Shown here: piece after piece, positions 1 to 64,000 of the stretch
Layout: each line of letters starts with the position of its first letter
How positions within the stretch are numbered: position 1 is the first letter of the stretch
Source: Candidatus Latescibacterota bacterium
Lineage (GTDB): Bacteria; Latescibacterota; CBDEFO01
DNA: 64,000 nt
Reading direction: 5' to 3'
Assembly: GCA_965237525.1 (NCBI GenBank)
Contig: CBDEFO010000003.1
Location: 64,001-128,000 of the forward strand
Program-made: the position numbers and the translations under genes
Notes under the pieces: model-generated
Databases searched by the model: none
The model's input: only the letters and a program-made list of their open reading frames with translations
Told to the model about the DNA's origin: nothing

Positions 1-388
1 TGAGCTTATGTTCGAGAGGAAAGATACAAAGGTACGATACCGATCAATTTGGTGGGATGATACAAAATAAGACGGCGGACGTCAATCAAATTGTTCGGTG
101 AAGGGCTCACAACAAAATCCTACTCTTTACAGTGAAGCACATGCCTTGTACCGTAGTTACCACCGCTGGTGTCCAAATAGTGTCCATACCCTGCAAAAAG
201 TGGTTCGGACAAACCAGTTACTTCACCCACAATCGTTCTGTTTATCCGTGCACTAATTTTTCAAAAGAATCGGAGCAGATGCGAGGCAATGTTGACCTTG
301 CATTTCCCACTAGTTTCTACGAGATCTCTACTGTAACAGGCTGGAACATCACAAAGTAACACGAAACAGGAAGGAAAACCCTGAGCAG

Positions 389-434
389 TCTGGCAGACAA
401 TAGGTCAGGGGTTCGATCCCCCTCAGTTCCACCA
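389..434 (+). tRNA. 3' half of tRNA-Ala(GGC); fragment, likely att-site duplication
   Basis: CTGGCAG anticodon loop, then AGGTCAGGGGTTCGATCCCCCTCAGTTCCACCA (T-arm, acceptor 3' strand, CCA). No matching D-arm or 5' acceptor strand upstream. Confidence 0.7.
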
Positions 435-539
435 ATTGACAATGATGACTGAACTTTATACCCCTTTTCGGACACAGATAATATAAGCTGTCCGATCGGG
501 GGGGGTACTTTGCCCCTACGTTTATCAGAACTTACCTTT

Positions 540-790
540 TTATCTACTATTTTTCATCTCGAAATATCCCACGGTCCAGCTTCCCAGGATGCCAAAGATT
601 GTGGTGACTGTGCTACCCAGGGATAGGAGGGGCAGGCCTACAAAGCGTGGCCCACAGTACATCCTCCCGCCAGAGATCCACTAACACCTAAAAAGAGCCC
701 GTCCGTAAACGCCTGCAACGCCTCCTTTCCCGTGATCTCATTGAAGGACATCTTTCTCTTCGCCTTGTGCTACTATATGCCCCGTTTGAG
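540..790 (-). pseudogene. YeeE/YedE (sulfur transport) C-terminal fragment
   Basis: Manual translation FTDGLFLGVSGSLAGGCTVGHAL/GLPLLSLGSTVTTIFGILGSW matches the YeeE GGC motif; frameshifted, no N-terminus. Confidence 0.6.
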
Positions 791-1427
791 TAGTGGCCCT
801 ACCTAGCTGCTGACTACTGGGCGAGTGAACCTAGCTCCTGCATTCTGTATACTCAAAACCGAGATTGCTTCGCTTTTCTCGCAATGACAGATGGCAGAAG
901 GTGTCATTGTGAGGAGGTTCACCCGAGGGGCTCGGCTCTTACCTTTCGTCATTGCTCGTTTGCTGGGAGCTTCACAATTGCCCTCGGTATCCGTTCCGTG
1001 ACGATAGCCAATGGGATGGGTCTTCAAAACCTCTGAGGGTAGCCGGTGAAGCCATATCACTTGAGGCGCCCGGTCACGTGGAAATCCATAACTTACAAGT
1101 CAAGTCAGCGTGAGAGGAACACTTAACTTCTTCCAACGCCTTCTGTCAACTCTGAGCCAGAAATACGGGATCGCGATGGAGCCTCGACGGTTGAGGCTGG
1201 ATTCACCTACCGTGTTTCTTGGTGCTGAGAAACGCAAACACCACTCCGAAGGTTCTATCTATGTTACTTGCTTGGGGTGAGAAATGGTTCGCGGTTACAC
1301 TTCAAGAACTCAGTATAGCGGTCATTCAAGTCACAAAGACCAATACTTCTTCGGGCTCCATCTTGTAGCTTTCAGTGTGATCAACCTCTGCTATTGCTCC
1401 CGTGACACAGTCTCGCTTATCAGGTAT

Positions 1428-1891
1428 TCACTTGTCCATAGATCTGATTCTTGCGGACAGGACTGTTGCTATGTTTGTCATGACTTTAAGTGCGGCCTTC
1501 GGCTCCTCTTGGGCGAATTTGTCGTATTCTTCCTATTGAATATAAGGATCTGGGAGTCCACAGCAGCTTTTGCTTTGCCACTGCGGGCTCGGGTGTCTAC
1601 GAACGCCATATCTCCGAACATATGCCCTTGGTGCATTGAAATCACAAACTTCATGCCTTCGCCTCTATTTATCTGTATGTCCACAACCCCTGATCTAACA
1701 ATAAAGAGGGCGTCATTTAGCTCTCCCTGTTCGAAGACTTTTTCGCCCGCAGTGTATTCCACGTCCCTTGCTAGTCCTGCTAACTTATCCGCTTCTTCAT
1801 CGTTCAGGCCTCGGCCTAAATCTGTGGCTCTCAGAAATTCAGTCATGTCGTTCACATGTACCCCCAGTTTGAAAGAGGAGACTTGTACCAT
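1428..1891 (-). pseudogene. Cyclic nucleotide-binding domain protein, frameshifted near 1530
   Basis: FEQGE..LFIVRSG..FGDMAFVDTRARS CNB motif; the C-terminal helix EEYDKFAQEEPKAALKVMTNIATVLSARIR continues in another frame to the stop at 1428. Confidence 0.75.
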
Positions 1892-2077
1892 TTTCTCATC
1901 TGGGAGGGGAACACCTACTAAACCATCTCCTCAAATTTTGAAAATATTGACCTCCTCACGTGTCCGTCACGCTTCACTACTAAAACTTTCAATATGTTAT
2001 TCAACTGCGATATACAAAAGACTTTTCAAGTTCAAGAGCTAAATCTTACTTTGGTATCCCTATTCTTCAGGCATTAC

Positions 2078-2200
2078 TACATTCTTCCCTCAAGTTGCGA
2101 TAAAGCCCTGACGTTCTAATCTCTTCAGGACTCTGGAGAATATCTTTCTCGTCGTTGCTGACATATTAGCTAGTTCCTGATGGATCGGACGGTTCTATAG
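2078..2200 (-). pseudogene. Crp/Fnr-type HTH fragment
   Basis: Translation RPIHQELANMSATTRKIFSRVLKRLERQGFIAT* resembles Crp HTH (LTHQELANMAGTTRETVSRVL). Confidence 0.6.
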
Positions 2201-2414
2201 CATTATCCCATCTTGAACGCTCACTCGGTGGACACAAGCCAATTGTGTCGGTTCTACTCCGTTCGGCAAGTACGATAATTGTAGCATATATCTCTGCTTC
2301 TATAAATACTACAGCAGTATACAAGAAATCCAGAATACTGTCAAGTCTTTTTTGTCGGAGCAGTATCATTTGAACCGCCGTAATTGACTCTCAATCTTTC
2401 TTTATAAAGATTAT

Positions 2415-2552
2415 GGCAGAACACCGCCACTCGTGCGTGGCGGATGAATACCACTGGAGGAGGAGGGCATCTTCCAAGGGTGAGGTTTGAAGCCCCGCCC
2501 GCGGAGTGCCGATGTCGAGCCGCGCCGTAGGCGGTAGGCGACGTGGTTTCAC
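2415..2552 (+). mobile_element. Non-autonomous IS200/IS605-derived element (PATE-like)
   Basis: TTAT, then hairpin CCGCCAC-TCGTGC-GTGGCGG-ATGAAT (left-end like); GAAGCCCCGCCC...GGTTTCAC (right-end like); no tnpA/tnpB. Confidence 0.45.
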
Positions 2553-3490
2553 TCTGTCACCTGCTTGACGAGTCGGAACTTCTGAATGCGGTTATTCCCC
2601 CAATCTGTTACGTAGACGTTGTCGTCTTTGTCTGTTGCCACATCTGTCGGACGTTCGAACTTTCCGTCGCCGTTCCCCTTCCTTCCCCACTGGAGAAGGA
2701 AGTGTCCATCGCTGCCAAAGACCTGGATGCGGTGATTGTAAAAATCCGCTACGTAGATCCTATCTTCTCCGTCTAAGCCTATACCGGTGGACACGTTGAA
2801 CCTGCCTTCATCTGTTCCGTAACCTCCCCAGCTCGTAAGAAGTTGCCCTTCACGCGTGAACTTGACAATCCTATGATTGTAGGCGTCAGCCACGTAGACA
2901 GTACCGTCAGAACCGACAGCTAGATCGGTGGGGTAATTAAATTGTCCGTCGCCTTCTCCGTGCTCTCCCCATTGACGGACGAATTCGCCATTTCTATCAA
3001 ACTTTTCTATCCTGTAGTTGTAGAAATCAGCTACATAGATATTCCCCTGGCTGTCCACAGATACGCCCGCCGGGGCGTCAAAATAAGTGTCCTCCTCTTG
3101 CCGCCGGCCAATAGTCCCGATAGAACTCCCGGAGGGGTTGAAGACCTGTATCCTGTCGTTGAAATATTCTGCTACATAGAGCTTACTATCCTTCATTTCA
3201 ATATGCATGGGACGCGCAAGCTCTCCACGGGCATTGCCCTCTTTTCCCCATTCGGCTAGGAAATTGCCCAGTATGTCAAACTTTTGAATGCGATTGTTCC
3301 CACTATCGGAGACATAGACACTTCCGACATCGTCAACAGCGATCCCTATAGGGCCCTGGAACTGCCCTGGCATTTCTCCTTCTGTTCCCCATTTCTGGAC
3401 GAAGACGAATTGCAGTTTGTCCTCTTTGGAACAGTAAAGATGGCCTGTCGAAAGGATCAATATTATCAGCGACAAGATTGGTTGTCTCAT
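2549..3490 (-). CDS. Secreted/lipoprotein NHL-repeat 6-bladed beta-propeller
   Basis: Signal peptide plus six repeats of P.GIAVD..G.VYV.D..N.RIQKF. Confidence 0.9.
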   Translation of the reverse strand: MRQPILSLIILILSTGHLYCSKEDKLQFVFVQKWGTEGEMPGQFQGPIGIAVDDVGSVYVSDSGNNRIQKFDILGNFLAEWGKEGNARGELARPMHIEMKDSKLYVAEYFNDRIQVFNPSGSSIGTIGRRQEEDTYFDAPAGVSVDSQGNIYVADFYNYRIEKFDRNGEFVRQWGEHGEGDGQFNYPTDLAVGSDGTVYVADAYNHRIVKFTREGQLLTSWGGYGTDEGRFNVSTGIGLDGEDRIYVADFYNHRIQVFGSDGHFLLQWGRKGNGDGKFERPTDVATDKDDNVYVTDWGNNRIQKFRLVKQVTE

Positions 3491-3503
3491 ATTTTCCCTC
3501 TTG

Positions 3504-3782
3504 TCAAAGTATCCTCGGCAACCACATGACGATCACCAAGGCGGTGGAGACCCATACTACAAGCACGCTCAGTCTGTGCCCGTGCCGCTTTACGTACACC
3601 AGATAGTGCGCTCTTGCCAAAAGCAGGACAGACAGAGTAAGCAAGAAAGGATAAAACTTTATCGCAAGGAACCTTGCAGTAGCTACCCCTGCTAACCCGA
3701 GCAGGGCAAAGATCGCCGGGACTATTCAACACCAGGGCAGTGCCGCAAGAAGGGCCATCAGGCTCGATGCCTTTGTCTTCAT
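3504..3782 (-). CDS. MerT-like heavy-metal membrane transporter with in-frame UGA (candidate selenocysteine, CU motif), 92 aa
   Basis: MKTKASSLMALLAALPWC[TGA 3726-3728]IVPAIFALLGLAG...LPRIL*; three hydrophobic segments; UGA at the second Cys of the MerT CC pair; fills the operon gap; not in the ORF track. Confidence 0.75.
3687..3706 (-). promoter_or_regulatory. Putative bacterial SECIS hairpin
   Basis: mRNA CCCUGCU-CGGGUU-AGCAGGG, 7-bp perfect stem starting 20 nt after the UGA, G at loop position 2. Confidence 0.6.
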
Positions 3783-3794
3783 TGTTCTAATACC

Positions 3795-4334
3795 TTACTT
3801 AGTAGCAGAGGACAACATCTTAAACTGTCCAATAGACAGGACATAAGGATGCCCCGCATGGCCTTCGACTTTTTCCTTGGAGAGCGTGCCAGTTATCCGA
3901 AGGAGCTTGTCCTCGCCTTTGAGCGCCTCTTTGACCTTCTTCAACTGCTCGTTCTGAGCGATCAGAAAGACGTTCGCGTTCTTTGCAAACTTTAAAACTG
4001 TTCTGCCATTATGCTCGGATATACGGCCTTTAACCGTAATCGCGATGTCTCTTGGGGTAAAGCCGCCGTCCACCACAGCCTTCTTTACATCTTCGATGGA
4101 GAGGTTCTTTTTCTCCTTCACAGTCAGTTTGGCTACTCCCTGATCCACTTTGATCTCTAACTTCTCAACCCCTTCTACTCTCTTGAGCTTCTTCTCCAAG
4201 CCGTAGGCGCAAAAAGGGCACGAAAGACCGTCCACCTTAACTGTAGCCTCTTCTATCTGAGCCGGACTCTCCACAGGTACAGCCGACACAATAATAACTG
4301 AGAGCAACAAAGAAAGAATTCTTTTTATCGTCAT
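3795..4334 (-). CDS. Periplasmic heavy-metal-associated (HMA/MerP-like) domain protein
   Basis: Signal peptide, VDGLSCPFC metal motif, C-terminal extension. Confidence 0.85.
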   Translation of the reverse strand: MTIKRILSLLLSVIIVSAVPVESPAQIEEATVKVDGLSCPFCAYGLEKKLKRVEGVEKLEIKVDQGVAKLTVKEKKNLSIEDVKKAVVDGGFTPRDIAITVKGRISEHNGRTVLKFAKNANVFLIAQNEQLKKVKEALKGEDKLLRITGTLSKEKVEGHAGHPYVLSIGQFKMLSSATK

Positions 4335-4384
4335 CTTGAAACGACCTCCTTTTAACTTTACAGGTTAATATTGAGACTTTAGGA

Positions 4385-5330
4385 CTAAAAGATCAGCCAT
4401 CGAATCCCGCTTACAAAGGCAAAGTCCCTCCCAAGTTGGGTGCCGTTCAGGTCCTGGAGCAGGGGGATCTGTATCGATGTATCGATGATTAATGTGCTCA
4501 GAGGGATGTATTGTATCCCGGGAGAGAGACAAAATGTGTCCGCCGGAGTCCTCGACTGTCTGTCCACTTGCCTCGTTCCTCCGGTTGAACTGCCCGTTTG
4601 CCTCTAAATAAAGAGTGGCACAAGACGATGGATAGGTCTCATAGACCGAAGGATATATTCTGTATCCGACCGCAAGATCGTAATTTAAAGCATCTCCGAA
4701 TCTGTATTCGTCCTCCTCCCTTTTGAATGTGTAGATGGCGTCTGTGTTGATCCCGAGTCTTCCTACGCTGTGGGTTAAGATAAGTCCGGCTGAGTAATCT
4801 ATGGAGCCTGTTCCCAATTGTAGCCCTCTGGGTAGAGGTTCGCCCAACTCATCGATCTCGTCGTGGTCTCCGATGGGAAGTTTCAGTCCTCCCTTAAACG
4901 TAATTCTGGTCGTCTTTCGATGAGCGTCCCGTTGAAGGAGTTGATATTTGAATAAGAGAGAAAGATCCCCAAAGCCGCTGTCAGACAGAGTGCGTCTTAT
5001 CCCGCCCTGAACGAGACTCATCTCCTTATCCAGATACGGGATCGCTGCGGCGACTACCATTCTGTTTGGAATCAATTCGTAGGGAATTATAATAGGAACA
5101 GCCACAACTTGTACCTCACGGTCCAAAGGATCAGAGACTTTCGTACTACCCTTTAAGAGCTTCGATTTCTTTGTCGTTTTAACGAACGTCCTGAGCGCAG
5201 CACCCTGGAGGCCGACCACGAACGCTGTCTCAGTGTTGATCGGTGGCCCCTGAGCAAATGTCCCATTTGGATAAACCATATGAAGAACAACAGAGCACAT
5301 AACAGATAACAAAACGATGTATCTTCTCAT
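4385..5330 (-). CDS. Outer-membrane beta-barrel transporter (MetA/phenol-degradation-like), frameshift near 4520
   Basis: Signal peptide; GFGDLSL and QLGTGSID motifs; the true C-terminus SPGIQY...GIRWLIF lies in ORF 4385..4567. Confidence 0.7.
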
Positions 5331-5376
5331 AGACACCTCCTTCCTAAGATTACTCCTAAGACCCTCTGACATTTCG

Positions 5377-5673
5377 TTATCTTGCGAACTTATAGATGAT
5401 GTCCATCAATTGGTCGTATATTCTATCAGCCTCTTGGCTGTCTTGCGACCTGATGGAATTGGTGACACAATTTTCCAGGTAGTTTCTCATCATAATCTTT
5501 CCCACCTGCTTTAGACCCTCCTCTGCCGCTGCTATTTGGGTCAGTACCTCCACGCAAGGGCGCTCCTTTTCTATCATGCCCTGTAATCCTCTCATCTGGC
5601 CTTCAATAGATTTAAGGCGTCTGACTGTCTGGTCCTTGCGATCTTGTGAGATTAGCTTGATTTCTACGATCAT
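5377..5673 (-). CDS. CsoR/RcnR/CstR-family metal- or sulfur-sensing repressor
   Basis: RLKSIEGQMRGLQGMIEKERPCVEVLTQIAA...YLENCV. Confidence 0.9.
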   Translation of the reverse strand: MIVEIKLISQDRKDQTVRRLKSIEGQMRGLQGMIEKERPCVEVLTQIAAAEEGLKQVGKIMMRNYLENCVTNSIRSQDSQEADRIYDQLMDIIYKFAR

Positions 5674-5689
5674 CTTGTCTCCTTTCGTT

Positions 5690-5746
5690 TACACCCCCAC
5701 CCCCTGAGGGTATATAGAATATAAGAAACAACTTTAGCGATGTCAA
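5690..5746 (-). promoter_or_regulatory. Sigma-70 promoter with CsoR-type operator
   Basis: TTGACA-17-TATATT, followed by TATACCCTCAGGGGGTGGGGGTGTA (TAC/G-tract/GTA). Confidence 0.7.
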
Positions 5747-6425
5747 GAAAGATTTTCACGTTAACTCCAAAATAGTGATCATCTGAGTTCCTGTGATCTT
5801 TGGACTCTTACAATGTATCAGGTCAAAACAGTCTGCACAAAATTGTAGAGATCCAAAAGGCAGCCAACATACAGGGAGATGAATCCAATTGAGAATGCCT
5901 CGCTGTTCCCCACAAGAAGAAGTCGCGAAGCGGGACCAATCGCACCTTTCCACCGACTTAGCATGTACGAAAAGTTTTGTCAAATTACTTAATAAAATCA
6001 AAATTGTAGTGAAGCGATATATCCTGATTGCGGTAAGACAATGTCGTCTCGGAGGGTTTTCCTCCCCCGAGCTGTGGCTGATCAGGCTCCCCTACCGTAA
6101 GGCTCATTGACGATCTCTTCTGTTTTGCACACTCGTTTGGCTTGACATTCTGGGGTGAGTATCGTATATTACGGGTGAATATTATCCCCTAAAGTCCTTG
6201 TTGCTTGCTGCCCCCGCGGCGGCCCATGCTCCGCGCTTTTCTTTTTAGACGAAGGTAGATATAGCGATTTAGCTTTCTAGATAGCGACCTCATTCCTTCA
6301 ATCGGGAGGGGTAAAATCCATCTTATGACGGTAGAAAGCTGATGCGTTTCGAGACGTGGAGTTGAGGAGAGGATCTCGAATACGTTGCGCGGTAGGGATG
6401 ATCGTTCTTATAGATCCTTAGTAGC

Positions 6426-7076
6426 TTGCCACGTCTGGGTGTGTATATGGACAGGGAGAACACCAGAAAGCGTCACGAGAAGGCCCGTGAAAGAGAAATC
6501 CTGGTGGGTTACGAGATTTCGCGGGAAACTCCAAAGCCGGGCACACCCCTCGAAGAGCGGATAGTCGAATTTATCCAGAAAAAGCGGAAAACAGGGCATT
6601 GCTACATCACATCAGCTAGATATGTTCTGAACGGGTGGATATTCATCGGGCTCTGTCTATGTGTGTTGCTGCTCATCACCTTCTTTTCGGGATTTGGACG
6701 AGCGGTAGTCCTATTCGGGATCGTTACGTCGGTGCTATTCTTCTATTCTCTCCGTAAGCACAGCGGCTTGAGGGCTGCATTCTGGCTCTTATCTTTCCTG
6801 CCGGGCATATGTGTTTTAGCATACTACGGATCTGTGTGGTCGACGGAGCGGTTGCTGACGGCAACCCTTGGCCCAGGGGGCAAAGGTCCGACTATGGAAG
6901 CGTGGCGCCAGATGGCTACGCAGTTGCTCCTGCCGAAGGTGATTCCCATCGACCGTTTGGTGCCGGTATGGCTGGGATACCTGACAGGGGCCGGCGCTCT
7001 GATGGGCTTGTGGATTGGTGTCCGGCTGGTCCGCTACGGTGCGTCGCTGCAACAGGCGGGTTCCGCGCGCAGATAA
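6426..7076 (+). CDS. Hypothetical integral membrane protein
   Basis: About four hydrophobic segments; likely start ATG near 6447. Confidence 0.6.
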   Translation: MPRLGVYMDRENTRKRHEKAREREILVGYEISRETPKPGTPLEERIVEFIQKKRKTGHCYITSARYVLNGWIFIGLCLCVLLLITFFSGFGRAVVLFGIVTSVLFFYSLRKHSGLRAAFWLLSFLPGICVLAYYGSVWSTERLLTATLGPGGKGPTMEAWRQMATQLLLPKVIPIDRLVPVWLGYLTGAGALMGLWIGVRLVRYGASLQQAGSARR

Positions 7077-7095
7077 AAAAGGAAAGTGGGTGTAT

Positions 7096-7965
7096 ATGCA
7101 GATTATGCGGTCTTGGATGTTCGTGCCCGGGAATCGGAGTAGGATGATCGATAAGGCTCTCGGCCTGAAGCTGGATGTCGCGATCTTTGATCTGGAGGAT
7201 GGTGTGCCGCCAGCCGAGAAGGATGCCGCCCGGGATCTGGTGGCTGCGGCCCTTGGGCGTCCTCTAGGCGGGCCGTCCCGCTATGTCCGCATCCACGCCG
7301 CCCGGAGCGCTGAGATGGATGCGGATCTGCAGACCGCCGTTAGACCCGGGTTGGATGGATTGACATTGTCGAAGGTGGGATGTCCCGAAGACGTGGTTGC
7401 GGTTGACGCGACTCTGAGAGAACGGGAATCCAGGTCCGGACTCCAACCTGGAAGCGTTCGACTGCTGGCTACAATTGAAAGTGCCCGCGGGCTCATTCAG
7501 GCGTCCGCTATCGCGGCCTCCTGTCCGCGACTGGTCGGGCTGATGTTTGGAGCGGAAGATTTCGCCCTGGATCTGGGGATTTTTGCCCTCCGGGATGGTG
7601 AAGCCACAGATATGGTCTACGCCCGCTCGGCCCTCGTCGTCGCGGCGGTCAGCCAGCGACTTCAGGTTGTGGACAGGATATACGCGAATATCCAGAATCC
7701 CGACGGGCTCCTTGCGGATGGGCGCCGGGCCCGCCAGCTCGGCTTTACGGGCAAAGCTCTGATTCACCCGAGCCAGATCGAGGCCGTTCACGATGTCTTC
7801 TCTCCGACCGCCGATGAGGTGGAATACGCCCAACGTGTGGTGGAGGCCTTCGCGAAGGCGGAGGCCGCAGGACAAGGGGCGATCGTGGTGGAAGGCCAGA
7901 TGGTCGATCTGCCGATCGTGGAGAGGGCCCGACGAGTTCTCAGATTGCACGAGATGATGAGATGA
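7096..7965 (+). CDS. CitE/malyl-CoA-type acyl-CoA lyase (HpcH/HpaI fold)
   Basis: RSWMFVPG, DLEDGV, FGAEDF, GKALIHPSQ, MVDLP motifs. Confidence 0.9.
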   Translation: MQIMRSWMFVPGNRSRMIDKALGLKLDVAIFDLEDGVPPAEKDAARDLVAAALGRPLGGPSRYVRIHAARSAEMDADLQTAVRPGLDGLTLSKVGCPEDVVAVDATLRERESRSGLQPGSVRLLATIESARGLIQASAIAASCPRLVGLMFGAEDFALDLGIFALRDGEATDMVYARSALVVAAVSQRLQVVDRIYANIQNPDGLLADGRRARQLGFTGKALIHPSQIEAVHDVFSPTADEVEYAQRVVEAFAKAEAAGQGAIVVEGQMVDLPIVERARRVLRLHEMMR

Positions 7966-9161
7966 GACTGCTCGAACATCAAAGCAGGAAACTGCTCTCA
8001 AGCTTCGGTCTGGTCTTCACCGAACAGAAGGTGATCGAATCCCTTCAGGAGGCGCAGGCGGCCGTCGAGGGCGTCGGGCTGCCCGCCGTTCTCAAAGCGC
8101 AGGTGCCTTTCGGCGGACGCGGTAAAGCCGGGGCGGTGAAGTTCGCGGAGACCTTGGACGAAGTCGAAGCCGGAGCCGGGGAGCTGCTTAGAATGGAATT
8201 GCGCGGCACCAGGGTGGGGAGGGTTTCGATTGAACCCAAGCTGGATTTTGATCAGGAGTTCTACGTCGGCATCGCCTGGGACACGGTAGAAAAGCTGCCC
8301 CTTGCCCTGTTGAGTCCCAGCGGCGGGGTCGATGTCGAATCCTCCCAGACAGATCGTCTTGTACGCCGTTCGTTTCATCCGTGGAGGGGGCTTGCGCCGT
8401 ATGAAGGACGAGGGATGGCGTCCCAACTCGGCCTGAGGGGGAAAACGCTCGTCCGGTTGGGAGAGGTCCTCGCAACGCTGTCCGAAGCCTTCCTGGCATG
8501 CGATGCGGTCACTATGGAGATTAATCCTCTGGTTATTGCCGAAAATGGCGCTTCGGTGGGCCTCGATGCGCACGTGGAAATTGAGGACGACGCTGCATAT
8601 CGGCAGAATAAAAGATTAGAACCGTTAGGTGATCTGACGCAGAGCGCAACGGGCCACCCTCCAACGCCTCTGGAGCTTGAGGCACAGCGTATCGATGCAA
8701 TGGATCACCGAGGTGTTGCGGGCCGCCTTGTGGAATTTGACGGCGACTTGGCCCTGCTTATCGGTGGGGGCGGCGCCAGTCTGACCGTTTTCGACGCGAT
8801 CAAGCTCTATGGGGGGAGACCCGCCAACTACTGCGAGGTGGGGGGAAACCCGACTGAGGAGAAGGTGGCCGCTTTAAGTGCGCTTTTATTATCCAAACCA
8901 GAAGTTAAGCGGATGGCCGTTATTATGAATGTGGTCAACAACACTCGTTCAGACGTCATGGCCCGCGGGGTTCTCATGGGAATTGAGAGGGCGGGGAGAA
9001 ACCCTTCCGATACCATCAGCGTCTTTCGCGTCCCCGGCTCGTGGGAACAGGAGGCGCGGGAGATCATGGCCACGGCTGGGGTCGAGGCGCAGGGGCGCGA
9101 CGTATCGTTGAATGAGGCCGCCAGATTGGCCGTAGAAGGAAATATGGCTCATGTTGCTTGA
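7962..9161 (+). CDS. ATP-grasp CoA ligase beta subunit (SucC/ACL-like)
   Basis: KAQVPFGGRGKAG, EINPL, GGGGAS, PANYCEVGGNP. Confidence 0.85.
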   Translation: MRLLEHQSRKLLSSFGLVFTEQKVIESLQEAQAAVEGVGLPAVLKAQVPFGGRGKAGAVKFAETLDEVEAGAGELLRMELRGTRVGRVSIEPKLDFDQEFYVGIAWDTVEKLPLALLSPSGGVDVESSQTDRLVRRSFHPWRGLAPYEGRGMASQLGLRGKTLVRLGEVLATLSEAFLACDAVTMEINPLVIAENGASVGLDAHVEIEDDAAYRQNKRLEPLGDLTQSATGHPPTPLELEAQRIDAMDHRGVAGRLVEFDGDLALLIGGGGASLTVFDAIKLYGGRPANYCEVGGNPTEEKVAALSALLLSKPEVKRMAVIMNVVNNTRSDVMARGVLMGIERAGRNPSDTISVFRVPGSWEQEAREIMATAGVEAQGRDVSLNEAARLAVEGNMAHVA

Positions 9162-10029
9162 CCCACAGGCGGGAATTGTGGTGCAGGGCATTACGGGCAG
9201 AGAGGCGAGGGGGATGGTGGAGGACTCGCTGGCCTACGGGAGCAGAATTGTGGCCGGTGTAACGCCCGGAAAGGGCGGACAGAGCGTTCATGGGGTGCCT
9301 GTGTACGATACGGTTGCGGAGGCCGTCGATCGGTGGCATCCGACCGTCAGCATCATCTCCGTGCCGGCTCCCGCCGTGCTGGACGCAGCATTAGAAACCC
9401 TCTCAGCTGGTATTCGGCTCTGTCTGATCATGACCGAACGGGTACCGCGCCTGGACACGAGCAGATTACTGGCAGCGGCAGGGGCAGCGGGCTGCAGAGT
9501 CATCGGCCCCAATACGCTTGGGCTCATCCGTCCGGACATCGTCAAACTGGGCACCATCGGAGGGCGCGTGGACAATGTGCGCCGTTCGTTCACTCCGGGT
9601 CGTGTAGCCATCCTCTCCCGCAGCGGGGGCATGACTACGGAGATCGCCAGCTACTTATCGAGTCGCGGCATCGGCCAGAGCATAGCGATCGGTGTGGGTG
9701 GGGACTCGATTGTCGGTTCCGATTTCAGAGATCTGATCGAACTGCTCGAAGACGATCCGCGCACGGACTCCGTCGTCATCTATGGGGAACCCGGCGGCTC
9801 CGCGGAGGAGGAGCTGGCAGAGCGGCTAAGGAAGAAGCCGAGTCGACTGCACATCATCGCATTTTTGTCCGGCCGTTTCGTGGATGATCTGGAAGGCATG
9901 CGGTTCGGACATGCTGCAGTGATTGTCGAAGGAGGACGCGGCTCCGTTCGAGGCAAGGCGAAGGCCCTGCGTGAGGCGGGAGTATTCGTAGCGGACACCT
10001 TTGAAGAACTCTGCGAAGCGCTTCGCTAA
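9151..10029 (+). CDS. CoA ligase alpha subunit (SucD-like)
   Basis: VQGITG, GVTPGKGG, GPNTLG, SRSGG, FGHA phospho-His. Confidence 0.9.
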   Translation: MLLDPQAGIVVQGITGREARGMVEDSLAYGSRIVAGVTPGKGGQSVHGVPVYDTVAEAVDRWHPTVSIISVPAPAVLDAALETLSAGIRLCLIMTERVPRLDTSRLLAAAGAAGCRVIGPNTLGLIRPDIVKLGTIGGRVDNVRRSFTPGRVAILSRSGGMTTEIASYLSSRGIGQSIAIGVGGDSIVGSDFRDLIELLEDDPRTDSVVIYGEPGGSAEEELAERLRKKPSRLHIIAFLSGRFVDDLEGMRFGHAAVIVEGGRGSVRGKAKALREAGVFVADTFEELCEALR

Positions 10030-10447
10030 GAACTAAGACGATGAAACGTAATTCCGCGCTGGGAGATTCCTGCCAGGCTCGAACTCAGACGTAAAGATAC
10101 GACGTTTTGTCAAGATGGCACCCGCTTTATCCGGGCCCTTTTTGAACGCTTATGTGACTATGGAACTTGTCCCCGATTGAAGCCCCAATAGATTCAATTG
10201 GGGGTCGGGGAAACCCAGAGCCTTCAGCCGAGAGCGAAGCAAAGTGCTGCGCAGGGTCCGCCAAGTGATCTCGTAGACAGTGCGGTTTCCCATGGTAAGC
10301 TGACTACCCTCTATGATCTTGTCAAAACTATTTTGAACCGATACTTAATCCACGGGATCCCGTGTGTAGATCAGAATACGGAGAGAAAATGTGCAGGAAG
10401 ACCTGAATATGAATAGAAATAGAGGAAGGATAATCTGGGCAGAGCTC

Positions 10448-11035
10448 CTACCAGTAAATATAGCGGGTCAGTTTCCGTAAATCCTCTCGAGGAAGTTTTT
10501 CAAGATCGGGAATTACGTAGCGATTATCGAGGACATCCAGAAGAATCTTGCCTTTATCGCCGTGATCTTGAGTCTTATTGTGCTGCCAGAGCATCTCAAA
10601 CTGTCTTCTGCCACTTTCGTGGCTTGTTTGCTCCCCATCAAAGCGGCCGCGCCGCCCCTGCTGTGTCTCCGCATCGAAAAAGAGGAGTCCATATTTCCAT
10701 TCTACGTTGTAAATCTTTGTTATTTCATACTCAAAGTAGTGACGCGATAAGGACTCAAGGAGGAGTTCCTCAGCCTCCCTTGAAAAGGGTTTAGGGTCTA
10801 TTATAACCCCTATCTCATTTTCTTTATTGTTCTCGTCGTGATAACGCAGAGAAATATAACGATCAGGAGAGGACACGGGAAAGGCCAAGACAGCAAAGAC
10901 CCCTCTGTAGAGTTCTCCCTGACCATCCTCATCCTTGACGTGGGTGTGAAGAAGACTGAAGATGCCCTTGAAAATTTCGCAGTTTTCGGGGGTTAGTATG
11001 TACACCCCCGTCCTCGGTCGGTGGCTTTCTATCAT
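10448..11035 (-). CDS. DUF1854-like protein
   Basis: AFPVSSPDRYISL, EIGVI, DVLDNRYVIPD motifs; follows an ABC transporter, as is usual for this family. Confidence 0.75.
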   Translation of the reverse strand: MIESHRPRTGVYILTPENCEIFKGIFSLLHTHVKDEDGQGELYRGVFAVLAFPVSSPDRYISLRYHDENNKENEIGVIIDPKPFSREAEELLLESLSRHYFEYEITKIYNVEWKYGLLFFDAETQQGRRGRFDGEQTSHESGRRQFEMLWQHNKTQDHGDKGKILLDVLDNRYVIPDLEKLPREDLRKLTRYIYW

Positions 11036-11061
11036 CTCCCTTTTTCTCCGATTCTTTGGTC

Positions 11062-13293
11062 TTAATCAGATTCAATAGCCGCAAGCTCAGTCTGGATTCG
11101 AACCAATCTACTGTAGATGCCCTCCTTTGCCATAAGTTCATCGTGATTGCCGTGTTCGGCTAATGTCCCGTCGTCTATGACGTAGATACGATCGGCACCT
11201 CTTAAAGTGGAGAGTCTGTGAGCAATAGCTATGGTCGTACGACCTTTGGAAAGGACCGCTAAAGCCTCCTGTATCTGTCGCTCCGACTCTGTATCCACGC
11301 TGGAGGTGGCTTCGTCCAGAATAAGGATGGCGGGATCGCAGAGAAGGGCGCGAGCGATTGAAACGCGCTGACGCTCTCCCCCTGAAAGCCCCGATCCTCT
11401 TTCCCCCAACATAGTGTCGTATCCGGATGGGAGACGCATAATAAAGTCGTGGGCGTTGGCGGCTTTGGCAGCGTTTATTATCTCCTCCGGAGTTGCGCCC
11501 GGCTTGCTGTAGGCGATGTTTTCCGCCACGCTTGCCCGGATCAGAAAAGGCTCCTGGAGCACAAGCCCAACGTGGCTTCTGAGGTCATGACTTGATACGT
11601 CTCTTACATCCTTGCCGTCTATGCGCACGGAGCCCTCCTGCACATCGTAAAATCTGCACAAAAGGTTTATGAGCGTAGTCTTGCCGCTTCCGCTCTTGCC
11701 CACTATTCCTATCATCGCTCCTGACTCTATGGAGATGGAGACACCTTTTATAACGGGACTGTAGGGATCGTATCCGAAGACGACGTCGTCAAATTCTATG
11801 TCGCCTTTGACCTCCGGCATAGGTTCGGCATCTGGATCGTCTTTGATTCCTGGTTCTGTATCTAATATCTCAAAGATGCGCTGGCTTGAAGTCATAAAGG
11901 ACGTCAGCCAGTTGGAAAAGAACGTAAGTCTGGATAGGGGACTGTAGAACATCCCTATGTAACCTAAAAACGCCATCAGGGTCCCCAGCGTTATCTTATC
12001 CCCGAGGACGTCTTTTCCGCCGACGTACCATACGATGAGTCCACCGAGACTGAATACAAAAGCCATCATAGGGTAGAACGTCCCACTGCTCATTTCCACT
12101 TTACGGCTGCTATCCCTCAGATAGCCGATTCTATTTAGAAAGCGACTCTTTTCCCTGTCTTCCTGGGCAAACGCCTTGACCAGACGGATCCCGGAGAGGA
12201 CGCCGTACAGCATCGAGGAAAACTTAGACCGGCTGTCCCTGATCTTGAATTGTTTGGGATAGATGTATCGCCAGAAGACTACCGTCCCAAGTATGACGAA
12301 CGGGATGGGGATCAATATGTAGAAAGCAAGGCTCGCATTGAGATGAAAGAGCATCCCTCCTATGGCAAAGATAAGGATTATATTGACGAGGAACCCCTGA
12401 GTTGCTTGATCTATAAATCCCCGCAGTTCCTCTACATCCTGACTTACGCGGCTCATTAAGTCTCCCGCCTGCATCTTGTCGTAGTAGTCCACGGACATCC
12501 TCTGGAGCTTGTCAAAAAGCTGTCTCCTGACATCGTATGCAATCTGCGTCCCCACCTTGCTCGAAAGGCGGTTTATGAGGATATTTACAGAGTTTCTGAA
12601 AACATGCGCCCCGGCCAGCGCCGCCACTATGAGCAGTAGCCACTCCGTGTGAGTCTGCTCTGTCAGAACGTCATCTACCAGTATCTTCGTCAAATATGGA
12701 GGGAGCATATCCATACCGACTCCTGCAAACACCAACAGGAAAAGGACAATTGCCCACATCAGGTGTCCCCGCATCATCTTTATGATCCTGAACAGAACCG
12801 CTCCCTGCTTTATGCATTTCGGACAGGGAGCGTTAGGATCGGGAAGCGTTAAGCCACATTCGGGACAGACATTTGGATCGGGTGCAAGCAGAGCCTCCTT
12901 TTGAATATCCCTGTTATCTTTGAGACGTTTAAGCTGTGAAAGGACCCTACCGAATCGCTCCCGATAGCCGTTGGAGAAGCGAACCAGATCCAGGTGAAGG
13001 CCGTCCACTGAAGTCTGAAGGCAGGTACTCCCCACAGTGCTTCGAAGTTTAAAGTTCTCTGTCTCTTTGAACTTGAAGGGTCCGACTATGGGAACTTCTG
13101 GGGATTCTGCTATAGCGGCCACGTGTTCCGAGGTAGCCACAAGCCAGACGCAGGTCATCTGGCCGTGCTGGCTGAGGTCTCCCTCTGCGGCGATAAGGAT
13201 GTCGTCCTCTTTAATCTGGGCTTGGTCGAGGCGCTTCCGGATGGCCTTGGGGATTCCATCTTGAGAAGAGAGGACTATAAGATCGTTGTTCAT
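11062..13293 (-). CDS. ABC transporter, fused permease/ATP-binding (ABCB type), with N-terminal extension and CxxC..CxxC
   Basis: GKSGSGKTT, LSGGERQR, ILDEATS; TM domain; CPECG..CPKC. Confidence 0.95.
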   Translation of the reverse strand: MNNDLIVLSSQDGIPKAIRKRLDQAQIKEDDILIAAEGDLSQHGQMTCVWLVATSEHVAAIAESPEVPIVGPFKFKETENFKLRSTVGSTCLQTSVDGLHLDLVRFSNGYRERFGRVLSQLKRLKDNRDIQKEALLAPDPNVCPECGLTLPDPNAPCPKCIKQGAVLFRIIKMMRGHLMWAIVLFLLVFAGVGMDMLPPYLTKILVDDVLTEQTHTEWLLLIVAALAGAHVFRNSVNILINRLSSKVGTQIAYDVRRQLFDKLQRMSVDYYDKMQAGDLMSRVSQDVEELRGFIDQATQGFLVNIILIFAIGGMLFHLNASLAFYILIPIPFVILGTVVFWRYIYPKQFKIRDSRSKFSSMLYGVLSGIRLVKAFAQEDREKSRFLNRIGYLRDSSRKVEMSSGTFYPMMAFVFSLGGLIVWYVGGKDVLGDKITLGTLMAFLGYIGMFYSPLSRLTFFSNWLTSFMTSSQRIFEILDTEPGIKDDPDAEPMPEVKGDIEFDDVVFGYDPYSPVIKGVSISIESGAMIGIVGKSGSGKTTLINLLCRFYDVQEGSVRIDGKDVRDVSSHDLRSHVGLVLQEPFLIRASVAENIAYSKPGATPEEIINAAKAANAHDFIMRLPSGYDTMLGERGSGLSGGERQRVSIARALLCDPAILILDEATSSVDTESERQIQEALAVLSKGRTTIAIAHRLSTLRGADRIYVIDDGTLAEHGNHDELMAKEGIYSRLVRIQTELAAIESD

Positions 13294-13558
13294 TTTTTTA
13301 TTCTTGTCCCTATTAAAAAACAGTTTCGCACATAACCCGTCGGGGAACTCCCAATGTAGGATAGTTCCCTACTTTGTGCCGAAACTGTCAAATTAACGCA
13401 AACAAAACAATATGTTGGTGAATTTCTAGCCGACAATTAATATGAAAATTAAGCAAAAGTCGTCTCTTCGTCAAGCTGAAAGTGCAGATAGACTTAAAAT
13501 TGGTAATACAGAACACAGACAGTTCAAACTTTAGATCTCAATACCAGCAGTCGCATTA

Positions 13559-13778
13559 TTACTGAAAATGAACGATCTTTGAGAATGACTCGGGGTCAAG
13601 TGAGGCTCCTCCTAACAGCCCGCCGTCTATATTATCCTTCTCCATCAAGTCCGATATATTATCAGGTTTGACAGAGCCGCCGTATATTATTCTCACGGAG
13701 TCGGATGTACAGCTATCGTACATGTCCAAGCAATACCTTATGCAGGAGTGCACCTCCTCGGCCTGTTGGGGCATCGCT
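13559..13778 (-). pseudogene. tpiA: Duplicated 3' fragment of tpiA
   Basis: [39 protein letters not shown], near-identical to 16946-17170. Confidence 0.9.
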
Positions 13779-14218
13779 CCCCTGTTATAATCCATCAGGG
13801 ATTCAAAGAGAATTTTCAGTAGGTGGAAAGCTTCGGCCGTTAGGTCGGAGCTTTTACATTTGGTGTTACCTATATGCTCCACCACATAAAATGCTAACTG
13901 ACAGCCGACTGGGAGACGAAATTGTTACTTGCTGCCTTGGAAAAGCTTCCGCTTTCGACAAGATCACAGAAGATCTTCAGACTCTCTGGAAGCATCTTTA
14001 GGTGCGAATTCCAATATGAAATGTACAGTGCCGTCATATTTTCATAATGAAATATTTCTATTGCATTGCGCATCTACAAGCGCGGTATAACTCGATATTC
14101 AGGCGATCACTATAAGTAAACTAAAAGGCTGTAACTCTATGTTATTACACTATTTACTCTGACGAGATATGAGGACTTTAATATGACCTTTTACGATTAG
14201 AGGTTGCTGTTCAACTGT

Positions 14219-14234
14219 TGGCACAAATGTTGCA
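14219..14234 (+). promoter_or_regulatory. Sigma-54 (-24/-12) promoter
   Basis: TGGCAC-AAATG-TTGCA with correct GG-N10-GC spacing, about 70 nt upstream of the first peptide ORF. Confidence 0.75.
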
Positions 14235-14305
14235 CTAATACTATTATGAACGGCACGAAACACAGACAATTCAAACTTTAAATCATATAAGGGAGGTGAA
14301 AGACC

Positions 14306-14401
14306 GTGAAATTACTAATGCTGATAGAAGGTATAAGTCTGATTGTGGCAGTAGCAGCGTTTGAGATGTATGCCTACAACAGCCTCGCTGCCCTGTTCTA
14401 A
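14306..14401 (+). CDS. 31-aa hydrophobic peptide, copy 1 (MKLLMLIEGISLIVAVAAFEMYAYNSLAALF)
   Basis: RBS AAGGGAGGTG 7 nt before GTG; TAA stop. Confidence 0.75.
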   Translation: MKLLMLIEGISLIVAVAAFEMYAYNSLAALF

Positions 14402-14491
14402 CCCATCAGGGTTGTAGATTGCTGAAATATTATTGAGCGGCACGAAACACAGACAATTCAACTTTAAATCATATAAGAGAGGTGAAAGACC

Positions 14492-14587
14492 GTGAAATTA
14501 CTAATGCTGATAGAAGGTATAAGTCTGATTGTGGCAGTAGCAGCGTTTGAGATGTATGCCTACAACAGCCTCGCTGCCCTGTTCTAA
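14492..14587 (+). CDS. 31-aa hydrophobic peptide, copy 2
   Basis: Identical CDS; RBS AAGAGAGGTG. Confidence 0.75.
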   Translation: MKLLMLIEGISLIVAVAAFEMYAYNSLAALF

Positions 14588-14677
14588 CCCATCAGGGTTG
14601 TAGATTGCTGAAATATTATTGAGCGGCACGAAACACAGACAATTCAACTTTAAATCATATAAGGGAGGTGAAAGACC

Positions 14678-14773
14678 GTGAAATTACTAATGCTGATAGA
14701 AGGTATAAGTCTGATTGTGGCAGTAGCAGCGTTTGAGATGTATGCCTACAACAGCCTCGCTGCCCTGTTCTAA
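14678..14773 (+). CDS. 31-aa hydrophobic peptide, copy 3
   Basis: Identical CDS; RBS AAGGGAGGTG. Confidence 0.75.
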   Translation: MKLLMLIEGISLIVAVAAFEMYAYNSLAALF

Positions 14774-14884
14774 CCGATCAGGGTTGTAGATTGCCCAATA
14801 TTATTGAGCGGCACGAAACACAGACAATTCAACTTTAAATCGTATAAGAGAGGTGAAAGACTGTGACAACTGTGACATTACTAA

Positions 14885-16403
14885 AAGCCTTGTGAAATAG
14901 TTATGTCCCAGGCAGCGTCTGAAGCGCCGATTATGGGTCAAAGAGTAGCATATCGTATCGTTTTGCTGTGGAATAAGCAAAATAGTCTTATCAGAGTTCT
15001 GGTCAGCAAGGAACAGGAGCTGTTTGAAGAACAGGATGCACTGTCTTTGACAGACAGGGCACACATAGACGCTTTCCCCCTTCTTATGAAAGATACAAGC
15101 CTCTTGAGATTCTGTACTGTTGCAACAAGATTCAACTGTTCATTCAGTGAGGCTGGTCCTCTATAACGGGCTCGTCCCATACCGTGTTGTTGCCTGGCTT
15201 CAGCAAAGATATGTTCACTGCGTTTACGGAGTCTCCGGGAGAGTTTGTAGTCAGCTGTTAATGAGATAGACCGTGCATGATTTCTGGCTTTCGCCTCTCG
15301 CACTTTTCTATCCCGTTCGGCCTGAATATGTGCTGAATTTGTCTTGTTTTTCCATGTAGGAATCGGTTCAATCTTCTCATCGGCTCGCAGAGGAATATGG
15401 GGTATGATTCCCCGGTCAAGTACATCAGCGATAAAATTACCAGAACCGTAACCGGTATCGGCACTAAGTGTCTGAATGTCTTTGGGCATGGTGTATGTTT
15501 CAAGGTCATCTACCATCTTAAGGGCACTTTCGGGCTCTGCTGTCCCTGTCGCCTGCGTGCCCTGAGTCTCAAGGATTACTCTGCTTTTTGTGTCGATCAG
15601 ATCATGGCCCATAAACGAGAGAAAAGCCCCTTTGCCCTTCGATTTGCTGTATAAGCGCGCGTCGGGGTCTGTAGTCGAACGGTGTGTTTGGTTCGTCCAC
15701 TTTTCACCATGAAAGTCTTTATCCTGAGGATGCCCGGACCTACCCTTTGTCTTATCACCTTCAAAACCGATTCCCTTGAGATAATCATCAAGAGAAACAG
15801 GGGGTTCTATCGGCTCAATACTTTTCACTGAAGCATCAGCTTGTATCTGAGTGCCGTCGACACTAAGGTGTTTACCGCTCACAAGACCGACATCTATGCA
15901 ACACTGGACTACCTGACGCATTATCCGTTCAAACAACCCACTGGATGCCCACTTGTGATTGCGAAGCTTGTTGATCGTGCTCCTATCCGGAACCGCATCA
16001 TCAAATGTCTGATGACAAAACAACCGATATGCCGCATGCATCCCCACTTCCTGACAGAGCCGATTCTCACTCAAATTATACAGATAGCCAATAAGGATCA
16101 TTCGAACAACTAATTCAGGATCAATACCGGGTCTGCCATTGTCAGGGCAATAACAATCTGATACAACGTCTCGTACAAATGAAAAATCAACTGCCTCATC
16201 AATCTGACGAAGGATATGATCCTCGGGAACTAAATCCTCCATCTGAAAATAGTGAAACATCGGATTTGTCTGTTCCTGCTTTTGTGGGGTCATTGTTTCC
16301 TCCATGTATAATATTATCAATAACATAATATAATACATCGGAGCTGCTTTATCAATGCTTGTTCTATACTACTTTCTGAATCTAAGGGTTTTTCACAAGG
16401 CTT
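14885..16403 (-). mobile_element. IS1182-family element, copy 1 (1519 bp)
   Basis: Terminal IR AAGCCTTGTGAAA / TTTCACAAGGCTT; CTAA target duplication. Confidence 0.93.
14938..16338 (-). CDS. IS1182-family transposase
   Basis: VPEDHILR..GRPGIDP (DUF772-like), SVDGT, ADTGY, EHIFAE DDE motifs; likely start ATG 16293. Confidence 0.92.
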   Translation of the reverse strand: MYYIMLLIILYMEETMTPQKQEQTNPMFHYFQMEDLVPEDHILRQIDEAVDFSFVRDVVSDCYCPDNGRPGIDPELVVRMILIGYLYNLSENRLCQEVGMHAAYRLFCHQTFDDAVPDRSTINKLRNHKWASSGLFERIMRQVVQCCIDVGLVSGKHLSVDGTQIQADASVKSIEPIEPPVSLDDYLKGIGFEGDKTKGRSGHPQDKDFHGEKWTNQTHRSTTDPDARLYSKSKGKGAFLSFMGHDLIDTKSRVILETQGTQATGTAEPESALKMVDDLETYTMPKDIQTLSADTGYGSGNFIADVLDRGIIPHIPLRADEKIEPIPTWKNKTNSAHIQAERDRKVREAKARNHARSISLTADYKLSRRLRKRSEHIFAEARQQHGMGRARYRGPASLNEQLNLVATVQNLKRLVSFIRRGKASMCALSVKDSASCSSNSSCSLLTRTLIRLFCLFHSKTIRYATL

Positions 16404-16525
16404 CTAATGCTGATAGAAGGTATAAGTCTGATTGTGTGTACATCGTGTATGGTGTATGTCAACAGCAACATCGTTGCCCTGTTTTAATCCCTCAGGGATT
16501 CAAAGAGGATTTTCAGTAGGTGGAA

Positions 16526-16553
16526 AGCTTCGGCCTTTAGGTCGGAGTTTTTA
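16526..16553 (+). terminator. Rho-independent terminator closing the peptide array
   Basis: AAGCTTCGGCC-TTTA-GGTCGGAGTTTTT; a second copy at about 13828-13855. Confidence 0.6.
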
Positions 16554-16566
16554 CATTTGGTGTTAC

Positions 16567-16931
16567 CTATATACTCCACCACAGAAAATATGGATAATCA
16601 ACAATTAGATTGTAAATGAAGCCTACCACTATTCCCAGTATCACAAAAGCCGCTACTCCCGATATGAATCCTGCGGGCTTTCCGAATCTGTTGGTGACCT
16701 TAGATACAATTTTTATCTGTCCAAGAATACTACCACTCCCGGAAGAAAGAGAAAAACCCGTTCAGAGGCTGTACACCACGGACAATTCGGTGTCTGAGGA
16801 TGGTTGATATTACAGCAAGACACTGCCCCTGACCAGAGCCAGGTGCATCCGCACCTGAAGATAAACACGCACAACGGAGTAATAAAGACTAAAGTGAAGA
16901 CACCCCAGAATAACTTTTCTATAACTGTCAT
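16567..16931 (-). pseudogene. Cys-rich membrane protein (CxxxFxCGC..CC..CPWC), frameshift near 16720
   Basis: ORF 16713..16931 continues in another frame as GQIKIVSKVTNRFGKPAGFISGVAAFVILGIVVGF..YPYFLWWSI*. Confidence 0.6.
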
Positions 16932-16945
16932 CCGCGCAGGTCGCC

Positions 16946-17707
16946 TTATTGCTGAAAATGAACGATCTTTGAGAAAGATTCGGGGTCGAGTGAGGCTCCG
17001 CCTATCAGCCCGCCGTCTATATTATCCTCCTCCATCAAGTCCGATATATTATCAGGCTTGACGCTCCCTCCGTAGATTATTCTCACTGCGTCGGCTGTCT
17101 CGCTGTCGTACATGTCCAAAAGCAAGTACCTTATGTAGGAGTGCACCTCCTCGGCCTGTTGGGGCGTCGCTGTCTTGCCCGTTCCGATAGCCCAGACCGG
17201 CTCGTAGGCTATCGCAAGCTTTTTGACCTCATCAGAGGAGATCCCTGCCAACCCGTTCGATATGTGATCCCTCACCACATCGAACGTTTTTCCTTCTTCT
17301 CTCTCCTCCAACTTTTCGCCGATGCACATAACAGGGGTCAGGTTATGTCTCAATATAGCCATAACCTTCTTATTGACCTCATCATTGCTTTCTTTGAAAT
17401 ATTGTCTCCTCTCGCTGTGACCCGCTATCACATAGCTACATCCAATATCTTCAAGCATAGACGGTGACACTTCTCCTGTGAAGGCTCCTTCGTCCTCCCA
17501 GAACAGGTCCTGGGCTCCTAAACCGATGTTTGATCCCTTTATTACCTTGCCTACCGCATCCAAAGCCGTAAAGGGGGGGGCAATGAAAACCTCTGCATTG
17601 TCACTTACATCCTTCACTAAGTCCACGATCTTTTTTGATGTCTCTACTGCCTCTCCCACAACCTTATTCATCTTCCAGTTCCCGCCTATTACGGGGATCC
17701 TTGACAT
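16946..17707 (-). CDS. tpiA: Triosephosphate isomerase
   Basis: GNWKMN, GHSERR, AYEPVWAIGTG, YGGSV. Confidence 0.98.
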   Translation of the reverse strand: MSRIPVIGGNWKMNKVVGEAVETSKKIVDLVKDVSDNAEVFIAPPFTALDAVGKVIKGSNIGLGAQDLFWEDEGAFTGEVSPSMLEDIGCSYVIAGHSERRQYFKESNDEVNKKVMAILRHNLTPVMCIGEKLEEREEGKTFDVVRDHISNGLAGISSDEVKKLAIAYEPVWAIGTGKTATPQQAEEVHSYIRYLLLDMYDSETADAVRIIYGGSVKPDNISDLMEEDNIDGGLIGGASLDPESFSKIVHFQQ

Positions 17708-17731
17708 GCCTTTTCTCCTCAAATTTTCCCT

Positions 17732-17857
17732 TTATCTGGAGTTAGATCGCTGAGTCTGCATCCTCACAGCGCCGCATCTTCGACATATCCACTTTCTACG
17801 CTTGTGGAAGCTGCGCTTTTGCTCCGTCATCTTATATCCGCATCTTTTGCAGTACAA
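17732..17857 (-). CDS. 41-aa basic zinc-ribbon microprotein
   Basis: TTG start after GAGGTG RBS: MYCKRCGYKMTEQKRSFHKRRKWICRRCGAVRMQTQRSNSR; two CxxCG motifs; not in the ORF track. Confidence 0.7.
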   Translation of the reverse strand: MYCKRCGYKMTEQKRSFHKRRKWICRRCGAVRMQTQRSNSR

Positions 17858-17873
17858 TCTTTCGCACCTCGAT

Positions 17874-18569
17874 TTAGGAACGTTCAGGGGCGGGTAAAGG
17901 AGCCTTGTGGAGCAACTGATACTTGCGAATATCCAAAAACCAGTAACCGTCTATTAGAACTTTCTGGAATTCACAAATGTCTATTCTCTCTCTGAACAGC
18001 GGTCCGTCGGTCACGAACGTATGATATTCGCCGTTTTCTCCACAGGCATCGATATCTTTGTATTCTTTTATGTCTTCAAGGAATGCTTTGTCCAGTCTGC
18101 GTCCGATCCACTCTTTTCCGAGGAGATTAGCTTGAGCGCTGACGACAATCGCTTCAAAGCCTGAGTCTATAAAGTCTAAAAGAATTTCATCAGGACTCAG
18201 GCCCCAGAGGGGTTCGATAGCGCCAACGCCGAGTTCTCCACAGATTTTCTTGGCCCACTGTAGGCAGTGCTGCAGGTGGATGTCGCCAAAGACCACGCCA
18301 TCTATACCTTCGGGGATGACGCTTCCAAGGGTCTCCTTAAACTCTGCTTCATAGCCACAAGCGGTGGTTTCTCTTTGCAAGAGAGGAATGCCGATTGCTC
18401 CTGCCTGTTTCTGGATAAGTATGTCCTGTGTACCGTGAAATCGCACTCGCCGAAATTCTTGGGAGATCGTATTTACAAGATAGGAAACCTTGCAGCCCTT
18501 GAGCATCGCTTTATAGCAGGCTAAACAGCTGTCTTTCCCACCGCTCCACGATGCAATGACTTTGCTCAT
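17874..18569 (-). CDS. Diphthine-ammonia ligase-like PP-loop ATPase (DUF71)
   Basis: SWSGGKDS, FGDI, CGENGEYHT. Confidence 0.9.
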   Translation of the reverse strand: MSKVIASWSGGKDSCLACYKAMLKGCKVSYLVNTISQEFRRVRFHGTQDILIQKQAGAIGIPLLQRETTACGYEAEFKETLGSVIPEGIDGVVFGDIHLQHCLQWAKKICGELGVGAIEPLWGLSPDEILLDFIDSGFEAIVVSAQANLLGKEWIGRRLDKAFLEDIKEYKDIDACGENGEYHTFVTDGPLFRERIDICEFQKVLIDGYWFLDIRKYQLLHKAPLPAPERS

Positions 18570-18575
18570 AAGTCG

Positions 18576-19175
18576 TTATCCCCCTTGAGACATTATCTTA
18601 TTCCACACCCTGGATACCTCTTTTCCCAAATCCTCCAAGGATCCATTGTTGTATATGACGCAGTCCGCCACTTGAAGTTTCTCTCTCAGGGGTAGCTGTG
18701 CCCTTAATCTTTCATCTACCTCCTCGGCAGATAACCTGGTATCTTCGAGGAATCGTTCTTTCACCTTATCCTCATCCGCCGCGACTACTACCAGAACATC
18801 GAACCTTTCCAACTCTCCCCATTCGACTATGAGCGCAGCATCTATAACCACAGGCCTGTGTGGGTTTTCGTCTAACGCCTTTTCGACCGTCTTCCATAAC
18901 CTGTTTACGAGCGGCGGATGGACTATCTCGTTGAGCTTCTGATGCCTCTTGGGGCTGGAAAAGGCCAGACGACCCAACTTTCTCCTAACAAGCTTTCCGT
19001 CTTGATCTAGGATGTCAGGGCCGAAGGCTTCGACAAGTTTCGACAGAACCTTTTGATCCTCGGCCACTTCCCTTCCGACTCGATCAGCGTCCACCGTAAA
19101 CGCAGACATCTTCTCAAAGAGGCCAGATACTGTCGTCTTCCCCGAACCTATCCCTCCCGTAACACCTATAATCAT
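18576..19175 (-). CDS. coaE: Dephospho-CoA kinase
   Basis: GVTGGIGSGKT, LNEIVHP. Confidence 0.95.
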   Translation of the reverse strand: MIIGVTGGIGSGKTTVSGLFEKMSAFTVDADRVGREVAEDQKVLSKLVEAFGPDILDQDGKLVRRKLGRLAFSSPKRHQKLNEIVHPPLVNRLWKTVEKALDENPHRPVVIDAALIVEWGELERFDVLVVVAADEDKVKERFLEDTRLSAEEVDERLRAQLPLREKLQVADCVIYNNGSLEDLGKEVSRVWNKIMSQGG

Positions 19176-19204
19176 CCTTCCTCCTGATAGACAGTAGACA
19201 GTAG

Positions 19205-20131
19205 TCAGGAGGGAGGGGAGGTGCCCTGTCTACTGTCTACTGTTTGCTGTCCACTGCTCTTCCACCTTCTGTGCATCCACAGCCAGTGATCTGGATATTT
19301 CCTTATGTACTCCTCCAGAACAGATGTATATTTCTGCGTTAGTTCCCTTATGCCGTGCTTTGACCCTGCGAACTCAGACGGATATATCGGGCCTTCGACT
19401 ATTACCCTGTGTCTCCCCCCTTTCTGTCTTATCGGAAAACAGAGCACAAGAGGGATATTTCTCTTCAGAGCTATTGCCGCCGGTCCGGGAGGGGCCGATG
19501 CGCACTTATCAAAAAAGTTCACGAACACACCATCGGGACCGGCGTCCTGATCGGACAGAAAGCCCACGAACTCTCCACGCCTTAAGGCCTTAAAGACCTC
19601 CTTGACCGAACTACTCCCCCTCGGAATCACCTTTAACCCGACCGCCTCTCTATGGTGTACAACGATACGCTCAACCAATTCGTTCTTCATGGGAGCTGTC
19701 AGTGCAGAAAGGCGATAACCTAAATTACAGATCGCCGCTCCCGTCATCTCCCAATTCCCGAAGTGCCCTAGCACTAAGATGACCCCTCTTTTTAAGCTGG
19801 CAGCTTCCTTTGCTTTTTCAAAATTGATGAACCTGACAGACCTATTGATCTCATCCTTACCCATATACGGGAGCCTCAGGAATTCGATCAGAGTCCGGCC
19901 GAAGTTCCTGTACGTGCCCCTTGCTATATCTTTCAGTTCCCTGTCGCTCTTCTCAGTTTCGAACGCCCTTTTTAGGTTCTGAAATACGATCTTCTTTCTG
20001 ATTCCTATCACATAGAACGAGAGGTCTCCCAAGATCGCTCCGAAGAACAGGGCCGCTTTGAGTGGGAGGACATTCGCCAAGACTTTTAGAACTTCGACAC
20101 CTGTATATTCGGCCAAATATTTTACAGACAT
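19205..20131 (-). CDS. Lipid A lauroyl/myristoyl acyltransferase (LpxL/HtrB family)
   Basis: GHFGNWE, DQD, WLWMHRRWK. Confidence 0.92.
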   Translation of the reverse strand: MSVKYLAEYTGVEVLKVLANVLPLKAALFFGAILGDLSFYVIGIRKKIVFQNLKRAFETEKSDRELKDIARGTYRNFGRTLIEFLRLPYMGKDEINRSVRFINFEKAKEAASLKRGVILVLGHFGNWEMTGAAICNLGYRLSALTAPMKNELVERIVVHHREAVGLKVIPRGSSSVKEVFKALRRGEFVGFLSDQDAGPDGVFVNFFDKCASAPPGPAAIALKRNIPLVLCFPIRQKGGRHRVIVEGPIYPSEFAGSKHGIRELTQKYTSVLEEYIRKYPDHWLWMHRRWKSSGQQTVDSRQGTSPPS

Positions 20132-20180
20132 GGTTGAACGGCGGTCTGCAGAGACCCGATCTCGTCTTTCGTCTTAATCT

Positions 20181-21149
20181 TTAGTATCCCGCTTCTCTAT
20201 TATCCTCGATCTCCCACCCTTTCATAATCCTTTTTGCTCTCATTTTTTTCAGCGCATATACCAGTATAAAGAGCAGACTTATGCCTACCCACAGCGTGAA
20301 CGAATCTGTAGCCAAGGACACGAAGCCGAATCTGTCTTCCACATATCTTCTCCATCCTCGTTCAAACTCATCGAGCGATATGCGTAACACACTTACTATC
20401 GCGAGCTCGAACGTAGCTCCAGCGGTCATCTCTGCCACAAGTCGCCTGAAGACATCTTCATCTGAAAGCTTTACAAGATATAAGGCGGCAAGGAAGCTTT
20501 GCATATAAGCCTGTTGTGCTTTGGAGGATGAAAATGTCAGAACCGAATCTATCTTGTCCAGTGGAATAATGCCCCCGGTCAGGGCAGCGAAAGCCATACT
20601 AACACTCTGACCTAACCTCCATTCCCCTGAAAGGTACATAGCCAGGCCCTCGTTGAACCAACGTGGGACTCTCACCGAGTGGTCGGACCATTTTTCTTTG
20701 AGGGTCCGTTCCAGCACTACGTGCGTTAGCTCGTGAGTCAAAATTTCTCTCATATTTCCTGCACCTATAGCCTTGGGCTTTAAGATGATAAGGCTATCTT
20801 GGGGGAATGCGCAACCTGCTCCCCACTCGGGTATGGCTCCGCCTGTTACCTTCTCGAATTCCTCGTCGGACGAGGGGAGATATATCTTAGTATATCCGTA
20901 TGAGTCTGTCCCTATCCTTTCAGATACGTCTATCAGACTCAACTTTGCTTCATCGAGCACCCTTTTTGCAAGAGTAGGGTCCGCTCCGTGGTAGAATACA
21001 CCTATCAGTTCGGACTCCTCCCCTTTCCACACGGAATCGCCCCCGATTAAATCGGGGATCGACTTTGAAGATTGGTCGGTCACCGACTCCGTGGAGGAGC
21101 CCGGGACAGTAAGGAGAAGTGTCGCTAAAAGTGCCTTTGCGATCCTCAA
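20181..21149 (-). CDS. Peptidase MA-family metallopeptidase
   Basis: HELTH, PRWFNEGLA; signal peptide and C-terminal TM segment. Confidence 0.85.
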   Translation of the reverse strand: MRIAKALLATLLLTVPGSSTESVTDQSSKSIPDLIGGDSVWKGEESELIGVFYHGADPTLAKRVLDEAKLSLIDVSERIGTDSYGYTKIYLPSSDEEFEKVTGGAIPEWGAGCAFPQDSLIILKPKAIGAGNMREILTHELTHVVLERTLKEKWSDHSVRVPRWFNEGLAMYLSGEWRLGQSVSMAFAALTGGIIPLDKIDSVLTFSSSKAQQAYMQSFLAALYLVKLSDEDVFRRLVAEMTAGATFELAIVSVLRISLDEFERGWRRYVEDRFGFVSLATDSFTLWVGISLLFILVYALKKMRAKRIMKGWEIEDNREAGY

Positions 21150-21151
21150 GC

Positions 21152-22018
21152 CTACCTCGGGCTTATACCGTCTGCCAAGTACCGGAAGAAATCGGATTCG
21201 GGCGGAAGCACAAGTACAGTGTTGGCGTCTATCGACACTTCGTACGCCTCGAGAGTCCTTACAAACTCGTAGAAAGCAGGGTCCCGTTGATACGCCTGGG
21301 CGTATATCTTGAGCGCCTCAGCGTCTCCCTGTCCCTTCATCTCCTGAGCCTTTTTGTATGCCTCCGCGCTGATCGTCGCCGCGTCCAGATCTGTCTGGGC
21401 ACGTATCTTGAGAGCCTCTTCTTCACCTTCGGATCTGTACTGCTTGGCCTGACGGCTCCTCTCCGCCTTCATCCTGTCGAAGACCGACCTTTCGTTCTCC
21501 GGCGGAAGGTCCGCTCTCTTTATTCTCACATCTATCACCTCTATCCCGTAGTCCTGGGCATTCTTTCTAGATAGAGTCGTTACAGTCTCCATGATGTTCT
21601 TACGCTCTTCGGAGATCACTTCTATCAACGTGTGCTTTCCCAATTCCTCCCTTAAAGCTGCATAGACTATATCGTCCAATCTGGGCTGGGCGGATCTTTC
21701 GGTCCTTATCTTCTCTAGGAACGTCTTGGGATCTGCGATCCTCCAACGCGCATAATTATCTACTATCAGGTTCTTCTTATCCTTCGTGTAGATAACCTTA
21801 GGATCGGCATCGTACTCTAAGATCCGCTTGTCGAACAGGTTCACCTTCTGCATCGGGAACGGGAGCTTAAAATAGAGTCCGGGCTCTTTGACCACCCTTA
21901 CAACCTCTCCGACCTGAGTTATGACGACCTGCTCCTTCTCATCCACAGTGTAGATGACGAAGCTTGAGGCTATGATCAATACGATCAATATCACCAGTGT
22001 AACTACAGCGCCTTTCAT
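21152..22018 (-). CDS. hflC: FtsH modulator HflC
   Basis: SPFH domain, DVRIKRADLP, RMKAER. Confidence 0.95.
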   Translation of the reverse strand: MKGAVVTLVILIVLIIASSFVIYTVDEKEQVVITQVGEVVRVVKEPGLYFKLPFPMQKVNLFDKRILEYDADPKVIYTKDKKNLIVDNYARWRIADPKTFLEKIRTERSAQPRLDDIVYAALREELGKHTLIEVISEERKNIMETVTTLSRKNAQDYGIEVIDVRIKRADLPPENERSVFDRMKAERSRQAKQYRSEGEEEALKIRAQTDLDAATISAEAYKKAQEMKGQGDAEALKIYAQAYQRDPAFYEFVRTLEAYEVSIDANTVLVLPPESDFFRYLADGISPR

Positions 22019-22995
22019 CTTCCTCCTCCTTCTCCTATTGCTCTTTCCAGCGGCAGAACGTTCAAAATTCCGCTATTTCCCTCCGCCTTAATCACGTACT
22101 TCTGGAGGCCGGGGAGCACCTTCTCCATCGTCTCTAAATACAATCTGGTCTTTGTGACCTTTTTGGCCTTCTTGTACTCTGCCAGAACTTGGAGGAATCT
22201 GTGGGCGTCGCCCTGGGCTCTGTTTACCCTCTCCACTTTGTAGGCTTCGGACCCCTTGATCAGCTTTTCTGCATTTCCTCTCGCTTTAGGGATGACATCG
22301 TTCTGGTAGCCCTCGGCTTCTCTTTTTAGCCGCTCCCTGTCCTCCCTTGCCGAAGCAACATCTTTAAAGGCCTGATCTACCTCTTTGGGGACGAACACCT
22401 CCTGCAACTTCACGGTTACTACCGCTATGCCTGACTCGTATATGTCCAGGATCCTCTGGAGCTCCTGCTCGGTCTCCGTCTGAATCAGGGCTTTCCCCTC
22501 TGTGAGCGCCTCGTCAATTTTGTGATTCCCTACCACCTGCCTCAGCGCCGCCTCAGCTGCGACCTTTATCGTAATCTCAGGATTTTTGATCTTGAACAGA
22601 TAGTTCGCTGCGTCCTTTATCCTGTACTGAACTGCGATCCAAATACCTACGATATTCTCGTCGCCTGTCAGCATCTCCGCCTCACTTGGAACATTACGGT
22701 ACCGAGCAGGTGGCCCTTGGGATATTGTCCTGAAGCCTACCTCGATCCTCCTGATGCGGTCCACAGTCGGCGTATCCACTGTCTCTATCGGGGACGGAAA
22801 GTGCCAGTGCAGTCCCGCATCCACGGGTACACCTACCATCTTCCCGTACCTCCTTACGACCCCCTGCTCACCAGGGTCGACTATATATATCCCGCTGGCC
22901 AACCAGATAAACACCAATATTCCCAATCCGATGTAGATCTTACTGGCTGTCAGCTCGAAGTTGAACGGATTCCTTGGAAAATCGTACTGCTGCAT
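22015..22995 (-). CDS. hflK: FtsH modulator HflK
   Basis: MLTGDENIV, RLYLETME. Confidence 0.95.
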   Translation of the reverse strand: MQQYDFPRNPFNFELTASKIYIGLGILVFIWLASGIYIVDPGEQGVVRRYGKMVGVPVDAGLHWHFPSPIETVDTPTVDRIRRIEVGFRTISQGPPARYRNVPSEAEMLTGDENIVGIWIAVQYRIKDAANYLFKIKNPEITIKVAAEAALRQVVGNHKIDEALTEGKALIQTETEQELQRILDIYESGIAVVTVKLQEVFVPKEVDQAFKDVASAREDRERLKREAEGYQNDVIPKARGNAEKLIKGSEAYKVERVNRAQGDAHRFLQVLAEYKKAKKVTKTRLYLETMEKVLPGLQKYVIKAEGNSGILNVLPLERAIGEGGGR

Positions 22996-23038
22996 AGTTT
23001 AAAACACTCCCTTCTGTGCTGGAGAGCTCTACGTTTTC

Positions 23039-24028
23039 TTACTCTCCTGCGTTTGTTGTTAAAGTCAGATAATCTCTGATCTTGTATGTCTCCTCGATGC
23101 CTCTCAGACAGCAGTTGGATCCTGCTGCCTTGTTTGCAAAGACCGATGCAGACGGGAAATCCCCGGTCTTGAGATACTCCCAGGCAAAGGCTGCAAAAAA
23201 CACATCTCCACAACCTGTCTGGTCAAGAAGTGGTGCGACCACTCCGTCCTGCTCAAATTTGAACGCATCGGTCTTTTCTAACTCCATCTTGCCCCCCACA
23301 CCCCTATACATACATATTGAGCCATCACCTCCATGCGTAATTATGACTCCATCAGAGCCAAGATTTAATAGTTTCCGACCGAACTTTACAAAGTCCTCTT
23401 TTGTCTCTATCTTTGACCCATATAGGAGCTCCGCTTCGGTCTCGTTCATCTGAACAACATCTGTCTTTGAAAGCCACTCTTCCCACAAATCGGGCTTTCT
23501 TTGAAATCTCTTGCGATTGCTGTCTATCCCCAGGGTAAGACTGTGAACATCCATAAAGATGAGTGCATCAGTAAATCTCTTTACTTTCTTTAAATCATCA
23601 ATGCTGATCTCAAATCCCGATATAAAGTTAAAGCAGAGGGCGTCGCAGTCCAAAAATGGCTCCAATCGTTCGAACGTAAGGGCAGGCACACCTCCCAACA
23701 GCGTTTCGTCCTTATGCCCATCCTGGTAGTACTGTATGATACAGTGGTTGTTCTTTTCTGCCACCACTTCAACGCCGCTTATATCAATAGAGTCGTACCT
23801 TTTTAGGAAGCCTAATACCTTTTCGGAGACATCCTCTCCCAGGTTGCACAGGGGAAATATGACGGCATCGGACTCAGATATGGTAGCCAAAGGCAGGACA
23901 CTGTACAATAGACCTCCATAGCTTTCAGTTACAACTCCGTCTGCCGCCCGTATCGTATCCCTGTTGACCGTGCCGACGACTGCAATTTTCTTAGACATAA
24001 ACTTTTTAGGCATAAGCTTTTCAGACAT
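23039..24028 (-). CDS. PfkB-family carbohydrate kinase
   Basis: MNETE, DQTGCGDVF. Confidence 0.85.
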   Translation of the reverse strand: MSEKLMPKKFMSKKIAVVGTVNRDTIRAADGVVTESYGGLLYSVLPLATISESDAVIFPLCNLGEDVSEKVLGFLKRYDSIDISGVEVVAEKNNHCIIQYYQDGHKDETLLGGVPALTFERLEPFLDCDALCFNFISGFEISIDDLKKVKRFTDALIFMDVHSLTLGIDSNRKRFQRKPDLWEEWLSKTDVVQMNETEAELLYGSKIETKEDFVKFGRKLLNLGSDGVIITHGGDGSICMYRGVGGKMELEKTDAFKFEQDGVVAPLLDQTGCGDVFFAAFAWEYLKTGDFPSASVFANKAAGSNCCLRGIEETYKIRDYLTLTTNAGE

Positions 24029-24118
24029 AAGCTTTAAAGCCGCACCTTGTGAATATGCCGATTAAGTCTGATCCACCCACTTCAGCTAGCCCAATTTTCC
24101 CTATATACCTTTCTTTAA

Positions 24119-25637
24119 AAGCCTTGTGAAAAACCCTTAGATTCAGAAAATAGTATAAAACAAGCATTGATAAAGCAGCTCCGATGTATTATATTATGTT
24201 ATTGATAATATTATACATGGAGGAAACAATGACCCCACAAAAGCAGGAACAGACAAATCCGATGTTTCACTATTTTCAGATGGAGGATTTAGTTCCCGAG
24301 GATCATATCCTTCGTCAGATTGATGAGGCAGTTGATTTTTCATTTATACGAGACGTTGTATCAGATTGTTATTGCCCTGACAATGGCAGACCCGGTATTG
24401 ATCCTGAATTAGTTGTTCGAATGATCCTTATTGGCTATCTGTATAATTTGAGTGAGAATCGGCTCTGTCAGGAAGTGGGGATGCATGCGGCATATCGGTT
24501 GTTTTGTCATCAGACATTTGATGATGCGGTTCCGGATAGGAGCACGATCAACAAGCTTCGCAATCACAAGTGGGCATCCAGTGGGTTGTTTGAACGGATA
24601 ATGCGTCAGGTAGTCCAGTGTTGCATAGATGTCGGTCTTGTGAGCGGTAAACACCTTAGTGTCGACGGCACTCAGATACAAGCTGATGCTTCAGTGAAAA
24701 GTATTGAGCCGATAGAACCCCCTGTTTCTCTTGATGATTATCTCAAGGGAATCGGTTTTGAAGGTGATAAGACAAAGGGTAGGTCCGGGCATCCTCAGGA
24801 TAAAGACTTTCATGGTGAAAAGTGGACGAACCAAACACACCGTTCGACTACAGACCCCGACGCGCGCTTATACAGCAAATCGAAGGGCAAAGGGGCTTTT
24901 CTCTCGTTTATGGGCCATGATCTGATCGACACAAAAAGCAGAGTAATCCTTGAGACTCAGGGCACGCAGGCGACAGGGACAGCAGAGCCCGAAAGTGCCC
25001 TTAAGATGGTAGATGACCTTGAAACATACACCATGCCCAAAGACATTCAGACACTTAGTGCCGATACCGGTTACGGTTCTGGTAATTTTATCGCTGATGT
25101 ACTTGACCGGGGAATCATACCCCATATTCCTCTGCGAGCCGATGAGAAGATTGAACCGATTCCTACATGGAAAAACAAGACAAATTCAGCACATATTCAG
25201 GCCGAACGGGATAGAAAAGTGCGAGAGGCGAAAGCCAGAAATCATGCACGGTCTATCTCATTAACAGCTGACTACAAACTCTCCCGGAGACTCCGTAAAC
25301 GCAGTGAACATATCTTTGCTGAAGCCAGGCAACAACACGGTATGGGACGAGCCCGTTACAGAGGACCAGCCTCACTGAATGAACAGTTGAATCTTGTTGC
25401 AACAGTACAGAATCTCAAGAGGCTTGTATCTTTCATAAGAAGGGGGAAAGCGTCTATGTGTGCCCTGTCTGTCAAAGACAGTGCATCCTGTTCTTCAAAC
25501 AGCTCCTGTTCCTTGCTGACCAGAACTCTGATAAGACTATTTTGCTTATTCCACAGCAAAACGATACGATATGCTACTCTTTGACCCATAATCGGCGCTT
25601 CAGACGCTGCCTGGGACATAACTATTTCACAAGGCTT
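24119..25637 (+). mobile_element. IS1182-family element, copy 2
   Basis: Same IRs; TTAA target duplication. Confidence 0.93.
24184..25584 (+). CDS. IS1182-family transposase
   Basis: Near-identical to copy 1. Confidence 0.92.
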   Translation: MYYIMLLIILYMEETMTPQKQEQTNPMFHYFQMEDLVPEDHILRQIDEAVDFSFIRDVVSDCYCPDNGRPGIDPELVVRMILIGYLYNLSENRLCQEVGMHAAYRLFCHQTFDDAVPDRSTINKLRNHKWASSGLFERIMRQVVQCCIDVGLVSGKHLSVDGTQIQADASVKSIEPIEPPVSLDDYLKGIGFEGDKTKGRSGHPQDKDFHGEKWTNQTHRSTTDPDARLYSKSKGKGAFLSFMGHDLIDTKSRVILETQGTQATGTAEPESALKMVDDLETYTMPKDIQTLSADTGYGSGNFIADVLDRGIIPHIPLRADEKIEPIPTWKNKTNSAHIQAERDRKVREAKARNHARSISLTADYKLSRRLRKRSEHIFAEARQQHGMGRARYRGPASLNEQLNLVATVQNLKRLVSFIRRGKASMCALSVKDSASCSSNSSCSLLTRTLIRLFCLFHSKTIRYATL

Positions 25638-26149
25638 TTAAGGATCTCTTTTAAATGCCGGTTTTCGGAGTTCTCCAACCTGGGTTCACTTTCTATCAGA
25701 TCAAACGCCTCTTTACTGGCTCTAAAACGCCCGTTTTACGTAGTCGATGCCCCCAAACGACACACAGCTTAAATAGGCCATTCCGTCCCCTGAGGTCATG
25801 ACGAATTGCCTTCCATTACCGCCGAAATCTGTTGCTTTTCCACCTGTCTTATTCCTGTGACCTGCTTGTGGAAGGGCAGATCGGATATTGATATGATCAA
25901 ACTCCTGTCTATATACCTTCTGGGGATGTAATAGAGAAGATCTTCGACGGTCTCGACGCCGAGCGAGCCTAAGGCCTTCGCGCGCGTAATGCCTATTCCG
26001 TTTTGAAATCAGCGGTGTCGAGTGTCCATCTATTCCCTGATCAACCGACAGTTTCTATCCTTCCTTAAGATCAAAATCAGTGAGGTCTCCAATATAAATA
26101 TAAGCGAAGTTATATAAAAAAACCAAAGCTTTTTCTATTGTATATCTTA

Positions 26150-28558
26150 TCAGCCGGGTTCTGCTCCTTTTGGCTGGAGACTTATCTCTATGTGTCTTTG
26201 CTCTCCCCTCTCCACATTTACTTCTACCTGAGCACCTTTATATCCTCCTCTGCTTGCTCTGATCTTATGGCTTGCACCCTCAATATAACCGAATGAAAAC
26301 GCCCCGTCCTTTTCTGTTTGAAGCGGAAGATAATCGTCTAAAACTACTAAGGCGTCCCCTAACGGCCTGGATAGATTGTCTAATACCTTACCTGAGATAG
26401 TAGAAGAATCGGGTGTATCGTAGTGCCGTAGTACTCCTTTATAGATAGCGTACGCCGTCTTTTTAAGCCGGGAGGGCTCCATGAGGATATACTCTTCCTG
26501 TGGGTCGGAAAAGAAAGATGGAGTGATCAACACCGCCGGGCAAGATGTCTGCTGAACCACGTAGCTTGCGTCCTGATATGTCCCACCGTCCTGAGTTTTT
26601 AGGGCCGATACTACCTCCTCTTGAATAGCCTCTGCCAGGCTTTTACCCTCCGTACTTTGGGGATAGTGTCCTGTCCGGGTGGTTCGACTACTCCGGGCTG
26701 GATTTTCCTTTCCATAAGCTTCGTATGAGATTGAGATAAAAAGGTCAGCAGATGCACGCGAGGCGACCTGAACTCTCTGAAGAGGTGTCGCGCTTTTGTC
26801 GCCATCCCTCGTCAGATGATCTATCGCGCCTGCCTTTCTAAGATATTCCGCTACGAACCGCGCTACGCCTAAATTTATGTCCGAAGCCCGCGTCCCCCAA
26901 AAACCCGTCGGACCTGTCTCTTCGCCTCCGAAAGCGGGGTCTATCACTATCTTTCGACCCAAAAGGACTCCGCCTGATACCGGAGAAAGTTCAACTTTCA
27001 AAAAAGACGATTTGCCGTCGTCTATATTTATATTCAGACTCTGAGGTACGTATCCATCTTTTTCCACGAAGACCCGATGCATCCCCGACTCAAAATCCTC
27101 TATGATCAGATAGCCCTCTGCATTTGAGAAGGTGGGTCGCTCACTCCTTGAAGGCATGTCGGAGTCTACAGTTATCCTTGCTCCCTTTAACGGGCGATTA
27201 TCTAAGTCGTCTTTGACCCTTATGGCCAGAAGTTCCCCGATCGAGTCGAAACTCGCAATAATGTGATTTTCTATATTCCCATAGGAAGCAGTTATCTGCA
27301 CATCGCCCGGCCGGTACGAAAAGAGATACGCCCTGGCAATTCCGTTCTCCGTCGTGAGCGTATCCAATTCAAATCTCCCCAACGTTGAAGCAAAAACAAC
27401 CTCGGTGCCATCCACGACAGGTATCCTGTCTTTATCGGTTACAAAAGCCCGTATCATAAGGGGGATTCCACTCTCAGGAGGAGCCATCTCCGGTCGGACA
27501 GAAAGGTCGATCCGGGCGGGAGGAAGAGATACGTAGAAGCTGGCACTGGCAAGATTTGAAGAATTTCCACGCAGATTCCTTGCAGACAAAGATATTGTAT
27601 GAAGAGAATTGGAGAGTCTATCAGGATGCCTGTAGCTGACTGTCCCTCTTTGAGGATCGAAGATGTGTGCGATCCTTTCCCCGTCCAGCGTCATAACTAT
27701 TGTCTGAGGGTCAATCCCCGCTCCTCCTTCTCCGTCTGTGACAAATCCTTCTATTGTGGGTCTTACATCCGAAATGGTGGTATCCCGGGGAGAGAGGTTA
27801 AGGACCCGAGGAACTTGCCGCGCAAAATAGTCCAAGATCCCCAGAAAATAGCTCTGCGCCTCAAGCAACTGTGCATCCTGTGTTTTCAGCTTCTTTTCAA
27901 TCTTGGGGTTGGATATATATGAAGATTCCCCCAAAATAGCCGGGGCCTTGTTGTTTCTGAGAACAAAGTAATTTCCCGGGAGGACCTTGTTGTCCGGGCT
28001 TGTGATCCTTAAGTTCTGCACCAAATGACGGTGTATGTCCCTGCCCGCGTCTAAAGATGGCCCTTCGTCCGACATCTTGTAAAAGACCTTTGTATTGTTG
28101 ACGTCCCTGTTCGTCTTTGCATCGGCGTTATGGTGTATGGAGATGAAAAGATCGGGCTCTATATTGTTGGAAATATCCACCCGCACCTGAAGGTCTTCCT
28201 TCAAAACGGGGGTATCCACATCTTTTCCTCCAAGCGGCAAGAGATCTCCTTTGCTGTACCTCGTCAGAACAACGTAAGTCCCGCCTTCCAAGAGGAGGCG
28301 AGCTAACTTCAAAGCCACCCCTAAATTTACGTCCGCCTCCTTCAGGTCCTTCTTGCCCACAGCGCCTGAGAACCTGCCTCCGTGTCCGGGGTCTATGACT
28401 ATGATCTTCCCCTTAAGCGCGGACACATCCAGATCATCCAGAGATTCTGCAAGAAGACTGTAGGCGTCGTCCCGCCGGGACAAGAAGGGCACGATAGAGC
28501 ACCCTGAGATCAGAACCGTCAACAGAAAGAGAGGGATTATGAGATTTGACTTTGGCAC
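26150..28558 (-). CDS. N-acetylmuramoyl-L-alanine amidase lipoprotein (two Amidase_3 domains plus Ig/PEGA-like domains)
   Basis: Lipobox ISGC; DPGHGG..E..SIHHNA..E in the first domain; second domain degenerate. Confidence 0.88.
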   Translation of the reverse strand: MPKSNLIIPLFLLTVLISGCSIVPFLSRRDDAYSLLAESLDDLDVSALKGKIIVIDPGHGGRFSGAVGKKDLKEADVNLGVALKLARLLLEGGTYVVLTRYSKGDLLPLGGKDVDTPVLKEDLQVRVDISNNIEPDLFISIHHNADAKTNRDVNNTKVFYKMSDEGPSLDAGRDIHRHLVQNLRITSPDNKVLPGNYFVLRNNKAPAILGESSYISNPKIEKKLKTQDAQLLEAQSYFLGILDYFARQVPRVLNLSPRDTTISDVRPTIEGFVTDGEGGAGIDPQTIVMTLDGERIAHIFDPQRGTVSYRHPDRLSNSLHTISLSARNLRGNSSNLASASFYVSLPPARIDLSVRPEMAPPESGIPLMIRAFVTDKDRIPVVDGTEVVFASTLGRFELDTLTTENGIARAYLFSYRPGDVQITASYGNIENHIIASFDSIGELLAIRVKDDLDNRPLKGARITVDSDMPSRSERPTFSNAEGYLIIEDFESGMHRVFVEKDGYVPQSLNINIDDGKSSFLKVELSPVSGGVLLGRKIVIDPAFGGEETGPTGFWGTRASDINLGVARFVAEYLRKAGAIDHLTRDGDKSATPLQRVQVASRASADLFISISYEAYGKENPARSSRTTRTGHYPQSTEGKSLAEAIQEEVVSALKTQDGGTYQDASYVVQQTSCPAVLITPSFFSDPQEEYILMEPSRLKKTAYAIYKGVLRHYDTPDSSTISGKVLDNLSRPLGDALVVLDDYLPLQTEKDGAFSFGYIEGASHKIRASRGGYKGAQVEVNVERGEQRHIEISLQPKGAEPG

Positions 28559-28697
28559 CGTTTTTCTTTATATTGCAGCTAGCAGATCAGGGCAACCTTG
28601 CTCCCTATCGGGCGTTACACTAATAAATAGACATATTTCTCGCTATACAATATTACCAATCGCAACCTGAAGGTGCAAGCAATTTTTACCAGGACGC

Positions 28698-29065
28698 TTG
28701 AATATGTCCCGCAAGAGTCATAAGAACCTTGTATTATCGCTTACTGCCTCTGTGATCTTACACTCCATAGTGTTTTTTCTCGCCTATATATTGAGAGGTG
28801 AAAGGGAGGATCAGGTATATAAGGTGCAGTTCAGACCTTATGGGCCTGCTCCTGCAAAGCCTCTATATCCTGCGGAAAAACCTTCAATCCCCAAAGTGGC
28901 TGTTGAGATGCTCCCTAAAAAGGGAAAACCCGAACTGCCCCCGGAGGGATTTGCGGCTATTGATGATACTAGCAGATGGAAGGATGAACTCCGAGAAAGC
29001 GCCTTGAGTGCCGTCGAGGCTGAGGGACTTGTGGAGACCGCAGGCTCAAAAAGAGGGATCATTAA
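28698..29065 (+). pseudogene. Membrane-anchored Pro-rich (TonB-like N-terminus) protein truncated by IS
   Basis: SVILH TM motif then a Pro/Lys-rich region; the ORF runs into the IS end. Confidence 0.55.
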
Positions 29066-30584
29066 AAGCCTTGTGAAAAACCCTTAGATTCAGAAAGTAG
29101 TATAGAACAAGCATTGATAAAGCAGCTCCGATGTATTATATTATGTTATTGATAATATTATACATGGAGGAAACAATGACCCCACAAAAGCAGGAACAGA
29201 CAAATCCGATGTTTCACTATTTTCAGATGGAGGATTTAGTTCCCGAGGATCATATCCTTCGTCAGATTGATGAGGCAGTTGATTTTTCATTTATACGAGA
29301 CGTTGTATCAGATTGTTATTGCCCTGACAATGGCAGACCCGGTATTGATCCTGAATTAGTTGTTCGAATGATCCTTATTGGCTATCTGTATAATTTGAGT
29401 GAGAATCGGCTCTGTCAGGAAGTGGGGATGCATGCGGCATATCGGTTGTTTTGTCATCAGACATTTGATGATGCGGTTCCGGATAGGAGCACGATCAACA
29501 AGCTTCGCAATCACAAGTGGGCATCCAGTGGGTTGTTTGAACGGATAATGCGTCAGGTAGTCCAGTGTTGCATAGATGTCGGTGTTGTGAGCGGTAAACA
29601 CCTTAGTGTCGACGGCACTCAGATACAAGCTGATGCTTCAGTGAAAAGTATTGAGCCGATAGAACCCCCTGTTTCTCTTGATGATTATCTCAAGGGAATC
29701 GGTTTTGAAGGTGATAAGACAAAGGGTAGGTCCGGGCATCCTCAGGATAAAGACTTTCATGGTGAAAAGTGGACGAACCAAACACACCGTTCGACTACAG
29801 ACCCCGACGCGCGCTTATACAGCAAATCGAAGGGCAAAGGGGCTTTTCTCTCGTTTATGGGCCATGATCTGATCGACACAAAAAGCAGAGTAATCCTTGA
29901 GACTCAGGGCACGCAGGCGACAGGGACAGCAGAGCCCGAAAGTGCCCTTAAGATGGTAGATGACCTTGAAACATACACCATGCCCAAAGACATTCAGACA
30001 CTTAGTGCCGATACCGGTTACGGTTCTGGTAATTTTATCGCTGATGTACTTGACCGGGGAATCATACCCCATATTCCTCTGCGAGCCGATGAGAAGATTG
30101 AACCGATTCCTACATGGAAAAACAAGACAAATCCAGCACATATTCAGGCCGAACGGGATAGAAAAGTGCGAGAGGCGAAAGCCAGAAATCATGCACGGTC
30201 TATCTCATTAACAGCTGACTACAAACTCTCCCGGAGACTCCCTAAACGCAGTGAACATATCTTTGCTGAAGCCAGGCAACAACACGGTATGGGACGAGCC
30301 CGTTATAGAGGACCAGCCTCACTGAATGAACAGTTGAATCTTGTTGCAACAGTACAGAATCTCAAGAGGCTTGTATCTTTCATAAGAAGGGGGAAAGCGT
30401 CTATGTGTGCCCTGTCTGTCAAAGACAGTGCACCCTGTTCTTCAAACAGCTCCTATTCCTTGCTGACCAGAACTCTGATAAGACTATTTTGCTTATTCCA
30501 CAGCAAAACGATACGATATGCTACTCTTTGACCCATAATCGGCGCTTCAGACGCTGCCTGGGACATAACTATTTCACAAGGCTT
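29066..30584 (+). mobile_element. IS1182-family element, copy 3
   Basis: Same IRs; flanks TTAA / CTAA do not match. Confidence 0.93.
29131..30531 (+). CDS. IS1182-family transposase
   Basis: A few substitutions relative to copies 1 and 2. Confidence 0.92.
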   Translation: MYYIMLLIILYMEETMTPQKQEQTNPMFHYFQMEDLVPEDHILRQIDEAVDFSFIRDVVSDCYCPDNGRPGIDPELVVRMILIGYLYNLSENRLCQEVGMHAAYRLFCHQTFDDAVPDRSTINKLRNHKWASSGLFERIMRQVVQCCIDVGVVSGKHLSVDGTQIQADASVKSIEPIEPPVSLDDYLKGIGFEGDKTKGRSGHPQDKDFHGEKWTNQTHRSTTDPDARLYSKSKGKGAFLSFMGHDLIDTKSRVILETQGTQATGTAEPESALKMVDDLETYTMPKDIQTLSADTGYGSGNFIADVLDRGIIPHIPLRADEKIEPIPTWKNKTNPAHIQAERDRKVREAKARNHARSISLTADYKLSRRLPKRSEHIFAEARQQHGMGRARYRGPASLNEQLNLVATVQNLKRLVSFIRRGKASMCALSVKDSAPCSSNSSYSLLTRTLIRLFCLFHSKTIRYATL

Positions 30585-31110
30585 CTAATGCCCGGTCGAA
30601 TTCTTCTCTGGTCTCCACCTTCTCCGCCAGAAATTCGACTCCCCGGGAACTGAACTCTTGAACAAGGGATTGAATTTCTTCAGCTTCTAAATTTGCAAGT
30701 TCGACCTTGATAATATCGGCCATTTCGATTAAGGGTTGAAACTTTTCCTCGAAGACAAAATCATCCAGGACCATAAGATAACCCGATTGCTTCAAACTCT
30801 TACAGGCGGCTATAACCTCTTCATCGGGTTCCACATTTTCCAGAATCTCCACCGCTACCAATTCTTTTGGTATAGCACTGATAAACTCACCGACCAACAG
30901 ATTGCGCGTAAAATTGATAAAAGCCCTCTTCCCCTCGGTAAGCTGATCCATACCGATCAAAAGAAAGCTGTCAGTGATAACCCTTGATGAGGCTTGGTCC
31001 CCGTCCAGGTTCTCATAAAAGTTGTCAAGCCCGGAGCGAAATAGTAGCTCATAAGCCCAGACCTCTAGTTTTTTATCGAAGATCGGCTGTCTGGCCACAA
31101 AAACTTCCAT
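30585..31110 (-). pseudogene. EAL(-HDOD, YuxH-type) protein truncated by IS
   Basis: FVARQPIFD..AYELLFR..AFINF..LDDF..LAEKVET; ends at the IS boundary. Confidence 0.85.
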
Positions 31111-31391
31111 AGCTATACTCTCTGTCCTTCGTACCACAAGATTTTGCCAGCAAGGCTTTCGGTGAATCCCAAGAGCAACAAATTAGAAAGCTTATATAGG
31201 AACAAAAATAACACACATTATCCACAAAGTCAAGTAAAAACACAATCTTCTATATCCTGATATTTTATAATATGTTAGCTAAAGTTACATAGGTCTACAC
31301 GTACAGGCACCGTCTCGGCGTTCCTCTTGAATCAAGAGGACACTTTGGAAATCTGTGCATGTCCGCTCTATAACAGGGCAATAAAATTTCC

Positions 31392-31440
31392 TTGACAAAA
31401 GCAGTTTTCCCCATTATCATATTCATGAGGAAAGTTCAAT
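31392..31440 (+). promoter_or_regulatory. Sigma-70 promoter plus ArsR/SmtB-like box
   Basis: TTGACA-17-TATCAT followed by ATGAGGAAAGTTCAAT. Confidence 0.55.
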
Positions 31441-31465
31441 TTTACAGATTGGAGTCCCTAATAAG

Positions 31466-31834
31466 ATGGATATAGTTGAGGAAAAAGAGATAGATACTTG
31501 CGATGTGGTGTTTGTGGACGAGGAGAGGATCAACAGCATAAGAGCCAATATGAAGTCCCAAGAGATAATAAACAGCCTCTCGGAGACGTTCAGTGTGCTG
31601 AGCGACCCGACGAGACTGAAGATTGTGCTGGCTCTTTCCGATGCTGAACTCTGCGTCTGCGACATTGCGAACCTTTTGAGCATGAGCAATTCTGCCATAT
31701 CACATCAGTTGAGGATTCTGAGAAATCTCAGGCTGGTAAAGTATGAAAAAAGGGGTAAAATGGTCTATTACTCACTGGATGATTTCCACATCGAAAATCT
31801 GATAGGCGAGGGATTGAAACACATGGAGGAGTAG
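31466..31834 (+). CDS. ArsR/SmtB (CadC-like) metalloregulator
   Basis: LSDPTRLKI, ELCVCD, SHQLR, DDFH..H alpha-5 site. Confidence 0.93.
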   Translation: MDIVEEKEIDTCDVVFVDEERINSIRANMKSQEIINSLSETFSVLSDPTRLKIVLALSDAELCVCDIANLLSMSNSAISHQLRILRNLRLVKYEKRGKMVYYSLDDFHIENLIGEGLKHMEE

Positions 31835-31851
31835 TTTTTTTATAATTACCG

Positions 31852-31869
31852 ATTGAATAGTTGTTCAAT
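31852..31869. promoter_or_regulatory. SmtB/CadC-type operator palindrome
   Basis: ATTGAA-TAGTTG-TTCAAT immediately upstream of the ATPase. Confidence 0.6.
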
Positions 31870-31889
31870 TGATTTTGTATGGAGATATT

Positions 31890-34259
31890 ATGATGTCTCT
31901 ATCAGATGTCTGTGATTTGCGCCTTAAGATTAAGGGCATGGACTGTCCCGCTTGCTCCTCCAAGATAGAGCGTGGTGTTTTGTCTTTGGATGGCGCCGAG
32001 TCCGCCAGAGTCGATTTTGTGAAGGGAAGTCTAGAGGCGAAAATAGATGAGGCAAAAATCGATATGGGCAAGATCGCCTTTCAGATCCAAAAGTTGGGTT
32101 ACGATGTGATTAAGGAGGGCGATTTTTCACAGAGTGGTAGCACCACAACTTCCGTATTTAAGGTGGAGGATATGGACTGTGCAGATGAGGCCTTTCTGAT
32201 AGAGAGAAAATTGAAGTCTTTGGAAGGTGTAGAGGAATCTAGCTTCAATTTTGTGGCTCGGACGATGACGGTGAAGCACAAAATAGAGGATGAGGACATA
32301 GAAAGGGCTTTAGCTGAAATAGGTTTCCAGGCGACAGTTCAAAGTGATAAGGAAGATGAAGGAGCGTTTTGGGAGAAGCATAAAAAGACGGTTTTAACAA
32401 TCGGATCTGGGATATTTACCCTTTTGGGGTTTGCGCTTTGGTACTCCGGATTCGAAGAAAACATAGTTCTTCCGATATATGTCCTGGCTATGACTTTGGG
32501 AGGACTGCAAATTGCAAAGAAGGGATTGGCTGCGGTGAGGAATCTTTCATTGGATATGAACTTCCTTATGACAATTGCCGTGATAGGAGCCGCTGCATTA
32601 GGGGAATGGCTTGAGGGTGCGATGATTATATTCTTGTTCTCTTTAGCTCAGCTGCTTGAGAGTCTCAGCATGGACAAAGCAAGAAATGCCATCGGTTCGC
32701 TGATGGACCTGTCGCCGGCTGAGGCTACGGTCAAGAGAAACGGCGAACAGATGAAGCTTGCGGTTGAGGACGTGCAGATAGAAGATGTAATGGTGCTAAA
32801 GCCCGGTGAGAAGATAGCCCTGGATGGAGTTGTTCTGTCTGGAACTTCGGCTGTGAATCAGGCACCGATGACGGGGGAGTCGATCCCTGTCGAGAAGTCA
32901 AAGGGACATGAAGTCTATGCGGGGACCATAAATGAGGGAGGATCCCTTGATGTTAAGGTGACTAAGCTATCGAAGGATACTACCCTAAAAAGGATTATTC
33001 ATATGGTGGAGGAGGCGCAGAGCAGAAGGGCTCCATCTCAGAACTTCGTGGATAAGTTCACAAAGTATTACACTCCGACTGTGATAGCGGGGGCCGTAGG
33101 AGTGGCAACAGTGCCTTGGCTCTTTTTCGAAGCACCTTTTGGCCACTGGTTTTACAGGGCCTTGGTGCTTCTGGTTATATCGTGTCCGTGTGCCTTGGTG
33201 ATCTCGACTCCGGTGTCAATAGTCTCAGGCATTATGAGCGCGGCAAAAAGAGGCGTGCTGATCAAGGGAGGGCTACATTTAGAGAACACAGGAACAATAA
33301 GGGCTTTAGCCTTTGACAAGACAGGTACGCTGACCGAAGGAAGACCGTACGTAGACGAGATCATTTCGATAAATTCTTTCTCCCACGAGGAGATAATAGA
33401 GATCGCGGCTTCTGTGGAGTCGAGGTCTGAGCATCACCTAGCACAGGCTATCGTAGAGAAGGGTAAAGAAATAGGCATAGACATTAAGGAGGGCGAAGAT
33501 CTCCAGATCATATCGGGTATGGGGGTTCAAGCCGAAGTTAAGGGATGGGATAAAAAGGGGGGATTCTTCATTGGAAATCACCGTCTCGTAGAGGAAAAAG
33601 GACTATGCAACCCCGAGGTAGAGGCTCATTTGAATCGGTTGGAATCGGAGGGTAAGACGGCTGTGATTTTGGGAGATGAGGAGGGAGTGATAGGGATTAT
33701 GTCTATTTCTGATAGGGTCAGAAAGGGGATTAAGGAGGTTATAGAGGAACTCCACAAGAGCGGAATCCAAAAGATTATCATGCTAACTGGAGATAACAAA
33801 GGGACCGCTGATGCCATCGCCAAAGAATTGGGGATAGATGAATATAAAGCTGAGCTTCTGCCGCAGGACAAGGTTGATGCAGTTGAACAGCTAAGAGTTA
33901 AGTACAGTAATGTGGCCATGGTCGGGGACGGCGTGAACGACGCTCCTGCTTTAGCGGCCTCGACCGTAGGGATAGCTATGGGAGCAATAGGGACAGATAC
34001 GGCCTTAGAGACGGCTGATATAGCGCTCATGTCGGACGATCTTTCCAAACTGCCTTACACTGTGGAACTTTCAAGGAAGACAGTCACCACTATAAAGGAG
34101 AACATATTCCTTTCGATTCTGATCAAAGCCCTCTTCTTGGCTCTTGCAATAGGCGGGATGGCGACCTTGTGGATGGCTGTAGCTGCGGATATGGGTGCGT
34201 CGCTCTTGGTGATCTTCAACGGCTTGAAAGTGCTTAGGTTTCGGGCTAAACAAGAGTAG
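31890..34259 (+). CDS. cadA: Zn/Cd/Pb-transporting P1B-2 ATPase
   Basis: MDCPAC and MDCADE HMA domains, CPC, DKTGT, GDGVND, ADMG. Confidence 0.93.
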   Translation: MMSLSDVCDLRLKIKGMDCPACSSKIERGVLSLDGAESARVDFVKGSLEAKIDEAKIDMGKIAFQIQKLGYDVIKEGDFSQSGSTTTSVFKVEDMDCADEAFLIERKLKSLEGVEESSFNFVARTMTVKHKIEDEDIERALAEIGFQATVQSDKEDEGAFWEKHKKTVLTIGSGIFTLLGFALWYSGFEENIVLPIYVLAMTLGGLQIAKKGLAAVRNLSLDMNFLMTIAVIGAAALGEWLEGAMIIFLFSLAQLLESLSMDKARNAIGSLMDLSPAEATVKRNGEQMKLAVEDVQIEDVMVLKPGEKIALDGVVLSGTSAVNQAPMTGESIPVEKSKGHEVYAGTINEGGSLDVKVTKLSKDTTLKRIIHMVEEAQSRRAPSQNFVDKFTKYYTPTVIAGAVGVATVPWLFFEAPFGHWFYRALVLLVISCPCALVISTPVSIVSGIMSAAKRGVLIKGGLHLENTGTIRALAFDKTGTLTEGRPYVDEIISINSFSHEEIIEIAASVESRSEHHLAQAIVEKGKEIGIDIKEGEDLQIISGMGVQAEVKGWDKKGGFFIGNHRLVEEKGLCNPEVEAHLNRLESEGKTAVILGDEEGVIGIMSISDRVRKGIKEVIEELHKSGIQKIIMLTGDNKGTADAIAKELGIDEYKAELLPQDKVDAVEQLRVKYSNVAMVGDGVNDAPALAASTVGIAMGAIGTDTALETADIALMSDDLSKLPYTVELSRKTVTTIKENIFLSILIKALFLALAIGGMATLWMAVAADMGASLLVIFNGLKVLRFRAKQE

Positions 34260-34726
34260 GAATTCTTTTTTGTTCGGCAAAGAAAGACTATGTTTTTGGC
34301 TTAAGTAGTATTCGGAGCAAGGTGCTTGAAATGAAAGCAGAGAAGTAGATTTCAACATCTGGTAAGTTCACTTAATCCACGAGACCTGAACCACCATCAC
34401 TGATCAAGATCGATCCCAGCGATCTGTTGTCCGCTACGCCTCCTGCCTACACTCCGACCTATACACTCACTGTCCATCGAGGAATACACGGCATCTGCCC
34501 ATGCGCGGCAGAGTAGTCACGAGCCACGTTTTGAACCCCTTCTGTGTCGTTGTGACGCAAAAGGCGATCGATACGCTGAATCCGTTTGGGAAGTCGATCT
34601 CTGCAAGTCTGCGCGTCGCGCCGAATGTGTTATATGATGTTACCAAAACTTGATAGCCGAGTTGACTTATGACTGGCGAAAATTTCGATCTTGGACTTCA
34701 GATATCCTTAACCTACGGAGCGAGTA

Positions 34727-35764
34727 ATGAAAGCCTTAGTCCTCGAAAGAGACCTGAAGTTGAACCTGAGGGATATTGAACTGGACCAACCGCTTGGGCC
34801 GCGCGATGTGCGGATCAAGGTCCATACCGTCGGCATCTGCGGTTCGGACATACACTACTACCAGCACGGTCGGATCGGGCCATTCGTGGTCAACGCCCCG
34901 ATGGTGCTTGGTCACGAGGCATCGGGTGTGGTGGTCGAGGTCGGATCAGAGGTGACCAACCTCCAGGTCGGAGATCGGGTGACCATGGAACCGGGCATCC
35001 CCGATCCCAACTCCAGAGCTTCGCGTTTAGGTATGTACAACCTCGACCCGGCTGTGCGCTTTTGGGCAACACCGCCGGTCCATGGGGTCATTCGACCGAC
35101 AGTTGTACACCCTGCGGATTTCACGTTCAAGATTCCGGATAACATCAGCATGGGTGAAGCGGCTATGGTCGAACCGCTGGCCGTGGGCATGCATGCGGCG
35201 GAGGTGGCCCGGATCAATCCCGGCGACGTGGCGGTGGTGGTCGGGGCCGGTCCAATCGGCATGGTTACTGCTATGTCGGCTCTGGCCGGTGGATGCAGCA
35301 GGGTCATCATGTCTGACATAAAGCAGCCCAGGCTGGATCTGGCCGCAAGACTCGGTCCCATCACGCCGGTCAATGCTATACAAAAGAATCTGGGCGAGGT
35401 GGTGCTGGACACAACCGAAGGTTGGGGCGCCGATATCGTGTTTGAGTGCAGCGGTAGTTCGGAGGTTGCTGCGGGCATTTTCGAACTGCTATGCCCCGGT
35501 GGATGCCTGGTGTACGTGGGCATGCCAGTCGAACCGATCCGGATAGATATGGTCGCTGCTCAGGTCAAAGAGGCACACATCCAGACGATCTTTCGCTACG
35601 CCCACGTCTACCCGCGCGCCTTGGCTTTGATGGGGAGTGGTCAGATAGATGTGAAGCCGTTGATTACAGACAAATTCAAGTTTGAACAGTCAATCGAGGC
35701 ATTTGGTTTTTCATGCGATATGCGCGTAACTTCTATCAAGACGCAAATAGAAATGGCAGGATAA
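34727..35764 (+). CDS. Zn-dependent sorbitol/xylitol dehydrogenase
   Basis: GICGSD, GHE, GAGPIG, IFRY. Confidence 0.9.
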
Positions 35765-35769
35765 AGACA

Positions 35770-35922
35770 ACTACATGGAGTGGGCGGCACGTCCGCTTTG
35801 CTTGGGGCGCCGTGGGCGCTTTTCTGGGGAGTGGAGGCATCAAAGCACAAAGTGCCAACAAGCCACGCAGTGGGCGGAGCGGAGGATGCGTCCGCAACAA
35901 GCCACGAGGTGGGCGCACCACC
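35770..35922. repeat. REP-like palindrome cluster
   Basis: Two AACAAGCCACG(C/A)(A/G)GTGGGCG units plus GC-rich hairpins. Confidence 0.5.
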
Positions 35923-35952
35923 TATATTCAAAAATAATCTTGGAGGCAGTCA

Positions 35953-36702
35953 TTGGAAATAAACTTAAATAATAAGCGTGCATTGGTCACCGGTGCGGGC
36001 AAAGGGATCGGCCGAGTCGTCTCAAAGATGTTGATCGAAAGCGGCGCTTCGGTGGTCGCAATCAGTCGCACATCTGCAGATCTGGAATCGTTGAAAGATG
36101 AAATCGGCTGCCAGACCATCCAGGCCGATTTATCGGATGCCGACCAGGCAAAATCCGCAGCAAAGAAGGCTGGAGCGATCGATCTGTTGGTGAACAATGC
36201 CGGGATCTCCATCCCGCAGCCATTTCTTGAAACCACAGTCGAGGTGTTCGATCAGACTTTGGCCGTCAACGTGCGCGCGGCGATGATTGTTTCACAGGTG
36301 GTATCACGAGGCATGATTAAACGAGGAAGGGGCGGTGCAATTGTGAATATCTCCAGCCAAGCATCTAAGGCCGCGCTGCCCGACCACACGACCTACTGTA
36401 CCTCAAAGGGCGCATTAGACCAGCTGACACGCATGATGGCTTTGGAACTTGGAAAGCACAACATCCGTGTCAACGCGGTAAATCCGACTGTGACGATGAC
36501 ACCGATGGCCAAGATAGCTTGGGGTGATCCGGCCAAATCGAAGGATATGCTCGCCAAAATTCCCCTGGGGCGCTTTGCACAACCGCAAGATGTGGCACAT
36601 ACAGTAGTCTATTTGCTGAGCGATAAGGCAGACATGATCCACGGCGCTACGCTTCTGATCGACGGTGGGATTCCTGTCCAGCTAACTCCGCACTGCCGTT
36701 GA
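35953..36702 (+). CDS. SDR, L-xylulose/D-erythrulose reductase (DCXR-like)
   Basis: TGAGKGIG, NNAG, SSQAS, YCTSK, VNPTV. Confidence 0.85.
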   Translation: MEINLNNKRALVTGAGKGIGRVVSKMLIESGASVVAISRTSADLESLKDEIGCQTIQADLSDADQAKSAAKKAGAIDLLVNNAGISIPQPFLETTVEVFDQTLAVNVRAAMIVSQVVSRGMIKRGRGGAIVNISSQASKAALPDHTTYCTSKGALDQLTRMMALELGKHNIRVNAVNPTVTMTPMAKIAWGDPAKSKDMLAKIPLGRFAQPQDVAHTVVYLLSDKADMIHGATLLIDGGIPVQLTPHCR

Positions 36703-36961
36703 TCCGCATCAGATACATAGGCAGTCGAACCTGGCGACACCTCCTTCCATTAACTCATCCACTCGTCATGCTGGTACCGCTCGAGGTGCAGGCCCCGGGG
36801 CATGTATTTGTGGATGCAAACGACAATAACTAGTTTGATTCCGGCGAACGCTGTCTTGGTGGTGCGCCTGTCAACGAGGTGAGAGGGTCTGTCGAACGAA
36901 GATAGATTGACGAGGGTCGTTGATGGGTTCGCGGAACGACCCAGTTCGCTAGAAATCCGCA

Positions 36962-37750
36962 TCAGTCATCCTTTGCAGGCATATAATCTCTCTTGCGAAT
37001 CATCCGTAAAACCCAATATACGGCTGCAGCAGCAAAGAGATGCTTTGCAGTATGACCGCTGACTATCTCCTCTAAAGCGAAGATCTGCCTATCCAGTATC
37101 TCACCTGTCTTTGCTAACGCGTAACATGCCAATACTCCCCAAATATCTCCACCCCTGGTGTATTTAGGGGAGAAAAAGAATAAGAGTAAGGGAATAAGCA
37201 GCAAAGGATAGAATTGGACTAGGATGTAGGGACGCAGATCGCCGGCACCTGTTTGCTCGCTCATATGCCAATAAATCACACTGGAGGTGCCTAAAATCAA
37301 CAGAGGGAGGAGTGAGAACAAGCCGGTTTTTAGGCTAATCCTTTCGGCTATGATTGACGTTAGGAAAGACATAAAGATAATGGCCATCGGCAGGCGGTCC
37401 CAGACCAGTCGTCCGTTGTTTGGCAACAGATGATAATAGGCCGATCCAAAGCCGGTGAGAAATGCCCCGAAGAAAAACCCCACATAGGGCCAGTATACCC
37501 ATCTATCGGCGGAGGTTTTGCGATCACTCGATAGAATTCGCCCCCATACAAAACATAAACCGAGCCCGCCGACTAAAACAAAGGGAGCATTGGAGACAAC
37601 GTTGAAGAAATTAGGAAGGCCCAAAAAGGTACGTCGGTCGGCAAATTGGTGATATTCCGGGTCTTGAGGAATACGCGGCAGAGCTGCAACGCTCACTACA
37701 ACTGCTAAACTCAGACCCCCTACCAACAGCAGGCCTGTGCGACGATTCAT
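36962..37750 (-). CDS. Ceramidase-like (CREST) membrane protein
   Basis: SNAPF, GSAYYH, WDRLPM, SGHTAKH. Confidence 0.8.
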   Translation of the reverse strand: MNRRTGLLLVGGLSLAVVVSVAALPRIPQDPEYHQFADRRTFLGLPNFFNVVSNAPFVLVGGLGLCFVWGRILSSDRKTSADRWVYWPYVGFFFGAFLTGFGSAYYHLLPNNGRLVWDRLPMAIIFMSFLTSIIAERISLKTGLFSLLPLLILGTSSVIYWHMSEQTGAGDLRPYILVQFYPLLLIPLLLFFFSPKYTRGGDIWGVLACYALAKTGEILDRQIFALEEIVSGHTAKHLFAAAAVYWVLRMIRKRDYMPAKDD

Positions 37751-37802
37751 GCTTATTCATCTCCCTTTAAGACCTCAGCCAAGCCTCAGCGGAAAATTAA
37801 GA

Positions 37803-39509
37803 TTAGCCGGACAATTCGTGTGCTTCACCGGCACCTCGGGGAATGCGAATCTCCTCTACAAGCTCCTGTATCTCTTTAGGCGGCGCGTGCGATGCCAGAG
37901 ATACAACACCCGCCACCAGGAAGTTCAGCACCATGCCGAGTGTCCCGATACCCTCGGGTGATATGCCCAACCACCAGTGTTCTTTTGAGTTAAGTTCAGG
38001 ACTTATAAACTTGAAAGTGATGATGTAACCTGCCGTAAACGTAATCCCGGCGATCATCCCACTGATGGCGCCGTATTTGTTAATGCGTTTCGAGAAGATG
38101 CCCATTACGATCACCGGGAAGAATGAAGAAGCAGCCAGACCGAATGCAAACGCAACCACCTCTGCGACGAAGCCGGGTGGGTTCATACCGAAGTAACCGG
38201 CAATGCACACAGCAATCCCTGCTGATATTCGTGCAGTAATCAACTCCCCCCTCTCGCTAATCTGTTGATAAATCTCCTTTTTGAACAGGTCGTGCGCGAT
38301 AGATGTGGCAATCACCAGCAGTAATCCTGCAGCTGTCGAGAGCGCTGCAGCCAGTCCTCCCGCTGCAACAAGACCCACAACCCAGTTCGGGAGCTTGGCG
38401 ATCTCGGGATTTGCAAGCACCATGATGTCTCGATCTATCGTCAGTTCATTTTCGACATCCGATCCGGGACCACGATATTGGATAACATTGTCCCCGTTCT
38501 TATCATCGAATCGGATTAGACCGGTCTTCTCCCAATTTTCAAACCAGTCCGGAACCTCCTCATAGTGTATATTTGAGATCGTTGTGAGCAGATTAGTCCG
38601 GACAAATGCAGCCACTGCAGGTGCCGTCGTATACAAAAGCGCGATGAACACCAATGCCCAACCGGCAGAACTGCGCGCCTGAGCGACCTTCGGCACGGTG
38701 TAGAAACGTACAATTACGTGTGGCAATCCGGCTGTTCCGACCATCAGTGCCGCAGTAATGAAGAAGATGTCGATCGTGCCCTTGCGACCATCCGTGTACG
38801 CGTTGAAGCCGAGCTCGCGACTGAGTCCATCGAGCCTGTCGAGCAGGTATTGACCCGAGCCGTCAGCCAACCTCCCACCGAAACCGATCTGCGGGACGAT
38901 TTCTCCTGTCATCAGAAGGGAAATAAAGATTGCCGGCACAAGGTAGGCAAAGATCAATACGCAGTACTGTGCAACCTGCGTGTAAGTTATGCCCTTCATT
39001 CCTCCCAGCACAGCGTAGAAGAACACAATCCCCATTCCGATCAGCACACCCGAGGCAATATCAACGTCCAGAAACCGCGAAAATACGATCCCCACCCCGC
39101 GCATCTGTCCCGCAACATACGTGAACGACACAAAGATAGCGCAGACGATCGCAACCAAGCGAGCCGCTCGAGAGTAATACCGGTCGCCGACAAAATCCGG
39201 CACGGTATATTTGCCGAATTTGCGCAGATACGGTGCTAACAGCAGCGCCAGCAATACATAACCGCCAGTCCAACCCATAAGATAGACGGATCCATCCCGG
39301 CCCATAAACGAGATGAGGCCGGCCATCGAAATAAACGAGGCAGCGCTCATCCAGTCCGCTGCTGTCGCCATGCCGTTCATAACCGGAGGTACGTTGCTGC
39401 CTGCGATGTAGAACTCGCTTGTGGATCTGGCCTTTGACCAGATCGCAACACCGATATAGAGCGCAAACGACAAACTAACCAACAAGAATGTCCAGGCCTG
39501 TACGTTCAT
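37803..39509 (-). CDS. actP: Cation/acetate symporter ActP-like (SSS family)
   Basis: DWMSAASF, GTAGLPHV, AAALST. Confidence 0.88.
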   Translation of the reverse strand: MNVQAWTFLLVSLSFALYIGVAIWSKARSTSEFYIAGSNVPPVMNGMATAADWMSAASFISMAGLISFMGRDGSVYLMGWTGGYVLLALLLAPYLRKFGKYTVPDFVGDRYYSRAARLVAIVCAIFVSFTYVAGQMRGVGIVFSRFLDVDIASGVLIGMGIVFFYAVLGGMKGITYTQVAQYCVLIFAYLVPAIFISLLMTGEIVPQIGFGGRLADGSGQYLLDRLDGLSRELGFNAYTDGRKGTIDIFFITAALMVGTAGLPHVIVRFYTVPKVAQARSSAGWALVFIALLYTTAPAVAAFVRTNLLTTISNIHYEEVPDWFENWEKTGLIRFDDKNGDNVIQYRGPGSDVENELTIDRDIMVLANPEIAKLPNWVVGLVAAGGLAAALSTAAGLLLVIATSIAHDLFKKEIYQQISERGELITARISAGIAVCIAGYFGMNPPGFVAEVVAFAFGLAASSFFPVIVMGIFSKRINKYGAISGMIAGITFTAGYIITFKFISPELNSKEHWWLGISPEGIGTLGMVLNFLVAGVVSLASHAPPKEIQELVEEIRIPRGAGEAHELSG

Positions 39510-39781
39510 GATTCATTAGGCTCCTGCTCGTCCACGCTGTACTTTCTATCCAGGCGATTCATCAGTTGAACATAGATGAAAATCAGCACGACGAAGACAT
39601 AAATCGAACCCTGTTGCGCAAACCAAAAGCCGAGATGAAAACCGCCAATTCTAATTCGATCGAGGTGTTCAACAAAGAGTATCCCGCATCCGTAAGACAC
39701 GATAAACCACACAGCTAAAAGGATACCCAGATAATGGAGATTCTTCCTCCAATATGCCGCTTTCTTATCATTTGTCGCCAT
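39506..39781 (-). CDS. DUF4212 small membrane partner of ActP
   Basis: YW..N, LGFWFAQQGS. Confidence 0.88.
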   Translation of the reverse strand: MATNDKKAAYWRKNLHYLGILLAVWFIVSYGCGILFVEHLDRIRIGGFHLGFWFAQQGSIYVFVVLIFIYVQLMNRLDRKYSVDEQEPNES

Positions 39782-40002
39782 GCTGTTCCTCCACTATACT
39801 CTTGTTGCATGCAGATGTGTTCTGCGTGCTGATGTGATTAAGCAAGTGTCTTGACAAAATTTATGGTATATATTAAATTTGTGGTGAATCCCTGGAAAGG
39901 GAGTGAACACAGATCATAAAGACAATATATGAAACTCATATTACGAAAGTCAACGTTTATTTTAACAGATTAAAATGGAGGAAAGGAGCGAATTCTTCGC
40001 AC

Positions 40003-40926
40003 ATGATGGACATACAAGCCGTTGCCTTTGGAGAGATCGTCTTCGACTGTTTCGAGGACAGCAGCTGTATAGGAGGTGCTCCGCTGAACTTTGCCTGGTA
40101 TCTTCGCCAGTTTGGCATTTCAGTGGCCATAGTGAGTGCAGTCGGCCGGGATAAGCTCGGAAATACCGCGCTGCGCCTGCTGCATGAGGCGGATATCGAC
40201 CCATCCTGGGTCTCTCGTAGATCAGAGCCCACAGGTACCGTGGATATCCAGCTGTTGGATGGCCAGCCAAGATACACGATCAACGAAGGTACAGCTTGGG
40301 AATACATAGAGCTTCCGAGTGACCTGGGAAAGATTCAGCCAACGCTGCTCTATTTTGGTACGGCAGCGCAGAAGACCCAGGTGAATCGTTCTACCCTTAG
40401 AAGACTGTGGACGCTCAAACCCCGCCATTCTTTCTTCGACGTCAATCTGCGCCAGGACCACTATTCTGGTGAAATCGTCCTGGACGGGCTCAGAGCGGCC
40501 ACCATTTTGAAACTCAACCACAAGGAGTGGAGAGTAATCCAACAGCTTACCTCTCTGGAGGCGCCGGACCAGATCTTGGAGACCTTCGGTCTGGAGATCA
40601 TAGCCCTGACCCGGGGCAGCCAAGGGGCGGTTCTGTATGTACCCGGCAAAGGGTACGAGGCGGAAAGTACCCAGGTAGATGTGGTGGACACTGTCGGCGC
40701 CGGAGATGCTTTCAGCGCAGCTCTGGCTTCCGGGGTGATCTTGGGCGCCGATCTGAAGTATACCTTGCAGGTCGCCTGTAAAGTGGGCACCTATGTGGTG
40801 CAGCGCCGGGGAGCGCAAATCCAGCTAGCGAAAGAGTTGCACGGTGCTTTCAAGCACAAATCTCCTCCTTTGGATAGAAGAAAACATCAGAGTCCGCCAA
40901 GAAGGCCCAAAGTTCCGAGAGAGTAG
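40003..40926 (+). CDS. PfkB-family sugar kinase (fructokinase-like)
   Basis: GGAPLN, FDVNLR, DTVGAGDAF. Confidence 0.9.
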   Translation: MMDIQAVAFGEIVFDCFEDSSCIGGAPLNFAWYLRQFGISVAIVSAVGRDKLGNTALRLLHEADIDPSWVSRRSEPTGTVDIQLLDGQPRYTINEGTAWEYIELPSDLGKIQPTLLYFGTAAQKTQVNRSTLRRLWTLKPRHSFFDVNLRQDHYSGEIVLDGLRAATILKLNHKEWRVIQQLTSLEAPDQILETFGLEIIALTRGSQGAVLYVPGKGYEAESTQVDVVDTVGAGDAFSAALASGVILGADLKYTLQVACKVGTYVVQRRGAQIQLAKELHGAFKHKSPPLDRRKHQSPPRRPKVPRE

Positions 40927-41013
40927 ATTCTTTTCGATCTTAGCCCCTCCTTTGTGCCCTTTGCGGTTCAAGTAATAGCCCGGTCAAGACGAAATTGGGA
41001 AGGAGAGAACGCA

Positions 41014-41640
41014 GTGAAGCTACAACTTGCTTTAGATCTTGTCGATATCCAGGGGGCAAGATCCCTGCTTGAAAAGGTCGCTGATCTGATAGACATAGCT
41101 GAAATAGGGACCCCCTTCGTTATAAACGAGGGCGTGAACGCTGTTACGGAGATCAAGAAGGCCTATCCTGAACTTGAAGTGCTGGCCGACCTCAAAATCA
41201 TGGATGAAGGAGCGCTTGAGTCAAAGATAGCGTTTGAAGCCGGAGCCGATATCGTAACCGTGCTTGGTGTGACTAATGACGTCACGATTCAGGGCGCCGT
41301 AAATCAGGCCCGCGCATATGATAAAAAGGTGATGGTGGATATGATGGCGGTCATTGATTTACCCGAGCGCGCCCGTCAAATAGACGCTATGGGAGCCGAT
41401 TATGTCTGTGTCCACACCTCCACCGATGTTCAGAAACTGGGCCTGAACCCTTTGCACGAACTTGAACTTGTGCATCCGCTCTTGGAGCATGCTGGGTTGG
41501 CGGTAGCTGGTGGAGTAAAACCAGAGATACTATCTCAGATTGTGACTTTTCGTCCGGAAATCGTAGTTGTGGGTAGTTTCATAACCGGTCATCCGGATCC
41601 ACGCGAGGCCGCCCTTGCAATAAGGGAAGGGCTGAACTAG
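41014..41640 (+). CDS. hxlA: 3-hexulose-6-phosphate synthase
   Basis: LQLALD, EIGTP, ADLKIMD, VAGG. Confidence 0.9.
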   Translation: MKLQLALDLVDIQGARSLLEKVADLIDIAEIGTPFVINEGVNAVTEIKKAYPELEVLADLKIMDEGALESKIAFEAGADIVTVLGVTNDVTIQGAVNQARAYDKKVMVDMMAVIDLPERARQIDAMGADYVCVHTSTDVQKLGLNPLHELELVHPLLEHAGLAVAGGVKPEILSQIVTFRPEIVVVGSFITGHPDPREAALAIREGLN

Positions 41641-41653
41641 AGAGGAAGATGCG

Positions 41654-42214
41654 GTGAGCATACAAACATACATCGATCAGATACTCGACGAGCTAAGAAG
41701 AACCCTGGCTCACGTATCCAACGATCAGGGGGAAAAACTTGCCAGGGCTATCGTAGATGCCGGGACTGTCTTTGTTGCAGGGGCAGGCCGGTCGGGTCTG
41801 GCGATGAAGAGTTTTTCTATGCGTTTGATGCACCTGGGTTTTGACAGCTATGTGGTGGGAGAAACCATAACACCTAATATAACGGACAAAGATCTGCTGT
41901 TGATCGGCTCAGGTTCCGGTGCAACTGAAAGCATAGTAGTAAATGCCGACAAAGCCCATAGAATTGGCGCTACAGTTGGCCTCATAACTATTCAGGAGGA
42001 CTCACCTATCGGTCGGGTGGCAGATCTGATCCTCACTATACCCGCCCCTACGCCCAAGATAGATAGAGACCTCGGCTTTATGTCGCTCCAACCCATGGGG
42101 TCTCTGTTTGAACAGAGCCTCCTGTTGACCCTGGATGCGATCATCCTTATGCTGATGGACAAAACCCGGAGAGACAAGGATGCCATGTTCGAAAGACACG
42201 CCAATCTGGAATAA
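41654..42214 (+). CDS. hxlB: 6-phospho-3-hexuloisomerase
   Basis: GAGRSG, MRLMHLG, GSGSG, PMGSLFEQ, HANLE. Confidence 0.95.
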   Translation: MSIQTYIDQILDELRRTLAHVSNDQGEKLARAIVDAGTVFVAGAGRSGLAMKSFSMRLMHLGFDSYVVGETITPNITDKDLLLIGSGSGATESIVVNADKAHRIGATVGLITIQEDSPIGRVADLILTIPAPTPKIDRDLGFMSLQPMGSLFEQSLLLTLDAIILMLMDKTRRDKDAMFERHANLE

Positions 42215-42594
42215 CGGAGTATGAACATAGCGCGTATTCTGGTCGTCTGCATGAACAGAACAGCAAGATTCACATTTTAGATTACGGGCATGCGACCGCG
42301 ATAGGGAATCCAGGCGGTGCGGAAAACAGATTAATCAGTGCAACTTTAGCTATGCATTACAATATGAAAAAATCATATTCGTAAAGCCAACGTCTATCGT
42401 AACAGAACAAAAATAAGGAAAGTCCGGAATCGTTCCAGCAGAAACGCAGCAGACAATAGTCAGTCAGTAGAGGTTGAATGCCAAATGAAATGAGAGCGCT
42501 AGACAGTTGTTCAGTTGTGATTCGGAAAGGTTGCTCTTCTCAAGAATTTGTCACACGTTGGACGACCTTCTTGCCCTTACAACCTGAAATTAAA

Positions 42595-42645
42595 TGTAGG
42601 GGCGCGGTTGACTCGCCCCAAGAGCAGGGTTACCCTGCCCCTACG
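42595..42645. repeat. GTAG-type REP doublet
   Basis: GTAGGGGCG...CGCCCC...GCAGGGTTACCCTGCCCCTAC. Confidence 0.55.
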
Positions 42646-42718
42646 AATACGCATGTGGGGGGCAAAGCGTTCCTGGAAAAACTGAGACCAAAATGTTTTG
42701 CCTTTCCGAATCACAGCT

Positions 42719-42983
42719 AAGATCTATTTTATCAGGCAAGTTAAAGAGGACACACAACAAGCAGATAAAGCCGTGATCCCCGATTGATTCTATCGGGGAT
42801 GTCTTAAATGACAAAGTGTTTCTTCCCTCCTTTTACATCAACTACTTTGTCCTGGCTGAATGGAACCTAAAAGAAGAACAATTATACATCCATTTTGAAA
42901 AGGAGCAAAAACCAAAGGTTATCAGAAAGCTATCATTCAAGATTAATCAAAGATCCAAAGAGAAGTGTTCTCATTTCATATGA
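42719..42983 (+). pseudogene. Gene 3' remnant (possibly transposase) disrupted by a 19-bp palindrome
   Basis: KIYFIRQVKE..AVI|DVLNDKVF..YFVLAEWNL..HFI* is in frame once 42779-42797 is removed. Confidence 0.4.
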
Positions 42984-43167
42984 CCAATAACCAGTAGATA
43001 CTGCACCTCCTTCTACTTTAGCCGTCCTTGCAGGGCGACGCAGGAGCAAGCCCCCCATAGATTCAATCGAGGGCAAGCCACGAAGTAGGGTAAGCAATCT
43101 GCGTTATACTGCCTCCACCTTTGTGCTGTCCAATGTGTGCTGACTGCTTGTCCTACGACTATAGCTT

Positions 43168-44211
43168 CTATGTTACAGGAAGTTCGACTTCCGCCTCCCT
43201 TAAGTACCTTGCGGCGTCTTCAGGCAGAGTGGGATTGATGTAAAATCCGGTTCCCCACTCAAAGCCTGCTACCTTTGTCAGCCTCGGGATGATCTCAATA
43301 TGCCAGTGGAAATCGAACTCCAGAGTTCCCCAGTAGCCGGGTCTTCTGGGTCCTGCCTCCGTGTTCGGAGCCGTATGCAGCATAAAATTATACGGCGGAT
43401 CTGAAAGACTTACCTTCAATTTGGCTAACACATCCTTCAGACTCTCACATAGTGCCCCTATTTGGTCCTCTTGTATATCCCCAAAATCGTGAGAATGCCG
43501 GGTTGGAGCTAAAAAGACCTCAAAGGGGAACCTGGACGCGTAAGGGGCTATCGCCACAAAGTCGCCGTTTTCGAAGATAAGCCTCTCTCCTGACGAGATC
43601 TCCTGATCTATCACATCGCAGAAGAGACATCTTTCCTTTAACATGTAGTGATTCTTTGCCGAATCGAGCTCTTGAGCAACAATCTTAGGAGTAACTGGAG
43701 TTGCTATCAGTTGAGTGTGAGGGTGAGAAAGCGACGCTCCGGCAACTTCCCCGTAGTTTTTGAATATCAGGATATACCTGAACCTTGGATCCTTCTTGAG
43801 GTCGTTCAATCGGAGCTTGTAAGCTTTCACCACAAGTTCTAGATCCTCTACAGGCATATCTGCCATATTCACAGTGTGGTCAGGCGTCTCGATCACCACC
43901 TCATGTGCACCAACGCCGTTCATAACATCGAATATACCGACGCCCCTTCGGTCCAGATCTCCTTCGATTCTCAAAGCTGCAAACTTATTGGGAACTACCC
44001 TCACCTTCCACCCCGGAGAGTTAGGTTCTGTCCCTTTATCCCTGAAGGCGAATATCTCGGGAGGCGTCTTATCCTCATTTCCACCGCAGAATGGACAGAA
44101 ATCCGGTATCGGTTCCTCGGCGGTTATATTGAAGTCTGAGGGTCTCCTTGCCCTTTCTGTAGATATTATAACCCATCTTCTCTGTATGGGGTCGTGCCTC
44201 AATTCTGGCAT
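43168..44211 (-). CDS. galT: Galactose-1-phosphate uridylyltransferase-like (GalT family)
   Basis: RARRP, CPFC, PNKF, GASLSHPHTQ, HWHIE. Confidence 0.9.
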   Translation of the reverse strand: MPELRHDPIQRRWVIISTERARRPSDFNITAEEPIPDFCPFCGGNEDKTPPEIFAFRDKGTEPNSPGWKVRVVPNKFAALRIEGDLDRRGVGIFDVMNGVGAHEVVIETPDHTVNMADMPVEDLELVVKAYKLRLNDLKKDPRFRYILIFKNYGEVAGASLSHPHTQLIATPVTPKIVAQELDSAKNHYMLKERCLFCDVIDQEISSGERLIFENGDFVAIAPYASRFPFEVFLAPTRHSHDFGDIQEDQIGALCESLKDVLAKLKVSLSDPPYNFMLHTAPNTEAGPRRPGYWGTLEFDFHWHIEIIPRLTKVAGFEWGTGFYINPTLPEDAARYLREAEVELPVT

Positions 44212-44240
44212 ATTAACACCTCTGATCCCCGACCCCTGAT

Positions 44241-46403
44241 TTAATCGAGGACCAAAACACAAAACTCAAAGTTGCATTCCCATCTATCTTTAGGACCTAT
44301 CCCTATCTTCCAATTGGGAAACACAACGGAGCTTTGATATGTCCTTTCAAAGCCTTTTTCCGATTGCGAAACTGTCTCCACAGGAAAACGCCATACGTCT
44401 GTCTTTCTATCGAATTTTAACGACACAGTCAAATTCCGATCATCGTCGTCTAAATCTATCCTATCTATTCCTTCAACAGCTCCTGTGCTCCCTAAACTGC
44501 AATCCTTTAAGTCCACTTGTAAATTTCGACTACGGATCTCGTAGTGCCTTGCTGGTCCCTCTCCTGATAGAAATGAAAAATTAAACTCCACGCCGAACCA
44601 GAGTTCTACGTCCGCATCCAGAGGGTTTTCAATAACGTAGCGCACATCCACTTGGGCGTTAGATTTAGACATCTTAAGCTTCTTGGACACCGTCAAAGGT
44701 TGTTTCTTTTGTCCGTATATCCCCCCATCTCTTCGCATTGATACCTCTTTGCCACCATTTTGATCCTTAATATCGTACAAATAAGGCTGATTCACAAAAT
44801 CTCCCAACTCCCGGTACTCGCACGCCTTGAATCCTTCAAGTGAGGTCCCTTCTCCCAGGAAATGATCCAGAAAGCACACTCTGTTGTACCAGTCATATTT
44901 GAGATAACGCTCGATTCCCTCCTCCGTCACCTTAGCCAGGTCGTGAATACTGCCAGGCCCTTCATACTGTTTGCCCTCCACTTCTACCTCATACCTGCCC
45001 TCTATGATATCCCTGTGATAGCTTTCAGGCCTCCTTGACAGAGTGTTCACCAGATTGAAATCTCTCGGCTTGTAGTCCAATTCAAAGAGTGACCCGCCGT
45101 AGGAAGGATCAAGATACAGATTCAGCAGGCCGTTGCTCAAGATAATCTCATCTTTTCCGTCCCCGTCAAAATCCAACTCCTCGGACTCAATCCAATCTCC
45201 TGAACCTTTTTCCTCTTCATCGGAGATCCTTTCGGCCCTTATAAGGTGTCTGTAAACGGTGTCCCTTAGATGAGGCAGATAGAGACCTCCGAACACGCCG
45301 TGCCAGTAAGCACAGTTACACTGTCCTTTCCATAGCTCGCTTATAGCTTCTCCCTCCCCTTTTAAATCGACTTTCCTGCTCACAGAGAGCATCTTTTTGT
45401 GCATATTGTTGCTCTCATCATACTTGGCCAGGAACCCCCTCCAGAATCCGCCCTTTAAGAACACCTTATACTTTTCTATCTCTCCTTTGTCCTTCAAATC
45501 CTCCACAATATCCTCAAGCTCCGCTCCCTTTTGAGATGGGAGAGTCCATTGGCTCATCTCAAAATAAGAGGCTGTCGGGAGGTATGCCCTGCCTGAAGCC
45601 GGGTGCTTATCGGTGAAGTCCGAAAAGGTAGTGGTATTAATCCAATCGCTGTTCTCCTCCAGAGCACAGAAGAACTTCTCCAGCCACTTCTCCTTATAGA
45701 CCCAATCGTAAGTCTTGGGCCATAGGCCGAACTTCTCTCCGTCGTCAACGATCACCGATAACCTGTCTCGATTCAGAGAGGTCGGATCGTTCTCAGTGCC
45801 CATGTCTCGTAGATAATCGATTGTAAATTCTGGTAACTTGAACGGAATTCCGTATCTCAGCCTTTCGCTTATCGGAAAGATAGAGAGCACATACCCCTGT
45901 TCTTCAGTATTGAAATATCCGTAGAGTTCCTCTTCGTTGAATCCGGCGCTTTTGAAGTGATAATCGTCGAGGGCTACATACTTTATCCCCGCCTCAGCCA
46001 GCGGCTTGGGTAGGTGAGGCTCCCATACCCTTTCAGGCAGCCACATCCCCCTTGCCTCGTACCCGAATCTATCCTTGATGTAATCTGTCAACATCTCTAT
46101 TTGACCTATCTTATCCCTGTCGGGGATAATAGGCATAATAGGCTCGTAGAATCCCCCGGTCATCATCTCGACCTGTCCTCTATCTACTAACTCTTTCAGC
46201 ATAGCGATAAACTCAGGTCTCTTTTGCTCTATCCATTCCAGAAGACAGCCGGAATAGTGCAGAACCATCTTTATAGAGGGGTGCCTTGAAAGGATCTGGA
46301 TAAAGGGCAGATACGACTTTTTGTAGGCCATTTGAAAGACAGAGTCAAAATTCCCCACTGGTTGATGGCAGTGTATCCCGAATATAAGATTTATCCTCTT
46401 CAT
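44241..46403 (-). CDS. GH57 4-alpha-glucanotransferase/alpha-amylase
   Basis: HCHQP, WLPERVW, DDGEKFG, QCNCAYWHG. Confidence 0.92.
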   Translation of the reverse strand: MKRINLIFGIHCHQPVGNFDSVFQMAYKKSYLPFIQILSRHPSIKMVLHYSGCLLEWIEQKRPEFIAMLKELVDRGQVEMMTGGFYEPIMPIIPDRDKIGQIEMLTDYIKDRFGYEARGMWLPERVWEPHLPKPLAEAGIKYVALDDYHFKSAGFNEEELYGYFNTEEQGYVLSIFPISERLRYGIPFKLPEFTIDYLRDMGTENDPTSLNRDRLSVIVDDGEKFGLWPKTYDWVYKEKWLEKFFCALEENSDWINTTTFSDFTDKHPASGRAYLPTASYFEMSQWTLPSQKGAELEDIVEDLKDKGEIEKYKVFLKGGFWRGFLAKYDESNNMHKKMLSVSRKVDLKGEGEAISELWKGQCNCAYWHGVFGGLYLPHLRDTVYRHLIRAERISDEEEKGSGDWIESEELDFDGDGKDEIILSNGLLNLYLDPSYGGSLFELDYKPRDFNLVNTLSRRPESYHRDIIEGRYEVEVEGKQYEGPGSIHDLAKVTEEGIERYLKYDWYNRVCFLDHFLGEGTSLEGFKACEYRELGDFVNQPYLYDIKDQNGGKEVSMRRDGGIYGQKKQPLTVSKKLKMSKSNAQVDVRYVIENPLDADVELWFGVEFNFSFLSGEGPARHYEIRSRNLQVDLKDCSLGSTGAVEGIDRIDLDDDDRNLTVSLKFDRKTDVWRFPVETVSQSEKGFERTYQSSVVFPNWKIGIGPKDRWECNFEFCVLVLD

Positions 46404-48593
46404 ACGTACCACATCCTCTCCAGAAAATCCTTCCCGGGGACCTCTACTGTCATGGCTCCGTGCAGAGGCCACACCTCCATCTGTGAACCACCCTTCACAA
46501 CGTATATCCTTACCCCAACGCTCTCTCCCTTCGACGCTCCCAGGGTGTCAAACGGCACTTTTACCTCGAACACCTTATCTACTCCTACTTCGATATCTGG
46601 GAAGTTCTTATTGTTGTTCTCAAGGGACATATCGAGTCCCAATCTATCTTTTCCCACAACCTCTATCGCGACAGAGATGCCTTCATCTCTCATCTGGTCG
46701 GGACTTATTGTCGTATCCGCTCTCAGATAGAGATTCTCTAGATCGAAGCCGTAATGCACGTTCTTTAAGATCGTTCCTCCTCGATGCGTCGAACCCCTTT
46801 CGCCACCCATGCTGTGGCATCCTGCGCTCAACCACTCATAGTACCCTGTCACCTTTCCATCTATAACGGGGCATATGAAATCCACAGGCTCCTTGAAAGG
46901 CAGTCGCTTCTCCACCTTTGTAAGAGGAACATCCAGATATCCCGGCGGTTCTTTGCCTATCAACTGGTAGAAATTCTTCAGATGACCTCTGAAGAGACTG
47001 TCGAACTGCTCATCGTGTGATGACGAATGATCTGCCCCGTACCACCAGAACCAGTCGCTTCCCTGGGCCATATAGATCTCATCTTGCGCTCTTCTTACTG
47101 CAGGAGATCCCACCCGATTTAATCGGGAGGGATCCTCTTTTAGACTGTCCAGTTCATCACCAGCCATCTTTAGATACTCCCAGCCCCTATTCTCCTCTTC
47201 GTCGCCTATCCAGGTCCCGAAATTGGCGTCTATCCACGAACCCGGAAAGATCCTCTTCAAACGCGTCCCTTCAGGGTGCATCTTTAGAAAAGAATTAAAA
47301 GTTATAGTCTTTAATCCTTTGGTGTTACTCAACTTCTTGTACAGCGCCCTTAGAAACTCGGCTCCATTTTCCCTGTAATTCTCCCAGGCGTTCTCACCAT
47401 CCAATATTATCGAAACTATGTGCGCTCCACTGTCTGCCTCAATGCCGTCTCTTATATTCAAAAGGCGCCCCACGAAGTCCTCCGCCGCTTTTTTGGCATC
47501 CCATGTTTGATACACAAACCCTATAAGGTCGGACAATCTGTGGTCTCTGAAGAAGAGCTTTATGTCCCCGATTGAACCCCCCCCCGATTAAATCGGGGGG
47601 GGGGGATTTGTCTCCATCTCCGAAGCTGTACATCCGAAAGGGCGTTCCACTTTTTCCGCTTAGCTTGAGAGACTCCCTCAAAACTCCGTCGTCGCTTGCC
47701 ATCCAATCTATCCCCAAACCGGCGGCGATATTCCCAACTTCCTGGCTTATCGAACCTTCAGATGGCCACATTCCAGAAGGAGTTTTTCCAAGAATCCTAT
47801 TGTGAAACTCTAAAGCTTCCACAATCTGAGCCCTGGCATCCCCTGGCCTTTTTAACTTCAAGCGGGGGAGATTAGCTTGCGGAAGACCCTCCCTTGCTGA
47901 ATCAGTATCGCACAAAAGCGGCAATATGGGATGATGAAAGGGACTAGTAGATATTTCGATCCTTTCTTCATCCCACAATCTTCTGTAAATCTGGGTTATC
48001 TTGCCTATAATCTCTCTTTCCAACTCAAGGAGGACCCTCTTATTGTCCTCAGAATAGCCCCTTCCCTTCCTCAAAAGTTCCACTATCTGATCTTTCTCTT
48101 TCAGACTATTCCCGCACCACGCCAGATTGAAGCAGACCTGAAGGTCCAGAAAATCCTCCTTCTTAAACCTCTGTACTGCCCTTTCCAGATTATCCCCGTC
48201 TCTACGTCTCATCGCGTAGAGTTCATAATATCTCTTAAAGGGTTTTATCATATTTTCAAAATTTGCGTGGAAGAAATTTTCCAAGATAAAGACCTTATCA
48301 TCCAAAGAGAGTTCTTCGGCTTCCTTTTTCGTCAGCTCCCAGAATTTATCGCTGGCCTTTCCCTCAGCGTAATCCTTCAACTGGACTAAAAGCGATGGGA
48401 CCAAATTAAACGTCACCCTCACCTCCTCGCATTCATCCACGATAGCTGCCATATCGTAATAATCCTTAATACCGTGCAGATACACCCATGGCAGAATGTA
48501 CTCCCCTGAGGAAAGGTCCTTATAAAATGGCTGGTGCATGTGCCACAAAAACGCCACATAGAGCGGATGCCCCGATTTTGTCGAAGCATCCAC
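46400..48593 (-). CDS. GH57 amylopullulanase-type protein, frameshifted in poly-C/poly-G at 47577-47605
   Basis: WHMHQP and WPSEG in 47439..48593; SDLIGF, LDGENAWE and SDWFWW in 46400..47536. Confidence 0.85.
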
Positions 48594-48594
48594 G

Positions 48595-49827
48595 CTATTT
48601 CCCCCTCCTGACTTCCACCTTCAAAACCCTCCTGTCGGTCGCATCCACAACCCTGAACCATACGCCCTCTTGTGACATAATCTCCCCTACCTTGGGTAGC
48701 CTTCCGAAAAACGAGATGAGCATTCCGCCTATCGTCTCGTAATCCTCCTTTTCAATCTTCAAGCCAAGTTTTTCGTTCAATTCATCTATCTCCATCCTAC
48801 CTTCTACGACTACTGCATCCCTTGTGAGCTCAATTCCACTTGATCTATCGTATTCATCCTCTATTTCTCCCACGACTTCCTCTACAATATCTTCCAAGGT
48901 TACTATCCCGGAGATTCCCCCATACTCATCCACGACCGTGCCCACATGCTTCCCGTTGGCCCTGAGATCGGCCAGTACTTCCTCGGCGCTTTTCGTCTCA
49001 GGCACGATATAGACATCGTCCATGACCTCTTCAACAGGGGCATTTTCGTCCAACCCAATTAGATCGACGGCGTGAACCATGCCCACCACATTATCCACTC
49101 TGTCTCTATAGACCGGAATCCTCGAATGTCCTGTCTGGATCATCAGTTTTGCAGTATGACCAACATTTTCAGACACAGACACAGCCACAATATCTATCAG
49201 GGGGACCATAATCTCCCTAGTTCTGAGCTCCCCAAAGTGGAATATATGGTGGATCATTCTTCTTTCATCTCTGTGCAGAGCTCCGTGCCTTTCACCCTCC
49301 CTTACGAGTATCTGAATCTCATCTCTGGTGACAAAGGGGCTTTCATTTTTGACATCGCCGCCAACTATCTTGGCAATAAGATTTGAAATAGAAGTAACAA
49401 TCGCCACAATGGGGAGCATCGCAAAATACGACACCTTCAGAGGAAAGATTGTTACGAGGACCAACCTGTCGGCATACTGCCTTGCCAGGGACATCGGCAC
49501 TATCTCGCCGAAGATAAGGATCAGAGGCCACATAATCGCCGCAGAGACTATAGCCACAAGGTCCTTGCTCACCCATTCGACCGCCAGGCTCGCAGCGACT
49601 GCAGACCCTGCGACAATAGGCAAGTTCACTCCCACCATCGTAGCTGCCAAGAATTTCTGTGGCTCATCCAAAAAATCCACGGCAACCTTTGCCAGCTTGT
49701 TACCGCTTTCGGACAGATGGCGCAATTTTAGCCTGTTGCAGGAGAGCATAACCATTTCAACTCCGCTAAAAAACGCCTGTGCTCCCAGGCACATAAGGAT
49801 GATGATTATTCCTGTAAGTTCACTCAA
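48595..49827 (-). CDS. CNNM/HlyC-CorC family (DUF21-CBS-CorC) protein
   Basis: FFSGVE, FGEIVP, HSRIPVY, VDEYGG, LEDIVEE; start estimated. Confidence 0.9.
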   Translation of the reverse strand: MSELTGIIIILMCLGAQAFFSGVEMVMLSCNRLKLRHLSESGNKLAKVAVDFLDEPQKFLAATMVGVNLPIVAGSAVAASLAVEWVSKDLVAIVSAAIMWPLILIFGEIVPMSLARQYADRLVLVTIFPLKVSYFAMLPIVAIVTSISNLIAKIVGGDVKNESPFVTRDEIQILVREGERHGALHRDERRMIHHIFHFGELRTREIMVPLIDIVAVSVSENVGHTAKLMIQTGHSRIPVYRDRVDNVVGMVHAVDLIGLDENAPVEEVMDDVYIVPETKSAEEVLADLRANGKHVGTVVDEYGGISGIVTLEDIVEEVVGEIEDEYDRSSGIELTRDAVVVEGRMEIDELNEKLGLKIEKEDYETIGGMLISFFGRLPKVGEIMSQEGVWFRVVDATDRRVLKVEVRRGK

Positions 49828-50006
49828 AGTATCCGGCGCTCTCCTTTTTAACAAGTAAGTGGACAGGCGTGCCCCCGCCGCTAAGATTGCTTGGGTCTTA
49901 GGTCCCCTCGCAATGACCCAAGTGAAAGCCAAACGATGTCATTGCGAGCAACAGCTAAGCTATTTCTTAAACAGGACATCACCATCCCTGCGTACTGTCT
50001 ACTTGT

Positions 50007-51281
50007 TCAATCTGTGTCCTCTGAAGAAAGTTCCCCCTGATCTTTTAGCTTTCTGACTTCAACCACATGTATCCTGTTTGCCTCTGCCTCTGTAACCACA
50101 AACTCCATATTATCGTGCACTAACTTATACCCTACATCAGGTATCTTTCCCAGGCGACCAATTATAAATCCTCCAATTGTCTTATGAGCCTCGTCCTGAA
50201 GATTCGTTCCAAATACCTCGTTGAAGGCGTCAAGCTCTATTTGGCCGGCTACCCTCACGGTCATCGAATCAATCCTTTCAAACAAAGTATCCGTTTCCTC
50301 TTTATCAGCTACCTTGCCGAATATTTCCTCCAAAAGGTCCTCCATAGTGACTAAACCCGACACAGAGCCGTACTCATCCACCGCCAAGGCGATGTGGATT
50401 CTATCCCGCCTGAATTCCCTCAGAATCTCTCCTGCCCGCTTTTGCTCAGGCACGAACGACACAGAGCGCAGTCTCCTGCTCATATCAAAGTCATCTTTGC
50501 CCTTAGCTCCTAAAAGATCCTTAGCGTACAGGATCCCGACCACATTGTCAAAATCACCCTTGTAGACCGGTATCCTGGAATATCTTTTCTCCCTTATCGA
50601 ACTTATAACTTCATCTATAGGGGAGTCTATATCCAGCGTGAACATCTGAGCCTTGGGACTCATCACGTCCGCGGCCCTTTTTTTTCCCAGGTCTATCACC
50701 CGTTGCATCATCTCTTTTTCCTTTAGATCGAGCACACCTTCCTGCCCTCCCGCCTCAAGAGCAACCTTCAATTCCTCCTCCGTAATTCCCGATTCAGGGG
50801 GAGGTTCCCCCATGCTTGCCAGCCAGATTATAAGGTCCACAATCGCTCTTACCAATCTCCTCACCGGAAATATGACTTTCGACACTGTGCTTATGATGGG
50901 TGCCACTATAAAAGAAATTCGCTCGGCATTATGAATTGCTATTGTCTTGGGGGCGATCTCGCCGAACACTAATATCAAAAAGCCCATAACGACGATAGAT
51001 ATTTCCAGCCCCATCTCGCCTAAAACCCGCTCAGCTATACGCTCGGCTATAGTTGCAGAATAGATATTTACAAACATGTTCACCGACAAGATAGAGATCA
51101 AGAGTCTCCGTGGGTTCTTTAAAAGTTCCACTATGAGCTTACCCTTCTTATCCTCCTCCTGTTCGAACCTTTCCAATCTCACCTGGCTCAAAGAGAAAAG
51201 CGCTGTCTCAGAACATGAGAAGAACGCTGACAAAAAAAGCAGGATTACCAACATCAATAATGGAAGCCATAGATATTCCAT
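50007..51281 (-). CDS. CNNM/HlyC-CorC family protein
   Basis: FFSCSETA, FGEIAPK, YSRIPVY, VDEYG. Confidence 0.92.
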   Translation of the reverse strand: MEYLWLPLLMLVILLFLSAFFSCSETALFSLSQVRLERFEQEEDKKGKLIVELLKNPRRLLISILSVNMFVNIYSATIAERIAERVLGEMGLEISIVVMGFLILVFGEIAPKTIAIHNAERISFIVAPIISTVSKVIFPVRRLVRAIVDLIIWLASMGEPPPESGITEEELKVALEAGGQEGVLDLKEKEMMQRVIDLGKKRAADVMSPKAQMFTLDIDSPIDEVISSIREKRYSRIPVYKGDFDNVVGILYAKDLLGAKGKDDFDMSRRLRSVSFVPEQKRAGEILREFRRDRIHIALAVDEYGSVSGLVTMEDLLEEIFGKVADKEETDTLFERIDSMTVRVAGQIELDAFNEVFGTNLQDEAHKTIGGFIIGRLGKIPDVGYKLVHDNMEFVVTEAEANRIHVVEVRKLKDQGELSSEDTD

Positions 51282-51381
51282 CTTCGGAACCTATGATAAA
51301 AAAAGGCGTTAAAAGGCCGACGGACTCTGTCAAAGATTATATCGACTCTTCAAACACCTCCACCAACAAGAGTTCAGCCCT

Positions 51382-52497
51382 TTAGAAAAATACGTGAAGT
51401 TCAAAGGTTAACCGATCTTCACTTTCCCGGGGTCTCTGAGGGACACTATCGTTGATGTGGTAAAACACGCTCAACTGAAGAAACTGGGTTATGAAGGGTT
51501 CCAAGCCAATAGTTACCCTTTCGCTTTCGTCCTCATCAACTTGGGGATCGGCATCGAAAAATCGGTCCCAGAAATCGTAAGTCACCTTGAGGTTGATACC
51601 CTTTGTAATCAAAAAGTCAAGTTCCCCCAAAAAGGCAAGTTCCTTTCCAAAACGGTCGTCCCTGTCACTATCTATAAAGTCTAACTCGCTTAAAAGAGTC
51701 AATCTTCCGAAATTTGCTCCTGCAAAGTGTCCATATACCTTCCTGGTCGTTCCGGGAAACTTGTTCCTTGAAAACGATCCTCCGAACCTGAAATGTCTGA
51801 AAACAACATAACCTATCAAGGACACCTGCTTACTCCTGTTGTCATCAGATAATCCCCGTCCGGACCCGTTGCTTAGAGCTACGCTAAAAGAAAAAGGCCC
51901 GGGCTCTATGCCGCCTTCTATACCGAAGTCTTGTATATTGTAGTTAAACCCCGTCTTCTCCCTTATAAATGCAGCATTGTCCAGGAGTCTTAATCCGAAC
52001 GGGAGCAGCATCCTTCCCGCCTTGAAATAGCCCCTCAAGGGCAGATTGTATAAGATCCCGTATGCCTCCCTGTTGCTTGCCCCAGACGGACCTAAGTTCT
52101 CATCAACATACAAAGTTAGCAAATCCTTTATGAGCTCCATCTCCACATAAGCGTTCGCGGTTCTGATCTCTATGCTGTTATCGTTTTCTCTATCCACTCC
52201 GAATATCGTCTGGTTATTAACCCTCAAATCCGCGCCTAGAGATATATAATCGTTTAGCCTGTTGTCAAAAAGGGCTTCGTTAGAACGTTTGACGAATCTG
52301 TGGGGGAGACGCGTGTAGCTGTACATCAGGCCGAAATCGGTCCTTTTTCCTCCTCCCGTCGGATTCACATGGCACTGGCTGCACTTGTATCCCGTCCTCG
52401 CTGCCAGATAAGGCTCAGCGCGGCAGAACTTTGGAAGAACTACAGCTCCTGAAACTAGTATCCAGATCAGACACACAGCCTTTAACTTTTTTTTCAC
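51382..52497 (-). CDS. Cyc2-like monoheme cytochrome-porin fusion
   Basis: Signal peptide, EPYLAARTGYKCSQCHVNPTGGG..FG, then a beta-barrel ending in Phe. Confidence 0.75.
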   Translation of the reverse strand: MKKKLKAVCLIWILVSGAVVLPKFCRAEPYLAARTGYKCSQCHVNPTGGGKRTDFGLMYSYTRLPHRFVKRSNEALFDNRLNDYISLGADLRVNNQTIFGVDRENDNSIEIRTANAYVEMELIKDLLTLYVDENLGPSGASNREAYGILYNLPLRGYFKAGRMLLPFGLRLLDNAAFIREKTGFNYNIQDFGIEGGIEPGPFSFSVALSNGSGRGLSDDNRSKQVSLIGYVVFRHFRFGGSFSRNKFPGTTRKVYGHFAGANFGRLTLLSELDFIDSDRDDRFGKELAFLGELDFLITKGINLKVTYDFWDRFFDADPQVDEDESERVTIGLEPFITQFLQLSVFYHINDSVPQRPRESEDRLTFELHVFF

Positions 52498-52524
52498 CTT
52501 CCCGCCTGTGACTCGTAGAAGAGT

Positions 52525-53628
52525 TCAATCGTTATTGGCTCCCCTTAATATCCACTCCTTTATCACATCTATTTGCTCCTGGGGCAGGGGTGGCTCACCG
52601 GAAAAGAAAGGCGGCATCTGGTCTCCCACGATTCCGTTCCTGCCTTCCAACTTCCAGATCATATAGCTGTTCTCAGGGTCGCCCGGATCTACTCTCGGGA
52701 TTCCTATCGAACTGTCGACCCCGACCAAATTATCGAAGGACTCGCCCTCCTCAAGGGTGAAAGGCCCTGTCCCTCCTGGGACGTGGCAATTTATACATAT
52801 TGCGCTAAATACATTTTCCTGAATAGCTGACAGCGTGGGCGGGAAGGGTCCGGACATCTGGACGCTGACCATGATATTGACCACCACACTCGACTCGTCG
52901 CTGTCATTGCTTATAATCTCTACCGCACCCTCAGCTGAGGTGGCTTGGAGGAGGGATGTGTTGATCAGCAGCTTAAGGAACACTGACCCACCCGGTGGCA
53001 CTGTTTCATCAGATAGCGCCAGGGGGGTGATCCAGTCGACAGTTGAGACCAGACTGCTCAACGCCAGATCGGCGCTTCCCAGGTTCTGGATAGTCACAGT
53101 AAGAGTGTCCGACTCTCCCTCCACTATCTCTGCGCTGAGATCAAGGGGGGTAACATTTATCTCCGGCAGCGGCATCTCTGTGACGGTCAGGACGATTGCG
53201 ATTGTCTCAGATGGACTCTCTGCGTCGTCGCTCAGGATCGTAAGCGTCCCCTCTGATGAGCCAAGAGGGATATCGGTTGCATCAATCCTAATGAGGATCT
53301 CCAGCGACTCGTCTTGGCCCAGAGCTTTGGAGGCCACAAGCGTCGTGGCCCACGGCACGTCCGAGCTGACACTCAAGACAGTCAGCGGAAACCCTCCCAC
53401 GTTTGTGACCGTCACCGAGACTGTGTCGACCGTTTCCTGAGTCAGCGAAAGGCTGACCTGCCCAGGCGCCACCTGGATCTGAGGCGGACCGAGGGGATTC
53501 CCCTGCGGATCCAAAGTGCTGCCGTCTCCGGCGCAGGACAGAACAGAAATAGCGAACCCCAACAAAAGACATAAAATCCAAACTACCCTATTTTCCGCCT
53601 TGATAGTCCCCGTCCTTCGTCTTCTCAT
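52525..53628 (-). CDS. Lipoprotein with two Ig-like repeats and C-terminal c-type cytochrome
   Basis: Lipobox VLSC; repeated I.S.D..S motifs; CINCH..MP..IKEWI. Confidence 0.8.
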   Translation of the reverse strand: MRRRRTGTIKAENRVVWILCLLLGFAISVLSCAGDGSTLDPQGNPLGPPQIQVAPGQVSLSLTQETVDTVSVTVTNVGGFPLTVLSVSSDVPWATTLVASKALGQDESLEILIRIDATDIPLGSSEGTLTILSDDAESPSETIAIVLTVTEMPLPEINVTPLDLSAEIVEGESDTLTVTIQNLGSADLALSSLVSTVDWITPLALSDETVPPGGSVFLKLLINTSLLQATSAEGAVEIISNDSDESSVVVNIMVSVQMSGPFPPTLSAIQENVFSAICINCHVPGGTGPFTLEEGESFDNLVGVDSSIGIPRVDPGDPENSYMIWKLEGRNGIVGDQMPPFFSGEPPLPQEQIDVIKEWILRGANND

Positions 53629-54556
53629 TATCCTCCCAGAACAGCTTGTAAAAGAATCCCTTTTTCTCTGTAAGAGACTGAACGTAGTGAACCAAAGACC
53701 ACTTCCTACTCACCTCTATAGCGGTCTTCTCCTCATCTGACATAGTGTCCCTTTCCTGCCTTGTAATCAGACTCTTTATGTAATCCTTAACCCCTTTGAT
53801 TTCATCATCAGAGTAATAACCCTCAAAGGTCACAAGGTCCTGATAGCTTTCTCTCGTAAAGAGAAAACTCCTGGCGTAGGAGGGCATGGGAGTTCCGCTC
53901 AAGCCCGTATTAAACACCCTGTAGATGTCCTTATTCGCCCGACCGCCTTTGTACTCTCCCTTTGTAAAATCATAAGCCTCTATCGGATTTCCCCAGCTGT
54001 CTTTGAGATTATCGGAAGAGGGGCCATCGCCTTTTCCCCTCTTGCCGTGACATTTCCAGCACTGCATGAGCATGTATATCTTTTCACCCTGGGCTATCGT
54101 CTCCTGGGTGACCGGCATCTCCTGTGGTATATCTATCGGCGCTTTAGGCCTTCTTTTTTCAAACTTACTTGAAAAGGTCTTGATGTACTGAATTACAAAC
54201 ATCCGCTCGTCCTCCGAGAGAATATCTCCCCAGGCGGGCATGGAAGTACCCGGAATTCCCCTGGATATAGTCCTGAATATATCCTCATCTGCAGGAAGAG
54301 ATCCCGATGGCGTAGAGCGGAACTTGTAAGCCCCCTTGGTAAAGTCTCTCGGCTTGGGATCAAGATACTTCGCAGCGGGTCCACTTCCGTTCCCGCTCTG
54401 GCTGTGACACGCTGCGCACGCCTTATTGTATATCCTCTCTCCCCTGAGGGCTGAGACGCTCCATTCCTTGCTTGATTGGCTGTCAGAGGAAAAGGCGCAG
54501 CCAGGAACGCAGAGCCACAAGACGTTGACAGTCCAGAAAATAGGAATTGACCTCAT
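53588..54556 (-). CDS. Periplasmic diheme cytochrome c
   Basis: CAACH..PRDF..MP and CWKCH..MP. Confidence 0.88.
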   Translation of the reverse strand: MRSIPIFWTVNVLWLCVPGCAFSSDSQSSKEWSVSALRGERIYNKACAACHSQSGNGSGPAAKYLDPKPRDFTKGAYKFRSTPSGSLPADEDIFRTISRGIPGTSMPAWGDILSEDERMFVIQYIKTFSSKFEKRRPKAPIDIPQEMPVTQETIAQGEKIYMLMQCWKCHGKRGKGDGPSSDNLKDSWGNPIEAYDFTKGEYKGGRANKDIYRVFNTGLSGTPMPSYARSFLFTRESYQDLVTFEGYYSDDEIKGVKDYIKSLITRQERDTMSDEEKTAIEVSRKWSLVHYVQSLTEKKGFFYKLFWEDNEKTKDGDYQGGK

Positions 54557-54848
54557 TCTTAGCTCCCGTAATCATCCTTCTCAAATAAAAAGCGACAGAT
54601 GCTGTAACCCATCGCCTGAAGGTCTACTCTTTCGCCCCCTCGATAACACAAGCAATTTAATACATAAAATATCAAATGTCAAGGAAGATTTGACGCACAT
54701 ATAGATAGCCCTACGCATAAGCTTAAGTTTATAGTTGACAATCATCTTTTGCTGTTTTATCTTTCGTGATGAGTAGAACCTTGGCTATAGGCACTGCAAA
54801 TCGCAGATTAAACTATTTTATGCGATAACCCTAAAGAAGGTGATAAGA

Positions 54849-55697
54849 ATGAAAGTATCAAAAGATAAAATCAGGAGGCCTGCAGTTGCGGGTCAGTTCT
54901 ACTCTGGCGACCCTGAGGTCCTAAAAAGAGAGGTTGTGGAACTTTTAGAGCACGCCGATGACGCCGATGTCAAGGGACAAATCACTGCCCTTATGTGTCC
55001 ACACGCGGGATACCCCTACTCAGGCAGGATAGCCGCATCAGCCTACAAACAGATCCAGGGACAGGACATAGACACAGTCGTAGTCACAGCGCCAAGCCAC
55101 AGGGATGTCTTCCAGGGGGCCTCCATCTACAACGGAGGAGCCTACCAGACCCCATTGGGGACTATTCCTGTGGATGTGGAACTTGCTTGTGCCATGGCCC
55201 AGCAAGATCCTGACATATTCCGTCTCGGAGACGACGGGCACAAGGATGAACACTCCTTAGAAGTTCAACTTCCCTTTTTGCAGGAAACCCTAAAAAACTT
55301 CAGGATCGTCCCCATAGTCCTTTGCGAGCTTTCTCTTGATCTTGTAAAACGCCTCGCCGACGCTGTTGCCTCCGCTATAAAGGGCAGGAAACTCCTCATC
55401 GTCGCAAGCTCTGACCTCTATCACGGTTACTCATATAAAGAGTGCTTACGATCCGATTCTAAGACCCTCTCCAAGATCGAAGAGTTCGACCCTGAGGGCT
55501 TTTTTGAAGGAATCCAGAAAGAGGACTACCAGGCCTGTGGAGCAGGGCCTATAACCACAGCCCTTTTAACCTCCCGGAAGATAGGAGCTGACAAGGCCCA
55601 AATAATCGCAAGGACTAACTCCAATGACGTGACGGGTCAAAGGTTCGGATACGTCGTTGGCTACGGGGCCTCTGTCATCTATAAGTCCGATCTGTAA
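54849..55697 (+). CDS. amrB: AmmeMemoRadiSam system protein B (MEMO1 family)
   Basis: RRPAVAGQFY, PHAGY, EHSLEVQLPFLQ, SSDL, VVGY. Confidence 0.92.
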   Translation: MKVSKDKIRRPAVAGQFYSGDPEVLKREVVELLEHADDADVKGQITALMCPHAGYPYSGRIAASAYKQIQGQDIDTVVVTAPSHRDVFQGASIYNGGAYQTPLGTIPVDVELACAMAQQDPDIFRLGDDGHKDEHSLEVQLPFLQETLKNFRIVPIVLCELSLDLVKRLADAVASAIKGRKLLIVASSDLYHGYSYKECLRSDSKTLSKIEEFDPEGFFEGIQKEDYQACGAGPITTALLTSRKIGADKAQIIARTNSNDVTGQRFGYVVGYGASVIYKSDL

Positions 55698-55718
55698 GCG
55701 AAAACCGGTGGAAAGAAA

Positions 55719-56264
55719 ATGGGATTTTCCGAAGATGAGAAGGAAAAACTCCTCAAAATCGCCAGAACCACTGTAGAGCAGGTCGCAAAGGGGAAAGGAA
55801 TCCCTGACTTTGAAGTCGAATCGGAGGCGCTGAAAAAGGAGTGCGGCGCCTTCGTCAGCATCCACAAGGGCAAAGACTTAAGAGGATGCGTAGGCTTCAT
55901 ACGCGCCTGTGATCCCCTGTACATCACAGTCCGAAACGCCGCCGAAGCCGCAGCGGCACGAGACCACAGATTCTCCCCCCTAAAAAAGGGAGAACTTGGC
56001 AGAATAAAACTCGAAATCTCCGTCCTCTCTCCCCTAAAGAAGATAGAAAATGTAGACGAGATCCAAGTCGGAAGAGACGGGATAGTGATAAGAAAAGGAG
56101 TAAACCAGGGGCTTCTTCTTCCTCAAGTTGCGACTGAGTTCGACTGGGATCGCACGACGTTCCTCGAACACACGTGCCTTAAAGCCAATCTCCCGAAAGA
56201 TTCCTGGAAAGACCCCGAAGCAGAAATATGGATCTTTTCAGCCGATGTATTTCAAGAGGAGTAG
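55719..56264 (+). CDS. amrA: AmmeMemoRadiSam system protein A (AMMECR1)
   Basis: GAFVS, LRGCVG, EISVLS, LLPQVA. Confidence 0.93.
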   Translation: MGFSEDEKEKLLKIARTTVEQVAKGKGIPDFEVESEALKKECGAFVSIHKGKDLRGCVGFIRACDPLYITVRNAAEAAAARDHRFSPLKKGELGRIKLEISVLSPLKKIENVDEIQVGRDGIVIRKGVNQGLLLPQVATEFDWDRTTFLEHTCLKANLPKDSWKDPEAEIWIFSADVFQEE

Positions 56265-56392
56265 CATACATAAAGTATTCAGCAGACATCAAAAAAGGAC
56301 ATTGTTTCGGTGCTTTGCCCCTCGCAATGACTAGGGGGCCCCAAGCCAAACAATGTCATTGTGATCCCCAACTTAATCGGGGGCCTGTCTAC

Positions 56393-57814
56393 TTAAAATT
56401 TATAGCTTCCGGAGAAGAATAACCTCCTTGTCTCCTCGTCCCGGTCGACTTCAGATCTTATCTGTCTGAAGACTGCACGCGACCACGCAAAGTCCAACTG
56501 AAGCGACTGATCTATCAGGACTCCTGCTCCTAATGTGATAAAGTCCCGGTCGTCCTTTATATCGACAGGAAGCTCTCCGAGCACGGTCAAGGTCGGACCT
56601 ACGAAAGATAGCGGGTCTCTGTAGAATCCTCCCCGCAGTTTGACCTCAACTAAAGGAAGTGAATATTCGGCTCCTATGTGGAATCTGGTGACTCCTTTGT
56701 ACTGCTTATCGAAGTCAGCTTTTCCGTCCCCATCTATGTCCTCTACAAAGGAGATCTCTTCACGGAACTCATCCTGGAAGGTAAAGATAGGGTCCTCTTT
56801 GAACTCGGTCTCATCCCAGGATGCGAAGCTCATATCGGCGCTTAGAATGAAGCTCGGAAAGGACAGCGAACCTCCAATTCCGAACTCGAAGGGGATACGG
56901 ATTTTATACTCTCCTAAAAAGGGCGTAGGGTCCCTGAAATCTATGGTTACGCTGTCTGGTTCTTCCTCGAACCAAAGGGTATCCGCAAATTCACTCCGAC
57001 CTTCCACCTTTATCTTATAGGTAACGGGGCTGGAAACGGCAGCTCCAAGGCGAAAATGTTTCCCTCCTTTAATAAGTATCCCCAGCCTGGCGTTGAATCC
57101 GCTGTATTCATCGGATCGGGATATTGCGTTAAAGAGACCGATTATGTCTGGATTGGTGTCAGGGTCATTGACGAATGATTTGGCGGAAATATCGGCTATT
57201 TGTGAAAATTCGTCGCCGCCGTCCCATATATTCAGGGCTAGTCCCAAAGAGACAGACGGCGAAATGTCCGTCGCGCCTGCTATGGAAAAGACCCCCAATC
57301 CTCCTTCATCTCTTTGCTGGACATCGTTCTCATATTCAAATATGGTGTCATCCACACCTTTATATCGGATCTTCGAATCGAAATCTTTGATCCTGTTATA
57401 GCCTATAGCGAAGACCAGGCTCCCCTGATATACGGGGACAGGATAGACAAACCCCAAAGACCCGAGGGGCGTGTTGGAGATGTCATCCGATCTTTTGGTC
57501 CCAAAGAAGGTCGTTTCCGTTTCGTGTCTGGCTTGGATGATAGCGCCATAGATTTCGGCTCTTTTTATCTGAGCCAATCCGGCGGGGTTCCAGTAGGTGG
57601 CGGAAAAGTCATCTGCGACTCCGATATAGGCTCCTCCCATCCCCATAGCCCTCGCCCCCACACCCGAGAAATTGTCTATAGACACCTCCTGTCCCGACGC
57701 ACTTCCTGAAGCTAAAAAGAATATAACCGCCAAGAGAGTTCTGATCCCGGACCCCCGATTTAATCGGCGCTTTACTCGGGGGCAGGGTTGATCAATAGAA
57801 CGATCCATCTCCAT
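56393..57814 (-). CDS. FadL/OmpP1/PorV-like outer-membrane barrel
   Basis: GARAMGMGGA..ADD..YWNPAGL; terminal YKF. Confidence 0.85.
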   Translation of the reverse strand: MEMDRSIDQPCPRVKRRLNRGSGIRTLLAVIFFLASGSASGQEVSIDNFSGVGARAMGMGGAYIGVADDFSATYWNPAGLAQIKRAEIYGAIIQARHETETTFFGTKRSDDISNTPLGSLGFVYPVPVYQGSLVFAIGYNRIKDFDSKIRYKGVDDTIFEYENDVQQRDEGGLGVFSIAGATDISPSVSLGLALNIWDGGDEFSQIADISAKSFVNDPDTNPDIIGLFNAISRSDEYSGFNARLGILIKGGKHFRLGAAVSSPVTYKIKVEGRSEFADTLWFEEEPDSVTIDFRDPTPFLGEYKIRIPFEFGIGGSLSFPSFILSADMSFASWDETEFKEDPIFTFQDEFREEISFVEDIDGDGKADFDKQYKGVTRFHIGAEYSLPLVEVKLRGGFYRDPLSFVGPTLTVLGELPVDIKDDRDFITLGAGVLIDQSLQLDFAWSRAVFRQIRSEVDRDEETRRLFFSGSYKF

Positions 57815-58100
57815 TCCTTTCTATCCGTTGGTAGCTCAGACGACTTCGTGTGCTTATCGCTTTCTTGCCACATCCTGCCTCCTGCAGAAGAGGGATAGCA
57901 GCAATGCACGGAGTGCCCTGCCCCTGATTGAATCTATTGGGAGTCAGGGATCAATATGTTTGCAAGTCGTCTGTTTGCCTTATTTTATGAACTAATGGAA
58001 GCCTTAAGTTAGACTAATCAGGCCTCGTTTGGTTTCTGAACTTTTTGAAGTGCATAGAACACAAGTACTTGAAATCGTCCCGCGATGGCAACGAGGAACT

Positions 58101-58592
58101 CTACTCTTTACCGTCTCTATGTATAATACTATGTATAATATGCTCTGTCACCTCAGGGATCGAATTGAGGGATTCTTGCAGGAATGTCGGGCATAGTGGG
58201 ATCTTGTCAAGTTCGGAAGGTTGAAACCACTTAAAGATCAGTACCACTCCTTCTTCATCTCCTGGAAACGGTTCATCTGTCATATACAGATGGGGATCGT
58301 CTGGAAAGGTCATCAATAAATAGAACCCTAACTCGTGATTGGATTTGCCGTCATGTTCAAAGAAGTTTTGACAACCCAGACCAATCTCTCAACCTGGATC
58401 TCAACACCGAGTTCCTCTCGCATCTCCCTTCTCAGTGCATCTCTTGCGGGCTCCAGTAGCTCACATCTCCCTCCCAGCAGGCACCCAGGAGTCATCTATT
58501 CTTGTTCAGTGAAGCAGAACTCGACCGCCATTCAGGACGATCCCGGCTACTCGATAAGTGAACTTTATTTTATCTTTTTCAAATCTGATCAT
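58101..58592 (-). pseudogene. NUDIX hydrolase pseudogene
   Basis: MIRF..YRVAGIVL..LLH*; Nudix box GGRCELLEPARDALRREMREELG; one stop and two frameshifts. Confidence 0.8.
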
Positions 58593-58624
58593 TTTCCTGG
58601 AGCACGATTTCATTTACCATCTAC

Positions 58625-59359
58625 CTATCGCGAGGCCACCACCACACCGACCGGCTTTATATTGTCAACCACCACTTCCACAGTCACCGCCTTGGGGGAC
58701 TGCACAGCCAAAAAGACAGCCGCATGGGCTATATCTTCAGGGTCCATCCACTTGGACCAATCCTCATCGGGGAAACCGGCTTTGGACATCTCAGTCGCCA
58801 CCACTGCCGGACAGATCACGTTGACTTTTATATCAAACTCTTTGACCTCCTCAGATAGGGAATGTGTAAATCCTACAACGGCGAACTTGGAGGCACAGTA
58901 CGCCGTCCGCTTCGGGAAACCTATTTTTCCAGCCAAAGACGAGATGTTAATTATATGTCCGCTCTTCTGCTCCATCATAGCCTCTATCACAGCCTTTGAG
59001 CAGAGAAACGTCCCTCGTACATTCACAGCCATAGTTTTGTCCCACTGACTGACTGTAGTGTCCTTGAGGGTCTCCCTGAAGATCGCTCCAGCGCTGTTTA
59101 CAAGGACGTCAATCCTGCCGAAGACATCCCTCGTCCTTTCGACCATACCGTAAACGTCGCTTTCTTCCGACACATCGGCTGTCAACGGGAGTGCCTCGAC
59201 TCCTAATGACTGCGCTTCCACTGCCACCTTCTCTATTTCTGACTCGGTCCTTGCCACAGGGACAATATTTGCACCTTCTCTGGCAAAAGCCAAGGCTATG
59301 GCTCTCCCGATTCCCCTTCCTCCTCCCGTTATAATAGCTGTTTTGTCTTTCATCTGCAT
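58625..59359 (-). CDS. SDR-family oxidoreductase
   Basis: TGGGRGIG, NSAG, YCASK. Confidence 0.92.
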   Translation of the reverse strand: MQMKDKTAIITGGGRGIGRAIALAFAREGANIVPVARTESEIEKVAVEAQSLGVEALPLTADVSEESDVYGMVERTRDVFGRIDVLVNSAGAIFRETLKDTTVSQWDKTMAVNVRGTFLCSKAVIEAMMEQKSGHIINISSLAGKIGFPKRTAYCASKFAVVGFTHSLSEEVKEFDIKVNVICPAVVATEMSKAGFPDEDWSKWMDPEDIAHAAVFLAVQSPKAVTVEVVVDNIKPVGVVVASR

Positions 59360-59604
59360 GTGATATCTCCCCACAAAGGCAGTAGACCCTCGATTGAATC
59401 TATCGGGCGTACACAGGGCACCGCCTCCCATCCCTTGAGTCCCCGATTGAATCTATCGGGGACTCAAGCCGGGTGTCCCTCGCAACGACGTTAAAGAATA
59501 AGCAACGCCATTACGAGCCGAAGCCCAGAGCGAAGCGAAGGGTCAGCGAAGTGATCTCGGAAGGAGGAAGATGTGCTCCCCGTATGCTATCTATTGTTTG
59601 GTGT

Positions 59605-60621
59605 CTACTTAATCTTGACCTCTTTTCCCATCTTAGATGAGCGATAAATCCCGTCGAGCATCCGCATCAGCATAATCCCCTGCTCGGCTGACGGCATAGG
59701 TTCTTTACCCTTGGTGACGCAATCTATAAAGTGCTCAATCTCCAAGGCAAATGGGTTTAAGTCCTTCACATTGGGAGTGATGTCCATCAAAGTGCCCTTC
59801 CGCTCTGTGTATATCACAAGCGGGTCTAACTGCGCTCCACCTTTGGTTCCAGCGATAGTATTAAACGATCCGCTTTCATAGTTGACCGCCCAGGTAGCCT
59901 CTACATAGAGCGTGGCGCCATTCTCGAACTTAATGAGTCCAAACGCCGAATCGTCCACGTCAAATTTGACCTTCTTGGGGAGGGTATTTCCGAACTCTGA
60001 ATAGACCGATCCCGACACAGATACTGGCCTGGGATTTCCCATCATATACCATGCCCTGTCGAGCGCATGAACCCCGATGTCAATCAGTGCTCCCCCTCCC
60101 GCTCTCAACTTGTCCAGAAACCAGCCTCCTGAACCTAAGGGGATATCTCTCCTTCTGACATAACCTGGCCTGGCGAAATATATCTTGCCTAAATCTCCCG
60201 ACTCCACAAAATCCTTGACTATCTGGACGTCGGGCCTGAAGCGCTGCATCAGGGCATACATGAGGATCTTGCCGTTTCCCAATGCCACATCTGCCATCTT
60301 TTGTGCCTCTCTGGCGTTCAGTGCGGGAGGCTTTTCACATAAAACGTGCTTGCTGGCTTTCAGGGCGTCAATAGTAACCGGGCTGTGGAGGTAGTTCGGA
60401 AGGCAGACGCTCACAGCATCGATCTTCTCATTTCTCAACAGATCCTCGTGGTCGCTATAAGCTTCCTTCACATCATTTTCCGAAGCTATCCGTTGGGCAA
60501 GCACTGCGTCAATATCGCACAGCGCCTCCACCTTAACTTTCTTTATAGCCTTATAGTGCCTCAGGTGTTCTTGTCCAAGCCAACCTAAACCTATGACCCC
60601 TATCCCCACCTTCCGGGGCAT
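59605..60621 (-). CDS. Gfo/Idh/MocA oxidoreductase
   Basis: GLGWLG, CEKP, GGGALIDIGVH. Confidence 0.92.
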   Translation of the reverse strand: MPRKVGIGVIGLGWLGQEHLRHYKAIKKVKVEALCDIDAVLAQRIASENDVKEAYSDHEDLLRNEKIDAVSVCLPNYLHSPVTIDALKASKHVLCEKPPALNAREAQKMADVALGNGKILMYALMQRFRPDVQIVKDFVESGDLGKIYFARPGYVRRRDIPLGSGGWFLDKLRAGGGALIDIGVHALDRAWYMMGNPRPVSVSGSVYSEFGNTLPKKVKFDVDDSAFGLIKFENGATLYVEATWAVNYESGSFNTIAGTKGGAQLDPLVIYTERKGTLMDITPNVKDLNPFALEIEHFIDCVTKGKEPMPSAEQGIMLMRMLDGIYRSSKMGKEVKIK

Positions 60622-60751
60622 TTTCAAGTCCTCCGCAGCATACGTAGCTACATCGCGATAAAATAAGCGACTCGGCACCATCGGAATAGAAGACGGAGTC
60701 TATCTGAACACAATAAGCACGCATCACAGATCGCTCGGCAGAAGAAGCAGT

Positions 60752-60901
60752 TCAGGCACATACACCCTCCAGCTCTTTTGGGCTCCGAGCAGCCAGCTCC
60801 AACTTCGCCTCTTCTTCTGCAACAGTTAAGGCGATAGCTTTGCCTACACCGATCCTGCTTCCCACGATAATCGCAGTTTTTCCTTCTGGCAGCTTGCCCA
60901 A
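60752..60901 (-). pseudogene. SDR N-terminal fragment
   Basis: GKTAIIVGSRIGVGKAIALTVAEEEAKLELAARS; degenerate Rossmann motif. Confidence 0.6.
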
Positions 60902-61184
60902 ACGACATGCTTTCCTATCATAACTCTACATTGCTATTTACGTCCAAACGATACATGGGCCAATATAGCCAAGATCGATTTCAAAGTCAACCCCCGATTC
61001 AATCCATTTGGAGGAGAAGTTTCTCACAATTGAGTATAGCGTTCATAGAGCTGTGTTTCCCCTTGCGTATTCTGTTGCAATGTCCTATTTTATCTTACAT
61101 CGGATCAAATGAGCACAAAAGGTACCATAGAGAAAAAGATAGCTTGAAACTTGTCCTCACGAAAGTGGGGAACGGAGGGAGATA

Positions 61185-61394
61185 ATGGCGAACGATACAA
61201 CTTATGAAGATTTGGCTGTGCAGAGGGAACAGGCCGTTCAGATCGTCCTTGTCTCCATAAACAACGGAGCGCTATCTATCGGCTCGTTTCCCAAGGGACA
61301 CCAAGCCAGACGCAATGAGATATGCAGATACATCGAGGCTATAGCTAAATCAGCGTACGAATCGGTCAGGAACATGAGGCCGGAGGGTGAATAG
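61185..61394 (+). CDS. Small hypothetical protein
   Basis: Strong RBS GGAGGG before ATG; 69 aa. Confidence 0.55.
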   Translation: MANDTTYEDLAVQREQAVQIVLVSINNGALSIGSFPKGHQARRNEICRYIEAIAKSAYESVRNMRPEGE

Positions 61395-61434
61395 CCTTAA
61401 AGCTGAGTTCAGCAAGTGCAAGGACACGTTAGCA

Positions 61435-62109
61435 TTAACCCGGTCTCAAGACACACCTAAACCCTATAGTATCGAGCCAGAAGGCAGGATTAAGACTGTG
61501 ACGGTGATAGCACAGACAGTCGTCCTTGTAGCTTCCCCACGAGCTGCCCCTTAAGATATAGACGCCAGTTCCCGGCTCCTCTTCGCTTGAAGTCCATTCC
61601 AGAACATTTCCGATCATATCGTAACATCCGTACGGGCTAACGCCTTCTGGAAACTGATCTACTGGAGTAGTATCCCCTGTTCCACGCTCCCAGGTGTTGC
61701 ACTTGTACATGTCAAATTCATCACCCCAGGGATAAGTCCTTCCATCAGTTCCGCGCGCTGCCTTTTCCCATTCCTCCTCAGTGGGAAGTTCTTTGCCAGC
61801 CCAATCGGCGTAAGCCGAGGCGTCCTCCCATCTGATGTGCGTGACCGGATGATTTTCCCTTTGGCTTGGATATGCCCCCCCTTCCCAATTGTCAGGCGCA
61901 GGGTGCCCGGTGAAGTCAACGAATTTCCTATACTTCAGGTTTATCACGGGATACTTATCTACATAAAAAACGCATTCTATATTTAACCCCTTCTTATCCT
62001 TGCCATAGAAGAACGCTCCCGAAGAAACCAAGACCATCTCCGCCTCATCTACAGAGGAAAATATCCTTTCAGGAGTCTCTTTTTCGCGGGACATCCTGTA
62101 ATCCTTCAT
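61435..62109 (-). CDS. Formylglycine-generating-enzyme (SUMF1) family protein
   Basis: HPVT, LPTEEEWEKAARG, DMIGNVLEW, GFRC. Confidence 0.9.
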   Translation of the reverse strand: MKDYRMSREKETPERIFSSVDEAEMVLVSSGAFFYGKDKKGLNIECVFYVDKYPVINLKYRKFVDFTGHPAPDNWEGGAYPSQRENHPVTHIRWEDASAYADWAGKELPTEEEWEKAARGTDGRTYPWGDEFDMYKCNTWERGTGDTTPVDQFPEGVSPYGCYDMIGNVLEWTSSEEEPGTGVYILRGSSWGSYKDDCLCYHRHSLNPAFWLDTIGFRCVLRPG

Positions 62110-62288
62110 CTTAATCTAACAATCCGCTCTTCTTCTCAATCTTGCTCTACTGGCAGATGATTGCAAATAACCGAACCTAAAGGAAAATCTCCAGGATATC
62201 GAAGTGGTGTCAAATCTGTGCGGGATCGAGATTGATCTGATGCAGTAGCGCGGGAGGAATTGAAAAGGGATAGAGGCTAGGTAGCCCC

Positions 62289-64000
62289 TCAAAGCAAATT
62301 ACAATCTTTAACAATTGATGACACTTCCTGCTGAGAAAGACCTTCACACCGCAGTGTGAATGTACCACCCAAGTCAGTAGCAAAGCGAGACGGCGCGTTC
62401 CGTACAAGCTTGCCGTACGTGAATCGGCTACGTGCGTAACTCAAGATGCACGCGGCCCTAGCTCGCGACAACGACATGTAAACCAACCTTGCAGCTTCAA
62501 GAACAAGGCCAGGATATGGTCGCCTCCATTTGCCGGGACAAATTTCCTCCTCAAGACCAGGGATAAAGACAACCTGTGCAGACAGTCCCTTTGCACTGTG
62601 CATCGTCATTATCTGAACCCGCTGGGGATGAACCCCTTCATCTGGTGGAGACTGGCCGAGCCGTTGGTAGACAGTATTCAGAACCTCCGCTTTTTGTTCA
62701 GCAGTATCAGCCCATAGATAGTCTCGTATTTCCTCCAACGTAGTATCTCTTGGCAAATGAGACGTGTTTTCCATCCAACTCTGTCGGGCGACATCTCCCA
62801 AGATTCCGCCAAGAAGGTTTTCTATATCGTCACTGCGTTGAGCCAAACTTTCGTTTGGTTGCCATTCTGATAGCTCCGCTAAAGCGTTCCGAGCAGCTTC
62901 GAGAGCTTTAAGTTCCCGTCCCTGAAATACATCGGCTGGCAAGGGTCGGAAGAACATATCTCTGAAATTAAGATTGTTATGCATGACGGCAGCAGCGATT
63001 TTATGGCAGGTACCAGGGCCTACACCTGGGTGAAGTCCAAGCACTATCCGATGGGCCACATAATCATTTTCCTTGCAAATAATTCGCAGACACGCAAGTG
63101 CTAATCTGCCTTCCGGTGAGTTGATGTAGCCATCGGACTTGTATTCGTATAGAATTTCAGCTTTATCAAGAGCTCCTGTCAGTTCCCGTCCTATCACTTT
63201 TGTATCACTGGCAAGGATGATGATTTCACTTGAGGGAATTCCTGCTTGGATAAGGTCACAGCAGGATTCTGCGATGGCACGGGCTTCCGCGGCTCCGCTG
63301 GGAAAAATCCATCGGTAGACTCGTCCTTGCAACGGAGGCTCTGCGGATACGTAAAGGGATTTCAACATCTTAGGAATCCGTTTGGGAAGCGGATGCGCTT
63401 CGATAACTGATCTTGCGGGGTCAAGAATATCAGGCGTGCATCTGAAGCAATCTTTGAGGACGTGTTTGCCAGCATTGGGATATTTCTCTGTAAAACTTTG
63501 TATGCCCTCAGGGAACGCAGAGCGGAAAGAGTAGATGCTCTGGTCATCATCCCCGGCCACGAAGGTAATAACTCTGTTCTGGATAAACTGATCGACGAAC
63601 TCCAAGTCACAAGGGTTCAAATCCTGAAACTCGTCAACTATTAGGTGTTCTGTGCGAAGTTGGTTTACCGGATCGAGCGTTCCGGCGCGAATGTGCTTTA
63701 CACACTGACGAACAATTTCACCGGGTAATACGCAGGAGTAAACCTGTGTCCTATGTCCGTGAAACTCATTGAAACATGTCAGTTCATCTTCGGTAATTGG
63801 CGGATCAGGAGGGATATAGTTTGGAGGTATCCGTTTCCCCGTGCTCCAGAATGCCTCATGCGCCTTTCTGATCTCTTTGCATCTACCGAGGCGAAAACCG
63901 GAATTCTGAGCAAACTCCGAATCAAAGATTTCCTCAAGTTCCCATTTATCCATCACCATCGGATCAGTTGGGTAAGCGCTCAGCATGCTAGCCGATTGCA
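62289..64000 (-). CDS. UvrD/Rep-like SF1 helicase (5' end outside window)
   Basis: VDEFQD, GDDDQSIY.FR, MTMHSAKGL, YMSLSRA; Walker A not inside the window. Confidence 0.88.
   Translation of the reverse strand, partial: QSASMLSAYPTDPMVMDKWELEEIFDSEFAQNSGFRLGRCKEIRKAHEAFWSTGKRIPPNYIPPDPPITEDELTCFNEFHGHRTQVYSCVLPGEIVRQCVKHIRAGTLDPVNQLRTEHLIVDEFQDLNPCDLEFVDQFIQNRVITFVAGDDDQSIYSFRSAFPEGIQSFTEKYPNAGKHVLKDCFRCTPDILDPARSVIEAHPLPKRIPKMLKSLYVSAEPPLQGRVYRWIFPSGAAEARAIAESCCDLIQAGIPSSEIIILASDTKVIGRELTGALDKAEILYEYKSDGYINSPEGRLALACLRIICKENDYVAHRIVLGLHPGVGPGTCHKIAAAVMHNNLNFRDMFFRPLPADVFQGRELKALEAARNALAELSEWQPNESLAQRSDDIENLLGGILGDVARQSWMENTSHLPRDTTLEEIRDYLWADTAEQKAEVLNTVYQRLGQSPPDEGVHPQRVQIMTMHSAKGLSAQVVFIPGLEEEICPGKWRRPYPGLVLEAARLVYMSLSRARAACILSYARSRFTYGKLVRNAPSRFATDLGGTFTLRCEGLSQQEVSSIVKDCNLL

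Follow-up and report, generated by a model that had tools for sequence, protein, structure and literature searches.

A predicted selenocysteine codon in a short MerT-like membrane protein gene of a bacterial heavy-metal operon

An in-frame TGA in a MerT-like gene

A heavy-metal operon in the window, by which we mean the whole stretch of 64,000 nucleotides analysed here, contains a small gene with a TGA codon in the middle of its frame. This raises the question of whether the TGA interrupts the gene or encodes selenocysteine (Sec), and, if the latter holds, what a Cys-Sec pair would do in a membrane protein of this kind. The original prediction, made from the sequence of the window, had described a 92-codon frame between an HMA and an NHL gene with a TGA after a Cys codon as its sole interruption, and translation agrees with it. 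The frame of 92 residues runs from 3782 to 3504 on the minus strand, closes in a TGA stop and holds one internal TGA (3728-3726) directly after Cys18, in the context PWC-TGA-IVP. The HMA gene stops 12 nt before it (3795), and the NHL gene starts 13 nt after it (3490). The operon has the order promoter, CsoR-family repressor, PF13557 barrel-type gene, HMA protein, MerT-like gene and NHL protein, and its features are as follows.

5718..5746, minus strand: sigma-70-like promoter heading the operon, matching the consensus at 11 of 12 bases (consensus scan)
5377..5673, minus strand: CsoR/RcnR-family repressor (PF02583, E 4e-23)
4365..5372, minus strand: MetA-pathway-like (PF13557) protein, predicted outer-membrane barrel (PF13557, E 4e-11)
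3795..4334, minus strand: 179-aa HMA-domain (MerP/CopZ-like) protein (PF00403, E 3e-7, above cut-off)
3504..3782, minus strand: gene for the 92-aa MerT-like membrane protein (translation, NF033560, hydropathy, low-confidence AlphaFold model)
3729..3731, minus strand: Cys18 codon TGT, first residue of the putative Cys-Sec pair (sequence)
3726..3728, minus strand: predicted Sec19 codon TGA (alignments; 11 of the 15 subfamily loci with TGA; X2 and X4 contigs)
2549..3490, minus strand: 313-aa beta-propeller protein with NHL repeats, closing the module (PF01436, E 1e-48)

The codon at 3726-3728, singled out beforehand as one to check, reads TGA in independent assemblies as well. For this comparison, assembled contigs rather than raw reads were used. 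The contig of run X2 covers 3400-4400 with 4 differences, all of them listed and none at 3726-3728, and that of run X4 covers 3400-3992 without any difference from the window. Because the contigs of these two runs, which belong to separate studies, agree, the TGA codon is not an assembly error. In the more distant run X6, 22 differences were found over 3400-3796, with none at the TGA codon among the 18 listed; the contig of run X9 has the TGA codon outside its coverage. No RNA run was listed among the sequencing runs, a negative that carries no weight in either direction.

Distribution of TGA and Cys among homologues

A HMMER search of 1.84 billion representatives yielded 79 relatives at E<=0.001. 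The full-length ones mostly read PWCC, and several start just past the site, as would be expected if gene callers had taken a TGA there for a stop. With a profile search, 187 proteins were retrieved at E<=1e-8; among 100 newly listed proteins, 96 have PWCC, 3 have another CC and 1 starts past the site. This tally is no estimate of the ratio of Cys to TGA, since full-length entries in protein databases can only be Cys forms. The relatives are unnamed there, the few given names being 'hypothetical protein', so that with these labels and the starts past the site annotation has overlooked this class of genes.

We therefore rely on 15 distinct loci of the subfamily that were read as DNA, 11 with TGA and 4 with Cys at the second position. 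Four of the TGA loci belong to the window's phylum (the window, G001, G063 and G064), in which 168 genomes were searched and the subfamily is present in 4. Four more come from the class of a Binataceae genome (G168, G432, G724 and G727; 301 and 401 genomes searched) and three from metagenome contigs (L033, L034 and L035), the metagenome scan having used one pattern downstream of the TGA codon and returned 5 loci. The Cys loci are L031, L032, G726 and G568. Thus the alignment of homologues at this codon, which had been proposed as a check, shows TGA in other lineages and Cys in others, with the TGA loci spanning two phylum-level groups plus the three metagenome contigs, down to 34% identity. 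The TGA is preceded by Cys in 7 loci, by Asn in 2 (L034 and L035), by Arg in one (G724) and by another TGA in one (G727), and the frame past the TGA is intact in 10 of the 11. Excluded from the count were canonical Cys-Cys MerT or MerT-HMA loci (L013/L021, L016-L020, L022-L024 and L026), two weak matches without stops (L029 and L030) and duplicates (L009=L012, L010=L028, L011=window, and L025, the second half of L015). Searches for relatives in viral contigs and plasmids found none.

Some individual loci deserve description. In G727 (G727:C5:2147-2419; L037:1543-1548), TGA-TGA occupies both Cys positions (PW-U-U-LLP) in an intact frame; the hairpin described below is present as elsewhere, with an 8-bp stem, and the genome has selA. 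This gene is a candidate for tandem selenocysteine, known from a single genome without read confirmation, and a second tandem-TGA gene was not found in 56 genomes of the order of G727. The divergent Asn-TGA loci (L034:3917-3982 and L035:937-1002) match the window's hairpin at 20 of 20 bases. The neighbourhood of L034 is a different one: the locus has a CUAEP/CCAEP-tail radical SAM (seleno)protein in its vicinity (NF040546, above cut-off) and is followed by a diaminopimelate-decarboxylase-like gene. In the Arg-TGA locus (L039, G724:C30:6033-6308) the hairpin is conserved, and the downstream barrel-type gene is apparently broken or fused in the assembly. Finally, the database protein P0014 has a Cys-Cys MerT-like domain fused to a barrel-type domain like that of the module, either a fusion or a gene-calling artefact.

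A hairpin downstream of the TGA

The perfect 7-bp hairpin that the original prediction had placed 20-39 nt past the TGA was found on the minus strand at 3706-3687.

3687..3706, minus strand: predicted bacterial SECIS apical hairpin (fold; pairing in TGA versus Cys loci; base identity)

Spanning +20 to +39 relative to the TGA, it has 7 Watson-Crick pairs that close a 6-nt loop; the second loop base is a G, and GG is conserved in the loop. We estimated how often such a structure occurs by chance in 20,000 TGA triplets sampled from the 157,275 in the genome. A comparable hairpin, with at least 7 Watson-Crick pairs and a loop that starts between +17 and +37 and has a G as its first or second base, follows 0.73% of the sampled triplets, or 5.5% if G-U pairs are allowed. 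When the same amino acids were recoded at random with synonymous codons under a crude codon model, a stem this long arose in 9 of 1000 sequences. The 21-nt hairpin is more stable than its shuffles (z -2.82), and the wider region of 50-90 nt gave no folding signal beyond shuffles (z 0.53, -0.09 and 0.02).

Comparison across loci was more informative. With a 7-bp stem imposed on a MAFFT alignment of the 15 loci, 90.9% of 77 stem cells are paired in the 11 TGA loci versus 42.9% of 28 in the 4 Cys loci, and pairing in the TGA loci falls to 35-64% when the stem is slid by 1-3 columns. Of the 11 TGA loci, 9 form a stem of 6-8 bp in these alignment columns, as against 0 of 4 Cys loci; in the remaining two TGA loci, L015 and L033, the stem in this register is weak, and L015 is frameshifted downstream of its TGA. 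At L010, the stem is three bases closer to the TGA than in other loci. At the level of bases, 18-20 of the 20 hairpin positions are identical to those of the window in 7 of the 10 other TGA loci, against 11-13 in the Cys loci. L035 is among those sharing 18-20 bases, yet its protein is 34% identical to that of the window. The GC-rich L034 (66% GC) retains a TTA Leu codon within the hairpin, and in G727 the encoded Leu has changed to Ser with the stem retained. The hairpin hence tracks the TGA: loci with TGA retain it, and loci with Cys have lost it. The window gene has the 3' stem-loop with a G in the apical loop that is expected of a SECIS, without two-sided compensation: among the loci, no two-sided compensatory change was seen in the stem, only U-A to U-G at two pairs. 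A shuffle control gave 500/500 and is thus uninformative, and the stem overlaps a stretch of conserved peptide.

Monophyly of the 10 rows with TGA, relative to 32 rows with Cys, was rejected (AU test p 0.0004) in a tree with the motif masked and L015 left out, in which 22 of 52 inner branches are unresolved. Because the near-identical hairpin sits in scattered branches, these data suggest that Sec is ancient in the family and was lost repeatedly, with the qualification that the tree is unrooted and that the peptide itself constrains the sequence.

Selenocysteine machinery and the reading of the TGA

The genome of the window (G000; 4.58 Mb, 96.6% complete) was searched for the machinery of Sec insertion, and all components looked for scored above curated cut-offs: selA with 575 bits (cut-off 268), selB with 366 (242), selD with 363 (125) and tRNA-Sec with 70 (47). 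The selD gene itself contains one in-frame TGA. Since selA is common across the groups concerned (131 of 168 and 89 of 121 genomes), its presence in all 8 of the 8 TGA-bearing genomes lends weak support. As for the genomes with Cys forms, G726 has selA and G568 has no selA match. With the machinery encoded and an in-frame TGA that aligns to a Cys of homologues and is found in other genomes, TGA19 very probably encodes selenocysteine. The proposal that Sec replaces the second Cys thus gains from the agreement of TGA/Cys alternation, machinery and hairpin, and the three refutations named with it (a genome lacking the machinery, reads with TGC or TGT, homologues without TGA) failed.

Could the codon instead be a nonsense mutation in a pseudogene of a decaying operon? 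A change from TGT or TGC to TGA takes one base, the family is sporadic, as its presence in 4 of 168 genomes of the phylum illustrates, and L015 is frameshifted past its TGA. Moreover, the barrel gene upstream is frameshifted near 4521, where it has two bases fewer than runs X2, X4 and X6 and a same-genus genome. Run X1, possibly the source of the assembly, matches the window at this frameshift, which alters the C-terminus and occurs only in the window's strain. The same-genus genome, however, has an intact barrel gene along with the TGA, and decay is hard to reconcile with a TGA that recurs at this codon in 11 loci that are not monophyletic, with a frame intact behind it in all but one of them and with a hairpin that follows the TGA. 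We regard the pseudogene explanation as largely refuted and very improbable. Still a little less credible is a reading of the TGA as Cys or Trp, through an altered genetic code or leaky read-through and without selenium. Nothing specific speaks for it beyond Cys being the residue of the homologues, and it is opposed by the gene's own stop, a TGA 13 nt before the next start, by the finding that the only TCA-anticodon tRNA of the genome at the ARAGORN default threshold is tRNA-Sec, and by the conservation of the hairpin at SECIS distance.

The protein and its family

The best family match of the protein is NF033560 (merT_RC607) with E 1.1e-13 and 51.3 bits against a cut-off of 130, residues 2-88 aligning to model positions 1-90. 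At E<=0.01, this model matches 40 of 62 family members. NF045683 gave weak matches in 4 of the 62, and PF02411 matched neither the window protein nor any of the 62 members at E<=0.01. In the Atlas ranking, an unnamed 88-member cluster came first and a cluster with PF02411 MerT in 14% of its members second. A sequence search of the PDB for a relative of solved structure returned nothing significant (best E 0.42).

Hydropathy predicts three helices, with Cys18 and TGA19 inside the first hydrophobic stretch, and an AlphaFold model of low confidence (pLDDT 57.9) places helices at 6-39, 44-65 and 71-91. By the positive-inside rule, the basic residues of the N-terminus and of positions 65-70 point to a three-helix topology with the N-terminus inside. 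The vicinal pair typical of the first helix of MerT is present only if the TGA is read as Sec. A cytoplasmic Cys pair is absent: there is no Cys past residue 19, and 0 of 62 members have two Cys beyond position 30. Conserved instead is a segment R-A-H-Y-x7-G, with His in 34 of the 62 members. By these sequence comparisons, the window gene lies below the cut-offs of the named MerT families, is without two of their defining features and is to be placed in an unnamed short subfamily. Of the initial description, the link to MerT therefore stands with the NF033560 match; mercury is no more than a candidate substrate, as neither a cytoplasmic Cys pair nor a MerA above cut-off was found.

The operon and its relatives

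The HMA protein has the CxxC motif CPFC and a hydrophobic N-terminus; CopZ and MerP models stay below their cut-offs, and its AlphaFold model has a pLDDT of 58.9. Judging export from the N-terminal sequence, it is likely a periplasmic metal donor. We take the PF13557 protein to be an outer-membrane barrel. The CsoR-family repressor was aligned to 4m1p, 5fmn and 2hh7 and to a His-bearing paralogue from the same genome; it keeps both Cys, and a Tyr occupies the position of the His ligand in the solved CsoR and InrS. Because this conserved ligand is replaced, the repressor may respond to a signal other than Cu(I). The promoter scan found 9 sites versus 4.6 expected by chance, so that the match alone is weak. 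Immediately after the -10 box, at 5690-5716 on the minus strand, there is a C-tract/G-tract element with an AT-rich flank, which we take to resemble CsoR/RcnR operators.

Similar genes recur near the relatives. HMA and barrel-type genes are found there together with MerR-family or CsoR-family regulators, an HMA CxxC gene is adjacent in most loci long enough to reveal one, and an NHL-type gene follows the subfamily gene at L009, L031 and L032 as well. MerR-family regulators occur at L010, L027, L031, L032, L036, L037, L045 and L046. MerR regulators of the Hg type have three Cys. Three-Cys members of the MerR family were seen at the Cys loci L031, L032 and L036 and in a mer cluster upstream of L015, and those beside four TGA forms in the class of G168 are without the middle Cys. 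Genes resembling MerC or MerF by motif are also among the neighbours, and L031 has a MerB-like gene below cut-off. In the window's genome, the best score against the MerA model TIGR02053 is 321.6, compared with a cut-off of 454.45, at the completeness given above. MerA above cut-off was found in 2 of the 6 TGA genomes tested, namely G063 and G168 and not G000, G001, G064 or G727. A MerB search gave no match in the window's genome, nor in any control genome. The heavy-metal setting that had been proposed for the gene is thus evident from the CsoR-type regulator and the barrel, HMA and NHL genes around it; from gene content the family travels with heavy-metal genes, with mercury detoxification at most a possible role of the window locus.

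Further observations concern gene content in and around these loci. At 1478-1891 (minus strand), the window encodes a cyclic-nucleotide-binding protein of 137 aa with another ending than its 154-aa counterpart at L009, probably another frameshift in the window's strain. In the same-genus genome (L009:3335-4907), the HMA and MerT-like genes are separated by two inserted genes, a further one of barrel type and another HMA gene, and run X6 has a similar insertion. Elsewhere in the window's genome (G000:C8:903396; L024), a canonical Cys-Cys MerT-HMA fusion adjoins the His-bearing CsoR-family gene, though no MerA above cut-off was found in this genome.

Proposed function

Our preferred reading, which we consider reasonably probable, is that the gene encodes a Cys18-Sec19 selenoprotein of the MerT superfamily that receives a soft metal from the HMA protein and conveys it into the cell. 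Insertion of selenocysteine at the TGA would depend on SelB, which would recognise the hairpin 20-39 bases past that codon. Selenolate binds soft metals more tightly than thiolate. The Cys-Sec pair in the predicted first membrane helix could then accept the metal from the neighbouring HMA protein, in a putative relay from the outer-membrane barrel via the periplasmic HMA CxxC to Cys18-Sec19 and on to the cell interior. This relay is modelled on the hand-over from MerP to Cys24/Cys25 of MerT, in which the cytoplasmic Cys pair receives Hg(II), as put forward in PMC5715351. His59 of the RAHY motif might replace the cytoplasmic Cys pair absent from the window protein, which is speculative. The metal may be Hg(II), as a tentative assignment, and another soft metal or metalloid is an equally tentative one, with Cu(I)/Ag(I) slightly less probable than either. 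Because no MerA was found in the genome, capture, import or sensing of a metal is a more probable task of the module than classical mercury reduction.

The Asn-Sec and Arg-Sec variants speak against the relay, as the pair of two ligands is not always retained. They retain the selenol only, which would suit a protein that is no transporter and uses the selenol, or a vicinal selenenyl-sulfide, as a membrane redox relay, a metal sink or a sensor. Such a role would also account for the missing cytoplasmic acceptor pair and for the lack of a MerA above cut-off in the window's genome, and it is in keeping with several neighbours: a thioredoxin-like gene that immediately follows at L014, one resembling AhpD at L031, the CUAEP-tail radical SAM (seleno)protein near L034 and, beside the four Sec forms in the class of G168, MerR-family regulators that lack the middle Cys of the Hg type. 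It fits less well with the kinship to MerT, with regulators that belong to metal-sensing families and with the adjoining HMA CxxC gene in most sufficiently long loci, which is what a hand-over of metal would call for. We consider this alternative unlikely, although far more credible than a pseudogene or a reading without selenium, and retain the transfer of a soft metal through Cys18-Sec19 as the preferred reading.

A wider interpretation, likewise doubtful in our estimation, would be that the subfamily is an uncatalogued branch of the MerT superfamily, in which an ancestral Sec and a near-invariant 20-base SECIS were lost repeatedly and in which the role of essential ligand falls to the selenol rather than to the Cys pair (Cys-Sec, Asn-Sec, Arg-Sec). 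In one genome, a single hairpin would then serve to decode two UGA codons in a row (Sec-Sec). Together with the barrel, HMA and NHL partners, this would amount to a soft-metal uptake that depends on selenium and is independent of mercuric reductase. To our knowledge, selenocysteine is very rare in transporters. The natural Cys-Cys, Cys-Sec, X-Sec and possibly Sec-Sec forms provide a ready-made small system for studying what selenium contributes to metal binding and transport.

Relation to known systems

The suspicion that Sec variants of mer transporters might already have been predicted proved right. MerT-family selenoproteins with Cys-Sec, for example WP_250634603.1, are in print (Haft and Gwadz, bioRxiv 10.1101/2022.07.06.499078); these authors were not aware of any selenoprotein among the characterised families of mercury resistance. 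ABB16073.1, a 'putative mercuric transport protein', is given with the motif C/SxxU (PMC9312934, PMC13188914), and the name is tabled as a selenoprotein family in PMC9312934, PMC13188914, PMC1976440 and PMC2398784. By contrast, mercuric or MerT terms are absent from the main texts of deep-Sep (PMC12013277) and BSepDB (PMC13326102). No description of the short subfamily with Asn-Sec, Arg-Sec or tandem TGA-TGA was found in the literature searched, and Haft and Tolstoy 2025 (PMC12013261) may cover the subfamily. The idea of a Cys-Sec MerT is therefore already known, and the variant forms of the short subfamily are what was not found in that literature.

Like the window protein, those of Haft and Gwadz and ABB16073.1 are MerT-like membrane proteins with a CU dipeptide and predicted selenoproteins, a comparison with the PWC-U subfamily that goes by description only; in the consulted portions of these publications, Asn-Sec, Arg-Sec, tandem Sec and an operon of the window's type are not mentioned. 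NF045683 (MerT_CopZ_Se, 235 positions) likewise stands for a MerT-type selenoprotein linked to an HMA/CopZ domain. In NF045683, however, CopZ is fused, whereas the window has a stand-alone 92-aa gene and HMA as a separate upstream gene, and the model (cut-off 375 bits) did not match the window gene, whether by hmmscan at E<=1 or in a search of the genome. MerT of the RC607 type (NF033560, 97 positions) resembles the window protein in its size, in the vicinal pair of the first helix and in a near full-length match; the window protein differs in its score below the cut-off, in the TGA as second Cys and in a genome without a MerA above cut-off. MerT of Tn21/Tn501 (PF02411, NF010314), which is accompanied by MerP and MerA, shares with it the Cys pair of the first helix and an adjacent HMA CxxC protein, but has the cytoplasmic pair Cys76/Cys82 and MerR, where the window protein has no such pair and its locus a regulator of the CsoR family.

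Follow-up and report, generated by a model that had tools for sequence, protein, structure and literature searches.

What is encoded by a 186-bp sequence repeated in tandem behind a sigma-54 promoter, and what might its products do? This question is raised by a locus in the window, i.e., the whole 64,000-nt stretch of Candidatus Latescibacterota contig CBDEFO010000003.1 that was analysed, which an initial annotation described as a complete, dedicated operon of tiny hydrophobic peptide genes with a constant N-terminus and a variable C-terminus. The sequence comparisons reported here point to a real and apparently undescribed microprotein family, of which the array is one part.

The array and its promoter

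As judged from sequence, the elements expected of sigma-54-dependent transcription are all present: a -24/-12 consensus and a candidate upstream activator site at this locus, and rpoN and 12 sigma-54 activators in the genome. The consensus is found where the initial annotation had placed it, and its 5-nt spacer is favoured genome-wide, the TGGCAC/TTGCA motif occurring 20 times with it, whereas each of the other spacer lengths compared (3, 4, 6, 7 or 8 nt) accounts for 2-5 occurrences. The features of the locus are the following:

14040..14052, no strand assigned, palindrome TTTCA-N3-TGAAA, preceding the -24 box by 179 nt, a candidate sigma-54 activator site that also fits the LysR T-N11-A box
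14219..14234, plus strand, sigma-54 consensus promoter TGGCAC-N5-TTGCA
14242..14866, plus strand, tandem array of 3.4 copies with a 186-bp period, 97% matches
14252..14305, plus strand, conserved, AU-rich leader of unit A1 with ribosome-binding site
14306..14401, plus strand, ORF A1, 31 aa from a GTG start, predicted to form one hydrophobic helix
14492..14587, plus strand, ORF A2, peptide identical to A1
14678..14773, plus strand, ORF A3, peptide identical to A1
14863..14884, plus strand, 5' portion of copy 4 (paralog B), with the CTAA target duplication at its end
14885..16403, minus strand, IS1182-like insertion sequence of 1,519 bp, with a transposase ORF (14938-16338) and terminal inverted repeats
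16404..16487, plus strand, 3' part of paralog B, with CxxC; the congener ortholog is intact (33 aa)
about 16519..16560, intrinsic terminator, folding on the plus strand only (z -7.3 versus +0.6 on the minus strand)

Each of the three identical 31-codon ORFs is preceded by GGAGG or GAGAGG, and few bases differ among units A1-A3 outside the ORFs. The repeated units, their strong ribosome-binding sites and the terminator after the array are all as first described. Two finer details did not hold. The hairpin proposed at the unit ends is weak (z -2.2) and is not conserved in the congener (z -0.7), and of the degenerate GG-N10-GC said to be kept there, the -12 TTGC alone survives; these junctions look like duplication breakpoints.

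The fourth copy does carry a different half with CxxC, but it is no intact gene: paralog B is split at CTAA by an insertion sequence that the initial annotation did not mention, even though it takes up most of the interval concerned (14219..16553). This element is flanked by a 4-bp CTAA duplication and has 131 full-length copies in the genome, 98 of them with a 4-bp YTAR duplication. It resembles the IS1182 family in its DUF772 and DDE transposase domains, terminal inverted repeats and YTAR target, and differs in scoring just under the curated cut-off of NF033551 (263.9 versus 270 bits). The 33 nt that copies 1-3 share with copy 4 are identical here and differ at three sites in the congener, which suggests that the A units and paralog B have been homogenised locally by gene conversion. 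The locus is adjoined by a divergent ABC exporter, whose domains are ABC_membrane and ABC_tran only.

A family found in one genus

DNA and profile searches of the genome (G000) retrieved nine ORF-bearing copies at four loci:

Locus 1, the array of the window and paralog B
Locus 2, three copies beside a LysR gene
Locus 3, one copy lying between a HAMP kinase/sigma-54 regulator cluster, which precedes it, and a serpin gene
Locus 4, one copy between kdsA and an ECF sigma factor gene

Five copies occupy the same four loci in a congener (G001, Candidatus Latescibacterota), and none of the 166 other genomes of the phylum that were searched, many of them incomplete, contains a match. Likewise, no relative was retrieved from Pfam (0 families for 11 members), the PDB (0 chains), PHROGs (best E 0.11) or NCBIfam (best E 0.0046, below cut-off), nor by phage DNA and plasmid protein searches; Rfam gave sub-threshold matches only, and a profile search of 1.84 billion representatives gave three matches, namely one copy of the family itself and two repetitive proteins. 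A degenerate DNA pattern matched 0 loci in viral sequences and 24 metagenome loci, none of which encodes the peptide (best HMM E 0.53), while this pattern together with a leader pattern matched two loci in genome_contigs, both of the congener. In other genera, 28 LysR-homolog, 18 kdsA and 28 ECF loci are without an HMM match (best E 0.72); among the matches listed, these LysR homologs mostly face a gene that we take to be accD. No RNA run is listed for the family sequence among public runs, and no matching account was found in the literature searched, mostly the main text of freely available papers. The statement of the initial annotation that no known family was recognised is thus upheld by the databases. 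Since ORFs this short often go uncalled as genes, the family is to be considered as not found elsewhere, rather than absent. On present sequence data, it appears to be a genus-restricted, previously unlisted family of hydrophobic ORFs of 31-33 residues.

The reading frame is conserved, most residues are not

Family copies were first detected by DNA similarity, not as ORFs. Twelve sequences were then compared, seven distinct ones from G000 (one with the insertion sequence removed) and five from the congener. Start, open frame and stop are kept in all 12, paralogs and orthologs alike; stops interchange between TAA, TAG and TGA, and the other reading frames are full of stops. Indels within the ORFs are of 3, 3 and 9 nt, and those in the leaders of 1-2 nt. 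In neutral simulations, run without indels on a fitted tree of length 1.31 with extant sequences as root, start, frame and stop were all retained in 4 of 4,000 runs, and together with hydrophobicity in only one.

Two genomes inform the evolution of the family. The pN/pS of orthologs is 0.91 (12.5 N and 4.5 S, for 17 changes). In 68 control genes, the unique, gap-free and full-length subset of 167 ORFs, it is 0.28 (P 0.02 versus the family), or 0.38 if just the first 30 codons of these genes are taken (P 0.08); selection on individual residues is therefore weak. Mean identity among the six distinct paralogs is 0.55 over residues 2-15 and 0.40 over residues 16-31, so that neither half is constant, and the description of a constant N-terminus followed by a variable C-terminus gives way to one of drift in both halves. 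What is conserved, as far as these sequences tell, is length and hydrophobicity, and not most residues. Constraint on synonymous sites, which would indicate a function at the RNA level, was also considered: pS is 0.04, against 0.036-0.144 in five neighbouring genes, a difference significant against the higher of these values, but the signal is gone against the 68 control genes (P 0.29 and 0.15).

The same data bear on the view that RNAs are the active products, in the manner of sibling small RNAs, with an ORF that is incidental or only stabilising. A promoter and terminator of their own, a conserved leader motif and a pN/pS near 1 would agree with this. Nevertheless, it is improbable given that the frame is retained far above neutral expectation, that the synonymous signal vanishes with proper controls, that the consensus RNA fold reaches only -2.05 kcal/mol and that no Rfam match exceeds threshold.

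A cassette apparently placed behind pre-existing promoters

The main new result concerns position: the cassette made of leader, ribosome-binding site and ORF comes first behind four unrelated promoter-like types, and appears to have been placed directly behind promoters that pre-existed. Of the 30 ECF-sigma ortholog loci compared, 29 have TTAAAC-N17/18-GTC upstream of the gene, against 0 of 30 control windows; this putative ECF autopromoter motif, conserved in the phylum, may already be in published ECF-group supplementary data. Its distance to the sigma gene is 22-140 nt outside this genus and 180 nt within it, and in the two genomes of the genus alone a small ORF fills the gap, the other 28 loci having no counterpart ORF preceded by a Shine-Dalgarno (SD) sequence and no HMM match. 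At the kinase locus, whose sigma-54 promoter is likewise conserved in the phylum, five of 12 regions from relatives contain this promoter with TCAG-N4-CTGA sites, and the next element is a long ORF whose start resembles a signal peptide and reads MKRMLL in two of them (of the other seven regions, six are without a strict match and one is ended by its contig). Here, the small ORF comes first and is followed by a 27-aa remnant starting with MKRMLL. Because relatives retain the ECF and kinase/serpin promoters without the small ORF, the states before and after entry into a regulon are both available.

The third promoter-like type, at the LysR locus, is a sigma-70-like site divergent from lysR, a pattern matched in G000 only. 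The fourth, common to the window and its C8 sister, is the sigma-54 consensus with TTTCA-N3-TGAAA at -179. Of the 13 occurrences of this palindrome outside insertion sequences, five precede a sigma-54 consensus by 157-179 nt and represent three independent promoter sequences, for a background of 0.0016 per position and strand, the palindrome having been selected post hoc from 13 candidates and fitting a LysR box as well. Three such promoters are kept in the congener, and one such promoter directly follows genes for a GAF-PAS kinase and an NtrC-type sigma-54 regulator. Similarity between the palindrome region and the region upstream of lysR is marginal (score 40, for a shuffle maximum of 37). 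As a by-product, Latescibacterota gain three candidate regulatory motifs, two of them sigma-54 activator sites and one an ECF autopromoter.

Homology among copies extends from about the expected start site of transcription to about 10 nt past the stop codon, and the copied unit is therefore a translatable cassette; no target duplication or transposase accounting for its spread was found. The short distance from the ORF to the next start at the ECF (26 nt) and serpin (17 nt) loci could recall a leader peptide whose translation or membrane insertion gates the following gene. This is very unlikely for the family, given that the ORFs of the window and LysR loci lead to a terminator, with no same-strand gene next.

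Rearrangements of the locus, some probably recent

Upstream of its promoter, the array is preceded by a mosaic of displaced sequences:

13500..13535, plus strand, orphan family 5' leader with no ORF following; in the congener, this leader runs directly into unit A
13550..13778, minus strand, old duplicated fragment of the tpiA 3' end, 89% identical to the tpiA gene of the same genome and 87% to that of the congener
13772..13892, plus strand, duplicate of the unit B end and terminator
13894..14073, minus strand, remnant of the 5' end of a LysR-family regulator gene, with an HTH_1 match, common to the C8 paralogous locus

The intact tpiA genes of the two genomes are 94% alike, and the fragment departs from both at sites where they agree. 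The whole mosaic (orphan leader, tpiA fragment, terminator copy and lysR fragment) is found within single contigs from the runs X4, X6 and X7 and is therefore no assembly artefact.

Elsewhere, the arrangement is simpler. The congener contains one A unit and an intact B, and lacks both the insertion sequence and the 13536-14270 block; in X6 and X7 contigs, A leads directly into B, past CTAA and without the insertion sequence, and one X12 contig omits 370 nt, i.e., two units. X1, which may be the source sample, is the only run with raised depth over the unit (4.8 versus 2.1); no sequenced piece spans the array, and the number of three A units therefore rests on the assembly. The congener and contigs from three other studies display a single A unit. 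Triplication of A and insertion of the IS1182-like element are thus likely to be recent, strain-level events. In addition, the two repeats on either side of the sister module in G000 are found recombined at the LysR locus of G001, suggesting that G001 lost both modules of the window promoter type by inter-repeat recombination. Since these modules are lost in the congener, and copy B is broken here, the window-type copies are dispensable.

Recombination between repeats would then add or remove copies (one or three A units, modules lost twice in the congener), and the dose would therefore differ between strains. The tandem triplet, like the apparent variability of the C-terminus, is best seen as a by-product of amplification, gene conversion and paralog divergence, and is the least important part of the finding. 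With a broken fourth gene, a strain-level triplication and a family spread over four loci with different promoter types, the locus can hardly be called a complete, dedicated operon.

A proposed regulator-induced membrane peptide

The best 19-residue hydropathy of the peptides is 1.4-2.5, and the structure model is a single helix over residues 2-30 (pLDDT 92.5). All 12 sequences share M5, L12, Y22 and L30, with Ser or Thr at position 11 and Ser, Asn or Gln at position 26 throughout, while position 8 is Glu in nine of them and Lys in three; an overall amphipathic moment is not significant (permutation P 0.48).

Type IV and Flp pilins have a leader ending in Gly or Ala, a hydrophobic run and an invariant Glu at +5. 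A minimal pilin, a RiPP precursor or another signal peptide such as a pheromone had been among the functions initially considered, and Glu8, the CxxC of paralog B and the exporter divergent from the window locus could be cited for them, but all are very doubtful. No leader ending in Gly or Ala precedes the hydrophobic run, Lys8 is present in three sequences and no pilin family is matched; the neighbours scanned included no recognisable gene for a modifying enzyme, a pilus or an RRNPP receptor. Moreover, the CxxC is confined to B, no exporter was seen beside the other three loci, and the one at the window is without a peptidase domain. Finally, a RiPP-like conserved leader with a hypervariable core does not agree with halves that are 0.55 and 0.40 identical and with the invariance of Tyr22 and Leu30.

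We give a probability of about one half to the reading that these are regulator-induced small inner-membrane peptides, made in bursts and tuning the membrane by helix packing. The microprotein gene driven by sigma-54 that the initial annotation proposed is, in its core, backed by frame retention, promoter statistics and empty database searches. The peptide is likely to be a single-helix inner-membrane protein, probably produced in a burst once one of several signalling systems fires; by analogy with YohP, the helix might pack against itself or a partner helix and thereby damp or retune the membrane. The window promoter would be activated through TTTCA-N3-TGAAA, most likely by the NtrC-type regulator encoded beside the GAF-PAS kinase on contig C8, at C8:422617-424017, and control would be transcriptional rather than exerted by an antisense RNA.

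A more speculative extension is that the cassette was repeatedly recruited behind signalling promoters, forming an OR-gate from gene copies with one membrane peptide as output. Its inputs would be an ECF sigma factor, two sigma-54 two-component systems and a LysR regulator, with a dose set by copy number, and it might feed a single membrane target, e.g., a protease releasing the ECF sigma factor. Small membrane proteins are mostly single-copy and of unknown function; if this peptide is active, the family would make it possible to test how gene duplication integrates signals and how a gene is born or captured in a 5' UTR.

Comparison with known systems

Type I toxins such as Ldr/Fst, Ibs, TisB, DinQ and ZorO are described as shorter than 70 aa with one TM helix, and as showing tandem intergenic duplication and a patchy range (PMC2887945, PMC8309996). 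The family shares this size, a predicted TM helix and a multi-copy tandem locus, and its dispersed paralogs, narrow range and fast residue turnover also fit the criteria as given in PMC2887945. A membrane-depolarising toxin silenced by a putative antisense RNA, another of the functions first suggested, is therefore worth considering. Folding leaves both the start and the SD region partly paired (SD unpaired 0.23-0.56), 10 of 11 rows retain a 5-bp anti-SD stem and each unit has sigma-70-like sites on the minus strand; however, these number 13 in total, versus 7.6 +/- 2.6 in shuffles. The transcript is unstructured (z -0.21), no folding minimum that would signal an antisense RNA is seen on either strand over ORF or leader, and the terminator folds on the sense strand only. 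Elsewhere, matches to six transcripts are at most 14-16 nt long, and the three inspected are in or adjoining unrelated genes. The family further differs from known toxin families by the absence of homology (see the searches above), a short unstructured leader and its operon-leading positions, two copies being first cistrons of regulator-driven operons. It also has no polar or charged C-terminal cluster, although IbsC, ShoB and DinQ likewise have no basic C-terminus (PMC8309996). A toxin is thus a possible but minority reading.

A precedent is provided by YhzE of Bacillus, a hydrophobic 28-aa peptide with eight tandem or dispersed paralogs per genome, which fits the same criteria and looks like a toxin, yet is reported to be non-toxic (PMC2887945). 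YhzE is not homologous to the present family, and differs by its Gly/aromatic-rich termini, its occurrence in Firmicutes and the detection of an antisense RNA.

MucE and DimA, which activate AlgW in Pseudomonas, are microproteins under ECF or two-component promoters and have a C-terminal Phe. Here, all peptides end in xLF or ALL without a C-terminal Lys or Arg, and 11 of 12 end in Leu-Phe. It is conceivable, if unlikely, that this end binds an HtrA PDZ domain, so that the protease cuts an anti-sigma factor and the ECF response fires, each regulator acting through its own copy. One copy is under the ECF autopromoter, as mucE is under AlgU (PMC3819740); DimA is described as induced by a kinase/response-regulator pair and as activating AlgW through its C-terminal WTF (bioRxiv 10.1101/2025.04.28.651061). 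The genome contains three HtrA-type genes, and the ECF operon a zf-HC2 anti-sigma gene and a weakly CpxP-like gene. In contrast, AlgW and DegS, as described in PMC8545111, recognise a large aromatic residue at each of positions 0 and -2. MucE and DimA have an aromatic -2, while this residue varies here (A, V, L, T or Q), is never aromatic and precedes a constant -1. DimA, with 92 aa, also has a part facing the periplasm, whereas in the present peptides the helix takes up nearly the whole length and leaves hardly any tail.

The preferred reading, a membrane peptide induced by regulators, places the family closest to YohP (27 aa) and YncL (31 aa) of enterobacteria, which it resembles in size, a single predicted hydrophobic helix with no catalytic part and, presumably, transcription induced by signals (PMC12719787). 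The nearest named Atlas clusters are indeed YncL, YoaK and PmrR, at 0.79-0.80, a lead at the level of chance. The family is not homologous to YohP and YncL, and differs from them in being multi-copy, in standing behind four promoter types, sigma-54 and ECF among them, and in a copy number that varies between strains. YohP is reported to dimerise and to lower the membrane potential (PMC12719787), and the best reading, by analogy, is that the family described here is YohP/YncL/TisB-like in kind.

Neighbours of the array and insertion elements

Window 13300-13400, minus strand: within the 5' region of an ABC exporter gene, a highly stable hairpin with a U-run after it
Window 16567-16931, minus strand: Cys-rich membrane-protein gene, after tpiA
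Window 14885-16403 and 24119-25637: two copies of an IS1182-like element

The exporter hairpin (z -4.1 to -5.8), preceded by a sigma-70-like site, is conserved in the congener, where z is -4.8 to -7.5; it has no Rfam match and is a candidate attenuator or leader. The Cys-rich gene, which has no match in Pfam or NCBIfam, is a single 126-aa ORF in the congener and is frameshifted in the genome carrying the window. Throughout that genome, 131 full-length copies of the IS1182-like element, all above 98% identity and most above 99%, take up about 4% of the sequence; in the congener, just 2 of the 15 matches reach 98%. These figures point to a strong, recent expansion of the element.

Regulatory sites and regulator genes

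C8:424143, C7:22937 and C8:1539961: sites marked by TTTCA-N3-TGAAA
L021:1690-1850, C8:1826020-1826220 and 1826915-1827070: decayed lysR 5' fragments
L003:7734-8291 (C7:785733-786290): ECF sigma gene
L002:8035-8075 (kinase/serpin locus), also L166, L168, L170, L174 and L175: sigma-54 promoter preceded by TCAG-N4-CTGA palindromes in tandem

The sites sharing the array's upstream palindrome may form a small regulon; at C7 the promoter is a duplicated copy that came together with a 3' piece of the regulator gene. In both genomes, the lysR fragments lie past the terminator of the peptide genes. In two other families (L058-L085), the gene opposite the LysR homolog is in most cases probably accD (acetyl-CoA carboxylase beta), to judge by its start.

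Compared with its counterpart in the congener, the L003 ECF sigma gene carries an additional base close to the start, either genuine or from a sequencing error, and is therefore frameshifted in the assembly. TTAAAC-N17/18-GTC, present at 29 of 30 ECF-sigma loci across Latescibacterota (L122-L151), is the autopromoter of an ECF sigma group and is strongly conserved. A further good match lies at C8:562301 (minus strand). A single operon (L189, C8:1729005-1732385) encodes a second ECF sigma, an anti-sigma-like protein and an HtrA-type protease.

At the kinase loci listed above, the TCAG-N4-CTGA palindromes, a putative operator, and the sigma-54 promoter come after a kinase/regulator/coiled-coil/beta-barrel cluster, and the exported target genes behind these sites differ by genus: serpins in the genome carrying the window, a SIMPL protein in L174.
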